Below are positions 1-64,000 of a stretch of 64,000 nt of DNA, piece by piece (position 1 is the stretch's first letter; each line of letters starts with the position of its first letter). The DNA comes from an uncultured Rivularia sp. GTDB lineage: Bacteria; Cyanobacteriota; Cyanobacteriia; Cyanobacteriales; Nostocaceae. A program made the position numbers and the translations under genes. The stretch covers positions 2,848,001-2,912,000 of the forward strand of contig OY762007.1 of assembly GCA_963665115.1 (NCBI GenBank), read 5' to 3'. The notes beneath the pieces were generated by a model. The model searched no databases. It was not told the DNA's origin and was given only the letters and a program-made list of their open reading frames with translations.

Positions 1-376
1 TACTTTTTCCGGTGATAAATTGCAAGCCTTATGAATAGATGCTTGAGTTTTTTCTAAACTTTGCTTGAGTTCGGTTGGCGAAAGTAGGGGAAAATTGTGG
101 TGAGAATAGCCATGTAAGCCAATCCAATGTCCGCGAGAATAAACTTGTTTGGCTATATGCGGCGCACGCTCAACACAAACACCCAGCCAAAAAAAACTTG
201 CTGGGATTTGATAACGATCTAAAACTTTGAGTAGTTGCTGCGTGTATTGCGGATGAGGGGCCATCATCGAAAGTGAGAGCGATGGTTTTGGAATTAGGAT
301 TACCCCTCCAAAGACATTTAGGAAAACTTGATTTAAGAATTGGGTATAGAAGCGGAAATAAAGGATAAAGCTGCAT
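1..376 (-). CDS. Polysaccharide deacetylase (NodB family); runs off the window edge; apparent +1 frameshift at 257-260
   Basis: IALTFDDGP motif. Removing one G from the run at 257-260 gives FDDGPHPQYTQQLLKVLDRYQIPASFFWLG, continuing to GHWIGLHGYSH. Confidence 0.85.
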
Positions 377-428
377 TGTTGGGAATTGGGAATTGGGAAT
401 GGGGGATAGGGAATTGGGAATTGGGGAA
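377..428. repeat. STRR heptamer tract (AATTGGG)n
   Basis: Tandem, partly degenerate AATTGGG units, typical of heterocystous cyanobacteria. Confidence 0.85.
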
Positions 429-557
429 ATTATACTTCCATCATTTCCTCTTCACAGTTCTGATATGGTTTCGTAGCAAATTCTGTAACAATCTAACTAA
501 TTTTCTAATTTCTCGTTTAGATTGGAATAAATTTAGGAGTAATCCCGGAATAAGCGG

Positions 558-1406
558 GTGATGTTGTTTAAAGATATACGAGACTATCAAATACTTTATC
601 TTTCTCTATTCCTTATTTTAGGTATAGGTACGAGAGATTGGACGCTGCGACCGTCGATGATTGTTGTTACAATTGCGACCAGTTTGGTTATGCAATCGCT
701 TTTAACATTTATCGTCAATCGTTGGTCATTTGCCGATGACCAAGAAAATAAAGAATATTTTGAACATAAAATCAATATTCGCAGTCCTTTAATTACATCC
801 TTGGGAATCAGCTTACTTTTACGAGCCGATTATCCCACAACGATGTTTGTTGCTGCTGCTTGTGCGATCGCCAGTAAGTTTGTTTTCAAGTTTGAGGATA
901 AGCATTTTTTCAATCCCGCTAATTTTGGAATTATTTCTGCATTGGTGCTAACCCCTGACGCTTGGGTTTCTCCAGGACAATGGGGGGAAGACTGGTGGTA
1001 TGCATTTCTATTTGTGGGTACAGGCGGCATGATTTTGCACCGTATCGGACGTTGGGATACTACAGCAGCATTTTTGGGGTTTTACGCCCTATTAGAAGCT
1101 GTACGTAATTTCTGGCTAAATTGGACTTGGGATGTTTACCTGCATCGCTTGATGAGTGGTTCTTTATTGCTCTTTGCCTTGTTCATGGTAACTGACCCTC
1201 GTTCCATTCCCAATTCCCGCACTGGCAGATTAACATGGGCTGCCTGCATAGCCTTATTAACCTTCATTCTGCGAAACAACTTTTATCTTCCCACAGCAGT
1301 ATTTTGGGCATTGTTTGCCCTAGCACCGCTAACGGTAATATTCGACCAACTTTGGAAAGCATCGCGTTTTTCGTGGAGCAATGAACAACTAACAACTAAC
1401 AACTAA
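558..1406 (+). CDS. RnfD/NqrB-like integral membrane protein
   Basis: Multi-TM protein with KHFFNPANFG and LFMVTDPRSIP motifs. Confidence 0.75.
   Translation: MMLFKDIRDYQILYLSLFLILGIGTRDWTLRPSMIVVTIATSLVMQSLLTFIVNRWSFADDQENKEYFEHKINIRSPLITSLGISLLLRADYPTTMFVAAACAIASKFVFKFEDKHFFNPANFGIISALVLTPDAWVSPGQWGEDWWYAFLFVGTGGMILHRIGRWDTTAAFLGFYALLEAVRNFWLNWTWDVYLHRLMSGSLLLFALFMVTDPRSIPNSRTGRLTWAACIALLTFILRNNFYLPTAVFWALFALAPLTVIFDQLWKASRFSWSNEQLTTNN
864..871. repeat. HIP1 octamer GCGATCGC (one example; dispersed through the window)
   Basis: Many exact copies, e.g. 864, 3841, 5008. Confidence 0.95.
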
Positions 1407-1414
1407 CTATTCTC

Positions 1415-2779
1415 ATGAAACTATTTCGCGTATTAATTTCAGTATTGCTAACTTTCGTAATTTTTATTAGCTTTACTCCTTCGGCTTTGGCTTTTTGCGG
1501 CTTTTATGTTGCGAAAGCAGATTCAAAGCTGTATAACAAAGCTTCTCAAGTTGTAATTGCTCGTAAAGATAATCGTACTGTATTGACTATGGCGAATGAT
1601 TATCAGGGCGATGTAAAAGATTTTGCGATGGTTGTACCCGTTCCTACGGTATTAAAAGAAGAACAAGTCAAGGTTGGTAAACCTAAAGTAATCGAACATT
1701 TGGATGCTTTTAGCGCTCCGCGATTAGTTGAGTATTTTGATGAAGATCCTTGCGCTCCTGTTCTTTACGATCGAGCATTAGAAAGTGCAGCTCCTCGTTC
1801 AGCACCAACAGCAAATCAAGCGATGAAAAGGAGTAACAGCAGTTTGGGTGTGACGGTAGAAGCAGAATTCAATGTCGGTGAATACGATATTGTCATTCTT
1901 AGCGCTAAGGAATCTAGAGGTTTGGAAAGGTGGCTGCGCGGTAACGGCTATAAAATTCCTAGAGGTGCAAAACGCTTACTAAATCCTTATATTCGTCAAC
2001 AGATGAAGTTCTTTGTTGCTAAAGTCAATTTAGAAAAGTTTGACGAAAAGGGTTATCAGAAACTTCGTCCTTTACAAATTTCCTACGAATCTTCTAAATT
2101 CATGTTACCGATTCGTTTGGGAATGGTTAATTCCACATCGGAACAAGATTTAATTGCCTATATTCTTTCACCAAAGGGACAAGCGGAACTTACAAACTAC
2201 CGCACGGCAAAGATTCCCTCAAACATGAATATTCCGGTTTATGTCAAACAAGAGTTTGGCGACTTCTATAAATCGATGTTCCAAACCTCATATACAAAAG
2301 AAGATAAAAAGGTTGCATTCTTAGAATACGCTTGGGATATGGGCAATTGCGACCCTTGTTCTGCCGATCCATTATCTAGAGAAGAACTTAAAGATGCTGG
2401 TGTATTTTGGCTGGATGATAATTCTAATGATGCACCCCCCAACTTCCGTCGTCGTCCACCTTCGAGCAACGTCTTTATTACTCGTTTGCACGTCCGCTAT
2501 ACCCGCGATAAGTTCCCCGAAGATTTGATGTTTCAGGAAACTTCCAACCGCGACAATTTTCAAGGACGTTATGTTTTACAACACGCTTTTACTGGTGAAG
2601 CCAACTGTCGCGCAGGTAGACAATATAAAATGTCTTTGAGAAAGCGTTTTGAAAAAGAAGCGCAAACTCTCGCCAAATTAACTAACTGGAATATTCAAGA
2701 TATTCGTCAAAAGATGAAGATTGAAGGACAAGCAAGTGTTTCGTTTTGGCAGGGTTTTCTGTCTTGGTTTGGAATGTAG
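1415..2779 (+). CDS. DUF2330-type exported protein
   Basis: Signal peptide followed by FCGFYVA, DFAMVVPVP, CDPC and FITRLH; starts 8 bp after the RnfD-like gene. Confidence 0.75.
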   Translation: MKLFRVLISVLLTFVIFISFTPSALAFCGFYVAKADSKLYNKASQVVIARKDNRTVLTMANDYQGDVKDFAMVVPVPTVLKEEQVKVGKPKVIEHLDAFSAPRLVEYFDEDPCAPVLYDRALESAAPRSAPTANQAMKRSNSSLGVTVEAEFNVGEYDIVILSAKESRGLERWLRGNGYKIPRGAKRLLNPYIRQQMKFFVAKVNLEKFDEKGYQKLRPLQISYESSKFMLPIRLGMVNSTSEQDLIAYILSPKGQAELTNYRTAKIPSNMNIPVYVKQEFGDFYKSMFQTSYTKEDKKVAFLEYAWDMGNCDPCSADPLSREELKDAGVFWLDDNSNDAPPNFRRRPPSSNVFITRLHVRYTRDKFPEDLMFQETSNRDNFQGRYVLQHAFTGEANCRAGRQYKMSLRKRFEKEAQTLAKLTNWNIQDIRQKMKIEGQASVSFWQGFLSWFGM

Positions 2780-3372
2780 AATCAGTTATTAGTGGTTGAT
2801 ATTAATTAGAACTTACGCAAAGCCCCTCTTATTTAAAAGGGGCTGCGGGATCTAAATCTGTGGAGTACTAATATTCCACCACATTAATTTTGAGGAGTAA
2901 TCAAGGTTCTAAGTGCCGACTTTAGTCCTCGGAAAAGGTGGGCTGAAGCCCTTACTACGAACCTTTTATTTCTTCATTCAAAAATAATGAAAATAAAATA
3001 TTATTTCGCCAAATTTCTAACTATTTAAAATTTTTTGATTAATCAAACTCATTTTATGATAAATTGAGTAGTTAAGGATTTTTATATAATCTTCTATTAA
3101 TTTCCTCATCAATTATTTTTAATAAAGAAGCCGTAGGGGCATTTCAAGCCCCTATTTGGCACTTTGTAAATCATTTACAAAGCTTGCCTAAATTTTTAAC
3201 TGAAGCGTCTACAATAATCCGACATCTAATTAAATGCCGAACTAAAAAGATGCTCTTGATATATAGAAGCAAATAACCATCCACCGAACAGAAAAACGTT
3301 TTCTATGGATTGTTATTTCGATTTATTGCCAGTTAAAACAGTAATTCGATTCTCGTTGCTACAATTTATGAT

Positions 3373-4647
3373 TTAGCGGCGAAATTCGTATATCGCTAAT
3401 AAACCATGAGAAGTTCCTAAGCCCTGTTGGAAATTCCATTCTAGATTTCTTAGTAGATAAGCTAGTTGGGGTTCAATCAAGTTGGCTCGCGGATCGTCAA
3501 AGTGCAAGTTAGGGGCTTGATTAATTAGACGGCGCAGAATGCGAATGCTATCGAGAACAATCGGTGAATGTTCAATTGGGGGTTCTGAAAGCAATTTTTC
3601 AGGTTTTCGCCACATATCCAGGCTTTCCATGCAACCGTACACTAAGGCATTCCAAGCAGATTGTAAGTTTTGGTAAAAGCGATTGATGTGGGGATGATTG
3701 GGATGAGGCTGATAGTCAAAAATTAATTGGCTTAAATCGGTGCGTATGTCCTGAGCGTGTAAGGAGTTGATAGCACTTCTGAGTGGAGACGCTTTGGGGT
3801 TAAATTCGGCAGTATCTGTATGACGACCAACTAAAATAGAGCGATCGCACAAGTGAAATTCTCCCACTTTCACATTCATTTTTTCGGCAGTTGCTCTTAA
3901 AAAGCGGTCGAGTTCTTCTCCACCCCAGTAACGAATGGGAAATCTCTCTACATCTTTAGTATTTCTTTTCTCTGGTGGATAAAGATAAGACATCGAGTAA
4001 GTCTGCATATCGCTGCTTTTTCCTTGAACCTCTCCCCAATAGCAGGGCCATTCATAGGAATAGCGACCGAGCAAATCAGCGACAAAAATAGCTCTATCTC
4101 CCATATTCTGACAAATATCTCCAACTAACCGACCTAGGCTATCGTCAGAGAGGTGGGACAAAGATCCATATGAAGAGTAATAAAGATCGAAAGGAGCTTC
4201 ACCAGATTCGATAGGAAGCCCCTCATCAAGGTCTGCCACCATAAATTGTGTTTGGTCGTGGTGAGCGTGAATACTCTCAGCTTTGCCTATCATTGCAGGG
4301 CTGATATCGACCCCTTTGTAAAACTCAATATCCGATCCATTCACGAGCGAACTGAATTGAGCATCTAGAGTCGGACTTGTACGAGGTAAAGTCGTCAGGA
4401 TATTCCAGCCTTCTCCCGCACCACATCCAAGATCCATGATGCGAACTCCATGATTTTCGGCTCGCTTTCTTTCGAGCAAACGCCGTATAGGAGGGCTAAG
4501 TACATAACGGGTATAACGGTCTTCCCAATACTTCCGCACGCTATCGCATTTACTACCTAGACCGACTAGTTTACTGTCGTATGCTCCAACTTCAACTGCT
4601 TTCGCGTAGTTGTTTAATACATTGTTCAATACAGTCTGTTGATTCAT
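3373..4647 (-). CDS. Class I SAM-dependent methyltransferase, 424 aa, substrate unknown
   Basis: IMDLGCGAG (motif I), GVDISPAM and ADL motifs, with a long C-terminal extension. Confidence 0.8.
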   Translation of the reverse strand: MNQQTVLNNVLNNYAKAVEVGAYDSKLVGLGSKCDSVRKYWEDRYTRYVLSPPIRRLLERKRAENHGVRIMDLGCGAGEGWNILTTLPRTSPTLDAQFSSLVNGSDIEFYKGVDISPAMIGKAESIHAHHDQTQFMVADLDEGLPIESGEAPFDLYYSSYGSLSHLSDDSLGRLVGDICQNMGDRAIFVADLLGRYSYEWPCYWGEVQGKSSDMQTYSMSYLYPPEKRNTKDVERFPIRYWGGEELDRFLRATAEKMNVKVGEFHLCDRSILVGRHTDTAEFNPKASPLRSAINSLHAQDIRTDLSQLIFDYQPHPNHPHINRFYQNLQSAWNALVYGCMESLDMWRKPEKLLSEPPIEHSPIVLDSIRILRRLINQAPNLHFDDPRANLIEPQLAYLLRNLEWNFQQGLGTSHGLLAIYEFRR

Positions 4648-4774
4648 ATGCTTATAGAAAGGAAATTTCTATCAAGAGAGAATTCATACTCATTCTCTCA
4701 CATGGTATACCCTATACAAAATCCTCGAAGATGTTCGTCGGGGGAATTTCACCGTTTTGCACGTAACTCTTTTG

Positions 4775-4780
4775 ATTATA
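4775..4780 (-). promoter_or_regulatory. Candidate -10 box (TATAAT) for the methyltransferase gene
   Basis: Exact TATAAT on the minus strand about 130 nt upstream of the ATG. Confidence 0.35.
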
Positions 4781-4909
4781 AATGACTGTTTTGATACCGA
4801 TCTACACGTATTATTTTTGTCGAGTTATTTTTTACGTCCAGCGGCTGAATGTTCTGCTGGACGAAGCTTTAGCCGATTGCTAAAAAATATAAAATCAGGT
4901 TATGAACTT

Positions 4910-6412
4910 TTATACAGGACGTTCTGACCAGCGAGCAACATTATTTGAGACAACTTCAGAATTTTCAAAAACATCCACAAAAATATTGTGATAAAAACAT
5001 TCTTCAGGCGATCGCAAATGTACGTGTGGGTGTTTTTGCTGATAAGCTTGGGCTTGTTTTTGAGTCATTTTGTGAGAAAGCAGTTCTTCGAGCATATCTA
5101 CAGTTCCGCTGCCTTCGTCAAACTGTTCTTTCTTTCGCCAAACGATTTCGGAGGGAAGCATATCCTCAAAGGCTTTGCGTAAAATCCATTTTTCTACTAG
5201 GGGTTCTCCGACTAATTTCAAATTAGCAGGGATTTGCTGACCTAGCTCAATCATGTTTAAGTCTAAAAATGGAACTCTTCCTTCGATAGCATGAGCCATT
5301 GTCATCCGGTCAACTCGCTGTAAATTGATATTGTGCAAGCTAGAAACCGAACGACGTAATTCTTTATGCAGAACATCTTCGTCGGGAATATCTTTGTAAT
5401 AGGTATAGCCTGCAAACAACTCGTCCGCACCTTCTCCAGTCAAAATAACTTTGACATATTCGGCCGCCATCCGAGAGGTAAAATAACAAGGAATGGCGCT
5501 GCGAACCAAATCTTGGTCAAAAGATTCTAAATAATAAATTATTTCGGGAAGTTTTGCGTTAACTTCTTCTGGAGTAATAACGTATTCGTGGTGAATTGTT
5601 CCCAAATGGGCGCTAACCTTCCTAGCTGCTGACAAATCGCGACTATCACCAATACCCACGCTAAAAGTATGTAGCTCTTTTTGATGCTGCTTAGCAACTG
5701 CTGCAATAATACTGCTATCAAGTCCACCAGAGAGAAAAGCACCCAAAGGAACATCGCTCATCAAGCGCTTGATTACAGATTCTTCTACCGTTTGACGTAC
5801 CCTTTTAATTAACGCTTCGACATCAACATTGCTATCCGGGTATAAATCGGGAACGCTATAAAAAGTAGAAAAACCTTTTTCCGAATGATAATAACTACCG
5901 GGGGGAAATTCCTTAACATTATTACAATGTTTAGAAATTGCCTTTAATTCAGAAGCGAAAACCCAAGCTCCTTCCATTTCCCCATAATATAGAGGCTTGA
6001 TACCAATTGGGTCGCGGGCTACCAGTAAATTATCCCCATCAGCTATAGCAAATGCGTACATTCCATCAAGTTGTTCTATAGCCGAAACTCCTCTATCTTC
6101 GTAAAGTCTGAGAATTGCTTCGCTATCGCTACTAGTTACAAAATCGCTCTGCTCTTGTAAACTCGAACGTAATTGAGGAAAATTATAAATCTCACCATTC
6201 GCGATGATTGCACGAGTTGGGACTTCCCCATAAATTGGCTGATCCCCACCTTTTGGGTCCATAATACTTAAACGCCGATGTCCCAAATTTCCAGATTGAT
6301 TCGCAGGAGCGTACATTCCTTCAGCATCAGGACCTCGGTGAGCTATGCTATCCATCATGCTTTTTACTAAGATGGGATTAGTTTGACCCCAAATACCAGT
6401 AATTCCGCACAT
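4910..6412 (-). CDS. asnB: Asparagine synthase (glutamine-hydrolysing) family amidotransferase
   Basis: N-terminal MCGI, HRGPD, GHRRLSIMD, NGEIYN, SGGLDSS and TGEGADELF. Confidence 0.9.
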   Translation of the reverse strand: MCGITGIWGQTNPILVKSMMDSIAHRGPDAEGMYAPANQSGNLGHRRLSIMDPKGGDQPIYGEVPTRAIIANGEIYNFPQLRSSLQEQSDFVTSSDSEAILRLYEDRGVSAIEQLDGMYAFAIADGDNLLVARDPIGIKPLYYGEMEGAWVFASELKAISKHCNNVKEFPPGSYYHSEKGFSTFYSVPDLYPDSNVDVEALIKRVRQTVEESVIKRLMSDVPLGAFLSGGLDSSIIAAVAKQHQKELHTFSVGIGDSRDLSAARKVSAHLGTIHHEYVITPEEVNAKLPEIIYYLESFDQDLVRSAIPCYFTSRMAAEYVKVILTGEGADELFAGYTYYKDIPDEDVLHKELRRSVSSLHNINLQRVDRMTMAHAIEGRVPFLDLNMIELGQQIPANLKLVGEPLVEKWILRKAFEDMLPSEIVWRKKEQFDEGSGTVDMLEELLSHKMTQKQAQAYQQKHPHVHLRSPEECFYHNIFVDVFENSEVVSNNVARWSERPV

Positions 6413-6864
6413 ATTTTTTTAATTAATAATTAAGGTATATATTTTACACCGTTGCCGTGCGATCTTTTCAAAAATAAAAACCTAAATACTTACAGTTTTT
6501 ACTCAGAGTTGATTATATAGCCTAAAAAATATCGATCAAATTTCAGATAAAATATATTCAGATATATTTTATCTATATAGATTATAGATTAAGGTATAAA
6601 AACTAAAATAAATATTGGTTTAACCTACTGAAACCCTTGTAGGGTTGAAATTATCTCAATTATTTATATAGTGAGTCTTGGCAAGCATTTGCAGTATGAA
6701 AATGATATAAATCATGATTACTTTATAATTTTTTTAATACCAAAGAAAGAGGTTTGTTTTCAAAGAAAAATTATTCAATACCAAAAGAAAAGCTGAATAT
6801 TAAATTTTTTTCTGCTATACATTGATTAATTTGATGACTGATAGAAAACCCTGATTTTTGAGTT

Positions 6865-6937
6865 GTAGGTTGGGTTAGACACGAAAAGAAATAACAACAA
6901 AACAAAGATATCTGTCAATCGTGTCGTAACCCAACAT
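6865..6937 (+). repeat. Long-loop GTAG REP-like hairpin (GTAGGTTGGGTTAG...CGTAACCCAACAT)
   Basis: Inverted arms of about 15 bp around an AT-rich loop; related copies at 14828, 37784, 37882, 37995, 38093 and 39104. Confidence 0.85.
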
Positions 6938-7152
6938 CAGAACAAAGGTAGTCAACCAGATTAATTTGAAGGGGTTCGTACTAAGGACGGAGATCCTTAG
7001 AAGAAAGGATAGAAGTCCTTACTACACTTTACTACTGATTTATTGCAAGATGTATATAATTAGTCACAATAAGCCTACTCAAATCTATGAAGCCGGTGTT
7101 AGGGTGAAGTATTCAAATTTACGTAAAATTATTTCTGCCCCTTAAGTTCACC

Positions 7153-7578
7153 ATGTCAAAATTTTTATCTGCAACCTTAATAACAACAGTTCTATTACTG
7201 GGATTTAACGAAAACCCAAAACCTGCGATCGCCGGAACCTGTGCTTCCCAATGCGGCGCAAAGCCACTCCAATTTACACCGGGTAGTTACATCCGAGTAG
7301 AAGTAGTAAACAAGACACCAAATTTAATTTATATCGAGAAACCACAAGGTACCAATCCAATTGCTTTACGACCGGGACAGAAAGTACGATTAGAACAGGG
7401 AGATGGAACCGAACCAAATATATCCGTAGTTTTCTGGAATGAAAATGGATTATCGTTAAAAGCCAACCTTTCCAAACCAAACTTTGCTACCTTACAAGTC
7501 GAATTACGTCCCGAATGGCGGATTGGTGGGGATAGAGGTTTATATTTACGCGATGATGGGCGGGTACAGTTGCTTTAA
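7153..7578 (+). CDS. Exported hypothetical protein
   Basis: 141-aa ORF with a signal peptide and a CASQC motif. Confidence 0.7.
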   Translation: MSKFLSATLITTVLLLGFNENPKPAIAGTCASQCGAKPLQFTPGSYIRVEVVNKTPNLIYIEKPQGTNPIALRPGQKVRLEQGDGTEPNISVVFWNENGLSLKANLSKPNFATLQVELRPEWRIGGDRGLYLRDDGRVQLL

Positions 7579-7998
7579 GAAAGTTAGGAGTTAAGAGTTA
7601 AGAATTTTTTGTAGTGGGAGCATCTTGCTCCCTGAAAATCAACCACTTGCTCCCTTAAAATCAACCATTTGAAAAAAGGACTAAACTCCTTACTACGAAC
7701 CTTTATTTACATCGAATTTTCTAAACCCGGTTTATTTGTAGATAGCGAAAAAAATGCGCTTCTAAATCTATGAACCGGGTTTCTTATTGCAAGAAGGTAA
7801 ATTTTGGTTTTAATTTTTAATTTGTGCGAGTAGTATATTTTAGGCTGAAACAGAAATTTCAAAGTTGATAACTTTGATAACAATGTTCTTAACCATCTTG
7901 AAAATGTTGTCATGTTTGTAGGTTAATTAAACAGGACTGTCTTTTTCATAATTCCTAACTCCCAACTCCCAATTCCTAACTCCCAACTAATTCTTCGT

Positions 7999-10089
7999 AT
8001 GCTAGACGAAATCAAACCTAAATCTCCCCGCGATCGACGTTTACCATTACAACGCTGGCAAATTTATCCTCAAAAAATTGAATTAGCGAAAAAGTTGGCA
8101 CGGGTGAATAATATGTCGCCTTTAATCAATCAGTTATTAATTAATCGCGGCTTTGATTTACCCGATACGGCAGAAATATTTTTAAATCCACAATCGTTAA
8201 GTTTACCGGAACCTTTAGATGAATTTCCAGATTTAGCACTTAGCGTAGAATTGCTGCAAAATGCCATTACTTCTCAAGAAAAAATAGCTATTTGCGGCGA
8301 TTATGATGCTGATGGGATGACTAGCACGGCTTTACTTTTACGGAGTTTACGGACTTTTGGTGCTGACGTTGATTATGCTATTCCCAGTCGGATGCATGAA
8401 GGTTATGGTATCAACAAGCGAATTATTGAAGAGTTTCATTCGGAAGGTGTAGGAATTATTCTGACTGTAGATAATGGTATCTCCGCATTTGAACCCATTG
8501 CTAGAGCCAAGGAATTAGGATTAAAAACAATTATCACAGATCATCACGATATTCCCCAAAAATTACCTCCTGCTGATGCGATTTTAAATCCTAAGTTACT
8601 ACCGGAATCTTCGGTGTATCGCGGTGTTGCTGGTGTCGGTGTTGCTTATATTTTGGCAATGTCTCTAGCAGAAAAATTGGATAGAGCCGAAGAAATATCG
8701 GATACGATGCTGGAATTATTTGCTTTAGGAACAATTGCAGATTTGGCTCCGCTAGTGGGGGTTAACCGTACCTGGGTGAAACGCGGTTTACGGTTATTAC
8801 CCAAATCTCAACTAGCAGGAATACAAGCATTGATTCAAATGGCTGGAGTGCAAGCTTTGGGAAGTCAGGCAGTAGGGAATAACTTTCTAAATCCAAAATC
8901 CAAAATCAAGAATCCAAAATCGTTGAAGCCTGACGATATTGGTTTTCGTTTGGGGCCGCGAATTAATGCTATAGGTAGAATTGGCGACCCGCAAATTATT
9001 ATAGAATTATTAACTACTGACGATGTAGGGATAGCACTCGAACGCGCAATGCAGTGTGAAGCGACTAATGCGCGTCGTCGGGAAATGTGCGAGGAAATTG
9101 AAAAACAGGCTATTGCATTAGTAGAAACCCTGGGCGTTGCTTCTTTAAAGGATGATCGAGTATTAGTTATCGTTCAACCAGACTGGCATCATGGAGTGAT
9201 TGGTATTGTTGCCTCGCGATTACTCGAACGTTACGGAGTTCCGGTGTTTATCGGTACTTATGAAGATGACAACCATATTCGCGGTTCGGCAAGAGGTATT
9301 CCCGAATTTAATATATTTGACGCTTTGCAATATTGCGACGATCTACTCGGTAAATACGGGGGACATAAAGCAGCGGGGGGATTTTCTTTACCAGCAGAAA
9401 ATCTGGAAGCAGTGCGTCAGCGTTTGAGCGAATTTGCAAATCAATGTCTCGAACTCCAGCACCTTAAACCTTTAATCAAGATTGACACTTTAGCTAATCT
9501 CAATGAAGTCAATCGAGAACTTTACCAGCAAATTAATGCTTTAGAACCCTGTGGAATTGAAAACCCAAATCCGGTTTTTTGGACTCCCAACGTCAAAGTA
9601 CTCGAACAGCAAATCGTTGGCAAAGGACATATTAAATTTGCAGTAGGTCAAATGGTTAACGGGCAACAGTATAAAATCAAAGGTATAGCTTGGCGATGGC
9701 GCGATTATTTTCCTTTACCAACTCGAATAGATATTGCCTACAAGCTTAAAGAAAACAACTTTAACGGCAACAGTTCCATCGAATTAGAAGTATTAGGCGT
9801 TAGACTGCCAACTGATTCTCACTTCTTTTTTACTTACGAAGATAAACCCGTTAGAGCCACATTTGAATACAGCAATCGTCAGTATATCTGCGGCATTTAT
9901 CAAAATGTTTCTTCAGCGGAATTAAGAATTAAAAGTCCTGAAAACAAAATTTTAGCTGTTCAGCCGAAAAATGATATCGGTTTATTAGGAATTAATCGCG
10001 AACAAGCCGAAAAGGTTGATATATCTCAACCGCCTTACTACGATATTATTCAAGCTGCTTTGAAAGCCTTGGGAGAAGTGAAGAGTTAG
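7999..10089 (+). CDS. recJ: ssDNA-specific exonuclease RecJ
   Basis: GDYDADG, TVDNG, TDHH, GTIADL, PRINAIGR and GGHKAAGG motifs. Confidence 0.95.
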   Translation: MLDEIKPKSPRDRRLPLQRWQIYPQKIELAKKLARVNNMSPLINQLLINRGFDLPDTAEIFLNPQSLSLPEPLDEFPDLALSVELLQNAITSQEKIAICGDYDADGMTSTALLLRSLRTFGADVDYAIPSRMHEGYGINKRIIEEFHSEGVGIILTVDNGISAFEPIARAKELGLKTIITDHHDIPQKLPPADAILNPKLLPESSVYRGVAGVGVAYILAMSLAEKLDRAEEISDTMLELFALGTIADLAPLVGVNRTWVKRGLRLLPKSQLAGIQALIQMAGVQALGSQAVGNNFLNPKSKIKNPKSLKPDDIGFRLGPRINAIGRIGDPQIIIELLTTDDVGIALERAMQCEATNARRREMCEEIEKQAIALVETLGVASLKDDRVLVIVQPDWHHGVIGIVASRLLERYGVPVFIGTYEDDNHIRGSARGIPEFNIFDALQYCDDLLGKYGGHKAAGGFSLPAENLEAVRQRLSEFANQCLELQHLKPLIKIDTLANLNEVNRELYQQINALEPCGIENPNPVFWTPNVKVLEQQIVGKGHIKFAVGQMVNGQQYKIKGIAWRWRDYFPLPTRIDIAYKLKENNFNGNSSIELEVLGVRLPTDSHFFFTYEDKPVRATFEYSNRQYICGIYQNVSSAELRIKSPENKILAVQPKNDIGLLGINREQAEKVDISQPPYYDIIQAALKALGEVKS

Positions 10090-10181
10090 GAGTTGAGAGT
10101 GAAGAGTTAAGAATTTTTAACCTTTAACCTTTAACCTTTGACAGGAGTCACGAGACAAACTCATAACTCCATCAAAAAGCA

Positions 10182-10301
10182 CTACATATCGCCGCCGCGA
10201 AATGCTAATACAAAAATTACCGCAGGTCCAGCTAACATGATTAGCGCTACAGAGCCGAGTTGAAAAATAACTTCCCAATTGATATTGGCTAAAGCTTCCA
10301 T
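10182..10301 (-). CDS. psb30: Photosystem II subunit Psb30 (Ycf12); not in the ORF track
   Basis: Translates to [39 protein letters not shown], with GGAGG RBS upstream. Confidence 0.93.
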
Positions 10302-10593
10302 ACTATCCTCCCAGTTCCCTTAAAAAAATTGAATAAAAAGAATAATCTTTCCTAGATATAGATCGTATCCGAAAATCAGCGCCAAATTTTAATTTACTTA
10401 ACAAAATTAAAGAAAAAGATATAAAAATGAAACAAAGCAAATTGATTTTAAGATGAATGAGTAGTTTGTAATACCATTTCCCTAGGCGATCGCTATCGAT
10501 GGCAATTGATGGTTGTACTAAGACTTAACTCTTCTAACACCACACTCCTGAAAATAGTTTGTGACCTTTATTACATAAACAGAAAACGAAACA

Positions 10594-10944
10594 ATGGCAA
10601 CTTGGCAATGTGTAAAGCGATGTGGAGCCTGCTGTTACCTTGAGCCAGCAGAACGTCCCGAGATAGAAGAATACTTAACTCCGGAAGAATTAGAAAAATA
10701 TCTCAGCATGGTGGGGGATGACGGGTGGTGCATAAATTACGACCATGAGAAAAGAGAATGCAGTATTTATGCTGAGCGTCCACGCTTTTGTCGTGTAGAG
10801 CCAGAAGTATTTAAAGACTTATTTGATATAGAACCCGAAGAATTAAACGACTTTGCCATCGAATGCTGTCACCAACAGATAGAATCAGTGTATGGCGATC
10901 GCAGTTTTGAAATGATGCGATTTGATAAAGCTATTGGGATATAG
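10594..10944 (+). CDS. YkgJ-family cysteine-cluster protein
   Basis: CxxxCGACC near the N-terminus and CSIYAERPRFCR. Confidence 0.85.
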   Translation: MATWQCVKRCGACCYLEPAERPEIEEYLTPEELEKYLSMVGDDGWCINYDHEKRECSIYAERPRFCRVEPEVFKDLFDIEPEELNDFAIECCHQQIESVYGDRSFEMMRFDKAIGI

Positions 10945-11330
10945 ATGGGATTGGGCATGGGGGATTGGGCATGGGGGATTGGGCATGGGGGATTGGTAAT
11001 TGGTAATTGGTAATTGGTAATTGGTAAACAATAAGCGAGCAAGATGCATGTCCTTGCGGACACGCTCCGTTAACGCACTACACTTAACTAATTTATTTTC
11101 CCCCTTGTCCCCTTGTCCCCTTGTCTCCCCATGCCCTATACCCTATGCCCTATGCCCAATCCCCAATTCTAGAAACGGACGGCAACTACACCCAATACCT
11201 TACGGCTCTCCCCACTGCCGATGCGTGTGAAATAAAGATACATTAACAGATAAGAAAAGTAGACAAATGTTCAGAAAAAAGTGAATTTGATTTCACTGCT
11301 AACCGTTCAGCGAGGGAGCAAGAACCCATT

Positions 11331-13784
11331 ATGTTTGAACACTTTACTTCCGAAGCAATTAAAGTAGTTATGCTAGCCCAGGAGGAGGCACGTCGCCTGG
11401 GGCACAATTTTGTAGGCACGGAACAAATTCTCTTGGGATTGCTGGGAGAAGACACGGGTGTTGCTGCTAAAGTGCTGACGGATATGGGTGTGACTCTTAG
11501 AGATGCACGCCGCGAAGTCGAAAAAATTATTGGTAGAGGCTCTGGTTTTGTTCCACCAGAAATTCCTTTTACTCCTAAAGTTAAAACTCTATTTGAGCAG
11601 TCTTTTAAGGAAGCTCGCTCTCTTGGACATAATTATATTGGTACCGAACACCTGCTTCTCGGTTTAACTGAAGCTGGTGAAGGTGTTGCTGCTAAAGTAT
11701 TACAAAATTTAGATGTTGATTTGAAGCAGCTTCGTACTGCCGTTATCCGCCGCTTGGGTGAAGTCGCATCTGTTGGGGCTGGCGTTGGCGGTGGTAGCAC
11801 TAGACGCAACCAAATGGCAACTTTAGAAGAATTTGGTAGAAATCTTACTAAATTAGCAGCAGAGGGTAAATTAGACCCCGTAGTTGGTCGCGAAAAGGAA
11901 ATTGAGCGTACTGTTCAAGTTCTGGGACGACGCACCAAAAATAACCCCGTTTTAATTGGCGAACCTGGAGTTGGTAAAACTGCGATCGCCGAAGGTTTAG
12001 CCCAGCGAATTTTTAACAATGATGTGCCCGATGTCTTGCAGGAAAAGCAAGTTATCAGCCTTGATATGGGCTTAGTGGTAGCTGGTACTCGCTTCCGTGG
12101 TGATTTTGAAGAACGTCTGAAGAAAATCATGGAAGAAATCCGCTCTGCGGGTAATATCGTCCTTGTGATCGATGAAATTCATACTTTAGTTGGTGCAGGT
12201 GGTATGGAAGGCGGTATGGATGCTGCCAACATTCTTAAGCCAGCATTAGCTAGAGGAGAACTCCAATGTATTGGAGCCACCACTCTTGATGAGTACCGCA
12301 AGCACATCGAGCGCGATGCAGCTTTAGAACGTCGTTTCCAGCCAATTAAGATTGGCGAACCTTCAGTAGATGAAACGATTGAGATTTTACAGGGCTTGCG
12401 CGGTGCTTACGAGCAGCATCACAATTTAACAATATCTGACGAAGCATTGGTTGCAGCAGCTGAACTTTCCGATAGATATATCCAAGACCGCTTTTTGCCG
12501 GATAAAGCTATCGATTTGATTGATGAAGCCGGTTCTCGCGTGCGTTTGCGTCATTCAATGGCTTCCACTGACCGAGATTTGAAGCGTCAAATTACTGCGA
12601 TCGCTAAAAATAAAAACGAAGCGGTTAAGTTACAGGATTTTGACAAAGCTTCCGAACTTCGCGATCAAGAAATGGAGTTGGAAGTACAGCTTAAGGATGC
12701 TGAATCTGGCGAAACAATGATTAGAGCAGTAGTTGATGAAGAAGATATTGCTCATATCGTAGCTTCTTGGACTGGCGTACCCGTTAACAAGCTTACAGAA
12801 TCTGAATCTGAAGTGTTGCTGCATTTAGAAGATACCCTTCACCAAAGGCTTATCGGACAAGAGCAAGCAGTTACCGCAGTATCTAAGGCAATTCGCCGCG
12901 CTCGCGTTGGTTTGAAAAATCCAGATCGTCCAATTGCTAGCTTTATTTTCTCAGGTCCTACGGGAGTTGGTAAAACAGAATTAGCAAAATCCTTGGCTTC
13001 CTACTTCTTCGGTTCCGAAGAAAACATGATTCGCTTGGATATGTCGGAATACATGGAACGTCATACCGTCAGCAAACTAATCGGTTCACCTCCTGGCTTT
13101 GTCGGATACGACGAAGGCGGACAACTAACCGAAGCAGTGCGCCGCAAGCCTTACACCGTATTGCTGTTCGACGAAATCGAAAAAGCGCATCCCGACATAT
13201 TCAATATGTTGCTGCAAATGTTGGATGAAGGTCATCTTACCGATGCTAAAGGTAGAAAAGTAGACTTCAAGAATACTTTGATTATCTTGACTTCCAATAT
13301 TGGTTCGCGAGTAATTGAAAAAGGTGGTGGTGGTTTAGGCTTCAACGTAGAAGAAGAAGCAGAAGCTAACTACAACCGCATCAAAACCTTGGTTAATGAA
13401 GAACTCAAAAATTACTTCCGTCCCGAGTTTCTCAACCGTCTTGATGAAGTCATCGTCTTCACACAGCTTCAGAAAGATGAAATCAAGGAAATCGCCGAAA
13501 TCTTGCTCAAAGAACTTAGTAACCGTTTAGTTGAAAAGGAAATCTACTTACAAATCAGCGAAAGCTTCAAAGATTTGGTAGTGCAAGAAGGATACAATCC
13601 TAGCTACGGTGCTAGACCTTTACGTAGAGCAATAATGAACCTCTTAGAAGATTCATTAGCAGAAGCAATGCTTTCAGGTCAAATTGGACAAGGCGATACA
13701 GCAGTTATAGACGTTGACGACGACGGAAAAGTCAAAGTTATTAAAGCGGAGAAATCCGAACTAGAGTTTGCCAATGTCAGCTAA
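11331..13784 (+). CDS. clpC: ATP-dependent Clp protease ATP-binding subunit, ClpC type
   Basis: Clp N repeats and two AAA+ modules ([16 protein letters not shown]), plus GARPLRR. Confidence 0.93.
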
Positions 13785-13972
13785 AAGTTATACCAAAAAG
13801 TATTTTGGTGGTAACATACTGATACGACCCCCTTGTCAAAATAGAAACTTCTATATTTCCAGAGAACGGGTTTTCAGCCCGTTCTGGAAAATAAAAAGTA
13901 AAAATGAAACAATGGGAAACGTAGAGAATATACTCAAGCAAACGTTGTATGAAATGGTAATAACTCTTTTAA

Positions 13973-14000
13973 CCCCCGGTAGCGATACTGGGGGATTTTT
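13973..14000 (+). terminator. Rho-independent terminator after clpC
   Basis: CCCCCGGT-agcgat-ACTGGGGG stem followed by a T run. Confidence 0.65.
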
Positions 14001-14136
14001 ATGTGGTAATTAAAAACTGGTTCGTAGTAGCGCTTAAGCGCCTCTCCGTATTTAATGCTGTGAAGTTAAAATTTCGTTATAAGAATTAGTTTGAATTTCT
14101 ATCTTTATATACATTGATTATTACTGAGGTATACAG

Positions 14137-14664
14137 ATGATAATAAGTGTTGAAGAGTTGTTGCAGCGTTATGAGAAGGGAGAGAGAGATTTTGCTGGGG
14201 CTGAACTTTGGCGAGTCAAGTTAGAAGACGCTGAATTGCCGGGAATTAATTTGAGCAAAGCTAATTTGCATGGGGCTAATTTGAATAGAGCTAATTTGAG
14301 TGGGGCTAATCTTAGTGGAGCCAATTTGGATTGCGCTCAACTCGAAGAGGCTGATTTAACCGGGGCTAATTTGAGTAAAGCTTATATCTCTGAAGCTATT
14401 CTTACTTGGGCTAATCTAACTAAAGCTGATTTAAGTAGAGCTAGTTTGGCTGAATCTAGCCTGTACGAAGCTAACCTCACCAATGCAAAAATGACTGGAG
14501 CAAGCTTGGGTTCCCCTTGTTTGACTGGAGCTAATTTGACTAACGTTGACTTAAGCAGTACTTGGATTGATTTGCCCAATGGAATAGAGAATCCCAGAGT
14601 TGCTGGAGCTATATTTTGTAACACCACTATGCCTGATGGAACTAAGATAAGAAGTTTTTTCTAG
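14137..14664 (+). CDS. Pentapeptide repeat protein
   Basis: Many A(N/D)LxG/A repeats, N-terminal ELLQRYEKGERDF and C-terminal NTTMPDG. Confidence 0.93.
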   Translation: MIISVEELLQRYEKGERDFAGAELWRVKLEDAELPGINLSKANLHGANLNRANLSGANLSGANLDCAQLEEADLTGANLSKAYISEAILTWANLTKADLSRASLAESSLYEANLTNAKMTGASLGSPCLTGANLTNVDLSSTWIDLPNGIENPRVAGAIFCNTTMPDGTKIRSFF

Positions 14665-14675
14665 GTTAATAGTTA

Positions 14676-14899
14676 GTAGGTTGAGTTTTTCAATGCGTGT
14701 AACCCAAAATCAGCTATGTGAAAAACAAACAAGTTTGAAATTACAAAAATATCCGGTGGGGAAATAAAAAAATATTCTCCGATCAATTTTTATATATTGA
14801 TATATTTCTCGTAAATCATCACAAAAAATGTTGGGTTACGGCGCAAGCGGAAATTAATTATTTTCTGACAAATATTTTCGTGCGCCTAACCCAACCTAC
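14676..14899. repeat. Inverted pair of GTAG REP-like hairpins (REPIN-like doublet)
   Basis: GTAGGTTGAG...GTAACCCAAAAT (14676-14710) faces ATGTTGGGTTACG...CTAACCCAACCTAC (14828-14899). Confidence 0.7.
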
Positions 14900-14932
14900 T
14901 AAAAATCGAGCGAATTAAAAATTATCCAAGAT

Positions 14933-15004
14933 ATTTGAAATATTGAGCGTCATTTGAAATATCGAGCGTCATTGGAAATATCTAGCGTGATTTGAAATAT
15001 CGCC
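14933..15004. repeat. 19-bp tandem repeat, about 3.8 copies (ATTTGAAATATCGAGCGTC)
   Basis: Units start at 14933, 14952, 14971 and 14990. Confidence 0.85.
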
Positions 15005-15148
15005 ACAAGTTTCCCGCCTTAAAAAAGGGGGGCTTGCGTAAGTCATGACAATTGAGACTTTTAGCATCACGCACCAGCTGCGATTTATCAAAAAAATGAT
15101 TGTTTATCGTCATAAATTAGAAACAGTTAACCATTATCAATATCAACC

Positions 15149-16003
15149 GTGTCTAAGGATGAACCTCCCGTACACCTACACTTATTAGAAAGCTTTGATG
15201 CTGGGTGGGATGGCTTGAATCTCATCTACGAAATTGAACCACGCAACGAAATGCCTGGAATTGACTTTGGTGAGCATTTTATCATTATTGCTCGCGGTAA
15301 TTTTCGTGCTAGCTATATGCTAAACGGAAGCTGGCATGAGGTGGATTATACAAAGGGCGACATTGCAATTATTCCCGCAAATCAAGGTTTTCCCAAGACG
15401 CAAATCGACCGAGAAGTTCCTTTGCTTGAATTATTTATCGATCCTGCCTTTATTACACGTATTGCCTGTGAATCCGTGAATACAGACAATATTGAGTTAG
15501 TACCGCAATGGCATATACGCGACCCTTTAATTGAAAATATTGGGTTGGCATTAGTAACAGAATTAGAATTAAACGGCACAGAAAGTAAATTTTATGCTGA
15601 ATCAATGGCTACAGCGCTTTCAATGCATTTACTCAGTAGATATTCATCGCATCAACCAGAAATAAAAAACTATACTGATGGATTGCCGAATTATAAATTA
15701 AAAGAAGTTATCGACTATATTCAAGAAAACATCAGCAAAAAACTAACTCAAGCAGAATTAAGTAGATTGCTTCATATGAGTCCCCATTATTTCGCCACTT
15801 TATTCAAGCAATCGATGGGAATGACACCGTATCAATATGTAATGAAATGTCGAATTGAAAAAGCAAAACAGTTATTGTTAAAGCCAGATTTTACAATAGT
15901 AGAAATTAGTGGGGAAGTTGGTTTTCAAAATCAAAGCCACTTTACCAGAGTTTTTCGGCAATATACTAAAACAACTCCGAAGGTGTTTCGGGATAGGGTT
16001 TAA
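15149..16003 (+). CDS. AraC family transcriptional regulator
   Basis: C-terminal double HTH: MSPHYFATLFKQSMGMTP...GFQNQSHFTRVF. Confidence 0.93.
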   Translation: MSKDEPPVHLHLLESFDAGWDGLNLIYEIEPRNEMPGIDFGEHFIIIARGNFRASYMLNGSWHEVDYTKGDIAIIPANQGFPKTQIDREVPLLELFIDPAFITRIACESVNTDNIELVPQWHIRDPLIENIGLALVTELELNGTESKFYAESMATALSMHLLSRYSSHQPEIKNYTDGLPNYKLKEVIDYIQENISKKLTQAELSRLLHMSPHYFATLFKQSMGMTPYQYVMKCRIEKAKQLLLKPDFTIVEISGEVGFQNQSHFTRVFRQYTKTTPKVFRDRV

Positions 16004-16449
16004 GGGGAGATGGTGAGACTACTCGCGGAGGTAGGTTCCCGCAGTACGAGCGAAGTAGCGTTAGCGTTCACGCGGAGCGTGCGGCTCAGCGTCTCCCGCC
16101 AGGGAGATACCCGAAGGGGGAGATGGGGAAAAAATCAAATCATTTGTAGTGGGAGCATCTTGCTCCCTTGTTGTTTAATAATTACCAATCCCCAATTCCC
16201 AATTCCCAATTCCGTTTGCACCAGGATTATAAAAAAACCGCAAAGACGCTGAGTACGCTGAGGAAGAAGTAAAGAGAGAAAATTTAAATAATTCTCATAC
16301 AAATGGAAAAGATATTACCAATCCCCAATGCCCAATCCCCAATTTTCAAGAAGATTAGAATAAATTTCGGAAATTTAGACAAGACGCTGACAAGGATGAT
16401 TTTTTAAGCTGAGTACGTATCAATATTTGTTGAATATAAACTGAGCATT

Positions 16450-16620
16450 ATGGATACTAAATTCCCGTTGCAAGAATGGCAGATTGTGGGTTTTTCGGCT
16501 TTGTTGGTGGGGACAATATGTGCTTTTGTAGCTTTGATTCACGGTGTTGATGAAGCTGGGATGCGAATAGCAATGATGTTGAGATTTGCTGCGGGGAGAA
16601 GAAAGGAAAAATTAGTTTAA
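16450..16620 (+). pseudogene. 56-codon ORF, probable internally deleted remnant of a membrane protein gene
   Basis: MDTKFPLQEWQIVGFSALLVGTICAFVALIHGVDEAGMRIA-MMLRFAAGRRKEKLV*; ends 9 bp before the MAPEG gene. Confidence 0.5.
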
Positions 16621-16629
16621 ATAATTAAC

Positions 16630-17139
16630 ATGAATCAAAATCTAATTCCCATATCAACGCTATTTATCGGAATCAACGGTTTTATTGCCTTTGCACTTTC
16701 TTATGTTGTGGCAATGGAACGCACAAAAACCAGGGTTTGGCATGGTGAATCAAATGCTGATATTACCGTACAACCCGATTATTTAGAAAAACCGAATGCA
16801 TGGGCGGCTTTTTTCGATAATTTGACTCAAAAGCTGGTTGAAACTAAAGCCGAAGATGATGGTATTTTACAGCGTAAAGTCCGCGCTCATAGCAATTTTA
16901 CAGAATACGTGCCGTTAGCATTACTGTTAATTATTGCTTTGGAATTAATCAATGCAGCTTATTTTTTAATCTGGTTTTTAGGAAGCTGTTTAACTGTAGC
17001 TCGAATCGCTCATGCATGGGGTTTAATTAAAACATATGGCCCTTCTCCCGGTAGAGCTTTTGGTTTTTTCTTAACATGGTTTGTGTATTTAATAGGTTCC
17101 GGTGCTTGTATTTTTTATGCCGTAAAGGGTTTGATTTAA
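16630..17139 (+). CDS. MAPEG family membrane protein
   Basis: VRAHSNFTEYVP and ARIAHAWG motifs. Confidence 0.88.
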   Translation: MNQNLIPISTLFIGINGFIAFALSYVVAMERTKTRVWHGESNADITVQPDYLEKPNAWAAFFDNLTQKLVETKAEDDGILQRKVRAHSNFTEYVPLALLLIIALELINAAYFLIWFLGSCLTVARIAHAWGLIKTYGPSPGRAFGFFLTWFVYLIGSGACIFYAVKGLI

Positions 17140-17161
17140 AGTTTAATAAAAGTCGCAGGAA

Positions 17162-18001
17162 CTAAGCAACACCATATTTTTTAAACCAATATTGCAACCA
17201 CAACCAACCATTTTCTGCTGCTTCTTTGTTGTAGCTAGGGCGATAATCGGCATGGAATCCGTGGGGTGCATTGGGATAAACTATTATCTTTGTTGCTGTT
17301 TTGGCTTGTTTTAAAGCTTCTCGCATTTTCTCAACATCGCTGACGGGAATATTTTTGTCCTCACCACCGTAAAGCCCAAGTACTGGTGCTTTAAGTAATG
17401 GTCCGATATTAATGGGATATTGCGGCTGCAACGGATTACTATCCCCTGTCAATCTTCCATACCAAGCAACACCTGCTTTAAGTTGCGGGCTATGTGCTGC
17501 ATATAACCAAACGATTCTACCACCCCAACAAAAACCCGTAATACCGAGTTTATCTACATCAGCTTTACCGGAATTACCTGCCCAAACTACCGTTGCATCT
17601 AAATCTGAAAGTACTTGTGTATCGGGAACTTTGGAAACAACTTTGCTGATGATTTCTTGAATATTATTTAGCTTTGAAACATCGCCATAACGCGCAAATA
17701 ATTGAGGTGCGATCGCCATATATCCTAATTGAGCAAAACGGCGACAAACATCTTGAATATATTCATGCACGCCGAATATTTCCTGCACTACCAACACTAC
17801 TGGAAAGTTAGTACCTCTCGCTGGCATGGCATGATAAGCGGGGATTACTCCATCTGCAACGGGAATTTTCACTTCACCCGCAACTAATCCCGAAGTTTCC
17901 GTTTTAATAACTTGAGCATAAATCGGCTGTACCGCCATTGCAAATCCTGCCGTCAGACTGGCAATAAGTAATTCCCGTCTGCCGAAGTTGTTTTGTGTCA
18001 C
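17162..18001 (-). CDS. Dienelactone hydrolase family protein (possible Tat signal)
   Basis: [14 protein letters not shown] and [11 protein letters not shown] motifs; N-terminal GRRELL. Confidence 0.92.
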
Positions 18002-18059
18002 TTTTATAAGTAAGTATATGGTTATTAAAAAGAATGTATCATGTAAATAAAAAAATGTG

Positions 18060-18551
18060 CTAAAAATTGAAATACTCTTTTCTTAACATCGACATCAGAA
18101 TTAAAGATTCCCATTTTTCTGAAGTTTTTAGACATTCGCGCAAGCAACCTTCTATAATAAATCCTTCTGATTCATAGAGTTTTTTAGCACGGAGGTTATG
18201 TTCTTTTACATCTAGCCATAAACGATGTGCCGATAATTCTTCAAATGACAGCTTTTTTATTAATTGCAAAGTTTCTCTACCATATCCTTTACCTTTATCT
18301 GTAATTACAATTCTCTTCAATTCGATACTTTGATTGGTGTTAGACAAACCTGCGACTATAGCATACCCAACTAAACTATTATTTGTAATTTTTTCAATGA
18401 TAAAGTGTGCGATATCGTTGTTTGATAAAGCATCATGGTGCTGTTGTTTTGTCCATTGAGTCACAAAAGCATTATTTTCTTGATTTTGTTCTACTTGTAA
18501 TACAAAGTTGAGATGGTTTTCAACAGTAGGTATTAAACGAACATTATTCAT
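18060..18551 (-). CDS. GNAT N-acetyltransferase (start taken at MNNVRL)
   Basis: KGKGYG and [13 protein letters not shown] motifs. Confidence 0.88.
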
Positions 18552-18564
18552 AAAGCAATAACTT

Positions 18565-19068
18565 TTATTGATTCTGCGCTGCAATAAAGAAAGGTAAATC
18601 AATTTCTGGTGCTGAATAACCAAACTGCGTTAAAGCTGCGGAAACTTGTCCTCGATGATGAGTTCCATGATTAACTACATGACTTAAAATATTACTAAGC
18701 TGTAAAGATTTTTCGCTACCTTCTGTAGTTTTATATTCAATAATATTTCCCAATCTATCTGCATCAATTTCCATTAAAAATTCGCTCCAATTTGCCGATT
18801 GATTTTTTATTTCGTTTTCAAGTTGTTTTCTATCGGAACATAATTCTTCATCTAATCCAGAAACAGTAAATGGTTGATTCACGCAACGCCCATACCAAAT
18901 TTTATCCGCTAATAAACTATGATTTAAGGTACCGTGAATGCTTTTGAAAAACAAACCGCATTCACGATAATAATCAGTGTCGGAGACAGATTTTAAATAT
19001 TCATAGAGTCTACCAAAAGCCCAATTATGATATTGCGTTAGAGTTGAAAACTGTTGCTTTATATCCAT
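18565..19068 (-). CDS. DinB family protein
   Basis: FKSIHGTLNH and HVVNHGTHHRGQ motifs. Confidence 0.92.
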   Translation of the reverse strand: MDIKQQFSTLTQYHNWAFGRLYEYLKSVSDTDYYRECGLFFKSIHGTLNHSLLADKIWYGRCVNQPFTVSGLDEELCSDRKQLENEIKNQSANWSEFLMEIDADRLGNIIEYKTTEGSEKSLQLSNILSHVVNHGTHHRGQVSAALTQFGYSAPEIDLPFFIAAQNQ

Positions 19069-19295
19069 GATTTTATTGATAATTTTAGTCTTATTTTAAA
19101 TTTAAGTAACTAAACAGAAATAACTACAGCTGTTGTTAAATTAATTAACTTTAACTATTTGTTACCATTTTCTATTACTTAAAATTTAGTTTACCAAAAT
19201 TTTACATAAATAGCCGTAAATATAAATTAATTGTAAAGCTTGTTTAATTAAAATGAATGTGGTATCAGTAAAAATACTATATTTATCGTATTTTT

Positions 19296-20015
19296 ATGAA
19301 CCGCAAATTAACATTAGGCTTTATCCTACCTTTCTTATTTTCCACAGCAATCCCTGCTAAGGCTCAATCTCGATTGCTAGATAAAAATACTGCTTTGCAA
19401 ACAGTTGCTGCACGGATATTAAATGACAGTCAATATGGCAACGTGCAAATGAATTGCCTTTCATTCGTCACGGTTAACTCAAACACTTCATTTTTCGACT
19501 TCATAGTACATGAAAAACATGGTGGTGGATGTCCTAGTGTTGGCAATTCCAAACTTATATTCGAGCGTTTCCGAATTAATCGCGATACTTCCAGAGTCGA
19601 ACAATTCGATAAAGTTGCCAATCGTTGGATGGCTGAAAATAGAGTTCAGCTTAAGAAAGCAAACGTTCCGATATTTGTGGGGGGATTAGATAAAAATGCC
19701 TTAGCATTTAACAACTTTATGCAGGATAATATTGGTAAAACTGTTTATTTAGAAATCATTTTTGGTAGTACAATTCCCCAAGGTTATCGTTCCCCAGAAA
19801 GTGCGCCTTTCTTTGAAGTAAGAGAACAACCAAACAAACGAAATTCAAAGTTTAATACTTACTTTATGCAGCAAGCCGGAAACGGTTATAACTGGGGTAA
19901 AGTGACTAATTACGATGAGAAAAATCGTAAGTTATCCGGCTTTTTTAAAGTTGGAAAACCGAAGAAAATAAATGATAGATGGACTTCTTTTGATATAACG
20001 TTTATTCCGCAGTAA
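19296..20015 (+). CDS. Exported hypothetical protein
   Basis: 239-aa ORF with a signal peptide ending AKA; two Cys in the N-terminal part. Confidence 0.7.
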   Translation: MNRKLTLGFILPFLFSTAIPAKAQSRLLDKNTALQTVAARILNDSQYGNVQMNCLSFVTVNSNTSFFDFIVHEKHGGGCPSVGNSKLIFERFRINRDTSRVEQFDKVANRWMAENRVQLKKANVPIFVGGLDKNALAFNNFMQDNIGKTVYLEIIFGSTIPQGYRSPESAPFFEVREQPNKRNSKFNTYFMQQAGNGYNWGKVTNYDEKNRKLSGFFKVGKPKKINDRWTSFDITFIPQ

Positions 20016-20154
20016 GAGAGAAAGGTAGTTAGGAGTTAGGAGTTAGGAGTTAGGAGTTTTTAATAATATGGTTTTTTAGTCCATTTCAATGGACTTTTGC
20101 TTAAGAGCGGGGAATTACATTCCTCAGCGGATTAGGGTTTTTGTTAAATATCGT

Positions 20155-20221
20155 GGTGCGTTACGGCATCCGCTACTTGGTAATTAAAACCATTACATTT
20201 AGTAGCCGTAACACACCCTAC
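20155..20221 (-). repeat. Long-loop REP variant (GTAGGGTGTGTTACGGC...GCCGTAACGCACC)
   Basis: Related copies at 37501-37567 and 45505-45571. Confidence 0.8.
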
Positions 20222-20317
20222 AATTGAAATACAGTACTTTGCAGTTAAATAAGGTACAACTTGATATCAAAAAAATCTTGTGGAGTGGGGCATCCCTGCC
20301 CGCTAGAATGTAACAAT

Positions 20318-21559
20318 TTATAAAATATTATTATTAACGTACAGTAGAATATCTTGAAGTAATCCGACAGTAAAACCTAAAACACCACCTAAAGTGACGA
20401 TAGCCTGTAATTCATTTTTAACGATTCCTTCGATGGCATTTTCTAAATCAGCGGGTGATGTTGATTTGATTCTATCAATGATTACTTGATCGATTGATAA
20501 AATTGGAATTGTTTGAGCAACTATTTTTTCTAAATCTTTTTCTAAGTAACGCTCTAATAGTAATGCTAATTCTTTACTGACTACTTCTAGTGATGAATTC
20601 ATTACTTGCGAATTGCTTAAGCGGTTTAATAGTAAAGTCGCTATTTTTTCCCAATCTAAGGATTTGCTGAAACCTTCTAATAATTCACCACCACGGGTTC
20701 TGATGTATTGACGAACGGTATCTCCGGTGGTTTTACGCAGTTGACGCACGGTACCCATTGGTAGGTTTTGCAAAGAGACGTTTTGCACAATTTTACGAAT
20801 GCGATCGCGAAGTTGTAAGTCTTGAGTTAATTCTTTAATGCGGGAATTAGTTGCGTCTTTTTCGTCTAAGCAATAAGTACGCAAACGGGTTAAGCTGTTG
20901 CGTAAGCCGAAGAGGTTGGCTACTACCCAATATGTACCGCTAGTTCTTTCGCGGAAGCTTTCGTCAATAGTTTGAATTGTGCGGTCTGTGAGAAAATCAA
21001 TTATGGCTAAACGAATTGTTTCTGGTGGTAAAACTACTTGTAGCAACCAGTCAGCCAAACGAGAAGATTGAACGTCATTGAGTTGGAATTCTAAGAGTAT
21101 TTGGTCGAATATTTGATCAATTTGTGCTTCTAAAAAATCTTCTCTTCGTGCTAAAGCTTTTAATAAGCGCGGTAATGATTCTCCGAGCAAATCTTTAAGA
21201 ATCCCTGCCAGGATTTTAGTAGTTTTTTGCTCTTTGTCGTCTTTTATTTGGTTGATTGCCATTTGCAGCAACCACAGAATCCCTGCTTCTACTCGCTCTC
21301 TTTCTAACAAGCGTCGTGCCAGTTTTTGTAATTCTTCTGGTGTCAGCAGCGACTGCATTATTGTTTTAGAAACGTTTTTGGCCAAACGCTCTTGATTGCG
21401 AGGTATCAATCCGGGCGTAAATGGAAGCTTTTTCCCACCAATATAAATTGCCTGATAAGGGCGGAATAACATTTTGATGGCTAAATCATTAGTGAAATAG
21501 CCGATAATTCCACCTGCTACGGGGGGAGTGATATATAACCAGAGATTAGACAAATCCAC
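20318..21559 (-). CDS. DUF445 family membrane-anchored protein
   Basis: [16 protein letters not shown] at the N-terminus and [13 protein letters not shown] at the C-terminus. Confidence 0.88.
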
Positions 21560-21757
21560 GATAGAAGTTAAGAGTTAAGAGTTAGGAATTGGGAGTTAGG
21601 AGTTAGGAGTTGGGAGTTAGGAATTATAAGTTAGAAGTTAATCAAAAAAATTTACTTGAATAATTAAGGGATCTATCACGTGACTATTTCACAGCAATTT
21701 GAATGTTATCAAATTAGATGTTTTGAAAAATAATTTATCTAAGAAAAAACTAATTTG

Positions 21758-21872
21758 GGACTTCCAAAAAATAATTTATCTAAAATAATTGTAGTGCGAG
21801 CATCTTGCTTGCTATATCTCAAGCGAGCAAGATGCTCGCACTAAAATTGGATATTTTTTAATTTGGAAGTCC
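21758..21872. mobile_element. MITE-like element with GGACTTCCAAA terminal inverted repeats, enclosing a GTAGTGCGAGCATCTTGC doublet
   Basis: ggacttccaaa...tttggaagtcc ends, with an internal palindrome at 21791-21843. Confidence 0.6.
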
Positions 21873-21941
21873 TCTATTATATATTTAAGTTGAAAATTCC
21901 CCGTTTTCACCACTAAAAATTCCTCACTCCTCACTCCTAAC

Positions 21942-22631
21942 TTACCTCTTCGTTACTACCAGCACTCCCATCATACCGTTTGCGATAGGATAGTGTACCG
22001 CATTTACAAAACCAACTTCGCTAGCTATTTTAATTTGCTCTTTACCTAAAGGAAAGCGCTCTAAGCTGGGATTGATATAAGCGTATTCTTCTTTCAAACC
22101 CATTTGACTGGCTGCGGGAACCACTAGATTATCTAAATACCATTGCTGGAAACCGCGCATCAAAGTATTTTCGGGACGATGAAAATCTAAGATTGCGGCT
22201 TTTGCTTGTGTCTTTAAAACTCGATGTAATTCTTTTAAGCAAAGGGGAATATCTGTAACGTTTCTCAATCCATAACCCATTGTCGCTGCATCAAATTGAT
22301 TGTCGTCGAAAGGTAATTCGAGTACATCAGCTTCTATCCAGGAAATGGGGGGAGTAGGATAATAATCTTTGCTGCGCTGTTTTGCGACTTCTAATAACTC
22401 TGAGGAAAAGTCTACAGCTTCTACTTTCCCACTTGTTCCAACTCTACGAGCCATACGGAAAGCTAAATCCCCGCTGCCGCAACATAAATCCAAACAGGTA
22501 TCTCCCGGATTTGCTGCGCTCCATTTAACCGTCATTTCCTTCCATATCCGGTGTTGTCCAAGACTCAACCAATCGTTTAACTGGTCGTAAACAGGCGCAA
22601 TGCGGTTAAAAATGGAGCGAATTTCAGACAT
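21942..22631 (-). CDS. menG: UbiE/MenG methyltransferase (phylloquinone/menaquinone synthesis)
   Basis: FNRIAPVYDQLND, LDLCCGSGD and MGYGLRNV motifs. Confidence 0.9.
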   Translation of the reverse strand: MSEIRSIFNRIAPVYDQLNDWLSLGQHRIWKEMTVKWSAANPGDTCLDLCCGSGDLAFRMARRVGTSGKVEAVDFSSELLEVAKQRSKDYYPTPPISWIEADVLELPFDDNQFDAATMGYGLRNVTDIPLCLKELHRVLKTQAKAAILDFHRPENTLMRGFQQWYLDNLVVPAASQMGLKEEYAYINPSLERFPLGKEQIKIASEVGFVNAVHYPIANGMMGVLVVTKR

Positions 22632-22725
22632 TTTCAGTTATCAATTATCAATTATCAATTATCAATTATCAATTATCAAGCATTTATTGTTCATTTTTCA
22701 TTGTTGATTGATAATTGTTCATTGA

Positions 22726-23670
22726 TTAGTCGTAATGAGCGCAATTGAGTGTCAGTGATAACAATTGTGCGGAGATGTGAATCAGCTTTAGTTCATCTTC
22801 TCGCAAAGTACAAGTTTTTTTCCACTGTAGCGATAGCACTGCGGTAACTTGATTTGCGTGAACGATGGGGACAACCAAATGCGATTTTATATCTGTATCT
22901 GAATAGTGAGCAACTTCTTTAAGTTTCTCGTCTTTAGTTACATTTACGCAAACTTTCATGTTGCTGGTTGCAATAGATTCCTCTATTAAAGGGTCTTTAT
23001 CCAACCAGTTTTTCAATATCCCGTCTTGACTAAAAGTACCGCAGCTAGAACTCAAGCTGCCGTTTTCTACTAACTGAAGAATACAGACATCAGTAGCAAA
23101 AGTTTCCCCATATATTTCAGCAATTGGTGAAAGACTTTCTTCCTTACTAGAAACAGTTTTTGTAACCTGTAGGGATGAAGTCAATAACGCCATTTGTGAA
23201 TTTGCACGACGCAATTCTTCTGTACGCTGCTTAAGTAAATCATAGGTTTCAGCGGCACGTTGGACAACTCCCTTGAGTTCTTCGGGGTCCCAAGGCTTGG
23301 TAATATATCTGTAAACTTGTCCGGCATTAATAGCGTCTACAAGGTCTTCGATATCGGTAAAACCAGTCAAAATGATTCTTACCGTATCGGGAAATTGAGG
23401 TAAAGTTTTGCTGAGAAATTCAGTTCCCTTCATTTCTGGCATTCTTTGATCGGAGATAATGACAGCAACTTCTCCTTCCTCAGCCAACACTTGTAAAGCA
23501 CTACTACCACTGTCTGCTTTCAAAACTTGAAAGTCACGGCGAAAGGTTCGATACAACAAATCCAGATTATCCGGTTCGTCGTCTACTACTAGGATTTTTT
23601 GTTTCTTACGTTTTTCTGTAGTCATTAACTTATTGCAAATATTATTTAGGTCTGGGATGAGATTATTCAT
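22726..23670 (-). CDS. Response regulator, receiver plus GAF domain
   Basis: LVVDDE, SDQRMP and TKPW, with a C-terminal GAF-like SHLVVPIV..LSLQ. Confidence 0.88.
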   Translation of the reverse strand: MNNLIPDLNNICNKLMTTEKRKKQKILVVDDEPDNLDLLYRTFRRDFQVLKADSGSSALQVLAEEGEVAVIISDQRMPEMKGTEFLSKTLPQFPDTVRIILTGFTDIEDLVDAINAGQVYRYITKPWDPEELKGVVQRAAETYDLLKQRTEELRRANSQMALLTSSLQVTKTVSSKEESLSPIAEIYGETFATDVCILQLVENGSLSSSCGTFSQDGILKNWLDKDPLIEESIATSNMKVCVNVTKDEKLKEVAHYSDTDIKSHLVVPIVHANQVTAVLSLQWKKTCTLREDELKLIHISAQLLSLTLNCAHYD

Positions 23671-24026
23671 TGATTTATTCTTTTACATCATATGTGCTTT
23701 TTTATATGGGATACAAATCGAACTTCCGAATCCATTATTTTTGATAACTGTATTTATAACTGACGTAAATGCACTATTCTCTTGTTAAAGCAGGTTAAGA
23801 TTGTCCGAGAAAACACGGTATTTAAATCCACTTTATATGTGAGATTATTCTTTAATAACTCATAATTTTCGTTAGCGGTTGAGTATTCACCCCAAGCAAA
23901 TGGTTTATTTTTTTTACTTTATTCTTCATAATCTTTAACAATTCTGTAACTATATGTTTTATCTAGGCACGCTCGTTTACTATTAGGGCATAAAATGATT
24001 TTTATTGCTCCGCGTTTTCCTCAGTT

Positions 24027-25116
24027 ATGACAGATTTACCACCCAACCCTCAAAATGCTGAAAATCAACCCAATCAGGAACTATCACAAGAATTATTGCG
24101 AAAACTAAGGCAAAAAGAAGGAAACTGGGTGGAATGGGGAGAAGCTTGTGCTTATCTGCAAAAATCTGGTTATAATCCTCAAGATATTTTTGAAGCTACA
24201 GGTTTTGAACCAATTCAGCAAAATCAAATAATTGTTGGTTCTCAAGTTTACAACTCCCTAGAAAAAGGTGGGGCTTCGGAGGAAGTGAAAGCCCATTACT
24301 CGCAACGAGGAAGCGATTTATTGTACGAGTTTCGGATGCTTACTCAAGAAGAAACGTGCGAGTGCGGCCGAACTTGCCTTTAATCATAAAGTTGATGCAG
24401 ACGAAGTTAAAGAACTAGCCAGAGCAATCAAAGATTATTCCCGCTTGCGTAGTTTACCTGAAGGGTTTTCCGCACATCCAGGAGATGCAGTTGCTTATCA
24501 AACTTGGAAACAAGCCCGACAAAAATCAGATTTACAGTTGCGATCGCGCTTTATTGCCAAGGGTTTAAAGTTTGCACATACGGATACGGCACGAAAAAAA
24601 ATCGAACAGCTATTAACTGATTTTACAGTAGTTCCTCAACGCCCCGCACCGCTACTACCCTTTTACCGTCTGGAATCTGATGCAGAAATGTCTCGCGTAG
24701 TTCCCGTGGTAGGTGAGTTACCGCTGACACCAGATGATTTAAAAGCGGTTCCCATGGTGGAAGAAGACGGCCCATTTAACATGGTGAAATTTCAAGGTGT
24801 TGGTGCATGGGTACCATTACCAGGTTGGCAAGTAGTGTCAAATGCCGAAGATCCCGTAGTAATATTGTGTCAAAATCATAAATTTCCCAATCAAGAGCAA
24901 AACGTTCCGCAGCAAGTAATGGTAGCCGTAGATCGCGCTCAAAGAAAATGGGATGATGGCGGTTATTTCGTGGTAAATAATTCAGGAGAATTAGATTTTC
25001 AGTGGTTTGAAACCGAACCAGAAGTAGAAATATTAGGAAGATTAATTGTCATCGTCAAACCCAAGAGAATTTTGGATGAAGAGTTTACCAAAGATTCTTG
25101 GCAGATTGATGAGTAA
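24027..25116 (+). CDS. raf1: Rubisco accumulation factor 1; apparent +1 frameshift at 24352-24354
   Basis: LRQKEGNWVEWG, FEATGFEPIQQNQ and C-terminal WQIDE. Deleting one A restores TQEERASAAELAF and joins the two ORFs. Confidence 0.92.
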
Positions 25117-25277
25117 ATTGGGTAATTGGTAATTGGGGATTGGGCATTGGAGTATTTAGTTTAAGCAGTGCGAGCATCTTACTCGCTCGATACTAGCGAG
25201 CAAGATGCTCGCACTACTAATCTCCTTGTCTCCCCCTCTCCCCCCTCTCCCCATCCCCTTGTCTCCCCATCTCCCCA

Positions 25278-26312
25278 TCACCCCCTCCCATACTCTCTGG
25301 GAAGTGCAATCAAAAACTCCGTACCAATTCCGGGAGTAGAATGGCATTCTAATTTACCTTTGTGTTTATCAACAATAATTTTATAGCTTGTTGATAATCC
25401 TAAACCCGTACCTTTTCCAACAGCTTTAGTAGTAAAAAAGGGATTAAATATTTTTGTTCTAACTTCTTTTGTTATTCCCATCCCATTGTCAGTAATTCTT
25501 ATTAACGCAAAGCTTTCTTGAGTTTCGGTGCTAATTTTAATTTGCGGATTGGATGATTTTTCTAAAGCATCAATAGCATTAATCATAATATTCATAAATA
25601 CTTGATTTAATTGTCCCGCATAGCATTCCACGCGAGACGATTTACCATATTCTTTGATTATTTTAATTTCTGGACGGTTCGATTCTGCTTTAAGTTTGTT
25701 TTGTAAAATCATCAAAGTGCTATCAATACCATCATGGATATCAACATCTTTAATTTCAGCTTCATCCAAACGGGAAAAGTTGCGTAGAGAAAGAATAATT
25801 TTTTTGATGCGTTCGGCACCAACTGTCATAGAATCCAATAGCTTGGGAAAATCTTCTTTAATAAAATCAAGTTCGATTGCTTCTATTTTTGCTTGCAGTT
25901 CGGGAATGGGGTTTAAAGAAGATTTTTGATAGCATTCTAATAAGTTAAATAAATCTTCCGCGTATTTAGATACGTGAGTGAGATTGCTATAAATAAACCC
26001 TATGGGATTGTTGATTTCGTGAGCAACGCCAGCAACCATTACTCCTAAAGCAGACATTTTTTCCGATTCTATCAGTTGCGCTTGCATTGCTTTAAGGTTT
26101 TGCAAGGCTTTTTCTAATTCATGACTCCGTTGCTCTACAATTTTATTTGATTGTGCTAATTCGGTAATTACTTTTTTAAGTAAATATTCTTTTTTATCAT
26201 TGCTTTCTTCTAATAAAGTTTGATTTATTTGGGAACGTTCCAATTTCTTTTGCAAAATCCGATTAGTTTTTTCAAATTCCTTGATTTTTTGTTCATACTC
26301 ATATGCCTCCAT
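25278..26312 (-). CDS. Cytoplasmic sensor histidine kinase
   Basis: Coiled coil, H box VAHEINNP, N box NQVFMN, DNGMG and GTGLGL. Confidence 0.93.
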   Translation of the reverse strand: MEAYEYEQKIKEFEKTNRILQKKLERSQINQTLLEESNDKKEYLLKKVITELAQSNKIVEQRSHELEKALQNLKAMQAQLIESEKMSALGVMVAGVAHEINNPIGFIYSNLTHVSKYAEDLFNLLECYQKSSLNPIPELQAKIEAIELDFIKEDFPKLLDSMTVGAERIKKIILSLRNFSRLDEAEIKDVDIHDGIDSTLMILQNKLKAESNRPEIKIIKEYGKSSRVECYAGQLNQVFMNIMINAIDALEKSSNPQIKISTETQESFALIRITDNGMGITKEVRTKIFNPFFTTKAVGKGTGLGLSTSYKIIVDKHKGKLECHSTPGIGTEFLIALPREYGRG

Positions 26313-26318
26313 AATTAA

Positions 26319-27473
26319 TTACTCCACCCCTAAAAGTAAAGTGACAAAAGTATCGTGATGCAATCTACTTGGAGTACCACTTTGTAAAGGTGAAATTTCA
26401 CCATTCGTATAAAAACCACAACTGGGTACAGCTTGACTTAGAGAGGTTTTAGCTAGTTGATACTCTTCCTTAGTTCGCATACCTAAGAGTTGATGACGAG
26501 CAAGACAAGAGAAAAATAAAGCAGCTTGCGGTTGATTTCCGGGATAGGTTTTCAAAGCTTTTGTAATTGAAGTTTTAGCCGCAGATAAAATATCTTCACG
26601 ACTTGCTTGGGCTATTTGTACTACTGCCTGTTCGGGTACTTGTGCTAAATAATAAATGCTTTTACTTTGCCGATCGCAATTATAAGGCGCTCTTGTATAG
26701 AAATCGTTGGCTTGCGGATCTAAAATTGCTAAAGGATACTCAGGTGAAGGTGTAAGCCCACCGATGTAATCATCGTAAAAGTCTAAAGCTGGTTGATTGT
26801 CTATTTCGTAAACAATATTTTTATCGGCTTTACTAATTACAGCTTTTCTACCGATAGGGTGCCAACCATTTGCTACACCATAAGAAAACAATATTTTTCC
26901 TGAAAATATTAGAATTGGTACTGAATCATTCAAAATTTCAGTATTAAAAAACTGATAGCTTTGATGGAATTTCCTATTGTCTATAGATAATCCACCTAAA
27001 ATAGGAAAATTTTCACCTAACGCTTGCTTCAAGCTATCTACAATTGAAACTGCATCAACTGTAAGACTTTCGGGAGTTGTCAGGCAAAATTGATGAGATT
27101 TGTGATTACTTTTTGCTTGCGCTTGTTCGACTGCTTGTTTTGTCGCTGCAACTATATCTTTAGAAAGTCCTTTTCCAATACCAGCACGGATTTCAACTTC
27201 ATCGGAACAAAACAGCATCAAAGTCACGGAATCTTCCTCAAACTCTAATACCGAAGACATTTCCGCATCTGAGGTACAGCCAATTAATTCAATTCCGGGG
27301 AAAGCTCGGTTAATTTCTTGCAAAATAACGGAATGCTCGAAATCAATTGCAGCGAAAAGAATTCCAGCTGCTGGAATCTCTCCCGCTAAAGTGATTTGAC
27401 ACTGTTCTAATACTTCTGCAATAGCAGAATCGGAATCTGGATCGTTACTGTGCCCAACAGCTACCCTAAACAT
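26319..27473 (-). CDS. FIST N/C domain sensor protein
   Basis: LIGCTSDAE, VYEIDNQPA, FSCLAR and GFYTNGEI; 6 bp from the kinase. Confidence 0.9.
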   Translation of the reverse strand: MFRVAVGHSNDPDSDSAIAEVLEQCQITLAGEIPAAGILFAAIDFEHSVILQEINRAFPGIELIGCTSDAEMSSVLEFEEDSVTLMLFCSDEVEIRAGIGKGLSKDIVAATKQAVEQAQAKSNHKSHQFCLTTPESLTVDAVSIVDSLKQALGENFPILGGLSIDNRKFHQSYQFFNTEILNDSVPILIFSGKILFSYGVANGWHPIGRKAVISKADKNIVYEIDNQPALDFYDDYIGGLTPSPEYPLAILDPQANDFYTRAPYNCDRQSKSIYYLAQVPEQAVVQIAQASREDILSAAKTSITKALKTYPGNQPQAALFFSCLARHQLLGMRTKEEYQLAKTSLSQAVPSCGFYTNGEISPLQSGTPSRLHHDTFVTLLLGVE

Positions 27474-27663
27474 ATACGCACCTCTGTATTTCTTGGGATA
27501 AGGTTATTATTCCCGGATTTCAAAGCAGAGTTAAAGGTAGGTTGGTATTTAATACAGTTAGGAGTTAGGAGTGAGCAGTGAACAATTAAGACTGTAGTGG
27601 GAGCGTCTCGCTCGCTAAAAAATCTTTTCTACCCTTTCTTCCTCCTCTCCCCCTCTCGTCAAA

Positions 27664-30294
27664 TTACTGTTGCGGCACTCTAACAAATTTACAAGTATTT
27701 TGACTGTCGCATTTTACTTGAACTAATACGCCGATTTCAGCATCGTTTTGAGGAGTGATTTTGCGATCGCCGTTTTCATCAAATTCTACTTTTCCTGCTG
27801 CACCTTCTGCAAAGAAATCGGGTGCGGATAAAACCTGTTGCAGCCCTTCGCGAGTTGGATTGTTATCCATACGTCGCAAACCTTCAGCAATTACCATCGT
27901 TGCATCATATGACATTGCAGTGCGCCAGTTGACTTGAGCATTCCAAAGTTCTTGAGCATCGCTTTCAAATGGGCTTTGATTGGCTTGATTTTCCTTTTGA
28001 AACCAAGGAATTGGAATCATCAGATTTTTTGCTTTCTCACCTTTACTTTCTACTGCTTGGCTATACAGAGAATCTCCACCTAAAAGTGTTAGTTCGGAGT
28101 CTTTATTGCTATCCAAAATTTCCAAAGCCTGATTAAAACTTCGACTAGTTTCAGGAACAAGCACTAACAAACTTACTGTTTCCTTAGCTTTTTTTACGCA
28201 ATTTGCAAAATTGGCATTTTTAAAAAGGTCGCATTCTGGAAGGTCAATAAATTCACCATTTTGTAATCGCAGTTGATTTTTTAATTCTTCACGAAATTGT
28301 TCCCCATAATCACGATTAGAAGCATATATAATAGCTGCTTTTCTTTTACCAAGTGTATTTACAATATGACTTACAGAATCTTTTAAGGCAATTTCATCAT
28401 TGCTAGCTGTACGAAAAACATATTTATTCAAATTCATTCCATATTCTTTATTTGGTGATTTTCTTACAGCAGTACTGGTAGGAGAAACCACAACCATTTG
28501 TTTTTGTTCATAAACTTTTCCAGCTGCGAGAGTTGCGCTGCTCGAATAATGACCGACTACTGCCAGAATATCTTTATTCTCAACTAATGTTTTCGCTACT
28601 TCTGAAGATGTCGGAGTCTCATCTTCGTCATCGGCAATAACTATTTGCAACAGTCTATTTCTAATTCCACAATTTAAATTAGTTTTATTTTGAGCTTGAG
28701 CAACCCCTCGTAATATTTCTTCATTAATTTTGTTTGGTGTATTACGAAAGCTAGGAGCAATAACGGCAATTCTCAAAGGTTTTGAATCGGTAATATCGCA
28801 AGATTTTGGATGAGCTTCAGCTTGGTTTGGAAGCTTATTTCTTTGTGACGGTACCATCGCTACAGCATTATTAAGATAAATCAATACTTCTGGGTCGTTC
28901 GGATTTTTTTGAAGAGATTGTTCAAAATATATAATAGATAGTTCGTATTTCTTTTGTTTAAAAGCTTTTATACCTTCTTGCTTCGATTCATTATAGCTAT
29001 CGTTAATTAATAATCTTTTTTCTCCCCAGCTAAAATCTTTTCCTAAGTCTTGTAGAGTATCTTCTAAATTTATTGGAGAGGTTGGACTTGCTTGAGTTGT
29101 AGGTAATACTGTCTGCGGTTGAGGGAAAAAATTACCTTGTGCAATACTTTCGCGGATTTTATTACCAGCAAAAATAAGCGCGATCGCAATTCCACCCAAA
29201 ACCAATTTTTTCGCAACTGTCATCGAAGAATTAGCCCAAACTAAAGGACGTGCGGCGGGGTTTTGACAAATTACGGGTAGCCAAGAAGCACAGGGAAAAT
29301 TATCTTCCATCCATTCGAGACGCTGACGTGCATTTCGCACTGCTGAATACAAAGAATTTCCTGTAGAAAAATCTTCTAAAAAGTATTTCAAAAACTGTCG
29401 TGCAACTTCATCGGGTACGGGTTCGCGCATCACAATCATTTGCGGAACTCCTATACCCCGCAATTCATCTGCTAAGCCCAAACCGTCGCAAGAATTAAAA
29501 ATTGCTAATTTTAAACCTTTTCTAACCGCTGTTCTTAAAGCGTTTTTTAACCGACTTAGTGAAATACTCTCACTGTCATTTATTTGAATTTGTCCGGTTG
29601 TACATTCTTCTCCAGAAGAACTATGTCCCGCAAAAAACAGAATATCCCAATCTTGATTCCACAAACTCTCATTTAATTCTTGTTTTTGAGGTTGTTCTAA
29701 CCAAGTAACTTTAGCTCCCCGATTGCGTAAATTGGTTATTAATTCTCTATCTAAGGTTAAATCTAATCCTTGACTACCACCAAATATAGCTAAAATTTTT
29801 ACCGGACGTTTTAAAGATTCTGTGGGGGGTGCATACTCGGCGCTTAAAGCAAATTCAGCATTGGGACGGTTGTGAAATAAATGCCATAAATGCCAAGGTA
29901 GCTTTTTTAAATAAATATTATTAGTATCAATAATTACTCTAACCGATTCATTTGGCAGGGTTCTTCCTTCTATTCGTACTTGTAACTTTTCCCAAGCAAG
30001 CTGAGAAAACCACTCACGTAAATATTTCTCAAATCTTCTCCTAGCTTCGTTTTCATTTTCGATTATAGAAACACGAGTAACTTGGGCCGAAGGAACATCA
30101 ATTTGTCTGAGATTTTCACCCAAATCACGGTATTTTTCTTGCCAGTCTTGATAAAAGCGAGGTATATCGGGTGCGGGGGGAAGCGTTACCTTTTCTTTAT
30201 GAAATGTTGGCCCATCTTCACCAATTCCGAGGCTTACAGGAAAACCTTGCTCGAAACTGCCTTCATCAATATTTAATACAGCAAATTTGCTCAT
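27664..30294 (-). CDS. CHAT (caspase-like) domain - TM helix - TPR - type I periplasmic ligand-binding domain fusion
   Basis: LPWHLW, FAGHSS, IFNSCDG and VMREPVPD; TM VLGGIAIALIFAG; NPNDPEVLIYLNN; LivJ-like AVVGHYSS...YDA...FDENGDR. Confidence 0.88.
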   Translation of the reverse strand: MSKFAVLNIDEGSFEQGFPVSLGIGEDGPTFHKEKVTLPPAPDIPRFYQDWQEKYRDLGENLRQIDVPSAQVTRVSIIENENEARRRFEKYLREWFSQLAWEKLQVRIEGRTLPNESVRVIIDTNNIYLKKLPWHLWHLFHNRPNAEFALSAEYAPPTESLKRPVKILAIFGGSQGLDLTLDRELITNLRNRGAKVTWLEQPQKQELNESLWNQDWDILFFAGHSSSGEECTTGQIQINDSESISLSRLKNALRTAVRKGLKLAIFNSCDGLGLADELRGIGVPQMIVMREPVPDEVARQFLKYFLEDFSTGNSLYSAVRNARQRLEWMEDNFPCASWLPVICQNPAARPLVWANSSMTVAKKLVLGGIAIALIFAGNKIRESIAQGNFFPQPQTVLPTTQASPTSPINLEDTLQDLGKDFSWGEKRLLINDSYNESKQEGIKAFKQKKYELSIIYFEQSLQKNPNDPEVLIYLNNAVAMVPSQRNKLPNQAEAHPKSCDITDSKPLRIAVIAPSFRNTPNKINEEILRGVAQAQNKTNLNCGIRNRLLQIVIADDEDETPTSSEVAKTLVENKDILAVVGHYSSSATLAAGKVYEQKQMVVVSPTSTAVRKSPNKEYGMNLNKYVFRTASNDEIALKDSVSHIVNTLGKRKAAIIYASNRDYGEQFREELKNQLRLQNGEFIDLPECDLFKNANFANCVKKAKETVSLLVLVPETSRSFNQALEILDSNKDSELTLLGGDSLYSQAVESKGEKAKNLMIPIPWFQKENQANQSPFESDAQELWNAQVNWRTAMSYDATMVIAEGLRRMDNNPTREGLQQVLSAPDFFAEGAAGKVEFDENGDRKITPQNDAEIGVLVQVKCDSQNTCKFVRVPQQ

Positions 30295-30542
30295 GATGGC
30301 TAAGGAGTAATGGTTTATTAAAACTTTAGTCTAATTTACAACAGCAATTATACTGAATGATAGATAATAAATCCTAATGTTCCAATTTCCGATCCAAAAT
30401 ACAAAAAACTGCATTCTTCCTTGACAAATGTAGAGACGCGATATATCACGTCTCTACATATAGAAAATATAAATTAAATTATTGTCAAAAATGACATTTA
30501 TTTTTAGAGAGAAAAATCGCTAATTACAACATATGTAAATAA

Positions 30543-31637
30543 CTAGATGACAAAACTCTCAGTAATACTGGCATCATCTAAAGCCACTCGAATATTAAAT
30601 TTATCTCCTAATTCAGCCGTGAATTTAAATTGAATATAATTATCTTTACTTCTAGATTGAACTGTAAAAAACGAGTTTCCGGCTGCATCTAAACCGCTAA
30701 GCTGCAATCCTTGAGGTAGATAATTCGTACCATTTCCCGGACATACTCTAGTTAAAATTGCCATGCTGCCATCGAGTTTGGGTAAAATTGCCACCATTAA
30801 AGCAATAAGTTTTTCACCGAAATGCATTCCTAGATCGATAGCTTTTCTTATGCCACCATTCAGGTTTTCTGGATTAATTTCCCAGAGTAATTCAGCAGCC
30901 TTCCAGCGAATTTCTTCGTTAGGAGTATTTTGTAATAAATGAATTAAAGCTTTTTCGGAATCTGAATCAACTTGATTTATCTCATGTTGAGTATCATACA
31001 ATTGCCCTACAGCATCTTTTATTTTATGAGAATTTTCATCATCAGAAGAAATATCTGCAAACACAAAAAGAGGATTAATTGTTCGTTTACCAATTATTGA
31101 CTCGATACTTTGCCAACCTGCATCAAATATATTTTCTAACCAATTACTCAATTGCACTACAGTTTCATTGGAATGTAATGCTACAAATAAGTCATCCAAA
31201 GATTGTAGTTGTTTAATTTCAAGCGTAGTACTGCTGACTTGCGGTAAAAATCCTAATAGCGTTCCTTGCTTATAAGATTCATCAAACTGTACCACAACAT
31301 AACCGATACGATTATGCCAAACATCTTCGGGAAAGTAACAATTATCGTCACCTTTTAATATAGAACGACATTCTAAATGTCCTTTTCCGGGTAAGTTTAA
31401 ATCAGCAATATTGGTACTTACTCTCGCAACAGCATTCCAACTATGACTCTGTTGTAATGAAGTTGGTACATCCAACATTTCTAAATAGTTGTTAGTTACC
31501 AATACTGCTAAAGTATTATGGTAAATTTGCTTCGCTTTTTCCGAATTAGCTTGTTGTTGAGCAAACAGATAGGCTTTGTTTCGATTTGATTCAGTAATAG
31601 GAACGGAAATAGTTAGCTGCTGTGTTGAGATACTCAT
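30543..31637 (-). CDS. DUF1822 family protein
   Basis: IYHNTLAV, RIGYVVVQ, LSNWLENIFDAGWQ and LPQGLQL...SRSKDNYIQ. Confidence 0.85.
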   Translation of the reverse strand: MSISTQQLTISVPITESNRNKAYLFAQQQANSEKAKQIYHNTLAVLVTNNYLEMLDVPTSLQQSHSWNAVARVSTNIADLNLPGKGHLECRSILKGDDNCYFPEDVWHNRIGYVVVQFDESYKQGTLLGFLPQVSSTTLEIKQLQSLDDLFVALHSNETVVQLSNWLENIFDAGWQSIESIIGKRTINPLFVFADISSDDENSHKIKDAVGQLYDTQHEINQVDSDSEKALIHLLQNTPNEEIRWKAAELLWEINPENLNGGIRKAIDLGMHFGEKLIALMVAILPKLDGSMAILTRVCPGNGTNYLPQGLQLSGLDAAGNSFFTVQSRSKDNYIQFKFTAELGDKFNIRVALDDASITESFVI

Positions 31638-31664
31638 TAGTAAATACCGTATTTTGAATTTTAG

Positions 31665-32312
31665 CTATGTGTCTATATATCCTTGCGCTCTGCCGAAAGC
31701 TAACAGACAAGGAAGACATTTGTGATTGTAGAAATGATTGAGAGTGCTTTCTCTTTTTCCAAACTTTTCGGCTAATTCCCGCCAAGTTTTTGCATCTGGA
31801 GGTAATCTGTGTTTAAACAATTCCTGACAGTTAATATTAGGAAATGAACGAACATGAAGACTACGTAATTCACTACCTTGTGTTTCAATCCATTCTAGAG
31901 TTTCTTCTAAAATCGGTTGCGGTTTGTCAGGTGCAGGTAAGTTATCTACCGGATCGATAAAATTTAATTCTTCATGTTCTGATTTAGTTGCTCTCCTTTT
32001 CTTTTCTTCAGCTATTTCTTGACGAACATCCAAAATTCTAAATTTAAGATGCGAGTTAAACCAAGTAATTACACTAGCTTGAGATGCATTATAATTTTCG
32101 ATATTTTTACAAAACCAAAACCAAGTTTTCTGCAATGCATCTTCGTAATATTGAGGGATAACTTCGCCACCCAGCCAAATTTTTCCCGACTGCTGCATCC
32201 GAGAAATCAATTGATTTAATAACTGCTGTCGCTCCAGGCTACCGCGAGGATGCTCAGAAACTTCTGTTGCCAATTGATTAAGCTGCTCATTTAAACCTTC
32301 AGAATGTGCCAT
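31665..32312 (-). CDS. Small sigma-70-like factor (cyanobacterial type)
   Basis: YEDALQKTWFWFCKNIENY...ITWFNSHLKFRILD (region 2-like) and a C-terminal HTH TWRELAEKFG. Confidence 0.7.
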   Translation of the reverse strand: MAHSEGLNEQLNQLATEVSEHPRGSLERQQLLNQLISRMQQSGKIWLGGEVIPQYYEDALQKTWFWFCKNIENYNASQASVITWFNSHLKFRILDVRQEIAEEKKRRATKSEHEELNFIDPVDNLPAPDKPQPILEETLEWIETQGSELRSLHVRSFPNINCQELFKHRLPPDAKTWRELAEKFGKRESTLNHFYNHKCLPCLLAFGRAQGYIDT

Positions 32313-32827
32313 ATGCGTAATGCTAATATGTAACTGAAAAACGACTGATAGATCGGGCGTTGCTCTCGCACGGCTGCTCCTGCAATGGTTTTGAATTTTC
32401 CGCTTCTTAAGGCTGTCAGACGTAATTCAAAAATCTGCCTATATCTTTACAAAACTTTACATTTTTTCGAGCAAATTGCAATTCAGTTTTGTGCAATATA
32501 ATACTTAACAAAGATTCGGGAACAAATTTCTAGTATTTCACTACACAAATGTTTATAGAAACTCATATTTTGCACCATTCTTAACAACCGCTTTAGAATA
32601 AATTCTTAGGCTAATACACAAAGTGGCTCTTTTGAAGACTGAGCAAGATGTAATTAGTAAGTGATTTATTGCCTCCGAAGTCCCAATCATGAAGCGATAA
32701 ATCGCTTACTACGAACCTAGTACAGTACGGCGTAAATAAAGCACCCATTTAAAAAGTTTGAAAGCCTTATCATATAATACTTTTTACTTCTTACTTTTGA
32801 CTTTTTACTTCCGCGCAGCGGTACTGG

Positions 32828-34822
32828 TTAAATTAATTTTTCACACCGATAAAGTTGATAGGGAATACCGATTCGATAATGTTGATTAACATCGATATTG
32901 CAAGATAATGTTTGAGAAACGTTAATTTGGTTTGGATAATCGCGTCGTAATCTTCCAGGTGCCAATATCCATAAGTTGAGTTGAGAAATCTTTTTATTTG
33001 GTAATTGGGAAAGCTTTTCAAATACTGATTCAAAACCGGAACTTTGATTTAAAAAAGCAAAAGTAGTGCGTTCGCATAGCGTGTCTGGAGGACAAACATC
33101 TTGCTCGCTAGAAAAATTAATTAGATTAGATTTAACATCTTGCTCGCTAGAAAAATCATATTTATTCGGATTAGTAGCTTGTTTGCTTAATAATTGATAA
33201 TTATAATTTACGGTTTCTCTTTCCAAAGCTAAAGCATAGCTCAAACCCAAAGCCACATCTTGATAATTGCTATATGCCATTACAGCCATTACGGGCACGG
33301 TGGGTTCTTGATAAATCTTTTGTGCTACTTGTTGGGGCAGATATGGTTTTTGTAAACCTAGATTAGATACAACGAAAATGCAACCGATCAAACCAACAAA
33401 TAAAATTATCGGTAATTGGTGATTTTTAATTTTTAAATTCGTAGTGCGAGCATCTTGCTCGCTTGAATTTCCACGTACATTCGTAGTGCGAGCATCTTGC
33501 TCGCTTGAATTTCCCCGTACATTCGTAGTGCGAGCATCTTGCTCACTTAAATTTCCTTCAGAAAGCAAGATATTTTTATCTCTACTGTTTTCGCGAATCA
33601 AACTGGCAGCAATTAAAGCGCTGAAGCTGGGATAATAAATAAAGTTGTAGCGGGGTGCAACTGTGATATCTTTACCAAGTATGTAGGAAATCGTAAATAT
33701 TCCTAGTAATACGAAAGTTGTGAAGCTTAATAAAGTTAAAGTAGGTAAACAAGTTGTAGGTTCTTTGAATAACAGCTTGATTCCTTTAAATACTTTCCAT
33801 CCTAACCAAACTGAAAATAACAACATTAGCAAACCGGAAATAATTACTATTGCTAAAGGCTGTCCTTCTACAGGTAACATAATTATCATTACAACCCAAC
33901 TAATCAAAGTTTGATAAAAGGGTTCGATGTGTTGGGGTGTAGGTAGCCAACTGGTTTCGGAACGGTTTAAATGATTTTGAACTATTTTGAGCCAGGGAAT
34001 AAGCGCGATCGCAACAGTGCTGATGGATAAAATTAATGCAATAAGACAATTTCGCAAAGATTTACTGCTGTGAAAACTTCTCTTGTGCAATGAGAAAAGC
34101 TTGATTTTTTTATTCCGTGACAAGCTAGGTAAAAATATTAGTAGTAATAAGGTAGCAATTTGAGCGATAAAGGCAATAATGCAAAAATAATGAATGTAAA
34201 TAGAAATAATATTGATAATTGTCCATGTCAGCCACAGCCAAACTCTAACTTGTTGACGTTGAATATCTTGCTGAATTTGTATAAGTGCTAACAGAGATAA
34301 ACTTATCGTCAGCATTGGTAAAGTGTAATGCCGTGCTTCCTGAGATAAATAAACCGCGAAAGGGGAAACAGCCACAAAAGCAGCACCCATTAACCCAGCT
34401 TTACGAGAAAAAGCTAATCGGTTGAGAAAATACACCGCTACAACCAAAGCGACACCAAACCATGCAGAAGGCGATCGCAATTTATTTACCCAGTCATCAC
34501 CAAGAGGAGCAACCCATCCTAAAAAGGCATACATTCCACAAAAAAACAGCGGTGGATGGGTAGATTCGGTAGCAATATTTTGAGCAATTTGAGGACAAGT
34601 TACCCCCGGTTGATAACTAAAAACATCCCGCAATTTTTCTAAAGGAAATACGACATCTAAGGGGATAGAACTATAATTTTTACCTAAACTAAAGATGGCG
34701 GTGATAACTTCATCCATCCACAAAGGTTTAAGTTCCAAATTCCAAAAGCGCAAAATAATCGCTAATGAAATAAAAAAAGTTAAACTCAAATAATGTAAAT
34801 TTAGCTTCCGATTTGTCATCAT
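32828..34822 (-). CDS. GT-C fold glycosyltransferase (family 39/PMT-like) with in-frame repeat insertions
   Basis: LWMDEV, THPPLFF and SQEARHY motifs, many TM helices and SEQDARTT repeats. Confidence 0.85.
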   Translation of the reverse strand: MMTNRKLNLHYLSLTFFISLAIILRFWNLELKPLWMDEVITAIFSLGKNYSSIPLDVVFPLEKLRDVFSYQPGVTCPQIAQNIATESTHPPLFFCGMYAFLGWVAPLGDDWVNKLRSPSAWFGVALVVAVYFLNRLAFSRKAGLMGAAFVAVSPFAVYLSQEARHYTLPMLTISLSLLALIQIQQDIQRQQVRVWLWLTWTIINIISIYIHYFCIIAFIAQIATLLLLIFLPSLSRNKKIKLFSLHKRSFHSSKSLRNCLIALILSISTVAIALIPWLKIVQNHLNRSETSWLPTPQHIEPFYQTLISWVVMIIMLPVEGQPLAIVIISGLLMLLFSVWLGWKVFKGIKLLFKEPTTCLPTLTLLSFTTFVLLGIFTISYILGKDITVAPRYNFIYYPSFSALIAASLIRENSRDKNILLSEGNLSEQDARTTNVRGNSSEQDARTTNVRGNSSEQDARTTNLKIKNHQLPIILFVGLIGCIFVVSNLGLQKPYLPQQVAQKIYQEPTVPVMAVMAYSNYQDVALGLSYALALERETVNYNYQLLSKQATNPNKYDFSSEQDVKSNLINFSSEQDVCPPDTLCERTTFAFLNQSSGFESVFEKLSQLPNKKISQLNLWILAPGRLRRDYPNQINVSQTLSCNIDVNQHYRIGIPYQLYRCEKLI
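33439..33548. repeat. Three tandem 39-bp units containing GTAGTGCGAGCATCTTGCTCGC, inside the CDS
   Basis: Encode (S)SEQDARTTN repeats; the same motif is intergenic at 7611, 16146, 21791, 25166 and 60034. Confidence 0.9.
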
Positions 34823-34917
34823 TAAATTATTAGCTAATTGAGGAATGGCAAACCAAACTTCTTCCCAACCTCAATATTTATTTTTAATATAGAAAATCTA
34901 CATCTCTTTATTCTCAT

Positions 34918-37476
34918 ATGTCAGACGCTAATGTAACAAGCTCAGTGCCAGAAAATCCTTTGTCATCGCGATTGCCAACCTTGCATACATCTTCGCGTGC
35001 TGCCTCGATTGCAAATATCCGCAACTCCTTACGTATTGGGCAGCAACCAATGGCTGACTGGAAGGGTGGCCCATTAGCAGTATCTGCGGTACCTGGTGCC
35101 GGGAAATCAACGGGAATGGCAGCAGCTGCGGCGATCGCAATTGCTCGTCAGTATCAAAAAACCGATTCTTTACGCCCTGTAATTCGTCGTCAATTAATAG
35201 TTGTCACCTTCACTCGTTCTGCTGCTGCTAATATTAAAGCCAAAATCCGCAAATATTTAAGAGAAGGTTTATCGTTACCGCAAACGGGTTTTTTCGTTTA
35301 TACTTTGCACGGTTTAGCGTTAAATATTGCCACCCGTCATCCCGAATTATCCGGTTTAGAACTCGATTACGTCACATTAATTACCCCAAATCAAAGCCAT
35401 CGCTTCATCCGCACCGCAGTAGAAAAATGGATTGCAAATAATCCACGACTGTACGCTTTATTAATGGAAGGAATGCAGTTTGATGGAGAAGAAACAGAAA
35501 GATTGCGCCGTCAATCGGTGTTACGCACAGAAGTATTGCCAGAATTAGCAACAGCGGTAATTCATGAAGCCAAAAGTTCGGGAATGACACCCGAAGATGT
35601 ACATCAATTGAGCCAGCAAAGCATCGATGCATACGAAATATTGAAAATCTCGGCAGGATTGTACGAACAATATCAAACCTTGATGAGGGATAGAGATTTC
35701 ATCGATTACGACGACATGATATTGGCTGCATTACGAGTATTAGATAACGAAAGCGCCAGAAAAATCGAGCAAAAACAAGTATTCGCCGTATTTGAAGACG
35801 AAGCACAGGATTCTAGTCCGCTTCAGACTAAGTTGTTGGAGATATTGGCGAGTGGGGAAGGAGAAGGAGAGGGGGGAGAGGGGGAGACAGGGGAGAGGGG
35901 GAGACAGGGGGATAAGGGGACAAGGAGATGGGGAGAAAATGCAATTCCCAATGCCCAATTACCAATTACCAATTACCAATTACCAATTACCAATCATCAA
36001 ATTAATATAATTCGGGTGGGAGATCCCAATCAGGCGATTAATTCTACTTTTACACCAGCAGATCCGATTTATTTTCGCCAGTTTTGTCAGGAATGCGATT
36101 CTCAAGAGCGTTTGGCAACTATGGATCAAGCCGGACGAAGTAGTAAAATAATTATCGAAACTGCAAACTTTGCTCTCGAATGGGTAAACAGTCTCTACCA
36201 AAGCAGACAAAGACAATCTTCTTCCCCCTCTCCCCCCTCTACCCCCTCTACCCCCTCTACCCCCTCTCCCCCCTCTCTCCCCTTCCGCTATCAAAGAATT
36301 CTTCCAGTAGATGCCAACGATCCGCAACCGAATGCTAACCCAGCAGCAATCGGAAGAGGAGTAGAAATTTACACTCCTGAAGATATCCACAATACTGTAG
36401 AATTACTGTCAAAAAGAATCATCGAACTATTTCCTGAAGACAACGAAGATAACGGTAGTGCAGCGATATTAGTGAGAGAAAACCGTCAGGGAAACTGGTT
36501 AAGCCAAGCACTTAGACCAATTTGTAAAGAGCATAATATTTTACTTTACGACGTTGGCGAACAAGATAGACATTCCCACGTACCAGAAGAGATATTGGCA
36601 GTTTTACAATTTTGCGATCGCCCTCATTCTCCCGATTTTCTCAAGGCTGCTTTAGGGGTTTTAGTAAAACGAAGATTAATCGAACCCCAAGATTTAAATG
36701 CTTTGGCTTCCTTACCCGAGGAATTTTTATATCCTTCTCCTTTAGCACCATTGCAAACCGAAGCCGTAAAAAAAGCTGGTGAATTTTGTCGAGATTTACT
36801 CAATGCTCGTTTAGAATTACCTCTTTATCAAATAATTTCTTTCATCGCTTTAAAACTGGATTACCAACAAGCCGAATTAGCCACAGCCGATAAACTTTCC
36901 GAAAGAATCAACAAGCAAATTGCAGGTGAGATTTCAATGGGAACAATGCTGGGAACACTCAGCGAAATCGTTAGCTCCGAACGCTTTGAACCCGTAGACA
37001 CCGAAGACTCAGAAGCACGTTATACCCGTCGCAATCAACTGACGGTTATTACAATGCATAAAGCCAAAGGTTTGGATTGGGATTACGTATTTTTACCGTT
37101 TCTGCATGAAAACTTAATACCGGGTAAATTTTGGGTGCCACCGCAAAGAAAATTCCTGGGTGACTTTACTTTGTCGGAAGTAGCTCGCGCTCAAATCCGC
37201 GCTGCACTGCATGGTGAATCAAAATTACCCGACGTAACCGAAGCATGGGAACAAGCAAAGCATTTGAAGATTGCTGAAGAATATCGTTTGTTGTATGTTG
37301 CAATGACTAGAGCAAAGCGATTGTTGTGGTTGTCGGCAGCGAAGGAAGCGCCTTTTACTTGGAGTAAACCGGATAATTTGCAGAAACAACCAGCTTGTCC
37401 AGTTTTTAACGCTTTGAAGCGGGAGTTTACGGAATGTGTCATCGATGAAGCGAATTCGTTCGTAGTAGCGCTTTAG
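34918..37476 (+). CDS. UvrD/REP family ATP-dependent helicase with low-complexity inserts
   Basis: AVPGAGKS, VTFTRSAA, EDEAQD, VGDPNQAI, TMHKAKGLDW and RLLYVAMTRA. Confidence 0.9.
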   Translation: MSDANVTSSVPENPLSSRLPTLHTSSRAASIANIRNSLRIGQQPMADWKGGPLAVSAVPGAGKSTGMAAAAAIAIARQYQKTDSLRPVIRRQLIVVTFTRSAAANIKAKIRKYLREGLSLPQTGFFVYTLHGLALNIATRHPELSGLELDYVTLITPNQSHRFIRTAVEKWIANNPRLYALLMEGMQFDGEETERLRRQSVLRTEVLPELATAVIHEAKSSGMTPEDVHQLSQQSIDAYEILKISAGLYEQYQTLMRDRDFIDYDDMILAALRVLDNESARKIEQKQVFAVFEDEAQDSSPLQTKLLEILASGEGEGEGGEGETGERGRQGDKGTRRWGENAIPNAQLPITNYQLPITNHQINIIRVGDPNQAINSTFTPADPIYFRQFCQECDSQERLATMDQAGRSSKIIIETANFALEWVNSLYQSRQRQSSSPSPPSTPSTPSTPSPPSLPFRYQRILPVDANDPQPNANPAAIGRGVEIYTPEDIHNTVELLSKRIIELFPEDNEDNGSAAILVRENRQGNWLSQALRPICKEHNILLYDVGEQDRHSHVPEEILAVLQFCDRPHSPDFLKAALGVLVKRRLIEPQDLNALASLPEEFLYPSPLAPLQTEAVKKAGEFCRDLLNARLELPLYQIISFIALKLDYQQAELATADKLSERINKQIAGEISMGTMLGTLSEIVSSERFEPVDTEDSEARYTRRNQLTVITMHKAKGLDWDYVFLPFLHENLIPGKFWVPPQRKFLGDFTLSEVARAQIRAALHGESKLPDVTEAWEQAKHLKIAEEYRLLYVAMTRAKRLLWLSAAKEAPFTWSKPDNLQKQPACPVFNALKREFTECVIDEANSFVVAL

Positions 37477-37783
37477 CGCATCTTAATATTTGTAGTTTTT
37501 GTAGGGTGTGTTACGGCTTCGATATCTGAATTGTTAATTACTATGCAGGGCAATGCCGTAACGCACCATTTCCGGAGAGATGATTTTTGTAGGTTAGCTT
37601 CACGGTGGATTTATAATGATGATTTTTAATATCGAGATTTAAATTGCGCCGTAACTACAAATAAATATAGATACAGCATATTTAGTTTTGGTGAAGTACA
37701 TTCTGACGGGCAGGGATGCCCATCCCACAAGACTTTCGGAATATAGTTTTGTACCTCATTTAGCTGCAAAGGGCTGTATGAAG

Positions 37784-38164
37784 GTAGGTTGGGTGAAGGT
37801 GTATTTGTAATGATGATTCTCAATATCGGAATTGATATTGCACCGTAACCCAACCGGAGCGATTGTGGAGAAATATATAAAATGTTGGGTTACGACACGA
37901 ATTAACAATTTTCTATCAAACCAAATTAACTTTCATGTCTAACCCAACCTACATCTGTAAATAATTTTATTGTGAAATTTACGACTCATCGTTTGTAGGT
38001 TGGGTTAGGTGCAGCAGGTAATGTAGATTTTCAACAAATCAATAAGAAATTGCACCGTAACCCAACATTAGAATTGTGGATAAACATATCGGATGTTGGG
38101 TTACGACACGAATAAACAATTCTTGTTTCAAATCAAATTAATTTGCGTGTCTAACCCAACCTAC
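37784..38164. repeat. Tandem pair of inverted long-loop REP doublets (about 211-bp period)
   Basis: Hairpins at 37784-37854, 37882-37952, 37995-38068 and 38093-38164. Confidence 0.85.
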
Positions 38165-38352
38165 AAATGATATTCTTTTACTACATTAAAATACTCGATT
38201 AAATTAAGAAAAATAAAAGTCCTTCAATAAAAAATTAAAATAATAATATCTAAATAATTTTATTGTGAAATTTACGACTCATAGCACTAATTTATTGCTG
38301 ATATTGTTAAACTTTTGATTGAAATTAAATACCATTTATCAATCAATAAAAG

Positions 38353-39057
38353 ATGTTTACAGAATTCCTTTTATTATCTCAAGTATTATCTAACGATAGC
38401 TTTTTAATCAACCAATCCAAATATACCCAATCGGAAACAGTAGTCAACCTTTATTCTCAACAGAAATCCCAAAAAAGTCAGGGAAGCTTTCACGATAAGC
38501 TTGAAGCATTAGGAGAGCGTGAAACTGGCTTTACATCTGGTGATTTAAGACAATACAACTTTGTCAATCCGCAACTATATTTTCTTGGTAAATACCAGTT
38601 TGCAGAAATATTATTAATTCGACTTGGTTATTACAAAGCTCAGGTTTACTTCGGCAATGGTGCAAATAAAAATTATTGGCGAGGTATTTGGACTGGTAAA
38701 GACGGTATTAATAGTAAAGCGGAATTTATGAATTCTCCGGAAGTTCAAGAAAAAGCTATTCGTGAAGCTTTTGGTGTTTATTGGCAGGATATCAATTATT
38801 TGATGAACAAAAGAGGTAAATCAATTGAATCTTATTTATCTCAAGTAAAAACTTTTAACGAGAGCGGAAAGCCCAGAACAATCAAAATTACTCTTTCAGG
38901 AATAATTGCAGCGGCTCATCTCAAAGGTGCTGATAAAGTTGTAGATTTATTAGTAAATGGTAAAGTATCTCAAGACCCTTTTGGTACTTCTATTCTGGCA
39001 TATTTAGAAGAATTTAGCGGTTACGAAACAACACCACAAGATTTTTTGCAGCCATAA
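38353..39057 (+). CDS. Putative lysozyme-like (muramidase/lytic transglycosylase) protein
   Basis: LGERETG (candidate catalytic Glu), LGKYQF, F..SPEVQE and AAAHLKG, a pattern recalled from lysozyme-fold proteins. Confidence 0.55.
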   Translation: MFTEFLLLSQVLSNDSFLINQSKYTQSETVVNLYSQQKSQKSQGSFHDKLEALGERETGFTSGDLRQYNFVNPQLYFLGKYQFAEILLIRLGYYKAQVYFGNGANKNYWRGIWTGKDGINSKAEFMNSPEVQEKAIREAFGVYWQDINYLMNKRGKSIESYLSQVKTFNESGKPRTIKITLSGIIAAAHLKGADKVVDLLVNGKVSQDPFGTSILAYLEEFSGYETTPQDFLQP

Positions 39058-39216
39058 TCATTTTTCGCTCAATAAACCAACATTACGTTTGTGGGTAAAT
39101 AAGATGTTGGGTTACGACACTAATTAAGAATTATCGTCACAAATCAAATTCCTAAACGTGTCTAACCCAACCTACAATTACCAATGATCAATTACCAATT
39201 ACCAATTATCAATTAA

Positions 39217-40014
39217 TTAAATACTCGCAACAGATCCACCATCAACGCGATAGTTTGCACCTAATACAAAACTTGCTTGCTGGGAACACAAAAAGGCAAT
39301 TACTGCGGCGACTTCTTGGGCTTTTCCACGACGATTGAGTTCTAAATGAGGGCGATCATTTTTCAAAAATTGGGAAATCGCTTCTTCAAAACTAATTCCT
39401 TTTTCTTCGGCTTGTTTTTTCATCATTGCGTCTGTCATGGGAGTTGCAATGAATGCGGGGGAAACTGAGTTTATTAATACGCCATCTTTACCGTAAGCTT
39501 TTGATAATCCTTTGGCTAAGTTGAGTACTCCGGCTTTGGCTGCACAGTAAGGTAATTCGTCTGCATAAGGTTGTAAGGCATCTTCGGAACTTATTAAAAC
39601 TACTCTTCCCCAACCCGATTCGCGCATTGATGGAATGAAAGCACGACAAACCCGCACTGCTGACATTAAATCAACTTAAATTGTATTAAGCCATTCTTCG
39701 TCAGTTATTTCCAGAAAATCCCCGGTTGCTCCAGTAATTCCGGCTGCGTTAACTAAAATATCAACTTTGCCAAAACGCTGTAGAATTTCACTTTTAGCAT
39801 TTTCTACCTGTGCAAGTTCTCTTAAGTCGGCTTTAACGTACATTACTTCGCCAATTTTGCCAACTTCTTGGGCAGCTTGCTTTAATTTATCGTCAGTTTT
39901 ATCAATTAAAGCTACTTTTACACCTTCGGTGGTGAGTAATTTCGCCGTTGCAACACCGATACCCGAATCACCACCAGTGATGACAGCAATCTTATCTTTA
40001 ATATTAAAATCCAT
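39217..40014 (-). pseudogene. SDR oxidoreductase interrupted by an in-frame TAA at 39676-39678
   Basis: TGGDSGIG and VNAAG, then NTI*VDLMSA, then YCAAK and VDGG, all in one frame. Confidence 0.85.
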
Positions 40015-40195
40015 AATAAATCAATTAACAGTTATCAATTATCAATTATCAGTTAATGCTTACTGATGACTGTTTGAAGTTTATTTCACGGTTTTGATAT
40101 TTTTATCGCTCTGGGGTTTTATTTTTTTGGTGTTAAGGAGGAAGGATTTACATGACTTTTGATGGTTGAATTTTTATCGTTATTAAGATTTTGAT

Positions 40196-41420
40196 TTAAC
40201 TATATTTTTTTTCTTGCTGAATAAAGTTACTGGAAATAATGCATCCGAAAGAGAGAGAAAAGGCGATACCTTCGGTGAGCTTCGCTTAACGCACTCATCA
40301 AGGCGGCAAATTGCGGTGAAATTGCTTGGGGTTGATTAAATACCGAACCAAAAATACTCATAGCTAAACCAACGCCACCAAAATACATTCCTATACCCAA
40401 TCCTCCGCGATTTGGAGGAACCATTTCTAAGGCAAAGGGAATTGTACCGTTTAAAACGAAGCTGCTACTAATTGCTAAAAAAGCTAGAAGTAGAATATTT
40501 GTGCCAACTAAAGGTAACAGTAGCATTAACAAAACAACTACAGCGCTACCAGCAAGCATAGCGTTACGATTACCAATTTTCTTGGCAATTAAACCAGCAG
40601 GTAAAGCCGCCATAGCTGCTGTAATCCCGAATATCACCATTTGTAGCTGGATATTTTCGCTATTTAACTCAAGTTTGAGAAATTTACTAACTGCATCAAG
40701 TAACAACCTATAACCCCAAGCAAAACTACCACCTAAAACAAAAATCAATCCCAGCCCTGGAAAAGATATTGGTAAGGGTGATTCTGCTTGATGTTTATCA
40801 ACTGGTTCATTAGATACAATCTCTGGAGGATGAATAAATCTCAATACTGCTGCCGAACCTAACAGTACAAAAGAACCAGAAGCAAAGGTAACAACTGGAC
40901 CTAAACTAAGTAGTAAGTCATTGGCAGCAATTCTAAAAGAACCGATAGTTCCACCAATTAAGGTAAGTACGCTGGCAGCCATTGGTAAACTTTTTGGCAT
41001 GGCATAGCGTCCCAACAAAGACAGTACCGGACTGCGAAATACAGTCATTGCCAGCGCCCAAGCTATTACTAATACTGGCAAAATGAATTTTAATACTGTT
41101 GTCGGTGGAACAAAAGTAACAACGCACGGGATAGCAATAAATAAAGCTGAGGAAAGCAAAACCCCAACTGTAATAAAAGGGAAACGACTAGAAAACCAAC
41201 GTTGTTTTTGATCGGAAAGCGAACCCATCAAAGGTTCCATGAATACAGCTAAAGCATTTTCTAAAATTAGTAGACTTATCGCCAATGATTTAGAGAAACC
41301 GAATTGCACCAATAATTTAGGCAAGTAAAAATTGTAAATTACCCAGCTAAGTGCAATTGCACCCTGCACCATTGCCAAACCACAAACCTGAAGCCATAAT
41401 ACTTGTTTGCTGTTATTCAT
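40196..41420 (-). CDS. MFS transporter; C-terminus carries a small insertion in a HIP1 site
   Basis: Multi-TM protein with GSLSD..R..RFPF. Removing the 22-nt insert (40268-40289) restores ...MSAIAFSLSFGCIISSNFIQQEKKYS*. Confidence 0.85.
40263..40292 (-). mobile_element. SDR-like small element splitting HIP1 (GCG|ATCGC)
   Basis: Minus strand reads GCG-TTAAGCGAAGCTCACCGAAGGT-ATCGC. Confidence 0.75.
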
Positions 41421-41486
41421 TTATATACATAATACTTCTAGTAATATGGCGTATTTTTAACTGTAACTAGATTAGTTTATGCCTTT

Positions 41487-42011
41487 TTATGCATTAAATT
41501 CCCGTCGGGCTTTTTTCATCACTTCCCGAACATAATTGCTTTTTCCTTGTGTATAAGCTTCTCTATCATCATGAAACTGCGCTGCTAAATCCCGCTTTAA
41601 TTTTTCATATCGTCGCGCTTCTTCTGGATGTATTTTTAAATAATCTCTAAATAATCGCCGCTGCCAAAACTTGCCATCAATTTCTACAACATGAACGTGA
41701 TGGGTTCGCTTTTCTCCATATGGTGGCATTCCTTTAACAAAAAACATCTTTTCGGGATTGGGATTGTCTGCCCAATATACATATCCCAAATCTTCGAGAG
41801 GTTTTATAATCTTTTTACCATCCAATAAATCGCGTAACCCAACCATAATATCGATAACTGGTTTCGCCGCTAATCCCGGTACCGCAGTTGAGCCAATGTG
41901 TTGAATTTCTGCAATTGCATCTTTCCCCAAAGCTTTGCGAATAGATTCGGCTTCATGCTCAAACATATTCGCCCAATCCGCGTTATATTCTACAATTTCG
42001 ATTTCATCCAT
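41487..42011 (-). CDS. GrpB family nucleotidyltransferase-fold protein
   Basis: HIGSTAVPGLAAKPVIDI, THHVH and FRDYL...Y..LK motifs. Confidence 0.92.
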   Translation of the reverse strand: MDEIEIVEYNADWANMFEHEAESIRKALGKDAIAEIQHIGSTAVPGLAAKPVIDIMVGLRDLLDGKKIIKPLEDLGYVYWADNPNPEKMFFVKGMPPYGEKRTHHVHVVEIDGKFWQRRLFRDYLKIHPEEARRYEKLKRDLAAQFHDDREAYTQGKSNYVREVMKKARREFNA

Positions 42012-42189
42012 GATTGTTACAAATCAACAGTATCTAGGGAACCTCTCTCCTGCAAGGAGAGAGGCTTTAATGGTTCCCCTTCCCTTGCAGGGAAGGGGTT
42101 AGGGGTTAGGTTTTTCCGATTTCAATGCAGCAAATTACGAATTACAACTTATAATATGGGATTGTGTCTAAGTGTAGAAACATAAAAAA

Positions 42190-42396
42190 ATGCCTAAATT
42201 AAAATCTCGCAAAGCTGCTGCGAAACGATTTCGTGCCACTGGTACTGGTAAAATTGTTCGTCGTAAAGCTTTCAAAAACCACATTCTAGAAAAGAAAACT
42301 AGAAATAAAAAGCGTAACTTATCTAAAGCGGTAATCGTTGACGATCGCGATGCTGATAATGTACGCGGTATGCTTCCTTATCTACCAAGAAAGTAG
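42190..42396 (+). CDS. rpmI: 50S ribosomal protein L35
   Basis: [21 protein letters not shown]. Confidence 0.97.
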
Positions 42397-42457
42397 ATTT
42401 GGTAAATTATTAGGAAATTACTAGAAAATTACTGGAAAATTACTGGAACATTAAACT

Positions 42458-42811
42458 ATGCCAAGAGTAAAGCGCGGTAATGTAGCTCGCAAACGCCGCA
42501 AAAAAATCCTCAAACTAGCTAAAGGCTATCGTGGTTCTCACTCTACCTTATTTAGAACCGCCAACCAGCAGGTAATGAAAGCCCTGCGTTATGCTTATCG
42601 CGATCGCAAAAAACGTAAGCGTGATTTTCGCCGTCTGTGGATTGCTCGTATCAATGCAGCTTGTCGTCAACACGGCATGAGCTACAGCAAATTCATGGGC
42701 AATTTGAAGAAATCCAACATTGAAATCAACCGTAAAATGTTGTCTCAAATGGCGATTTTAGATCCTGCTGGTTTTAGCAAAGTTGCCGAAATGGCTAGCC
42801 AAGCGAAATAA
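42458..42811 (+). CDS. rplT: 50S ribosomal protein L20
   Basis: MPRVKRG...[14 protein letters not shown]. Confidence 0.97.
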
Positions 42812-42907
42812 ATGGATAAAAAAGTTCGTAGTAAGAGTTTTAACTCTTATGTTGAGGATTAAAATCCTCACTACGAACCCTCACTGATGTAGCTGGTGTT
42901 GCAATAG

Positions 42908-43798
42908 ATGATTGATTGGTTGAGATTACGGTTATATCGACATAATCGGCAATGCAATCGGCAGCGGAAGTCGCATTTGCTACTATCCGCTGCGATGATT
43001 TTATGTCTAACTTGTTTGTTCCTTAATGTTGGAACATCATCGGTATTTGCTGCATCGTTAAAAGAAATTCAGCAGCGTGGCTATATTAATATTGCAGTCA
43101 AAGAAAACTTTCCACCTTTAGCATTCCGAGACGAAAGCGGTAATCTACAAGGATTTGAAATCGAAATCGCGCAAAGGTTAGCACAAGACTTATTAGCTAA
43201 ACCAGACGCAGGTAATTCAGATAAATTAGATATAGATAAATTAGTTAAATTAAAACCCGTTACCAACTTAGAGCGACTCAAATTAGTTGAGAAAGGTAAA
43301 GTTGATTTAACAATTGCCAAAGTAACGGCAACTCCTTCAAGGGAACGCATCGTAAATTTCAGTATTCCTTACTACTTCGACGGCGGATTTATAGCAACAA
43401 AAGACACATCATTTCAAAAGCTAACTGACTTACAAAACAGTAAAATAGCCGTACTCAAAAACTCCAGCACCATTGCCCCGCTGAGATATTACCTCCCCGA
43501 AGCCGACTTAGTAGGAGTTGAATCTTACTTAGAAGGACAAAGACTTGTAGAGAACAATAGAGTATCAGCCTTCGCCGCCGATATAACTAGTTTAAGTAAC
43601 TGGATAAAGCAAAATCCTCAATATAGGTTGCTGCCAACAAAAATATCAACACAACCCTTGTCAGTAGTAATGCCCAAAGGATTGCAGTACGACGAACTAC
43701 GAAGACAAGTAAGCCAATTAATCGGTAGTTATTTACAAAGCGGGTGGTTAAAAGAACGCGCTGAATATTGGGGTTTGCCAATGAACAATTATCAATGA
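42908..43798 (+). CDS. Polar amino-acid ABC transporter substrate-binding protein (start uncertain)
   Basis: PPLAFRD..G.LQGFEIEIA and GKVDL...T.T..R..IVNFSIPYY. Confidence 0.85.
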   Translation: MIDWLRLRLYRHNRQCNRQRKSHLLLSAAMILCLTCLFLNVGTSSVFAASLKEIQQRGYINIAVKENFPPLAFRDESGNLQGFEIEIAQRLAQDLLAKPDAGNSDKLDIDKLVKLKPVTNLERLKLVEKGKVDLTIAKVTATPSRERIVNFSIPYYFDGGFIATKDTSFQKLTDLQNSKIAVLKNSSTIAPLRYYLPEADLVGVESYLEGQRLVENNRVSAFAADITSLSNWIKQNPQYRLLPTKISTQPLSVVMPKGLQYDELRRQVSQLIGSYLQSGWLKERAEYWGLPMNNYQ

Positions 43799-43992
43799 AC
43801 AATTATCAATAAACAATTATCAATCGCTGTTGCTTAAAAGTGAGCCGGTAAACGCAATTCAATCAAGCAGATTGATATATAAGCTTCTGGAAGTTTAGAT
43901 AAATTGATAAATCGTAATTTTTTTCCACTATAAATTCTAGTATCCTAATTAGTAGTCACTGATAATTGATAATTGATAATTGATAATTGACT

Positions 43993-44535
43993 ATGAATAA
44001 CGATTTAGCAACTATTTATCTATCTATTTTAGTCGGCATACTGTTCATCGCACTTATAGCCGTTTTCCGCCAAATATTTAAATCCCGCAAACAAGAAGGC
44101 TCTTTTTCCAAATTGCGTTCTAAATTGAAGAAAGAATCGGGTTCTGTTGGAGAATATTACCAATTAGGTGGTATCTATTCCCAGAAAAAACTTTATAGTC
44201 AAGCAGTTATCCTTTTCCAAAAAGCAATTAAATCAGCACAAGAGCAAGAAGAAACAGATGAGAAGACAGAAGATTATATTACCTTAACCTACAACGGTTT
44301 AGGTTTTGCTTACTTTGCTCAAGAACAATACGACTTAGCAATTCGTAATTACAAAGAAGCCTTAAAAAGACAGCCGGATTACGTAACAGCATTAAATAAT
44401 TTAGGTCACGCTTACGAACGTAAAAAGTTAAATGCTCAAGCTTTGGAAAATTACGAAAAAGCATTAGAAATTGATTCTAAAAATGCTGTGGCAAAACGTC
44501 GCGCTGAATCTTTGAGAAGATTGGTTGCGGCTTAA
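43993..44535 (+). CDS. ycf37: TPR protein, Ycf37-like photosystem I assembly factor
   Basis: N-terminal TM followed by three TPRs (YNGLGFAY, ALNNLGHAYE); lies near rplT. Confidence 0.75.
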   Translation: MNNDLATIYLSILVGILFIALIAVFRQIFKSRKQEGSFSKLRSKLKKESGSVGEYYQLGGIYSQKKLYSQAVILFQKAIKSAQEQEETDEKTEDYITLTYNGLGFAYFAQEQYDLAIRNYKEALKRQPDYVTALNNLGHAYERKKLNAQALENYEKALEIDSKNAVAKRRAESLRRLVAA

Positions 44536-44589
44536 GTTGGGGATTGGGGATTGGGCATTGGGCATTGGGCATCATTTCACCTCATCGCC

Positions 44590-44718
44590 GTCACCCTCGA
44601 AGGGTGCGGCTACACCTACGAAGCCCGCCTGCGCGGGCTTTAAGAAAAATTAGAATTTCATTTTAGCCCACGAAGGTGGGCTTTGCAATTGTAGCCCCAC
44701 CCTTTTAGGGTGAGGGCT
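44590..44718. repeat. Composite palindromic repeat (AGCCCACGAAGGTGGGCT family)
   Basis: Related units at 47294-47344 and 50097-50148. Confidence 0.7.
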
Positions 44719-44738
44719 GCGAGGATCTTGTTTAATAA

Positions 44739-45362
44739 TCAACCAATCAAATCAAGCCCTGGATTATATTTCTGAAAAATCGGTAGCATTTTTTCCTCAT
44801 CCCCATTTAGATAATCTTCTTCACCTAAATAATGGGCACCTGTTTCTAAATATTCAGCAAGAGTTTGCATCATTGTTGTCAAGCTTCGGAATATCATTTT
44901 CAAATCTAATTCACCGCTTATATCTATTATCGGTGAGTGTCGCTGTTGTTCTCCACTCAATAAAACAGCACAAAAATCACAATTAGAACGAAGAAATGGG
45001 AATAAATGTGTATCGCTGTAAATATCAACTTGGTTCGCGTCTAATAATTCAAAAATACTTGGTAAATCTTCATGTTCAAGAATATCAATCTCAACAATAC
45101 CCAAGTGATATTCTATCGCTTCATCTAAGGGCATATATACCATTGAAGGATAAACAACAGATTTTAAATCTTCACCATCTTCTACACCATTTCGCCAACG
45201 ATATAATTCATAAATTTCTTCAGGTAATTCTAATTCAACATTCACTAATTTTTCCCGAATTTCTGCATCACTCAAACCCGGTAGAAAAGACGCTGCATAA
45301 TCTGGTCTATTTTTCTCCAACCATTGCATGATTTGGTTAAGAGAATCAGTTAAAACCGACAT
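44739..45362 (-). CDS. SMI1/KNR4 (SUKH) family protein
   Basis: FLPGLSDAEI...LPEEIYELYRWRNG pattern. Confidence 0.82.
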   Translation of the reverse strand: MSVLTDSLNQIMQWLEKNRPDYAASFLPGLSDAEIREKLVNVELELPEEIYELYRWRNGVEDGEDLKSVVYPSMVYMPLDEAIEYHLGIVEIDILEHEDLPSIFELLDANQVDIYSDTHLFPFLRSNCDFCAVLLSGEQQRHSPIIDISGELDLKMIFRSLTTMMQTLAEYLETGAHYLGEEDYLNGDEEKMLPIFQKYNPGLDLIG

Positions 45363-45747
45363 GATTTTATTTGTAATGTTTGATTTGCAAGATTCAAAAA
45401 TTCTAACTCACAGTCTATTCGGTAAACTCACCCGAAAACTCTCTAAAACTTCTTCCCTCTGCGTTCTCCGCGTCTCTGCGGTTTAATAATCTTATTCCGG
45501 ACATGGTGGGTTACGGCATTATCAAAATGGTAATTAATGATCCAACATAGTAAAGCCGTAACACACCCCACAAGAAAAAGTCTTTAAAACCCCCAATTGT
45601 TAGGAAAATTAACCGTTAAATCAACTTCTATTAACTTCTCTGTTTCAAAACTACTTATTTTGGGACAATTGAGAACGTTGATAAATTAAAGCACTTATAG
45701 TCCAATCTTCGGACAAGTTTATTTTCTATAAAAAGGAGAACACAAAA

Positions 45748-47274
45748 ATGAAATTAGCTTACTGGATGTATGCTGGCCCCGCTCACATTGGTACTTTGCG
45801 GGTTGCTAGTTCTTTTAAGAACGTTCACGCTATTATGCACGCTCCGATTGGCGATGATTATTTTAATGTGATGCGATCGATGTTGGAACGGGAACGCAAT
45901 TTTACTCCAGTAACCACTAGCGTTGTTGACCGAAACGTTCTTGCTCGCGGTTCTCAAGAAAAGGTAGTGGATAACATTACCCGCAAAGACTCCGAGGAAC
46001 ATCCCGATTTAATCGTATTGACTCCGACTTGCACTTCCAGCATTTTGCAAGAAGATTTGGAGAATTTTGTGGAAAGGGCGCAAATGGATGCTAAATGCGA
46101 TGTGATGCTGGCTGATGTTAACCACTATCGCGTTAATGAGTTGGAAGCCGCTGACAGAACTTTGCATCAAGTTGTCAAATACTATATTGAAAAAGCTCGT
46201 AAAAAAGGCGAACTTCCAGAGGGAAAGACTGAAAAACCTTCTGTAAATATCATTGGTGTTTCAACACTCGGTTTTCATAACCTGCACGATTGCACCGAGT
46301 TGAAGAAATTGATGAACGATTTGGGAGTTGAAATAAACGCTGTAATCCCCGAAGGTGCTTCCGTTCACGAGTTGAAGAATTTACCCCGCGCTTGGTTTAA
46401 CTTGGTACCTTACCGCGAACTTGGGATGATGGCAGCCAAGTATTTAGAAGCCGAATTTGGAACGCCTTACGTTGATATTGCACCAATGGGTGTAGTAGAA
46501 ACTGCTCGCTGTATCCGTAAAATCCAGCAGGTAATTAATCAACAAGGTGCAGAAGTAGATTACGAAGAATTCATCAACGAACAGACTCTGCACGTATCTC
46601 AAGCCGCATGGTTTTCTCGTTCAATTGACTGTCAAAACTTAACAGGTAAAAAAGCCGTAGTATTTGGCGACAATACCCACGCAGCCGCAATTACCAAAAT
46701 TTTAGCCAGAGAAATGGGAATTCACGTAGTTTGGGCTGGCACTTACTGTAAATATGACCAAGAATGGTTCAGGGAGCAGGTTAGCGAATACTGCGACGAA
46801 GTACTGATTACCAACGATCATGGTGAAATTGGAGATGCGATCGCCAGAGTTGAACCTTCAGCAATTTTCGGTACCCAAATGGAGCGTCACGTAGGTAAAC
46901 GCTTGAATATTCCTTGCGGTGTAATAGCTGCACCGATTCACATTCAGAATTTCCCCATCGGTTATAAGCCTTTCATGGGCTATGAAGGAACCAACCAAAT
47001 CGCCGACTTAGTATATAATTCCTTTACTTTGGGAATGGAAGATCACCTATTAGAAATCTTCGGTGGACACGATACCAAAGAAGTAATTACCAAAGGAATA
47101 TCCGCCGAATCTGACTTAGGTTGGACAAAAGAAGGATTAGCAGAATTGAACAAAATTCCTGGATTTGTACGCGGTAAAGTCAAGCGAAACACTGAAAAAT
47201 TTGCAAGAGAAAAAGGTGTTAAAGATATTAACGTTGAGGTATTGTATGCAGCGAAAGAATCAGTTGGTGCTTAG
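45748..47274 (+). CDS. chlB: Light-independent protochlorophyllide reductase subunit B
   Basis: [23 protein letters not shown] and C-terminal [14 protein letters not shown]. Confidence 0.97.
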
Positions 47275-47578
47275 TTAATTGAAATTACACGCCCTCAGAC
47301 TATAAGTCTGGGGCTACACAAACAAAGCCCACCTCCGTGGGCTAAAAATATGGTTTTGAGTCCTCTTTAGAGGAATGAAGGCTATTAGACAGAGAGCAGC
47401 GCGTTGCGCGGGTTCCCCGCGTTGTAGCGACTGCGGAGGATTTGAATTGCTGGCGGATTTGAAAGCCCATTAATTATGCTAAAATTCTCTTAAAATAAGT
47501 TATTCGCGGCACAATTACCGCAACATCTCATGTTAACTAAAGTAAATTTAGTCACGAGCCAAGTAGCTCTGAAGGAGG

Positions 47579-48418
47579 ATGGCTCATGGTAATATTTCTC
47601 AAGCAACACAACCGTTAAAACTTGAAACTAACGCAGCTAAAATCAACGAAATCAAAAAGCTGCAAAATCATCGAACCTACCGCGATTCAACCAAACAATT
47701 CTATGTAGAAGGTGTCCGCAACTTTATTAGAATTGTCGATAATAAATTCGATATTTCCACCATCATTTATAGCGAGAAACTGCTGACATCTGTAATTGCT
47801 CGCAAACTAGTACGTCAAAATCGCCGCGCCGGGATACCCTGCCTCAACATTTCTCCAGAAAAATTTCGCACCATTTCCCATACAGAAAAAGCTTCCGGTG
47901 TCGGTGCAATTGTGCGTCAGCATTGGACAAAGTTGCATGAAATTCCCTTGCAAAAACGAACCTGCTGGATAATATTAGAAACAGTGCGATCGCCGGGAAA
48001 CCTCGGTACATTAATTCGCACCTGCGAAGCATTTGGGGGTGCTGGTTTTATTTTGTTAGGAAACAGCATCGATCCTTTTGATAATAATGTAGTGAGAGCT
48101 TCAATGGGTTCTATCTACAATCAACAATTTATCCGCACTGGTTACTCTAAATTACAAAAATGGTTGCAGCATCATAATTGTAATGCAATTGGTGCTTCTC
48201 CAGATGGTACAGTTGATTTTCATCATTTTAACTATCCTGTGACAACAATGATTTTTTTAGGAGAAGAAAGAAAAGGATTAACTCAACAACAAAGGAATTT
48301 GTGTAAACATCTCGTTCGTATTCCGACAGCACGAACAGTTGATTCTCTTAACTTAGCTGTTGCGGGAAGTTTGATGATGTACGAGATTTATAGAGCGCAA
48401 AATATAGTTAATTCCTAA
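47579..48418 (+). CDS. TrmH/SpoU family RNA methyltransferase
   Basis: SPGNLGTLIRT, RASMG, GEERKGL and SLNLAVA motifs. Confidence 0.92.
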   Translation: MAHGNISQATQPLKLETNAAKINEIKKLQNHRTYRDSTKQFYVEGVRNFIRIVDNKFDISTIIYSEKLLTSVIARKLVRQNRRAGIPCLNISPEKFRTISHTEKASGVGAIVRQHWTKLHEIPLQKRTCWIILETVRSPGNLGTLIRTCEAFGGAGFILLGNSIDPFDNNVVRASMGSIYNQQFIRTGYSKLQKWLQHHNCNAIGASPDGTVDFHHFNYPVTTMIFLGEERKGLTQQQRNLCKHLVRIPTARTVDSLNLAVAGSLMMYEIYRAQNIVNS

Positions 48419-48536
48419 CATTTTGCATCAATCTCCCTCTCCTTAATAAGGAGAGGGATGTCCGTAAGGGACAGGGTGAGGTTTAATATGTAGTGAACTC
48501 AACAGAAACGCCTAATACACGAAGTTTAAAATCCTC

Positions 48537-49136
48537 ATGCCTATTCTCAACGAGAATTATAACTATTCTTTTCGCTCTTACTTTGAATTATCCAACGATA
48601 CCGATGAAATTTTAGCTGAGTTTAACTACGCTTTCACTCGTAAACGTTTACAACTCCCTAAAACGAACCGCGAAATTGAAGGTTTAAACGAACTACGTAA
48701 CTCAATTGAAGAAACTATTCCTTATGTAACTCTTAGCAGCGAAGCAGCGAAACGAGAAATCTTAATCGCACCTGTTTTAAGTCGAGTTGCAGTAATTACC
48801 AAGCGACTTTTGAGAATTGAATATCCAGTAAAGGTAAATAACTTACTTCAAGGAAATCTTGATTATTTAATTCAATCTCAACACAGTTTAGTTGTCATTG
48901 AAGCCAAACGCGATGATTTAACAAAAGGCTTTACTCAACTTGCAGTAGAGATGATTGCAATGGCAACTTTAGAAAAATCACCAGATATAATTTACGGTGT
49001 TGTCACGATGGGTGATGTCTGGGTATTCGGTATTTTGGAACAAGCTTCACGTATGATTACACGGGATATTAGTTCTTATACTTTACCGGATGGTTTGGAA
49101 GAGATAGTCAAGATTTTGGTTGGTATTTTGGAGTAG
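48537..49136 (+). CDS. Conserved cyanobacterial protein with a putative PD-(D/E)xK fold
   Basis: SEAAKREILIAP, LDYL and VIEAK motifs. Confidence 0.6.
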   Translation: MPILNENYNYSFRSYFELSNDTDEILAEFNYAFTRKRLQLPKTNREIEGLNELRNSIEETIPYVTLSSEAAKREILIAPVLSRVAVITKRLLRIEYPVKVNNLLQGNLDYLIQSQHSLVVIEAKRDDLTKGFTQLAVEMIAMATLEKSPDIIYGVVTMGDVWVFGILEQASRMITRDISSYTLPDGLEEIVKILVGILE

Positions 49137-49189
49137 TTATCTTAATTTTTATCTTCTTCTAAATCAGTCAATAATATCGCGATAAATAA

Positions 49190-49570
49190 TTAGATTTTCT
49201 TTTTTATTACTTGCATCAATTGTTCTCTTTCTAAAAAAATATCTAAGTAATCAAAGTTTTCTTTCATCTGTAATAAAAACTCTAAAAGATATGATGCTGT
49301 AAAACTAATTTTTATTCTTTCATCTTCAACTAATAAAAGTAGCTTATTTATTAATATTTTTATTTCACCATGACCTCTCATACCACATAGTATTCTTAAT
49401 ATATTAGCAATTTGATGCTCGCTCATGCCAGATTCATCAATAATTCCAAATAAATAATCATATCCAGGTTTTCTGAATTGAAAAATTTCTTTTTCGACAT
49501 CATATGGTAATGTCTTACAATGAAGTTTTCTTCTTAATTTATTTAATCTATTTATTTCACTGTATTTCAT
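49190..49570 (-). CDS. AT-rich hypothetical protein (start taken at MKYSE)
   Basis: Open frame of about 126 codons just downstream of the thioesterase gene; no recognised motif. Confidence 0.5.
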   Translation of the reverse strand: MKYSEINRLNKLRRKLHCKTLPYDVEKEIFQFRKPGYDYLFGIIDESGMSEHQIANILRILCGMRGHGEIKILINKLLLLVEDERIKISFTASYLLEFLLQMKENFDYLDIFLEREQLMQVIKKKI

Positions 49571-49614
49571 TATTATCTCAATAGTGACTAAAAGAATATT
49601 TAATAATCCACAAA

Positions 49615-50061
49615 TCAACACATAGCCACATAAACCCCCGTAAAACTCCCCGCTTTCACTCCATCCCCAAAAACATCAACATTCAACTCAATTCTACTCT
49701 TCGACTTCCTTTCCAACATCTTGATAAACTTCTGCCAAACCTCCAACTCTGGAAACGGACAAACAGCAATAAAATCACCATCAATCGGCTGAAGATATTC
49801 TATAGAATTACGCTGAATCACAATTCTTGAAGACAAAGATAAAGCCTGCAAATTAGTATGAACTAAAGTCCATCCCGCAAGAATTGCCAAAGCCGAAACA
49901 CTACCACCAAAAACAGTCGAACGATGATTTATATTTGGGATCAAAGGTGCTGTTAACGTAATACCATTTTCATCAACTTGCTTAACCTTAACTTCCATAC
50001 TTTTAGACAGCGGAATATGTTCGTGAAGGTAGCTTTCAACTTCTGAAATACTAGGAAGCAT
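49615..50061 (-). CDS. YiiD C-terminal-like hot-dog thioesterase
   Basis: HIPLSKSM, APLIPNINHRSTVFGGS and IEYLQPI motifs. Confidence 0.88.
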   Translation of the reverse strand: MLPSISEVESYLHEHIPLSKSMEVKVKQVDENGITLTAPLIPNINHRSTVFGGSVSALAILAGWTLVHTNLQALSLSSRIVIQRNSIEYLQPIDGDFIAVCPFPELEVWQKFIKMLERKSKSRIELNVDVFGDGVKAGSFTGVYVAMC

Positions 50062-50248
50062 AATTTATATTAATTTACTTTAATCCACCAACTCAAGCCC
50101 ACGAAGGTGGGCTTTGTAACTTTAGCCCCAGCCTTCAAGGCTGAGGGCAATTTCGATTCAAATCTAATATTTTACGTAGCCTTAAGCTAACTTTGGTATT
50201 CTTAATAAAGCCGATTGCGGTAGTACAAAATACTATTAATCTAAATTC

Positions 50249-50971
50249 ATGTTCAACTACACAAATAAACTAATTCAAGGTTGGAAAGAAGAAGTATCTC
50301 CCCGATTATCTCCTTTACTATCGTTAATTTGGGTTGGAGGTTTTGCGATTGCAGCTTTTTGCGTATGGGGATTTTTTCAAATTGAAGAAAGAGTATTTTC
50401 AGAACAAACCACGGAGCTTGATACGGCAATTTTGCAAAGTATTTACGAACAACATACTCCTCTATTAAATCAAATTATGACCGGAATTACGTTTCTAGGT
50501 AATGGTTCAACGTTAATTTATATTAGCTGTATTGTAGGAATAATTTTGTTAGTTACTAAAAAATACGCTAGCGCTTTTACCTTAGTTATCGTCACATCTG
50601 GAGGTATCGGTTTAAACCTATGGTTAAAGAATATATTTGGAAGAGTGCGCCCAGCTTTGTGGGAAAGAATTGTAGATGCTACTAATTATAGTTTTCCTAG
50701 CGGACATGCAATGGTTTCTTTAGTTGTTTACGGTTTTATCGGTTATTTATTAATAGCTAACTTTCGTTCCTGGAGCAGTATAATTTTATTTTTCACCACT
50801 TTATTAATTTTAGCAATCGGCTTCAGTCGTCTTTATTTAGGAGTTCACTGGCCAACTGATATAATTGCTGGATATGCTGCTGGTTTAGTATGGTTAATTA
50901 GCTGTATTCTGAGCCTAGAAATTTTACAGTTTTTGTTTGCTAGGGGAAACCAGCAAACTATTAGCGATTGA
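50249..50971 (+). CDS. PAP2 family phosphatase
   Basis: K..FGRVRP, SFPSGHA and SRLYLGVHWPTD motifs. Confidence 0.93.
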   Translation: MFNYTNKLIQGWKEEVSPRLSPLLSLIWVGGFAIAAFCVWGFFQIEERVFSEQTTELDTAILQSIYEQHTPLLNQIMTGITFLGNGSTLIYISCIVGIILLVTKKYASAFTLVIVTSGGIGLNLWLKNIFGRVRPALWERIVDATNYSFPSGHAMVSLVVYGFIGYLLIANFRSWSSIILFFTTLLILAIGFSRLYLGVHWPTDIIAGYAAGLVWLISCILSLEILQFLFARGNQQTISD

Positions 50972-51013
50972 TTGCAAATAATAACTCTTTATCGCTGTTT
51001 TTTAATTGGAATG

Positions 51014-51376
51014 CTATGGCAAAGGTAAATAAACAATCATGTCTTGGTATTGGTTTTCTTCAGAAGCAAGAGCTATTAATATTAATTCCTCCAAATTTTC
51101 TCCTATACTTAAATTTGGGTTGAGAATAAAAATACCTGGTATATGACAATTTTTTGCTATATGCTCAGCTAGATGAACGGGCATAGATGTCCGGTTATTT
51201 GTTACCAATACAAAGTTATTGTCTTCACACCAGTCAAGAATTTCTGGATCTAAAGTGCCTTTGGGTGGGATGTTTAATTATCCCACCACTTTGACTATAA
51301 TATTTGGTTCTTTTTGTCTAATTTGTTTGGGATAAAGAGGATTTACATTTTCATCAATCAAGTATTTAAGATTCAT
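51014..51376 (-). pseudogene. DUF5615 PIN-like toxin with an in-frame TAA at 51278-51280
   Basis: MNLKYLIDENV...VVG*LNIPPKGTLDPEILDWCEDNNFVLVTNNR; overlaps the end of the DUF433 gene. Confidence 0.82.
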
Positions 51377-51713
51377 TAATTGATTTTTCAGCTTTTCTTT
51401 TTGCTCTTAATTGACGAAGTTTATCGGAAACAGGTGGGGGGTTGATTCTTTGTTCTTCCCTCATTCTATGACCGTGTTCGTGCCATTTTCTCATATATTG
51501 GCTGATGTTCTCTTGATTTTGTAAGTAATAAAGAATAGTCGCATAAACTTGCTCTAATCTCAAAGACGTGTAAATCTGGGCAATTTCTTCTGGGGTGCGA
51601 TTGCGATCGAGATATTCGTACAAAATAGTTTCAATACCAATCCTTGTTCCTTTAAGACGAATATCAGTAGGAGCAAGAAAGTTGAAATAATCTGTTAAAA
51701 CTTGGGTTGACAT
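51366..51713 (-). CDS. DUF433 antitoxin-like protein
   Basis: IRLKGTRIGIETIL...TPEEIA..Y..L.LEQVYATILYY. Confidence 0.9.
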   Translation of the reverse strand: MSTQVLTDYFNFLAPTDIRLKGTRIGIETILYEYLDRNRTPEEIAQIYTSLRLEQVYATILYYLQNQENISQYMRKWHEHGHRMREEQRINPPPVSDKLRQLRAKRKAEKSINES

Positions 51714-51739
51714 TATTTTTACATTAAAACATTAAACTA

Positions 51740-51827
51740 ATTCATAAATACTATTATAAAAAATTCTTTAACTAATTAGCGTAAGCAACCCCGATAACCA
51801 CGCTTTAGCATATATATCATATGTAAG
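51740..51827. repeat. Left copy of an imperfect direct repeat of about 85 bp
   Basis: attcataaatactattataaaaa...accccgat...catat; partner at 53393-53479. Confidence 0.85.
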
Positions 51828-52102
51828 TATTGCAACCCTCGCTTTTACCAAAGCCTTTGAAAAGACGATTGAAAGATTTACTGAAGCAACCTGCAATAAA
51901 ATTGACACCCTACGCAGGAAGATTTGGCATAAGTTAGGTATAAATGTAGTTGAGAGCCTCCTACTTCAGCGGGAAAATCAAAACGAGTGAGGGAATTTAT
52001 CACCTATGTAGTTCTGATTTTTCAAGTATTTTGGATATATAAAGATTTACGTGCTAAAACTTACTAAGTGATATCATTTAGTAGATTAAAGGACAATGAT
52101 AA

Positions 52103-52672
52103 ATGTCAAAAAAGAAACTACTTGGACTTCTAACAGGATTATTAACACTAGGAGGAGTTTCACCTGCTTTGGCGTATGGCGAATGGTGGTCAGGTGGGTT
52201 TGTGACTCCTAATCCCCTAAATTGGACTTATGACAGCGTAACGATGTCTACGAATTACCTCAATTCTTACGTTAAGCCAGCAGCTGGGCCTCAATGGAAT
52301 GGAGTAAGCTCCAAAGTTCAAATGGTTTTTGTAACAAGTGGTAGCTATCGGGTTAAGGCGCTTCTGGCGACTTCACCCGATCCGAATGCAACAGGCTTGT
52401 TTGAACCATATTGTGCAGGCGGTGTAGGCATCGTAAATTGCATTAATTCTACTTGGACTTCTGGTCGAGTGTATGCATATGAAAATGCTATGGCTGCTAG
52501 TGGTTATAACGCTACACAGAGAATTAGCAACTTTACCCATGAGTTCGGACACTCGCTATCAATGTCACACGTTACAGCATCAGGTATTAACGCAGTAATG
52601 CGCCAAGGTCGGCAAGCTCTTGGCACACAAAGCTATGACAAAGCGAATTTAAAAGGTAAATGGGGTCTCTAA
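52103..52672 (+). CDS. Secreted zinc metalloprotease, metzincin/matrixin-like
   Basis: Signal peptide, HEFGHSLSMSH (HExxHxxxxxH) and a Met-turn-like AVM. Confidence 0.85.
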   Translation: MSKKKLLGLLTGLLTLGGVSPALAYGEWWSGGFVTPNPLNWTYDSVTMSTNYLNSYVKPAAGPQWNGVSSKVQMVFVTSGSYRVKALLATSPDPNATGLFEPYCAGGVGIVNCINSTWTSGRVYAYENAMAASGYNATQRISNFTHEFGHSLSMSHVTASGINAVMRQGRQALGTQSYDKANLKGKWGL

Positions 52673-52679
52673 ATCAACC

Positions 52680-53321
52680 ATGAAGAAAAATTTTTTAATT
52701 GCTCTTATCCTCATTCCTGCCTTATCGGGGTTAGCGATCGTGGCTTCATTGCAAGTCCGTCCTAAGTCAATTGCAGGGACAAAACCTCAAGTTGATCGAG
52801 TTTCTTCCCAAGAAATGGAAACAATCAAAGGTTTGCCAGTTAAGCGTCTTCCTGGTTCAATCATTCCTATTGATGGACTTGATGATTTAATCGCCAAATC
52901 AGACCTCATTGTTATTGGGAAGACAGAAAAGTCTGTTGCTCAAGCACGATCAATCATTGGCAGGGATCACGAAGGATTTATTGCTACGGCTGTTTCAGAA
53001 GTCCCTTTTAAGGTGAACAAAGTCTTTAAGGGAGATCCAACCCTCAAAGAAATTCGTCTGGGACAGCAAGCGGCTGTAGTTGAAGAAAACGGGAAATCAT
53101 ACATTCGAGTGTTTGATGAATATACTCCATTAGAACCGGGCAAAAAATACGTATTGTTCCTTCGTAAAGGGATCGATACGGGTGAAGGATTGTATTTCCC
53201 AACTGGCGTAATGTATGGCAAATATAATGTCGATGGGGGTGACACAAGAGAAAATGCAGCATTTGATGACCCAACGTTTAAGGCTATCAAAAAAGCTGTG
53301 AAAGATCGGTTCAAAGAGTAA
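52680..53321 (+). CDS. Exported/membrane-anchored hypothetical protein, probable OB-fold partner of the protease
   Basis: N-terminal hydrophobic helix; LDDLIAKSDLIVIGK..FKVNKVFKG..GKKYVLFL; 7 bp after the protease gene. Confidence 0.7.
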   Translation: MKKNFLIALILIPALSGLAIVASLQVRPKSIAGTKPQVDRVSSQEMETIKGLPVKRLPGSIIPIDGLDDLIAKSDLIVIGKTEKSVAQARSIIGRDHEGFIATAVSEVPFKVNKVFKGDPTLKEIRLGQQAAVVEENGKSYIRVFDEYTPLEPGKKYVLFLRKGIDTGEGLYFPTGVMYGKYNVDGGDTRENAAFDDPTFKAIKKAVKDRFKE

Positions 53322-53392
53322 GATCCGGTCACGATACAATCGTAGTCGAAATAGAGTACGAAAGACAGCTGATAGTTACATTAGGTGTCTTT

Positions 53393-53479
53393 ATTCATAA
53401 ATACTATTATAAAAATTTTATTAACCTATTACCGCAACCGACCCCGATTACTATGCTTAAGCACATATATCATATAAAG
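53393..53479. repeat. Right copy of the direct repeat of about 85 bp
   Basis: Aligns nearly gap-free with 51740-51827; the first 23 nt are identical. Confidence 0.85.
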
Positions 53480-53744
53480 ATACTATTTAAGGAAATAAAT
53501 ATAAAAATTATTTATTTGATAGTTATACTGATAAATTTAAAAATAAATGTTGCTAAAAATTACAATACAAATCTATTAGTTGTACAAAACAAAGGGAAAT
53601 ATCAATCTATTTTGGTTAAACCGATGTATTTCCGATAACTGCATCATAAAAAGCACATCAAAAACCTTAAAAACCCTTATATAAAAACCGGAGAGTGCAT
53701 GATACATTTTTCAAATCCATTGTCTGTACTTTCCGCCCTACATA

Positions 53745-56700
53745 ATGCATTTGCACTATCTAAAACCAGAGCATCTAGAAGAATTAGTCAATAGTAGTGG
53801 CATTGATTTACACCTGGTAAAGCTGAATTTTCGCTCTCTTGAAAACAAGAATGCTTACGATTATCTATTTATTTCCGAGCTTATTCCCCGTACAAATACT
53901 GGAATAGTCAAAAGCTCGTGGCTGGAGCGTTATGCTCACGTACAGCATGGTGGTTGGTGGTGCTCGGGGATTGATGTGCTGAATAATTGGCACATGATGG
54001 AGTGGGGATGCTTCAAGCCAAACCAGCCTCGTATAAATGAAAAAGGCAAATCTATAAAATACGAACATCCTCCTTGTACCCCGACGCGAATATTTTGTCT
54101 GCGAGTACCGTTGCCGATGTGGGAGCAAGTAGCCCAAAGGTACAACGTCAAGCTACCCGAAAAGATTGCGATCGCTTCGGATGGTGCTGCTATCGGTTTC
54201 TGGAAGTGGGTGATGGAACATAATATCCCGGTAATTATCTGCGAAGGTGTGAAGAAGGCAGCCACCCTGTTAACCCAAGGATATGCGGCTATTGGAGTTC
54301 CTGGAATCACCAGCGGTTATCGAGTTGTTAAAGATAAATTTGGTAAAGTTATTCGTCGTCAGTTGATTGCGGATTTAGCAGCTTTTTGTATTACTAAACG
54401 CACTATTTATATTTGTTTTGATTTTGAAACTGAGCTTAAGAAAACTAACGCCGTAAACAACGCCATATCTCAACTCGGTTTATTATTCCAAGAAAAAAAT
54501 TGTCCGGTACAGGTAATTGAATTACCGGGGATGGAAAAGGGTGTTGATGAGTTTATTGTGGCAAAAGGTGCGGTTGCCTTTGAAAAAATTTATCATCAAA
54601 GCCTGGATTTAGAAATTTATCTTGCTCATATTAAACCCCATACTAATTTAACTATTCCACCGGCACTTACTGTCAACCGTCGCTATTTAGGTGAAATACC
54701 TTTTCCCACTTCTGGATTAGTGGGTGTGAAGTCAGCAAAGGGAACTGGAAAAACTACAGCATTACAAGAAGTTGTCAAACAAGCATTAAGTACAAAAAAA
54801 CCCGTTTTATTAATTACTCATAGAATCCAGTTAGGCAAATTTTTGTGCGAAAAAGTAGGGATTAAATGGGGTGTTGGTTATAAAGAATGGGGAATTCAAA
54901 CTTGTAAAAATATTGGTAGTGGGAGCATCTTGCTCCCTAATATTACAGCAAGCGAACATAATGCTCCCACTACGGGATTATGTATTGATTCAATTTGGAA
55001 ACTGAATCCTTCCGATTGGGAAGGGGCGATAATTATTTTAGATGAAGTAGAACAATCTTTATGGCATCTTCTACACAGCACTACTTGTAAAGATAAACGA
55101 GTTAAGATATTAAAATTATTTCAGCAGCTAATTTCTACGGTGTTAACAACTGGAGGATTAGTTATTGCTCAAGATGCTGATTTATCAGATGTTTCTTTAG
55201 AGTATCTCCAAAGATTAGCGGGAATAAAATTAACACCTTGGGTTGTTGTAAACCAATGGAAACCTGAAAAAGCTTGGGATATAACTTTTTATGATTCTCC
55301 TAACCCAACACCGTTAATTCAACAGTTAGAACTAGATTTACTCGCCGGAAGAAAATGTTATATTACTACCGATAGTCGTTCAGGACGTTACAGTAGTGAA
55401 ACAATCGAGCGTTATTTAAGAGAACGTTTGGATAAGTTACGACATTTGTATCCCAAAACTTTGATAGTTAGCAGTCATACTACTAATACACCAGGGCATG
55501 AAGCAGTTGATTTCGTAGCATCAATAAATCAAAAAATTCCTGAATACGATGCAGTTTTTGTTACTCCCAGTTTAGGGACGGGAATAAGTATTGACGTGCA
55601 GCATTTTGACCGAGTTTACGGCATTTTTCAAGGAGTAATTCCAGATTCGGAAGCTAGACAAGCATTAGCAAGAGTACGCGATGATGTACCGCGTGTTGTG
55701 TGGTGCGCGAAGCGGGGAGTTGGTTTAATTGGTAGCGGCAGTAAAAACTATCGATCGCTGTCTTTTTGGTATCAAGAAAATCAAAAAGAAAACCTGGCTT
55801 TATTAAGTCCAATGCATAAAATAGATGTTGATTTACCCTTAGTTTATGACCCTATTCATTTACGAACTTGGGCAAAATTATCGGCAAGAGTAAATGCTTC
55901 AATTAACTTTTATCGTCAATCGATGAAAGAAGGTTTAACGGCTGAAGGACATAATTTATGGGTGCGTACTAACGATATTCAGAAGAATATTATTCGAGAT
56001 TTACGCTATGCATTTTTAGCCACCGATAAAGATGATTCAGCAAATCGGAGAAGGTTGATTCGAGAAATTATCAAAGTAAAAAAAGATTGGGAGCAAAGCC
56101 GTCAAAAATCTCAAGAAATTAATAATAATATCAAGAAAATTAAACAGCAAAATCAATTAGCGGTAGCTGCTGGTGTAACTAATGCTCCAGATATAGATTA
56201 TATAGAATACGAACAGCTATTAAAGAAACATTCTTTGACAGATAACGAACGTCACAAAATCAATAAATACTTTCTCAGAAAAAGATACGGCGTAGAAATT
56301 AATCCTCAGTTGAAATTGCAAGATGATAGAGGATATTACTATCAATTGCGAACCCATTATTACTTAACTCATTCCAGCGACTATTTTCATATAAGAGATA
56401 AACAAGAATGGAATCAACAGTTATCCTGCGGTGAAGGAAAGGTTTTTCTCCCAGACTTAAAAATTTACACTTTGAGAATAGAAGCTTTACGAGCATTAGG
56501 TGTTTTGCAATTACTCGAACCCGGTAGAGAATTTACCGAAAATGATGCCGATTTAATATTGCTGAAAAATACCGCATTGCAGTGCAGCAGACACATTCAG
56601 AGAGCCTTAAATATTAATTTAGCAGTAGAAAACGAGCAGGTTCCCACAATCAAAATTATTCGGCGACTATTTAATTTATTAGGTTTGAAATTGAAGCGAG

Positions 56701-56855
56701 TGAATAATGTATATCGTATCGATAGAGAAACGCTTAATGATGGCAGAGACAAGATATTTTCTGTATGGTGTCAGCGAGATGAATTGATGTTGACGCATTT
56801 GAAAAATGTCGCCGATTCTCGGGTAGAAATGAAGAGTGAAGTTGTTTTCAACTAG
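53745..56855 (+). CDS. CyRepA1-type replication protein (DUF3854/TOPRIM-like plus helicase-like domain)
   Basis: IKYEHPP, IICEGVKKA, ICFD, KGVDEF, Walker A SAKGTGKT, ILDEVEQ, SLGTGISID and QALARVR. Confidence 0.85.
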   Translation: MHLHYLKPEHLEELVNSSGIDLHLVKLNFRSLENKNAYDYLFISELIPRTNTGIVKSSWLERYAHVQHGGWWCSGIDVLNNWHMMEWGCFKPNQPRINEKGKSIKYEHPPCTPTRIFCLRVPLPMWEQVAQRYNVKLPEKIAIASDGAAIGFWKWVMEHNIPVIICEGVKKAATLLTQGYAAIGVPGITSGYRVVKDKFGKVIRRQLIADLAAFCITKRTIYICFDFETELKKTNAVNNAISQLGLLFQEKNCPVQVIELPGMEKGVDEFIVAKGAVAFEKIYHQSLDLEIYLAHIKPHTNLTIPPALTVNRRYLGEIPFPTSGLVGVKSAKGTGKTTALQEVVKQALSTKKPVLLITHRIQLGKFLCEKVGIKWGVGYKEWGIQTCKNIGSGSILLPNITASEHNAPTTGLCIDSIWKLNPSDWEGAIIILDEVEQSLWHLLHSTTCKDKRVKILKLFQQLISTVLTTGGLVIAQDADLSDVSLEYLQRLAGIKLTPWVVVNQWKPEKAWDITFYDSPNPTPLIQQLELDLLAGRKCYITTDSRSGRYSSETIERYLRERLDKLRHLYPKTLIVSSHTTNTPGHEAVDFVASINQKIPEYDAVFVTPSLGTGISIDVQHFDRVYGIFQGVIPDSEARQALARVRDDVPRVVWCAKRGVGLIGSGSKNYRSLSFWYQENQKENLALLSPMHKIDVDLPLVYDPIHLRTWAKLSARVNASINFYRQSMKEGLTAEGHNLWVRTNDIQKNIIRDLRYAFLATDKDDSANRRRLIREIIKVKKDWEQSRQKSQEINNNIKKIKQQNQLAVAAGVTNAPDIDYIEYEQLLKKHSLTDNERHKINKYFLRKRYGVEINPQLKLQDDRGYYYQLRTHYYLTHSSDYFHIRDKQEWNQQLSCGEGKVFLPDLKIYTLRIEALRALGVLQLLEPGREFTENDADLILLKNTALQCSRHIQRALNINLAVENEQVPTIKIIRRLFNLLGLKLKRVNNVYRIDRETLNDGRDKIFSVWCQRDELMLTHLKNVADSRVEMKSEVVFN

Positions 56856-56962
56856 TATCTTGGATTATTCTCAATAAGCCTCGTAAACCGCCTGGGAATG
56901 AATTCCAAGGCTCACAAACAAACTCGTCTAAAGACGACTGAATAAGCATTTTACTTTTAACT

Positions 56963-57105
56963 GACATCTTGCACCTCAATCAAAACCGCCGGAGCTTGCA
57001 AACCCCCGTCTCATAGCGATAGTGCGTTTTAACGTACTTTGTATATTAGCCTGGGAATTTATTCCAAGGCGGATTTTCGGGCTTAATAGGAATGGTGCAA
57101 GATGT
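56963..57105. mobile_element. MITE-like element with ACATCTTGCACC terminal inverted repeats
   Basis: gacatcttgcacc...ggtgcaagatgt; the internal GCCTGGGAATTTATTCCAAGGC palindrome has a relative near 56890. Confidence 0.55.
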
Positions 57106-57373
57106 GAATTTTAACGTAATTATACTTATGTATGTGCAGCCCTGAAATTGACAAGGTAAGAATTCGGGCTTAATAAGAATTGCACAAAATGCGAAATGTA
57201 ATAAAAATCTTTAATCATATCAAACCAGCGTATCCCGAATAATAAAAAAACTATATAATTATTGCTAGCTAACATAGGCTAAATTTTATTAAACTAAAAA
57301 CCCGATTTCCGGGAAACTACCGTCGAAAAGTCCGTCAAACATATATAAATCGAACCAGATTATTATAAGAAGC

Positions 57374-58541
57374 ATGAAATTCCGTTTTTACAATCCTTCA
57401 ATGTTATCCCAGATAAAAGTGCGCCATTGGTGGCTCGGAGTACTGTTGTGGATGTTTTTGATTGTCCCTGCACAAGCATCGGTAATTATGCGCGTGGCAA
57501 TTAAACGGGATGTGAAGCAAGTCAAAGTTGGCAGCTCCACAGCTGCGGTTATCAAAGATGGTAGCGGAAATTCATTAGGAGAATTACCAGCTAGAGAAGC
57601 TTACTACGCTCAAGCAGTTTCCGGTGGAGTCGCTCTAAATAAATGGAAATCTCCTTTATTCTGGATTGAACCTAAAGGTAAAGGATTTGTTTATATAGGC
57701 GATAAGTGGTATCGGGGTAGAACCTTAGTTATTCCTACAGAAAAAGGACTAACCGCAGTTAACTGGGTTGATTTAGAAGAATATCTCTACAGCGTTTTAG
57801 GTGGCGAAATGGATGCGAGATGGCATCCCGAAGCCCTTAAAGCTCAAGCCATAGCTGCTCGTAGTTACGCCCTTTACAGAAGGCAGAAACAGCAATCTAA
57901 TCCTTTATATGATGTCGGAGCTTCCCCCGATAAATGGCAGATTTACTCAGGAGTTGCTAGGGAACATCCCAAAATTTACGGCGCAGTAGATGCCACAGCA
58001 GGGCAAGTATTAACCCATAACAATCAAATTATTGAATCAGTATTTCATGCTTGTTCTGGCGGGACATACCGAAAACGTAGAAGAAGTTTGGGGTAACAAT
58101 TTACCTTACCTACGCGGGGTTCCGGACTTTGACATGAATACCCCCAATCTTTCTAAAATTGCCCCTAAATGCCAATGGCAAAAAAGTTTTTCATCTGCAC
58201 AAATTGGTAAAAAATTTCCCGAAGTCGGCGATGTCAAGGAAATTAAACCTGTAGAGTGGTCAAAATTTAACAGCGTGAAAAAATTAGAGATTATTGGTGA
58301 AAAAGGCACTAAAGAGTTAAAAGGAGAGCAAGTTCGTACCGCACTCAAGCTCAACAGCACCCGCTTCGTCGTTAGTAAAGCTGAAAATGGTTCATTCGTA
58401 TTGCAAGGGCGTGGTTGGGGACATGGTTTAGGAATGAGTCAATATGGAGCAAGATATTTAGCCAGCCAAGGCTACAACCATCTACAAATTTTGAATCATT
58501 ATTATAAGAATGTCGCTTTAGCGCCGATTGAAGTTAAGTAA
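57374..58541 (+). CDS. SpoIID/LytB domain protein; apparent +1 frameshift at 58061-58063
   Basis: LEEYLYSV, EALKAQAIAARSYA and GWGHGLGMSQYGA. Deleting one G restores CSGGHTENV. Confidence 0.9.
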
Positions 58542-58599
58542 ATCAATTATCAATTATCAATGAACAATTATCAGTTACCAATTGTTCATTGATAATTGT

Positions 58600-59892
58600 T
58601 CATTGTTTATTGTTTCCTTCCTCCAAACGTTTCTGCCATTCTGCGTCGATTTTTGCGGAATTTTCTATTTCTTGTTCGATTAAACTGGTTTCGGTGGAGT
58701 AAGCTAAGTTTTCTTTGCCGATAACTGTGTTTGTGGCAAACTGATGAGCAAAGTTGATTTTTTGCTGCAACTTTTCATCCGCACTAGCTATTAGCTTTGC
58801 TCGTGATTGACGCTGAGTATTGCGATCGCCAATTTTTTCGTTACGCCATTGTATCCAGAAGTACCGTATCAAAGGTATTGCTAGAAAACCTACACCGTAA
58901 GCTAGCAGCAACCAATAAATACCTTGTGCGAAAGCAACCAGCCCTCCAATTTGTGCTGCTACGGTACCATCTCGTAATAAGCTTCCTAACATTAAAGCGC
59001 CGATTAAATTTACTCCTCCCAATCCAGCGCTCAACATTACTTGTGAGGAAGTTGCTTTACTAAAGCGCCAAGAAAATTCTCTGAGAAAAGCTGGGATTGA
59101 TTGAGAATTTTTTTGTTTCGCAGTTACCTGTAATTCCGGAAAAGAATAGACAATTTCACCATCAGGACTCACCGCTGGTTTTCCGTTGAACTTTGTCAGG
59201 ACCGGCAGCATATAATCTTCGTATTCTTGTTGATATGTCTCGCCAATGTTATCCAAATAAGGTGTAATTTGTTCGGCTACAACCGCACCATCGTTATTAC
59301 GAATTACAGTTGCAATCTCCTGCCAGCGGCGTTCCTCAAGATTTGCATTAGGATTTCCATCGCCAAACAAGAACGAAAATACAGCTTCAAAAAAATTTAA
59401 ATCGCTCTTCTCGCGTCGTCGTCCGTGGCTGCGATACCCAGTATTATAATTTGGGCTAAAGAACCAAAATAAATCTGGAAAATAGAAAAAGCCTATACCA
59501 CCGCCAAAACCACCTCCATCATCATCGCGGTCGGATGAAGAAGCAAGAATCATCGTAATCGCGATAGTAATTAAAGCGATAGAAGCAATTAAGACAATTC
59601 CAAAAGATATCCTAATTAAATAAAATAAAATCTTCCAGACCTTATTCCACCATTCCTGTAGCTGTAATTTAAAATATTTATTTTTTAATACATTACGAAA
59701 ATTACGTGGAAAAAGGTAAACAACATCACCTGTATCCGCAACTTGCAAATGTCCCCCAGCATCAGTTGCAAGCGCCAACAAACCTTGATTAGCCATTTCA
59801 ATATTTAATCCAGCCTGGGTAGCCACATCGCCAACAGTTACCCGATAATTCAACTTTTCCACAGCTTGCATGATAGCGGGATTGGGAGCCAT
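58600..59892 (-). CDS. Conserved cyanobacterial/plastid-type membrane protein of unknown function
   Basis: RVTVGDVA and FSFLFGDGNPN motifs, with TM segments. Confidence 0.75.
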   Translation of the reverse strand: MAPNPAIMQAVEKLNYRVTVGDVATQAGLNIEMANQGLLALATDAGGHLQVADTGDVVYLFPRNFRNVLKNKYFKLQLQEWWNKVWKILFYLIRISFGIVLIASIALITIAITMILASSSDRDDDGGGFGGGIGFFYFPDLFWFFSPNYNTGYRSHGRRREKSDLNFFEAVFSFLFGDGNPNANLEERRWQEIATVIRNNDGAVVAEQITPYLDNIGETYQQEYEDYMLPVLTKFNGKPAVSPDGEIVYSFPELQVTAKQKNSQSIPAFLREFSWRFSKATSSQVMLSAGLGGVNLIGALMLGSLLRDGTVAAQIGGLVAFAQGIYWLLLAYGVGFLAIPLIRYFWIQWRNEKIGDRNTQRQSRAKLIASADEKLQQKINFAHQFATNTVIGKENLAYSTETSLIEQEIENSAKIDAEWQKRLEEGNNKQ

Positions 59893-60092
59893 TTCTCGAC
59901 CCTCCTTTTTTAGAATTGTTCTATTTTAAGTATAAAGTTTTCTAGATGGGGGAGAGGGGGAGACAAGGAGAGAGGGGGGAGAGGGGGGAGAGGGGGGAGA
60001 AAAAATTATGAGTTAAAAGTTATAAAACCATTTGTAGTGGGAGCATCTTGCTCCCTCGTTGTTTTAAATACGAATAAAAAAATCATGCATAC

Positions 60093-60244
60093 CCAATTAC
60101 CAATTACCAATTACCAATTACCAATTACCAATTACCAATTACCAATTACCAATTACCAATCCTCAATTACCAATCCTCAATTACCAATGCCCCATCCCCC
60201 ATGCCCAATTACCAATTACCAATTACCAATCCCCCATGCCCAAT
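60093..60244. repeat. STRR heptamer tract (CCAATTA)n/(CCCCATG)n
   Basis: About 20 tandem heptamers; similar tracts near 10945-11025, 22636-22680 and 61703-61796. Confidence 0.9.
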
Positions 60245-61178
60245 TTACCGTCTTCTCGGTACTTCATAGGTCATGAAGTCATAAGCCATTTTGGTGTTGG
60301 GGAAAATTGCTTGACCTTCTTCAAGTAAGTCTTTTAGTTCAATGGCATTTCCTGGGGCGTAACGAGGGCTAAAATGACTCATGATTAAGTTTCGTGCGCC
60401 TGCTGCTAAAGCCGTTTGCGCTGCCATTGTGGATGTGGAATGCAGTCTATCGAAAGCCATTTGCGAATCTTGATGGGCAAAAGTGGCTTCGTGAATCAAT
60501 ACGTCGGCATCTTTTGCTAAGTCAACTGCATTTTCACAGAAAACCGTGTCGGTACAATAGGCTACTTTACGCCCAATTTCTGTGGGGGCCGCATAAGTCG
60601 GAACCGTTGATAACTCTTCCATCTTTTAAAGTTACGGTTTCACCACGTTTGAGTTGGCCGTAAATTCTACCTGCCGGAATTTCTAAGGCTTTGGCTTTCT
60701 CTACATCAAATCTTCCCGCTCGGTTTTTTTCTTCTATACGATAGCCATAAGCTGTAATTCTGTGATGCAAAATATCGCAGCTAACTTTGAATTCGGAATC
60801 TTCATAAACTACCCCCGGACGAACAGCATGAACTTTCACCGGGTAAGAAAAGTGGGTATGAGAATAACGCCTACAGGCTTGCAAATATTCGTTTAAACCT
60901 TGCGGCCCATAAATATCAACGCGACGTACATTCCCAGCCAAACCGCAACTAGCAAGCAAGCCCATCAAGCCAAATATATGGTCGCCATGCATATGGGTAA
61001 CAAAAATTCGGGAGAGTTGACTCATTTTTAAGTCACTCCGTAATATCTGATGTTGAGTACCTTCACCACAGTCGAATAACCATAGTTCTGCTCTTTGCGG
61101 CAATCTAAGGGCAACACTAGATACATTGCGCGACCTTGTGGGTACCCCAGAACTTGTCCCTAAAAATGTTATCTGCAC
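60245..61178 (-). CDS. rnz: Ribonuclease Z; apparent +1 frameshift at 60584-60588
   Basis: [28 protein letters not shown] and HFSPRY. Deleting one base restores LCGPTEIGRK. Confidence 0.93.
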
Positions 61179-61283
61179 AGCCTTTTGTTGTGATTTTTAT
61201 AATTTAATTTACTGTCTTCATCTATATAATGACACTCCCAATTACCAATTACCAATTATCAACTATCAATTACCAATTACCAA

Positions 61284-61700
61284 TTACCCATCTTTTAAAA
61301 GACTATCGCGAATTTTAGTTAATTTATTTTGAGACACAATAGGTTCTCGTGGTGGTGGAAGTTCGGTATTAGGCCAATTTGAGACATCATTACAAGGACA
61401 TAACAAAGAAGGCATACCTAAATTTTTCAAAGGAACCGGCATATCGCAACGAGAACAAGAAGCCATATCCCATTCAGGTGAAAGTAATTCAGCAACAGTT
61501 TGTTGAGTTCCTTCTAAATAACATTCACCCGATTTAGATGAGAGAACCTTCTGCCAGCATTCCTCAAACTCATCACTATAGCGATCGCCATTAACAACGT
61601 TACCGGGCTGCAAGCTTGCCGCACCATTATTTATAAAAACTTTCTTACCCAACTGAAACCAATAAGCCAGGTATTTTTTAACTTCTGTTTTAGATGCCAT
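61284..61700 (-). CDS. Conserved cyanobacterial hypothetical protein (start taken at MASK)
   Basis: VKKYLAYWFQLGK and CSRCDMP; the upstream extension in the ORF track is translated STRR. Confidence 0.75.
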   Translation of the reverse strand: MASKTEVKKYLAYWFQLGKKVFINNGAASLQPGNVVNGDRYSDEFEECWQKVLSSKSGECYLEGTQQTVAELLSPEWDMASCSRCDMPVPLKNLGMPSLLCPCNDVSNWPNTELPPPREPIVSQNKLTKIRDSLLKDG

Positions 61701-61824
61701 ATTTAGATTTTGGATTTTAGATTTTGGATTTTGGATTGTGAATAAACACTTCAGGATTGGGGATTGGTAATTGGTAATTGGTAATTGGTAATTGGTCATT
61801 GAATAAATTTCTCCCCATCTCCCA

Positions 61825-62364
61825 TCAAGAAGGTAAACGGCTACCAAGTACGCTCAGATTCAGAACATGACCTCCGGTAACTAAGTATGTAGTCTGGGCG
61901 ATCGCACCTAGTTTGCGGGTTAATGAACCAAGTCGATCCCGAAAGGTTTGACCGACGGGATAGGCTGGTACTACTCCCCATCCGGTTTCTTCGGCGACAA
62001 AAATCATTTCTGCTGCAACTAGTTGTACTGTTTCTAAAAATTCTTCAACGATTTCAAGCCAGGAAATATCGTCTTTTTCGATGTGATTTGCGACCCAAGT
62101 TCCTAGAGAATCTACTAGTAAGACGGTATTTGGTTTGGTATCACTTAAAGTCGCGGATAATTCAAAAGGTACTTCTAAGGTTATCCAGGTTTGGGGACGG
62201 CGATTTTTATGCTGTATTATACGTTGCTGCCATTGTAGATCGTCGGGCGATAAGAGTGCTGTTGCTACATAGACCACTTTTTTATTAGACTGGTTAGCTA
62301 AAGCTTCTGCCCATTCGCTTTTTCCAGAGCGTGCGGGGCCAGTGACAAGGATAACTTTACTCAA
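61825..62364 (-). CDS. cobU: Adenosylcobinamide kinase/phosphate guanylyltransferase (TTG start)
   Basis: LVTGPARSGKS, RIIQHKNRRP, EETGWGVVP and FRDRLG motifs. Confidence 0.92.
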   Translation of the reverse strand: MSKVILVTGPARSGKSEWAEALANQSNKKVVYVATALLSPDDLQWQQRIIQHKNRRPQTWITLEVPFELSATLSDTKPNTVLLVDSLGTWVANHIEKDDISWLEIVEEFLETVQLVAAEMIFVAEETGWGVVPAYPVGQTFRDRLGSLTRKLGAIAQTTYLVTGGHVLNLSVLGSRLPS

Positions 62365-62580
62365 AACCGTTTCCTCAGTATCTTTAATAAGGTAGGGTTG
62401 CCCCAAATTTCTGTATTTTTTACCCCAAGGGTATGATTTTTGGTTACAAATAACTTTTAATAGATAAAAATACAACAGATCGGGGTTAGTGCGACTAATG
62501 GCAAGACTTTAAAATTCAACCCTAACTCGTTTGAGCGTTGTATAACTGCACCAAGACATGAACTTTCACCGAATATTTCT

Positions 62581-63384
62581 ATGAAAGCAGGTTTAAAGCG
62601 TATAGAGGAAACTTTGCAGGATTTGGACATTCGCGTTACAAATCCTATTGATGAGAATGGCAACGATAATGGTTCTCTTCAAGAATCTTTATCGTTTCGT
62701 ATTAGTGAAAGAGCAAATGAATCTACTGAAGGTGTAACGGAATCATCTTCAAAAGAGGTTATCGAACATTCTCCCATCGACAAAGTTGTAGAAGACTTTT
62801 CAGAAGAAGATAACTCAGTTCAGACTTTTTCAGCACAAGATGAGGACATTAAAGCTCCGAGTCTTCCTAAATTCAAAACTCCTAGCTTCAGCAGTCACCG
62901 TAATGCTCCTAATCCAGCCGTGGCATCTAATGTCTTGCAAGAAATTCAACAAATTGCAACTGGTTGGCAAACTGAATTACACAAAATTTTACGACAAATT
63001 CAGGATCTTTACTTACAAGGTCCGATTGTGAATGGCTGGTTGGAATCTCACTCGATTGAACCACAACCAGAAGCCACTGCAACCCTGCGTCATGCTGAAG
63101 TCGATCGCTTGATGGACTACGTAGAAGAAATTTGCGCCCAGCAAGAAGCACAGCCCTCATCCAAATCTTCACGTACTGGCTATCGCTTGTGCGGTTTGGA
63201 TGCTTCTGGTGAAGTTTGGTCCCGCCCATGTCCGCCGGAACAAGTTCCAGGGGTTAGTATGGCGATCGCCCGCTATCAGCAATTACGCCAATACCTAGAA
63301 CGCAAGCAGAAATTAGAAAATCGCTTGAACCAATTAGCGGAAACTCTAGTAGTTCTACACGGTCATATTAAACAACAAAAATAA
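62581..63384 (+). CDS. Conserved cyanobacterial hypothetical protein
   Basis: 267 aa; LYLQGPIVNGWLES and GYRLCGLD; coiled-coil C-terminus. Confidence 0.7.
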   Translation: MKAGLKRIEETLQDLDIRVTNPIDENGNDNGSLQESLSFRISERANESTEGVTESSSKEVIEHSPIDKVVEDFSEEDNSVQTFSAQDEDIKAPSLPKFKTPSFSSHRNAPNPAVASNVLQEIQQIATGWQTELHKILRQIQDLYLQGPIVNGWLESHSIEPQPEATATLRHAEVDRLMDYVEEICAQQEAQPSSKSSRTGYRLCGLDASGEVWSRPCPPEQVPGVSMAIARYQQLRQYLERKQKLENRLNQLAETLVVLHGHIKQQK

Positions 63385-63580
63385 AGTTTTTACAGTTAAT
63401 CAAACTCAATAAAACTTATATCCGAAAAAACTCGGTTGGTGTGTATAAAATTTTTAGTTAAGATTCTGTGCAGGCGGATATTGAATTTTAGCGATCGCGC
63501 TTTGTGAAATAGCAATAAAGCTACAATCAATTAGCGCTTTGCTTTCTCCAACTTCGGCTCTCTCTAAAATCGTAATAAAA

Positions 63581-64000
63581 ATGCCAGACACGCAAATTTC
63601 TGCCATTATCTGTACTCACAATCGAGATAATTATCTGGGCGCTGCCATAGATAGCCTTTTGTCGCAGAATTTTGCCTTCTGCTTTGAAGTGGTAGTCATA
63701 GATAATGGCTCAAAAGATAATACCAAGCAAGTCGTAGAAAAAAGATTAGACGATTCGCGTCTTAAGTATATTTACGAGCCAGTATTGGGATTGTCTGTAG
63801 CTCGAAATACGGGTACTAAAGCTTCTAAAGGTGAAGTTTTAGCATATCTTGATGATGACGCTGTAGCAAGCGAAGGTTGGTTGCAAGTTCTCTATGAAGC
63901 CTTTGAAAGTAACTCTAAATTAGCAATTGCTGGTGGTAAAGTTACGTTATTGTGGCCGGAACAAACCCTACCACCTCGTTGGCTATCACCAGGATTAGCG
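63581..64000 (+). CDS. Family 2 glycosyltransferase (runs off the window edge)
   Basis: ISAIICTHNR, VIDNGSKD, GLSVARNTG and AYLDDD motifs. Confidence 0.9.
   Translation, partial: MPDTQISAIICTHNRDNYLGAAIDSLLSQNFAFCFEVVVIDNGSKDNTKQVVEKRLDDSRLKYIYEPVLGLSVARNTGTKASKGEVLAYLDDDAVASEGWLQVLYEAFESNSKLAIAGGKVTLLWPEQTLPPRWLSPGLA

Follow-up and report, generated by a model that had tools for sequence, protein, structure and literature searches.

Several proteolytic systems built around sigma factors have been described, and they are summarized here. Kaur et al. (2021, eLife, PMC8195603) listed a neighbourhood composed of an EACC2-caspase and an ECF sigma factor along with a DUF1822 protein, with variable small-molecule sensors; there, DUF1822 is called a TPR protein and self-cleavage is proposed. 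In Anabaena PCC 7120, PatU3, which may act as anti-sigma to sigma-HetZ, is cut by the CHAT-TM-TPR protease HetF at Y116-R117/S118, and the R117A substitution abolished this cleavage (PMC9457339, PMC13342950). In Craspase, Csx30 binds the sigma factor by its N-terminal end and the protease Csx29 by its C-terminal end (PMC10028731), and Craspase orthologs are described as cutting a non-conserved site (PMC11106740). CalpL-CalpT-CalpS relies on a Lon protease and a cyclic oligoadenylate trigger, CalpT combining a MazF-like head with a C-terminal protease-bound domain and being cut in a loop, then degraded (bioRxiv 10.1101/2024.05.08.593097). In the literature covered, which took in a minority of the subscription papers and part of the Kaur supplements, DUF1822 came up in 2 papers and EACC2 in 1 relevant paper, and no experiment on the sigma, DUF1822 and CHAT trio was found.

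The trio studied here lies in a window of 64,000 nucleotides (the whole stretch of DNA analysed) from an uncultured Rivularia sp. (Table 1). It corresponds to the EACC2-caspase / ECF sigma / DUF1822 neighbourhood described by Kaur et al. (2021), with which it shares a constant N-terminal domain and caspase, a variable C-terminal sensor (extracellular small-molecule domains among the types listed), and adjoining ECF sigma and DUF1822 genes. The first-pass annotation had treated the trio as undescribed; this goes too far, since that paper already catalogues it with variable small-molecule sensors. The layout given by that annotation was indeed recovered, with three co-oriented open reading frames, 27 bp between the sigma-like and DUF1822 genes (248 bp separating DUF1822 from CHAT), and the catalytic His (in FAGHSS, 29623-29625) and Cys (in FNSCDG, 29488-29490) of the CHAT domain. 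The order CHAT, TM helix, TPR and LivJ-like domain was likewise found, from Pfam matches to CHAT (residues 187-355, E 2e-17) and Peripla_BP_6 (residues 525-845, E 2e-28), one hydrophobic helix and a weak TPR (residues 441-467, E 0.004, below the cut-off). We favour, as moderately probable, a one-step, ligand-gated cascade across the membrane, made of protease, anti-sigma and sigma factor resembling HetF-PatU3-HetZ, in which DUF1822 would be the cleavable anti-sigma.

Table 1. Position of the trio and of its features in the window.
Feature	Position	Strand	Remarks
13-base element upstream of sigma gene	32478-32490	minus	invariant in 15/15 orthologous regions
Sigma-like gene	31665-32312	minus	215 aa ORF
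Sigma2 (about residues 3-100) and sigma4 (about 126-215)	sigma-like protein		AF2 fold
DUF1822 gene	30543-31637	minus	364 aa ORF; Pfam PF08852
DUF1822 N-domain, residues 9-156	31170-31613	minus	predicted PD-(D/E)xK nuclease-like fold; N41, D79, E89, R91
Flexible loop, DUF1822 residues 184-200	31038-31088	minus	candidate cut region
Helical HEAT-like insert, DUF1822 residues 201-254	30876-31037	minus	HEAT_2 E 0.098
DUF1822 C-domain, residues 262-364	30546-30854	minus	predicted Ig-like beta-sandwich
Inverted-repeat hairpin between DUF1822 and CHAT genes	30429-30458	.	13 orthologous spacers aligned
Conserved TATAAT after hairpin	30347-30352	minus	13 orthologous spacers aligned
Receptor protease gene	27664-30294	minus	876 aa ORF, EACC2-CHAT-TM-TPR-periplasmic binding domain
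Constant N-terminal domain, residues 1-160	29815-30294	minus	common to 13 other ORFs of genome
CHAT protease domain	29230-29808	minus	PF12770 2e-17, HetF model 4e-6; His224, Cys269
Single predicted TM helix, about residues 360-376	29167-29217	minus	hydropathy 2.04, Lys-Lys ahead
Outer TPR-like hairpin, residues 435-478	28861-28992	minus	TPR_1/2 E 0.004-0.005
Type I (LivJ/LivK-like) periplasmic binding domain, residues 506-876	27667-28779	minus	PF13458 2e-28

Gene neighbourhoods, which the first-pass annotation had proposed to survey, proved conserved: 69 of the 76 relatives that could be evaluated have the trio, with both partners beside DUF1822. This linkage is more than chance, because the sigma gene lies immediately upstream of DUF1822 in 73/78 evaluable loci and the CHAT gene immediately downstream in 75/77. 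The swapped sensor domains that it had anticipated were also encountered, 54 segments taken from related loci comprising 41 Peripla_BP_6, 9 CHASE2 and 4 with none. DUF1822 is itself widespread, its N-domain profile matching 2053 clusters at 50% identity and the protein occurring in all but three of the 26 genomes that were sampled within the host's order (23 of 26). The host genome holds 14 EACC2-CHAT ORFs and 12 DUF1822 N-domain genes, all 12 directly after a sigma-like gene; EACC2-CHAT was found within about 6 kb of nine of these pairs, and of none of the other three.

The 215-aa protein is clearly a sigma factor by its predicted fold, though this call is weak by sequence. Sigma70_r2 was indeed matched at E 0.026 only (Pfam), and NCBIfam at 0.001 returned no match for this protein, TIGR02937 being matched by 21 of its 76 homologs. 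In the VIA fold comparison of its AF2 model (pLDDT 86), the best 10 of 50 matches were all sigma factors, headed by SigC region 2 (Z 10.3, rmsd 1.9, 86 aligned), with sigma-H at Z 7.1 over residues 126-215. Its predicted make-up is that of an ECF-type factor, with sigma2 and sigma4 domains only.

The DUF1822 protein, matched by PF08852 over residues 12-363 (E 8e-79), is newly predicted here to comprise an N-domain resembling a nuclease and a C-domain of Ig type, with a flexible loop between them (AF2 model, pLDDT 86, pTM 0.58). The HEAT-like insert is missing from many DUF1822 proteins. The best VIA match of the N-domain was I-Ssp6803I, at a Z of 8.8 (rmsd 3.0, 112 aligned), close to values that the tool rates as common, and five further nuclease or resolvase entries reached Z 6.0-7.1, the six together spanning residues 25-159; we take these entries to be PD-(D/E)xK enzymes. 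For the C-domain, VIA matches reached Z 6-7.5 over residues 262-364. The fold matches listed did not include Csx30, CalpT or HetZ, which rules out nothing. Neither DUF1822 nor the EACC2-CHAT head had a significant match when solved structures were searched by sequence, Foldseek gave no match at E 0.001 for the sigma or DUF1822 models, and an Atlas search with the N-domain gave no usable match.

Such a fold raises the question of a nuclease. The canonical PD-(D/E)xK motif comprises an acidic pair plus a catalytic Lys; here the acidic pair D79 and E89 is kept, but Arg91 stands at the Lys position, as placed by secondary structure. Among the 149 best representatives of the class of this copy, N41 is kept in 149, D79 in 146, E89 in 149 and R91 in 142, a conservation that an enzyme and a binder would explain equally well. 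The N-domain could be a latent nuclease freed by cleavage, in a receptor-triggered death or defence module where the sigma factor would be inhibitor or co-output, and Kaur et al. (2021, PMC8195603) do class such loci with conflict systems. We consider this distinctly improbable: besides the Arg in place of Lys and the modest best Z, D79 and E89 are missing from five DUF1822 paralogs of the host genome, R91 varies in the group with helical tails, a sigma-like gene precedes nearly all N-domains devoid of an Ig end (see below), and PADLOC found no match for the sigma-like, DUF1822 or receptor protein.

The receptor protease begins with a constant domain that the first-pass annotation had overlooked, and which, by position and context, matches EACC2 of Kaur et al. 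(2021). Residues 1-355 can be aligned over their full length with paralogs that show architectures from the list in that paper (CHASE2 plus TM, nSTAND1 plus beta-propeller, pentapeptide), the sensors of the host EACC2 paralogs being CHASE2, nSTAND1-WD40 and PBP. His224 and Cys269 are invariant in the 68 of 77 aligned rows listed, and a similar TM helix was found in 34 of 36 relatives tested. On the outer side, the TPR-like hairpin carries a near-invariant D-P-E-x-x-I-Y-x-N-N, and the binding domain, with S585 invariant in 37/37, matches 12 solved amino-acid or ligand-binding proteins (E 4e-13 to 8e-5). The same outer sensor module is also fused to a Ser/Thr kinase in the host genome.

Natural domain swaps showed that the two ends of DUF1822 sort separately, the N-domain with sigma genes and the Ig end with EACC2-CHAT, which is new here. 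N-domains without an Ig end sit right after a sigma-like gene in 18 of the 20 genes fetched, while those with a helical acidic tail have a TPR-CHAT neighbour in 9/13 cases and an EACC2-CHAT neighbour in 0/13. Conversely, when the Ig end is carried by other heads, an EACC2(-CHAT) gene is next door or within 1.5 kb in 7 of 11 cases, and none is nearby in the other four. At one locus (L144), the order is ECF sigma, MazF-fold head with DUF1822 Ig end, then EACC2-CHAT, this head being of the type found in the proven anti-sigma CalpT. Partial distance correlations over 22 thinned loci followed the same pattern (sigma-N 0.58, sigma-Ig 0.17, CHAT-Ig 0.48, CHAT-N -0.02), which is equally expected from gene order alone, and kin among the loci are not independent. 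From the swaps, DUF1822 likely holds sigma by one end and docks on the protease by the other. The earlier proposal of DUF1822 as anti-sigma substrate is retained in part: swaps and distance correlations speak for the partnership, whereas this copy is devoid of the loop Arg motif and its cleavage is something that we infer.

Under the cascade that we favour, the N-domain would bind and silence the sigma factor, and the Ig domain would bring both to the EACC2-CHAT head in the cytoplasm and dock them there. In the periplasm, a small ligand, probably resembling an amino acid, would close the LivJ-like domain, which would then activate the protease via the TPR and TM helix. Cleavage would fall within the loop, following Arg in most relatives and, in this copy, at a residue that is not canonical, and further degradation of DUF1822 would free sigma. 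This loop has a pLDDT below 50 at residues 190-199 and travels with the Ig end in DUF1822 fusions. The motif [FY]R, defined only after the data had been inspected, occurs in the loop of 47/89 relatives vs 16/1132 background windows, and resembles the HetF site of PatU3; it is absent from this copy, where F193-A194-D195 (Ala194 codon, 31056-31058) occupies the position of the [FY]-R-S/G of most relatives. Ala stands at the candidate Arg position in all 16 sequences (this copy and 15 orthologs), Arg occurs anywhere in the loop in only four of them, and no compensating change was seen in the CHAT columns examined in this Arg-less clade. This Ala, set beside the loss of HetF cleavage in PatU3 R117A, counts against the cascade, as do the three host pairs and four Ig fusions lacking EACC2-CHAT, the absence of detectable homology between DUF1822 and PatU, and the N-domain conservation that would suit an enzyme equally. 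DUF1822 could instead stay uncut, as an adaptor or anti-sigma, with the receptor cutting itself or another target and sigma being freed by partner switching, as the missing Arg, the autopeptidase model already in print (Kaur et al., 2021, PMC8195603) and the existence of split EACC2-CHAT and sensor genes (L105, L107, host-genome 327723 and 1549795) would allow; we regard this as unlikely, in view of the concentration of [FY]R in a loop that moves with the Ig end, and of HetF, Csx29 and CalpL, which each cut a partner in trans.

Non-coding elements bear on the coupling of the genes. The hairpin and TATAAT of the spacer suggest a separate promoter for the receptor gene. The 13-base element has one other exact match in the genome, away from gene starts, and no regulon was found; at two mismatches, no clear equivalent appeared in 52 more distant loci (four loose matches), and a promoter scan stayed below chance (10 vs 17.3). 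The family may work as a cascade with the Rivularia-type copy uncoupled, its DUF1822 escaping the neighbouring protease, which would serve another pair or substrate. The spacer, some 250 bp long and carrying a hairpin and a TATAAT, the Ala in 16/16 and the possible cross-talk among the many EACC2-CHAT ORFs and pairs of one genome point in this direction; against it, all 16 orthologs retain the trio together with the F-V-F-A motif, and Craspase orthologs are described as cutting a non-conserved site (PMC11106740). We hold such uncoupling to be quite unlikely.

More tentatively, and with some doubt, the cascade may belong to a large cyanobacterial mix-and-match family of one-step receptor-protease sigma switches, each with a nuclease-fold anti-sigma head and an exchangeable docking tail. 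EACC2-CHAT receptors would go with an Ig-like tail, C14 caspases with a second type of Ig tail, and cytoplasmic TPR-CHAT proteases with a helical bundle of acidic character, in a counterpart of Craspase that lacks CRISPR; the first Ig tail would bring MazF-fold, TRADD-N, HTH or NB-ARC cargo to the protease, and the present trio would be the amino-acid-sensing member. If true, this would provide a further way of signalling in addition to two-component systems and Ser/Thr kinases, in which one and the same membrane protein detects a ligand outside the cell and directly cuts an anti-sigma. DUF1822 would gain a function, HetF-PatU-HetZ and Craspase would become special cases of a wider design, and synthetic biology would gain a useful part in a protease that is gated by a ligand and whose docking tag can be exchanged.

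Compared with known systems, our reading departs from that of Kaur et al. (2021) in that DUF1822 is modelled as nuclease-like plus Ig-like and taken as an anti-sigma substrate. The locus resembles Craspase (Csx29-Csx30-CASP-sigma) by its CHAT protease, its ECF-like sigma and a putative inhibitor with two ends, but a membrane receptor takes the place of Cas7-11; the type III-E sigma model was weakly matched by 3/76 sigma homologs, and none of the 14 repeat families in the window is CRISPR-like. With CalpT it shares a nuclease-type fold head and a protease-side C-domain, L144 even having a MazF-fold head on its DUF1822 Ig end, whereas the CHAT protease, outer sensor and PD-(D/E)xK-like head differ from CalpL-CalpT-CalpS. 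PatU and the DUF1822 C-terminal end look alike by eye; profile-profile probabilities were 0.1% (whole) and 0.3% (C-domains), with a shallow PatU alignment (22 sequences), and we make no claim of homology. The receptor is not a HetF ortholog (25 bits vs a cut-off of 1200), the host carrying its own hetF (1364 bits), hetZ and patU away from the trio. HetF, from the same phylum, is nevertheless a closer proven analogue than Craspase: it is likewise a CHAT-TM-TPR protease, and the partner that it cuts after Arg binds and inhibits an ECF-type sigma whose gene lies just upstream of that of the partner. Unlike the HetF system, the present locus brings together a 215-aa sigma factor without HetZ-size inserts, a protease encoded alongside it and, within that same receptor, a ligand-binding domain.

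The trio is a real feature of the window: all three genes on the minus strand, the gap of 27 bp between the first two and both catalytic codons of the CHAT domain were recovered where the first-pass annotation had placed them (see table). Pfam recognised DUF1822 in the 364-aa protein, and CHAT, a weak TPR and Peripla_BP_6 in the 876-aa receptor. The transmembrane helix claimed after CHAT was indeed found, as one hydrophobic helix with basic residues ahead, dividing CHAT from the outer part, and a comparable helix is present in 34 of 36 relatives. The 215-aa protein matches sigma factors weakly by sequence, and TIGR02937 is matched by 21 of its 76 homologs. In its predicted model, the top 10 of 50 structural matches were sigma factors, spanning sigma2 and sigma4; the Foldseek matches point the same way, none at E 0.001. 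The closest named relatives were from Rivularia and Calothrix. A pair equal in size to the FIST/NosP-like and histidine kinase genes follows the receptor in 9 of 15 close orthologs, and was not found in more distant loci.

Coordinates of the trio and of neighbouring and comparable features (L-numbers, loci of this or related genomes)
Feature	Location	Strand	Remark
Sigma-like gene	window 31665-32312	-	215 aa
DUF1822 gene	window 30543-31637	-	364 aa
Receptor protease gene	window 27664-30294	-	876 aa
CHAT His codon	window 29623-29625	-
CHAT Cys codon	window 29488-29490	-
FIST/NosP-like gene and histidine kinase	window 25278-27473	-	immediately downstream of receptor gene
Single coding region, apparently split	window 24027-25116	+	118-aa and 223-aa frames
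Three 42-base in-frame repeats	window 33434-33559		within 664-aa glycosyltransferase-like gene, upstream of sigma gene
ECF-like sigma, then MazF-fold head fused to DUF1822 Ig end	L144:5584-7266; L141:4330-6314		EACC2-CHAT next in L144, not in L141
DUF1822 Ig end on NB-ARC protein and on 710-aa protein (sigma-like by eye)	L137:4062-6026; L138:4394-6331; L139:4014-6143
Two tandem EACC2-CHAT-PBP receptor genes	L051:9375-14808; L097:9498-15183		after single sigma-DUF1822 pair
CHAT-FHA protein (HetF model 9e-41)	L013:4789-7263		adjoins 218-aa gene, start PatU-like by eye
Two additional HetZ-related genes	L019:1012-2244; L017:1417-2604		beside hetZ-patU at L018

Conserved linkage and swapped sensors, both anticipated for such triads, were borne out. 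From 471 DUF1822 relatives in a scan of species genomes, the best 79 loci were retained. Sigma lay immediately upstream of DUF1822 at 73 of 78 evaluable loci, CHAT immediately downstream at 75 of 77 and both at 69 of 76, counts that overstate independence because close orthologs make up 15 of the 79 and the profiles derive from the same family. Peripla_BP_6 was found in 41 and CHASE2 in nine of 54 C-terminal receptor segments (those left out being mostly near-duplicates), four giving no match. This genome holds 14 ORFs combining the EACC2 N-terminal domain with CHAT, their sensors including CHASE2 (5), nSTAND1 (4) and binding proteins of two types, and 12 genes with the DUF1822 N-domain. All 12 directly follow a sigma-like gene (three large upstream proteins lacking a sigma-family match of their own were counted by alignment only), and nine have EACC2-CHAT within ~6 kb. 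At L001, L002, L003, L004 and L016 of this genome, CHASE2-type receptors and pairs adjoin DUF928 genes (three of them recognised by Pfam) and genes that by eye resemble secreted haemagglutinins.

In its outer domain the receptor is similar to amino-acid-binding proteins of solved structure (12 matches). S585, invariant in 37/37, aligns to a serine of LivJ/LivK with a role in ligand binding, and second-lobe positions are variable; the predicted ligand is likely amino-acid-like. Since one Ser/Thr kinase of this genome carries the same TPR and binding module, the module represents a receptor ectodomain with exchangeable outputs. The trio probably works as a cascade from a ligand-gated protease through an anti-sigma protein to the sigma factor.

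The predicted DUF1822 model (pLDDT 86) led us to reject a TPR protein. Residues 32-159 (N-domain) resemble nucleases and resolvases, I-Ssp6803I scoring best at Z 8.8 (rmsd 3.0, 112 aligned) and five further matches giving Z 6.0-7.1, and residues 262-364 resemble Ig-like sandwiches (Z 6-7.5), all moderate values. Of 149 aligned sequences, N41 is conserved in 149, D79 in 146, E89 in 149 and R91 in 142; these sequences, being best hits, are biased toward the class of this copy. Five paralogs of this genome lack D79 and E89, and a latent nuclease appears very unlikely.

The two ends of DUF1822 sort with different partners. Each was searched separately in 26 genomes, and we examined 16 of the 17 places where an Ig end stood without N and 20 of the 34 N-domain genes that lacked Ig, the remaining 14 being weak N hits. 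Eighteen of these 20 stood directly behind a sigma-like gene, the two exceptions having a transposase upstream instead. Thirteen carried an acidic helical tail, with a large TPR-CHAT gene bearing His and Cys motifs at 9/13 loci and EACC2-CHAT at 0/13; where the tail was a divergent Ig, two genes adjoined a C14-type caspase gene, recognised by Pfam at L162 and only by resemblance at L154, and three others did not. Five of the 16 Ig places were fragments or truncated at a contig end; among the 11 true fusions, seven had EACC2(-CHAT) alongside or no more than 1.5 kb away and four had none nearby. L144 reads ECF sigma (2e-10), MazF-fold head (TM 0.62/0.74 to a PemK cluster) with DUF1822 Ig end, EACC2-CHAT. 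Distance correlations agreed, with partial r over 63 loci of 0.52 for sigma-N, 0.03 for sigma-Ig, 0.53 for CHAT-Ig and 0.06 for CHAT-N (0.58, 0.17, 0.48 and -0.02 over 22 thinned loci), but the domain swaps outweigh them, because gene order alone could yield the same pattern. This predicted two-ended, tail-swapping design was not found in the literature searched.

Between the two domains, the loop (pLDDT <50 at 190-199) contains an [FY]-R motif, defined post hoc after inspection of the loops, in 47/89 proteins versus 16/1132 other windows, and in 82/119 representatives. However, this copy and 15/15 orthologs carry F-V-F-A at that position, 4 of these 16 have an Arg at any loop position, and the CHAT columns examined in the Arg-less group show no matching change, which argues against the ligand-gated cascade. 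The candidate protease here either cuts DUF1822 by position rather than at Arg, or leaves its partner uncut; such an uncoupled copy seems quite unlikely, and the cascade remains our preferred reading.

The sigma-DUF1822-CHAT gene set is already known from computation. Kaur et al. (2021, PMC8195603) catalogued EACC2-caspase proteins whose sensors vary and whose usual neighbours are an ECF sigma and DUF1822. They put forward self-cleavage of these proteins, which is unlikely to be how this receptor acts. Their supplement places DUF1822-annotated TRADD-N proteins of ~200 aa ahead of EACC2-caspase genes, the same kind of case as the L144 fusion. No experiment on DUF1822 was found in the literature searched. 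The trio was rejected as a HetF system and as Craspase. In the HetF-PatU3 system (Xing 2022; PMC9457339, PMC13342950), HetF is likewise CHAT-TM-TPR and cuts PatU3 between R117 and S118, blocked by R117A, a site that the [FY]-R motif resembles; profile comparison with a PatU alignment of 22 sequences detected no homology of DUF1822 to PatU, and the PatU profile did not match the 218-aa gene at L013. A Craspase-like arrangement of sigma, N-domain with acidic helical tail and cytoplasmic TPR-CHAT protease (980-1640 aa) was observed at L146, L147, L148, L150, L153 and L155-L158, with no Cas match at the one locus tested. In Csx30, sigma is bound at the N-end and CHAT at the C-end (PMC10028731). 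Finally, the MazF-fold head with DUF1822 Ig end (L144, L141) is CalpT-like in architecture, CalpT being a MazF-like and DUF2080 anti-sigma that is cut, then degraded (bioRxiv 10.1101/2024.05.08.593097).
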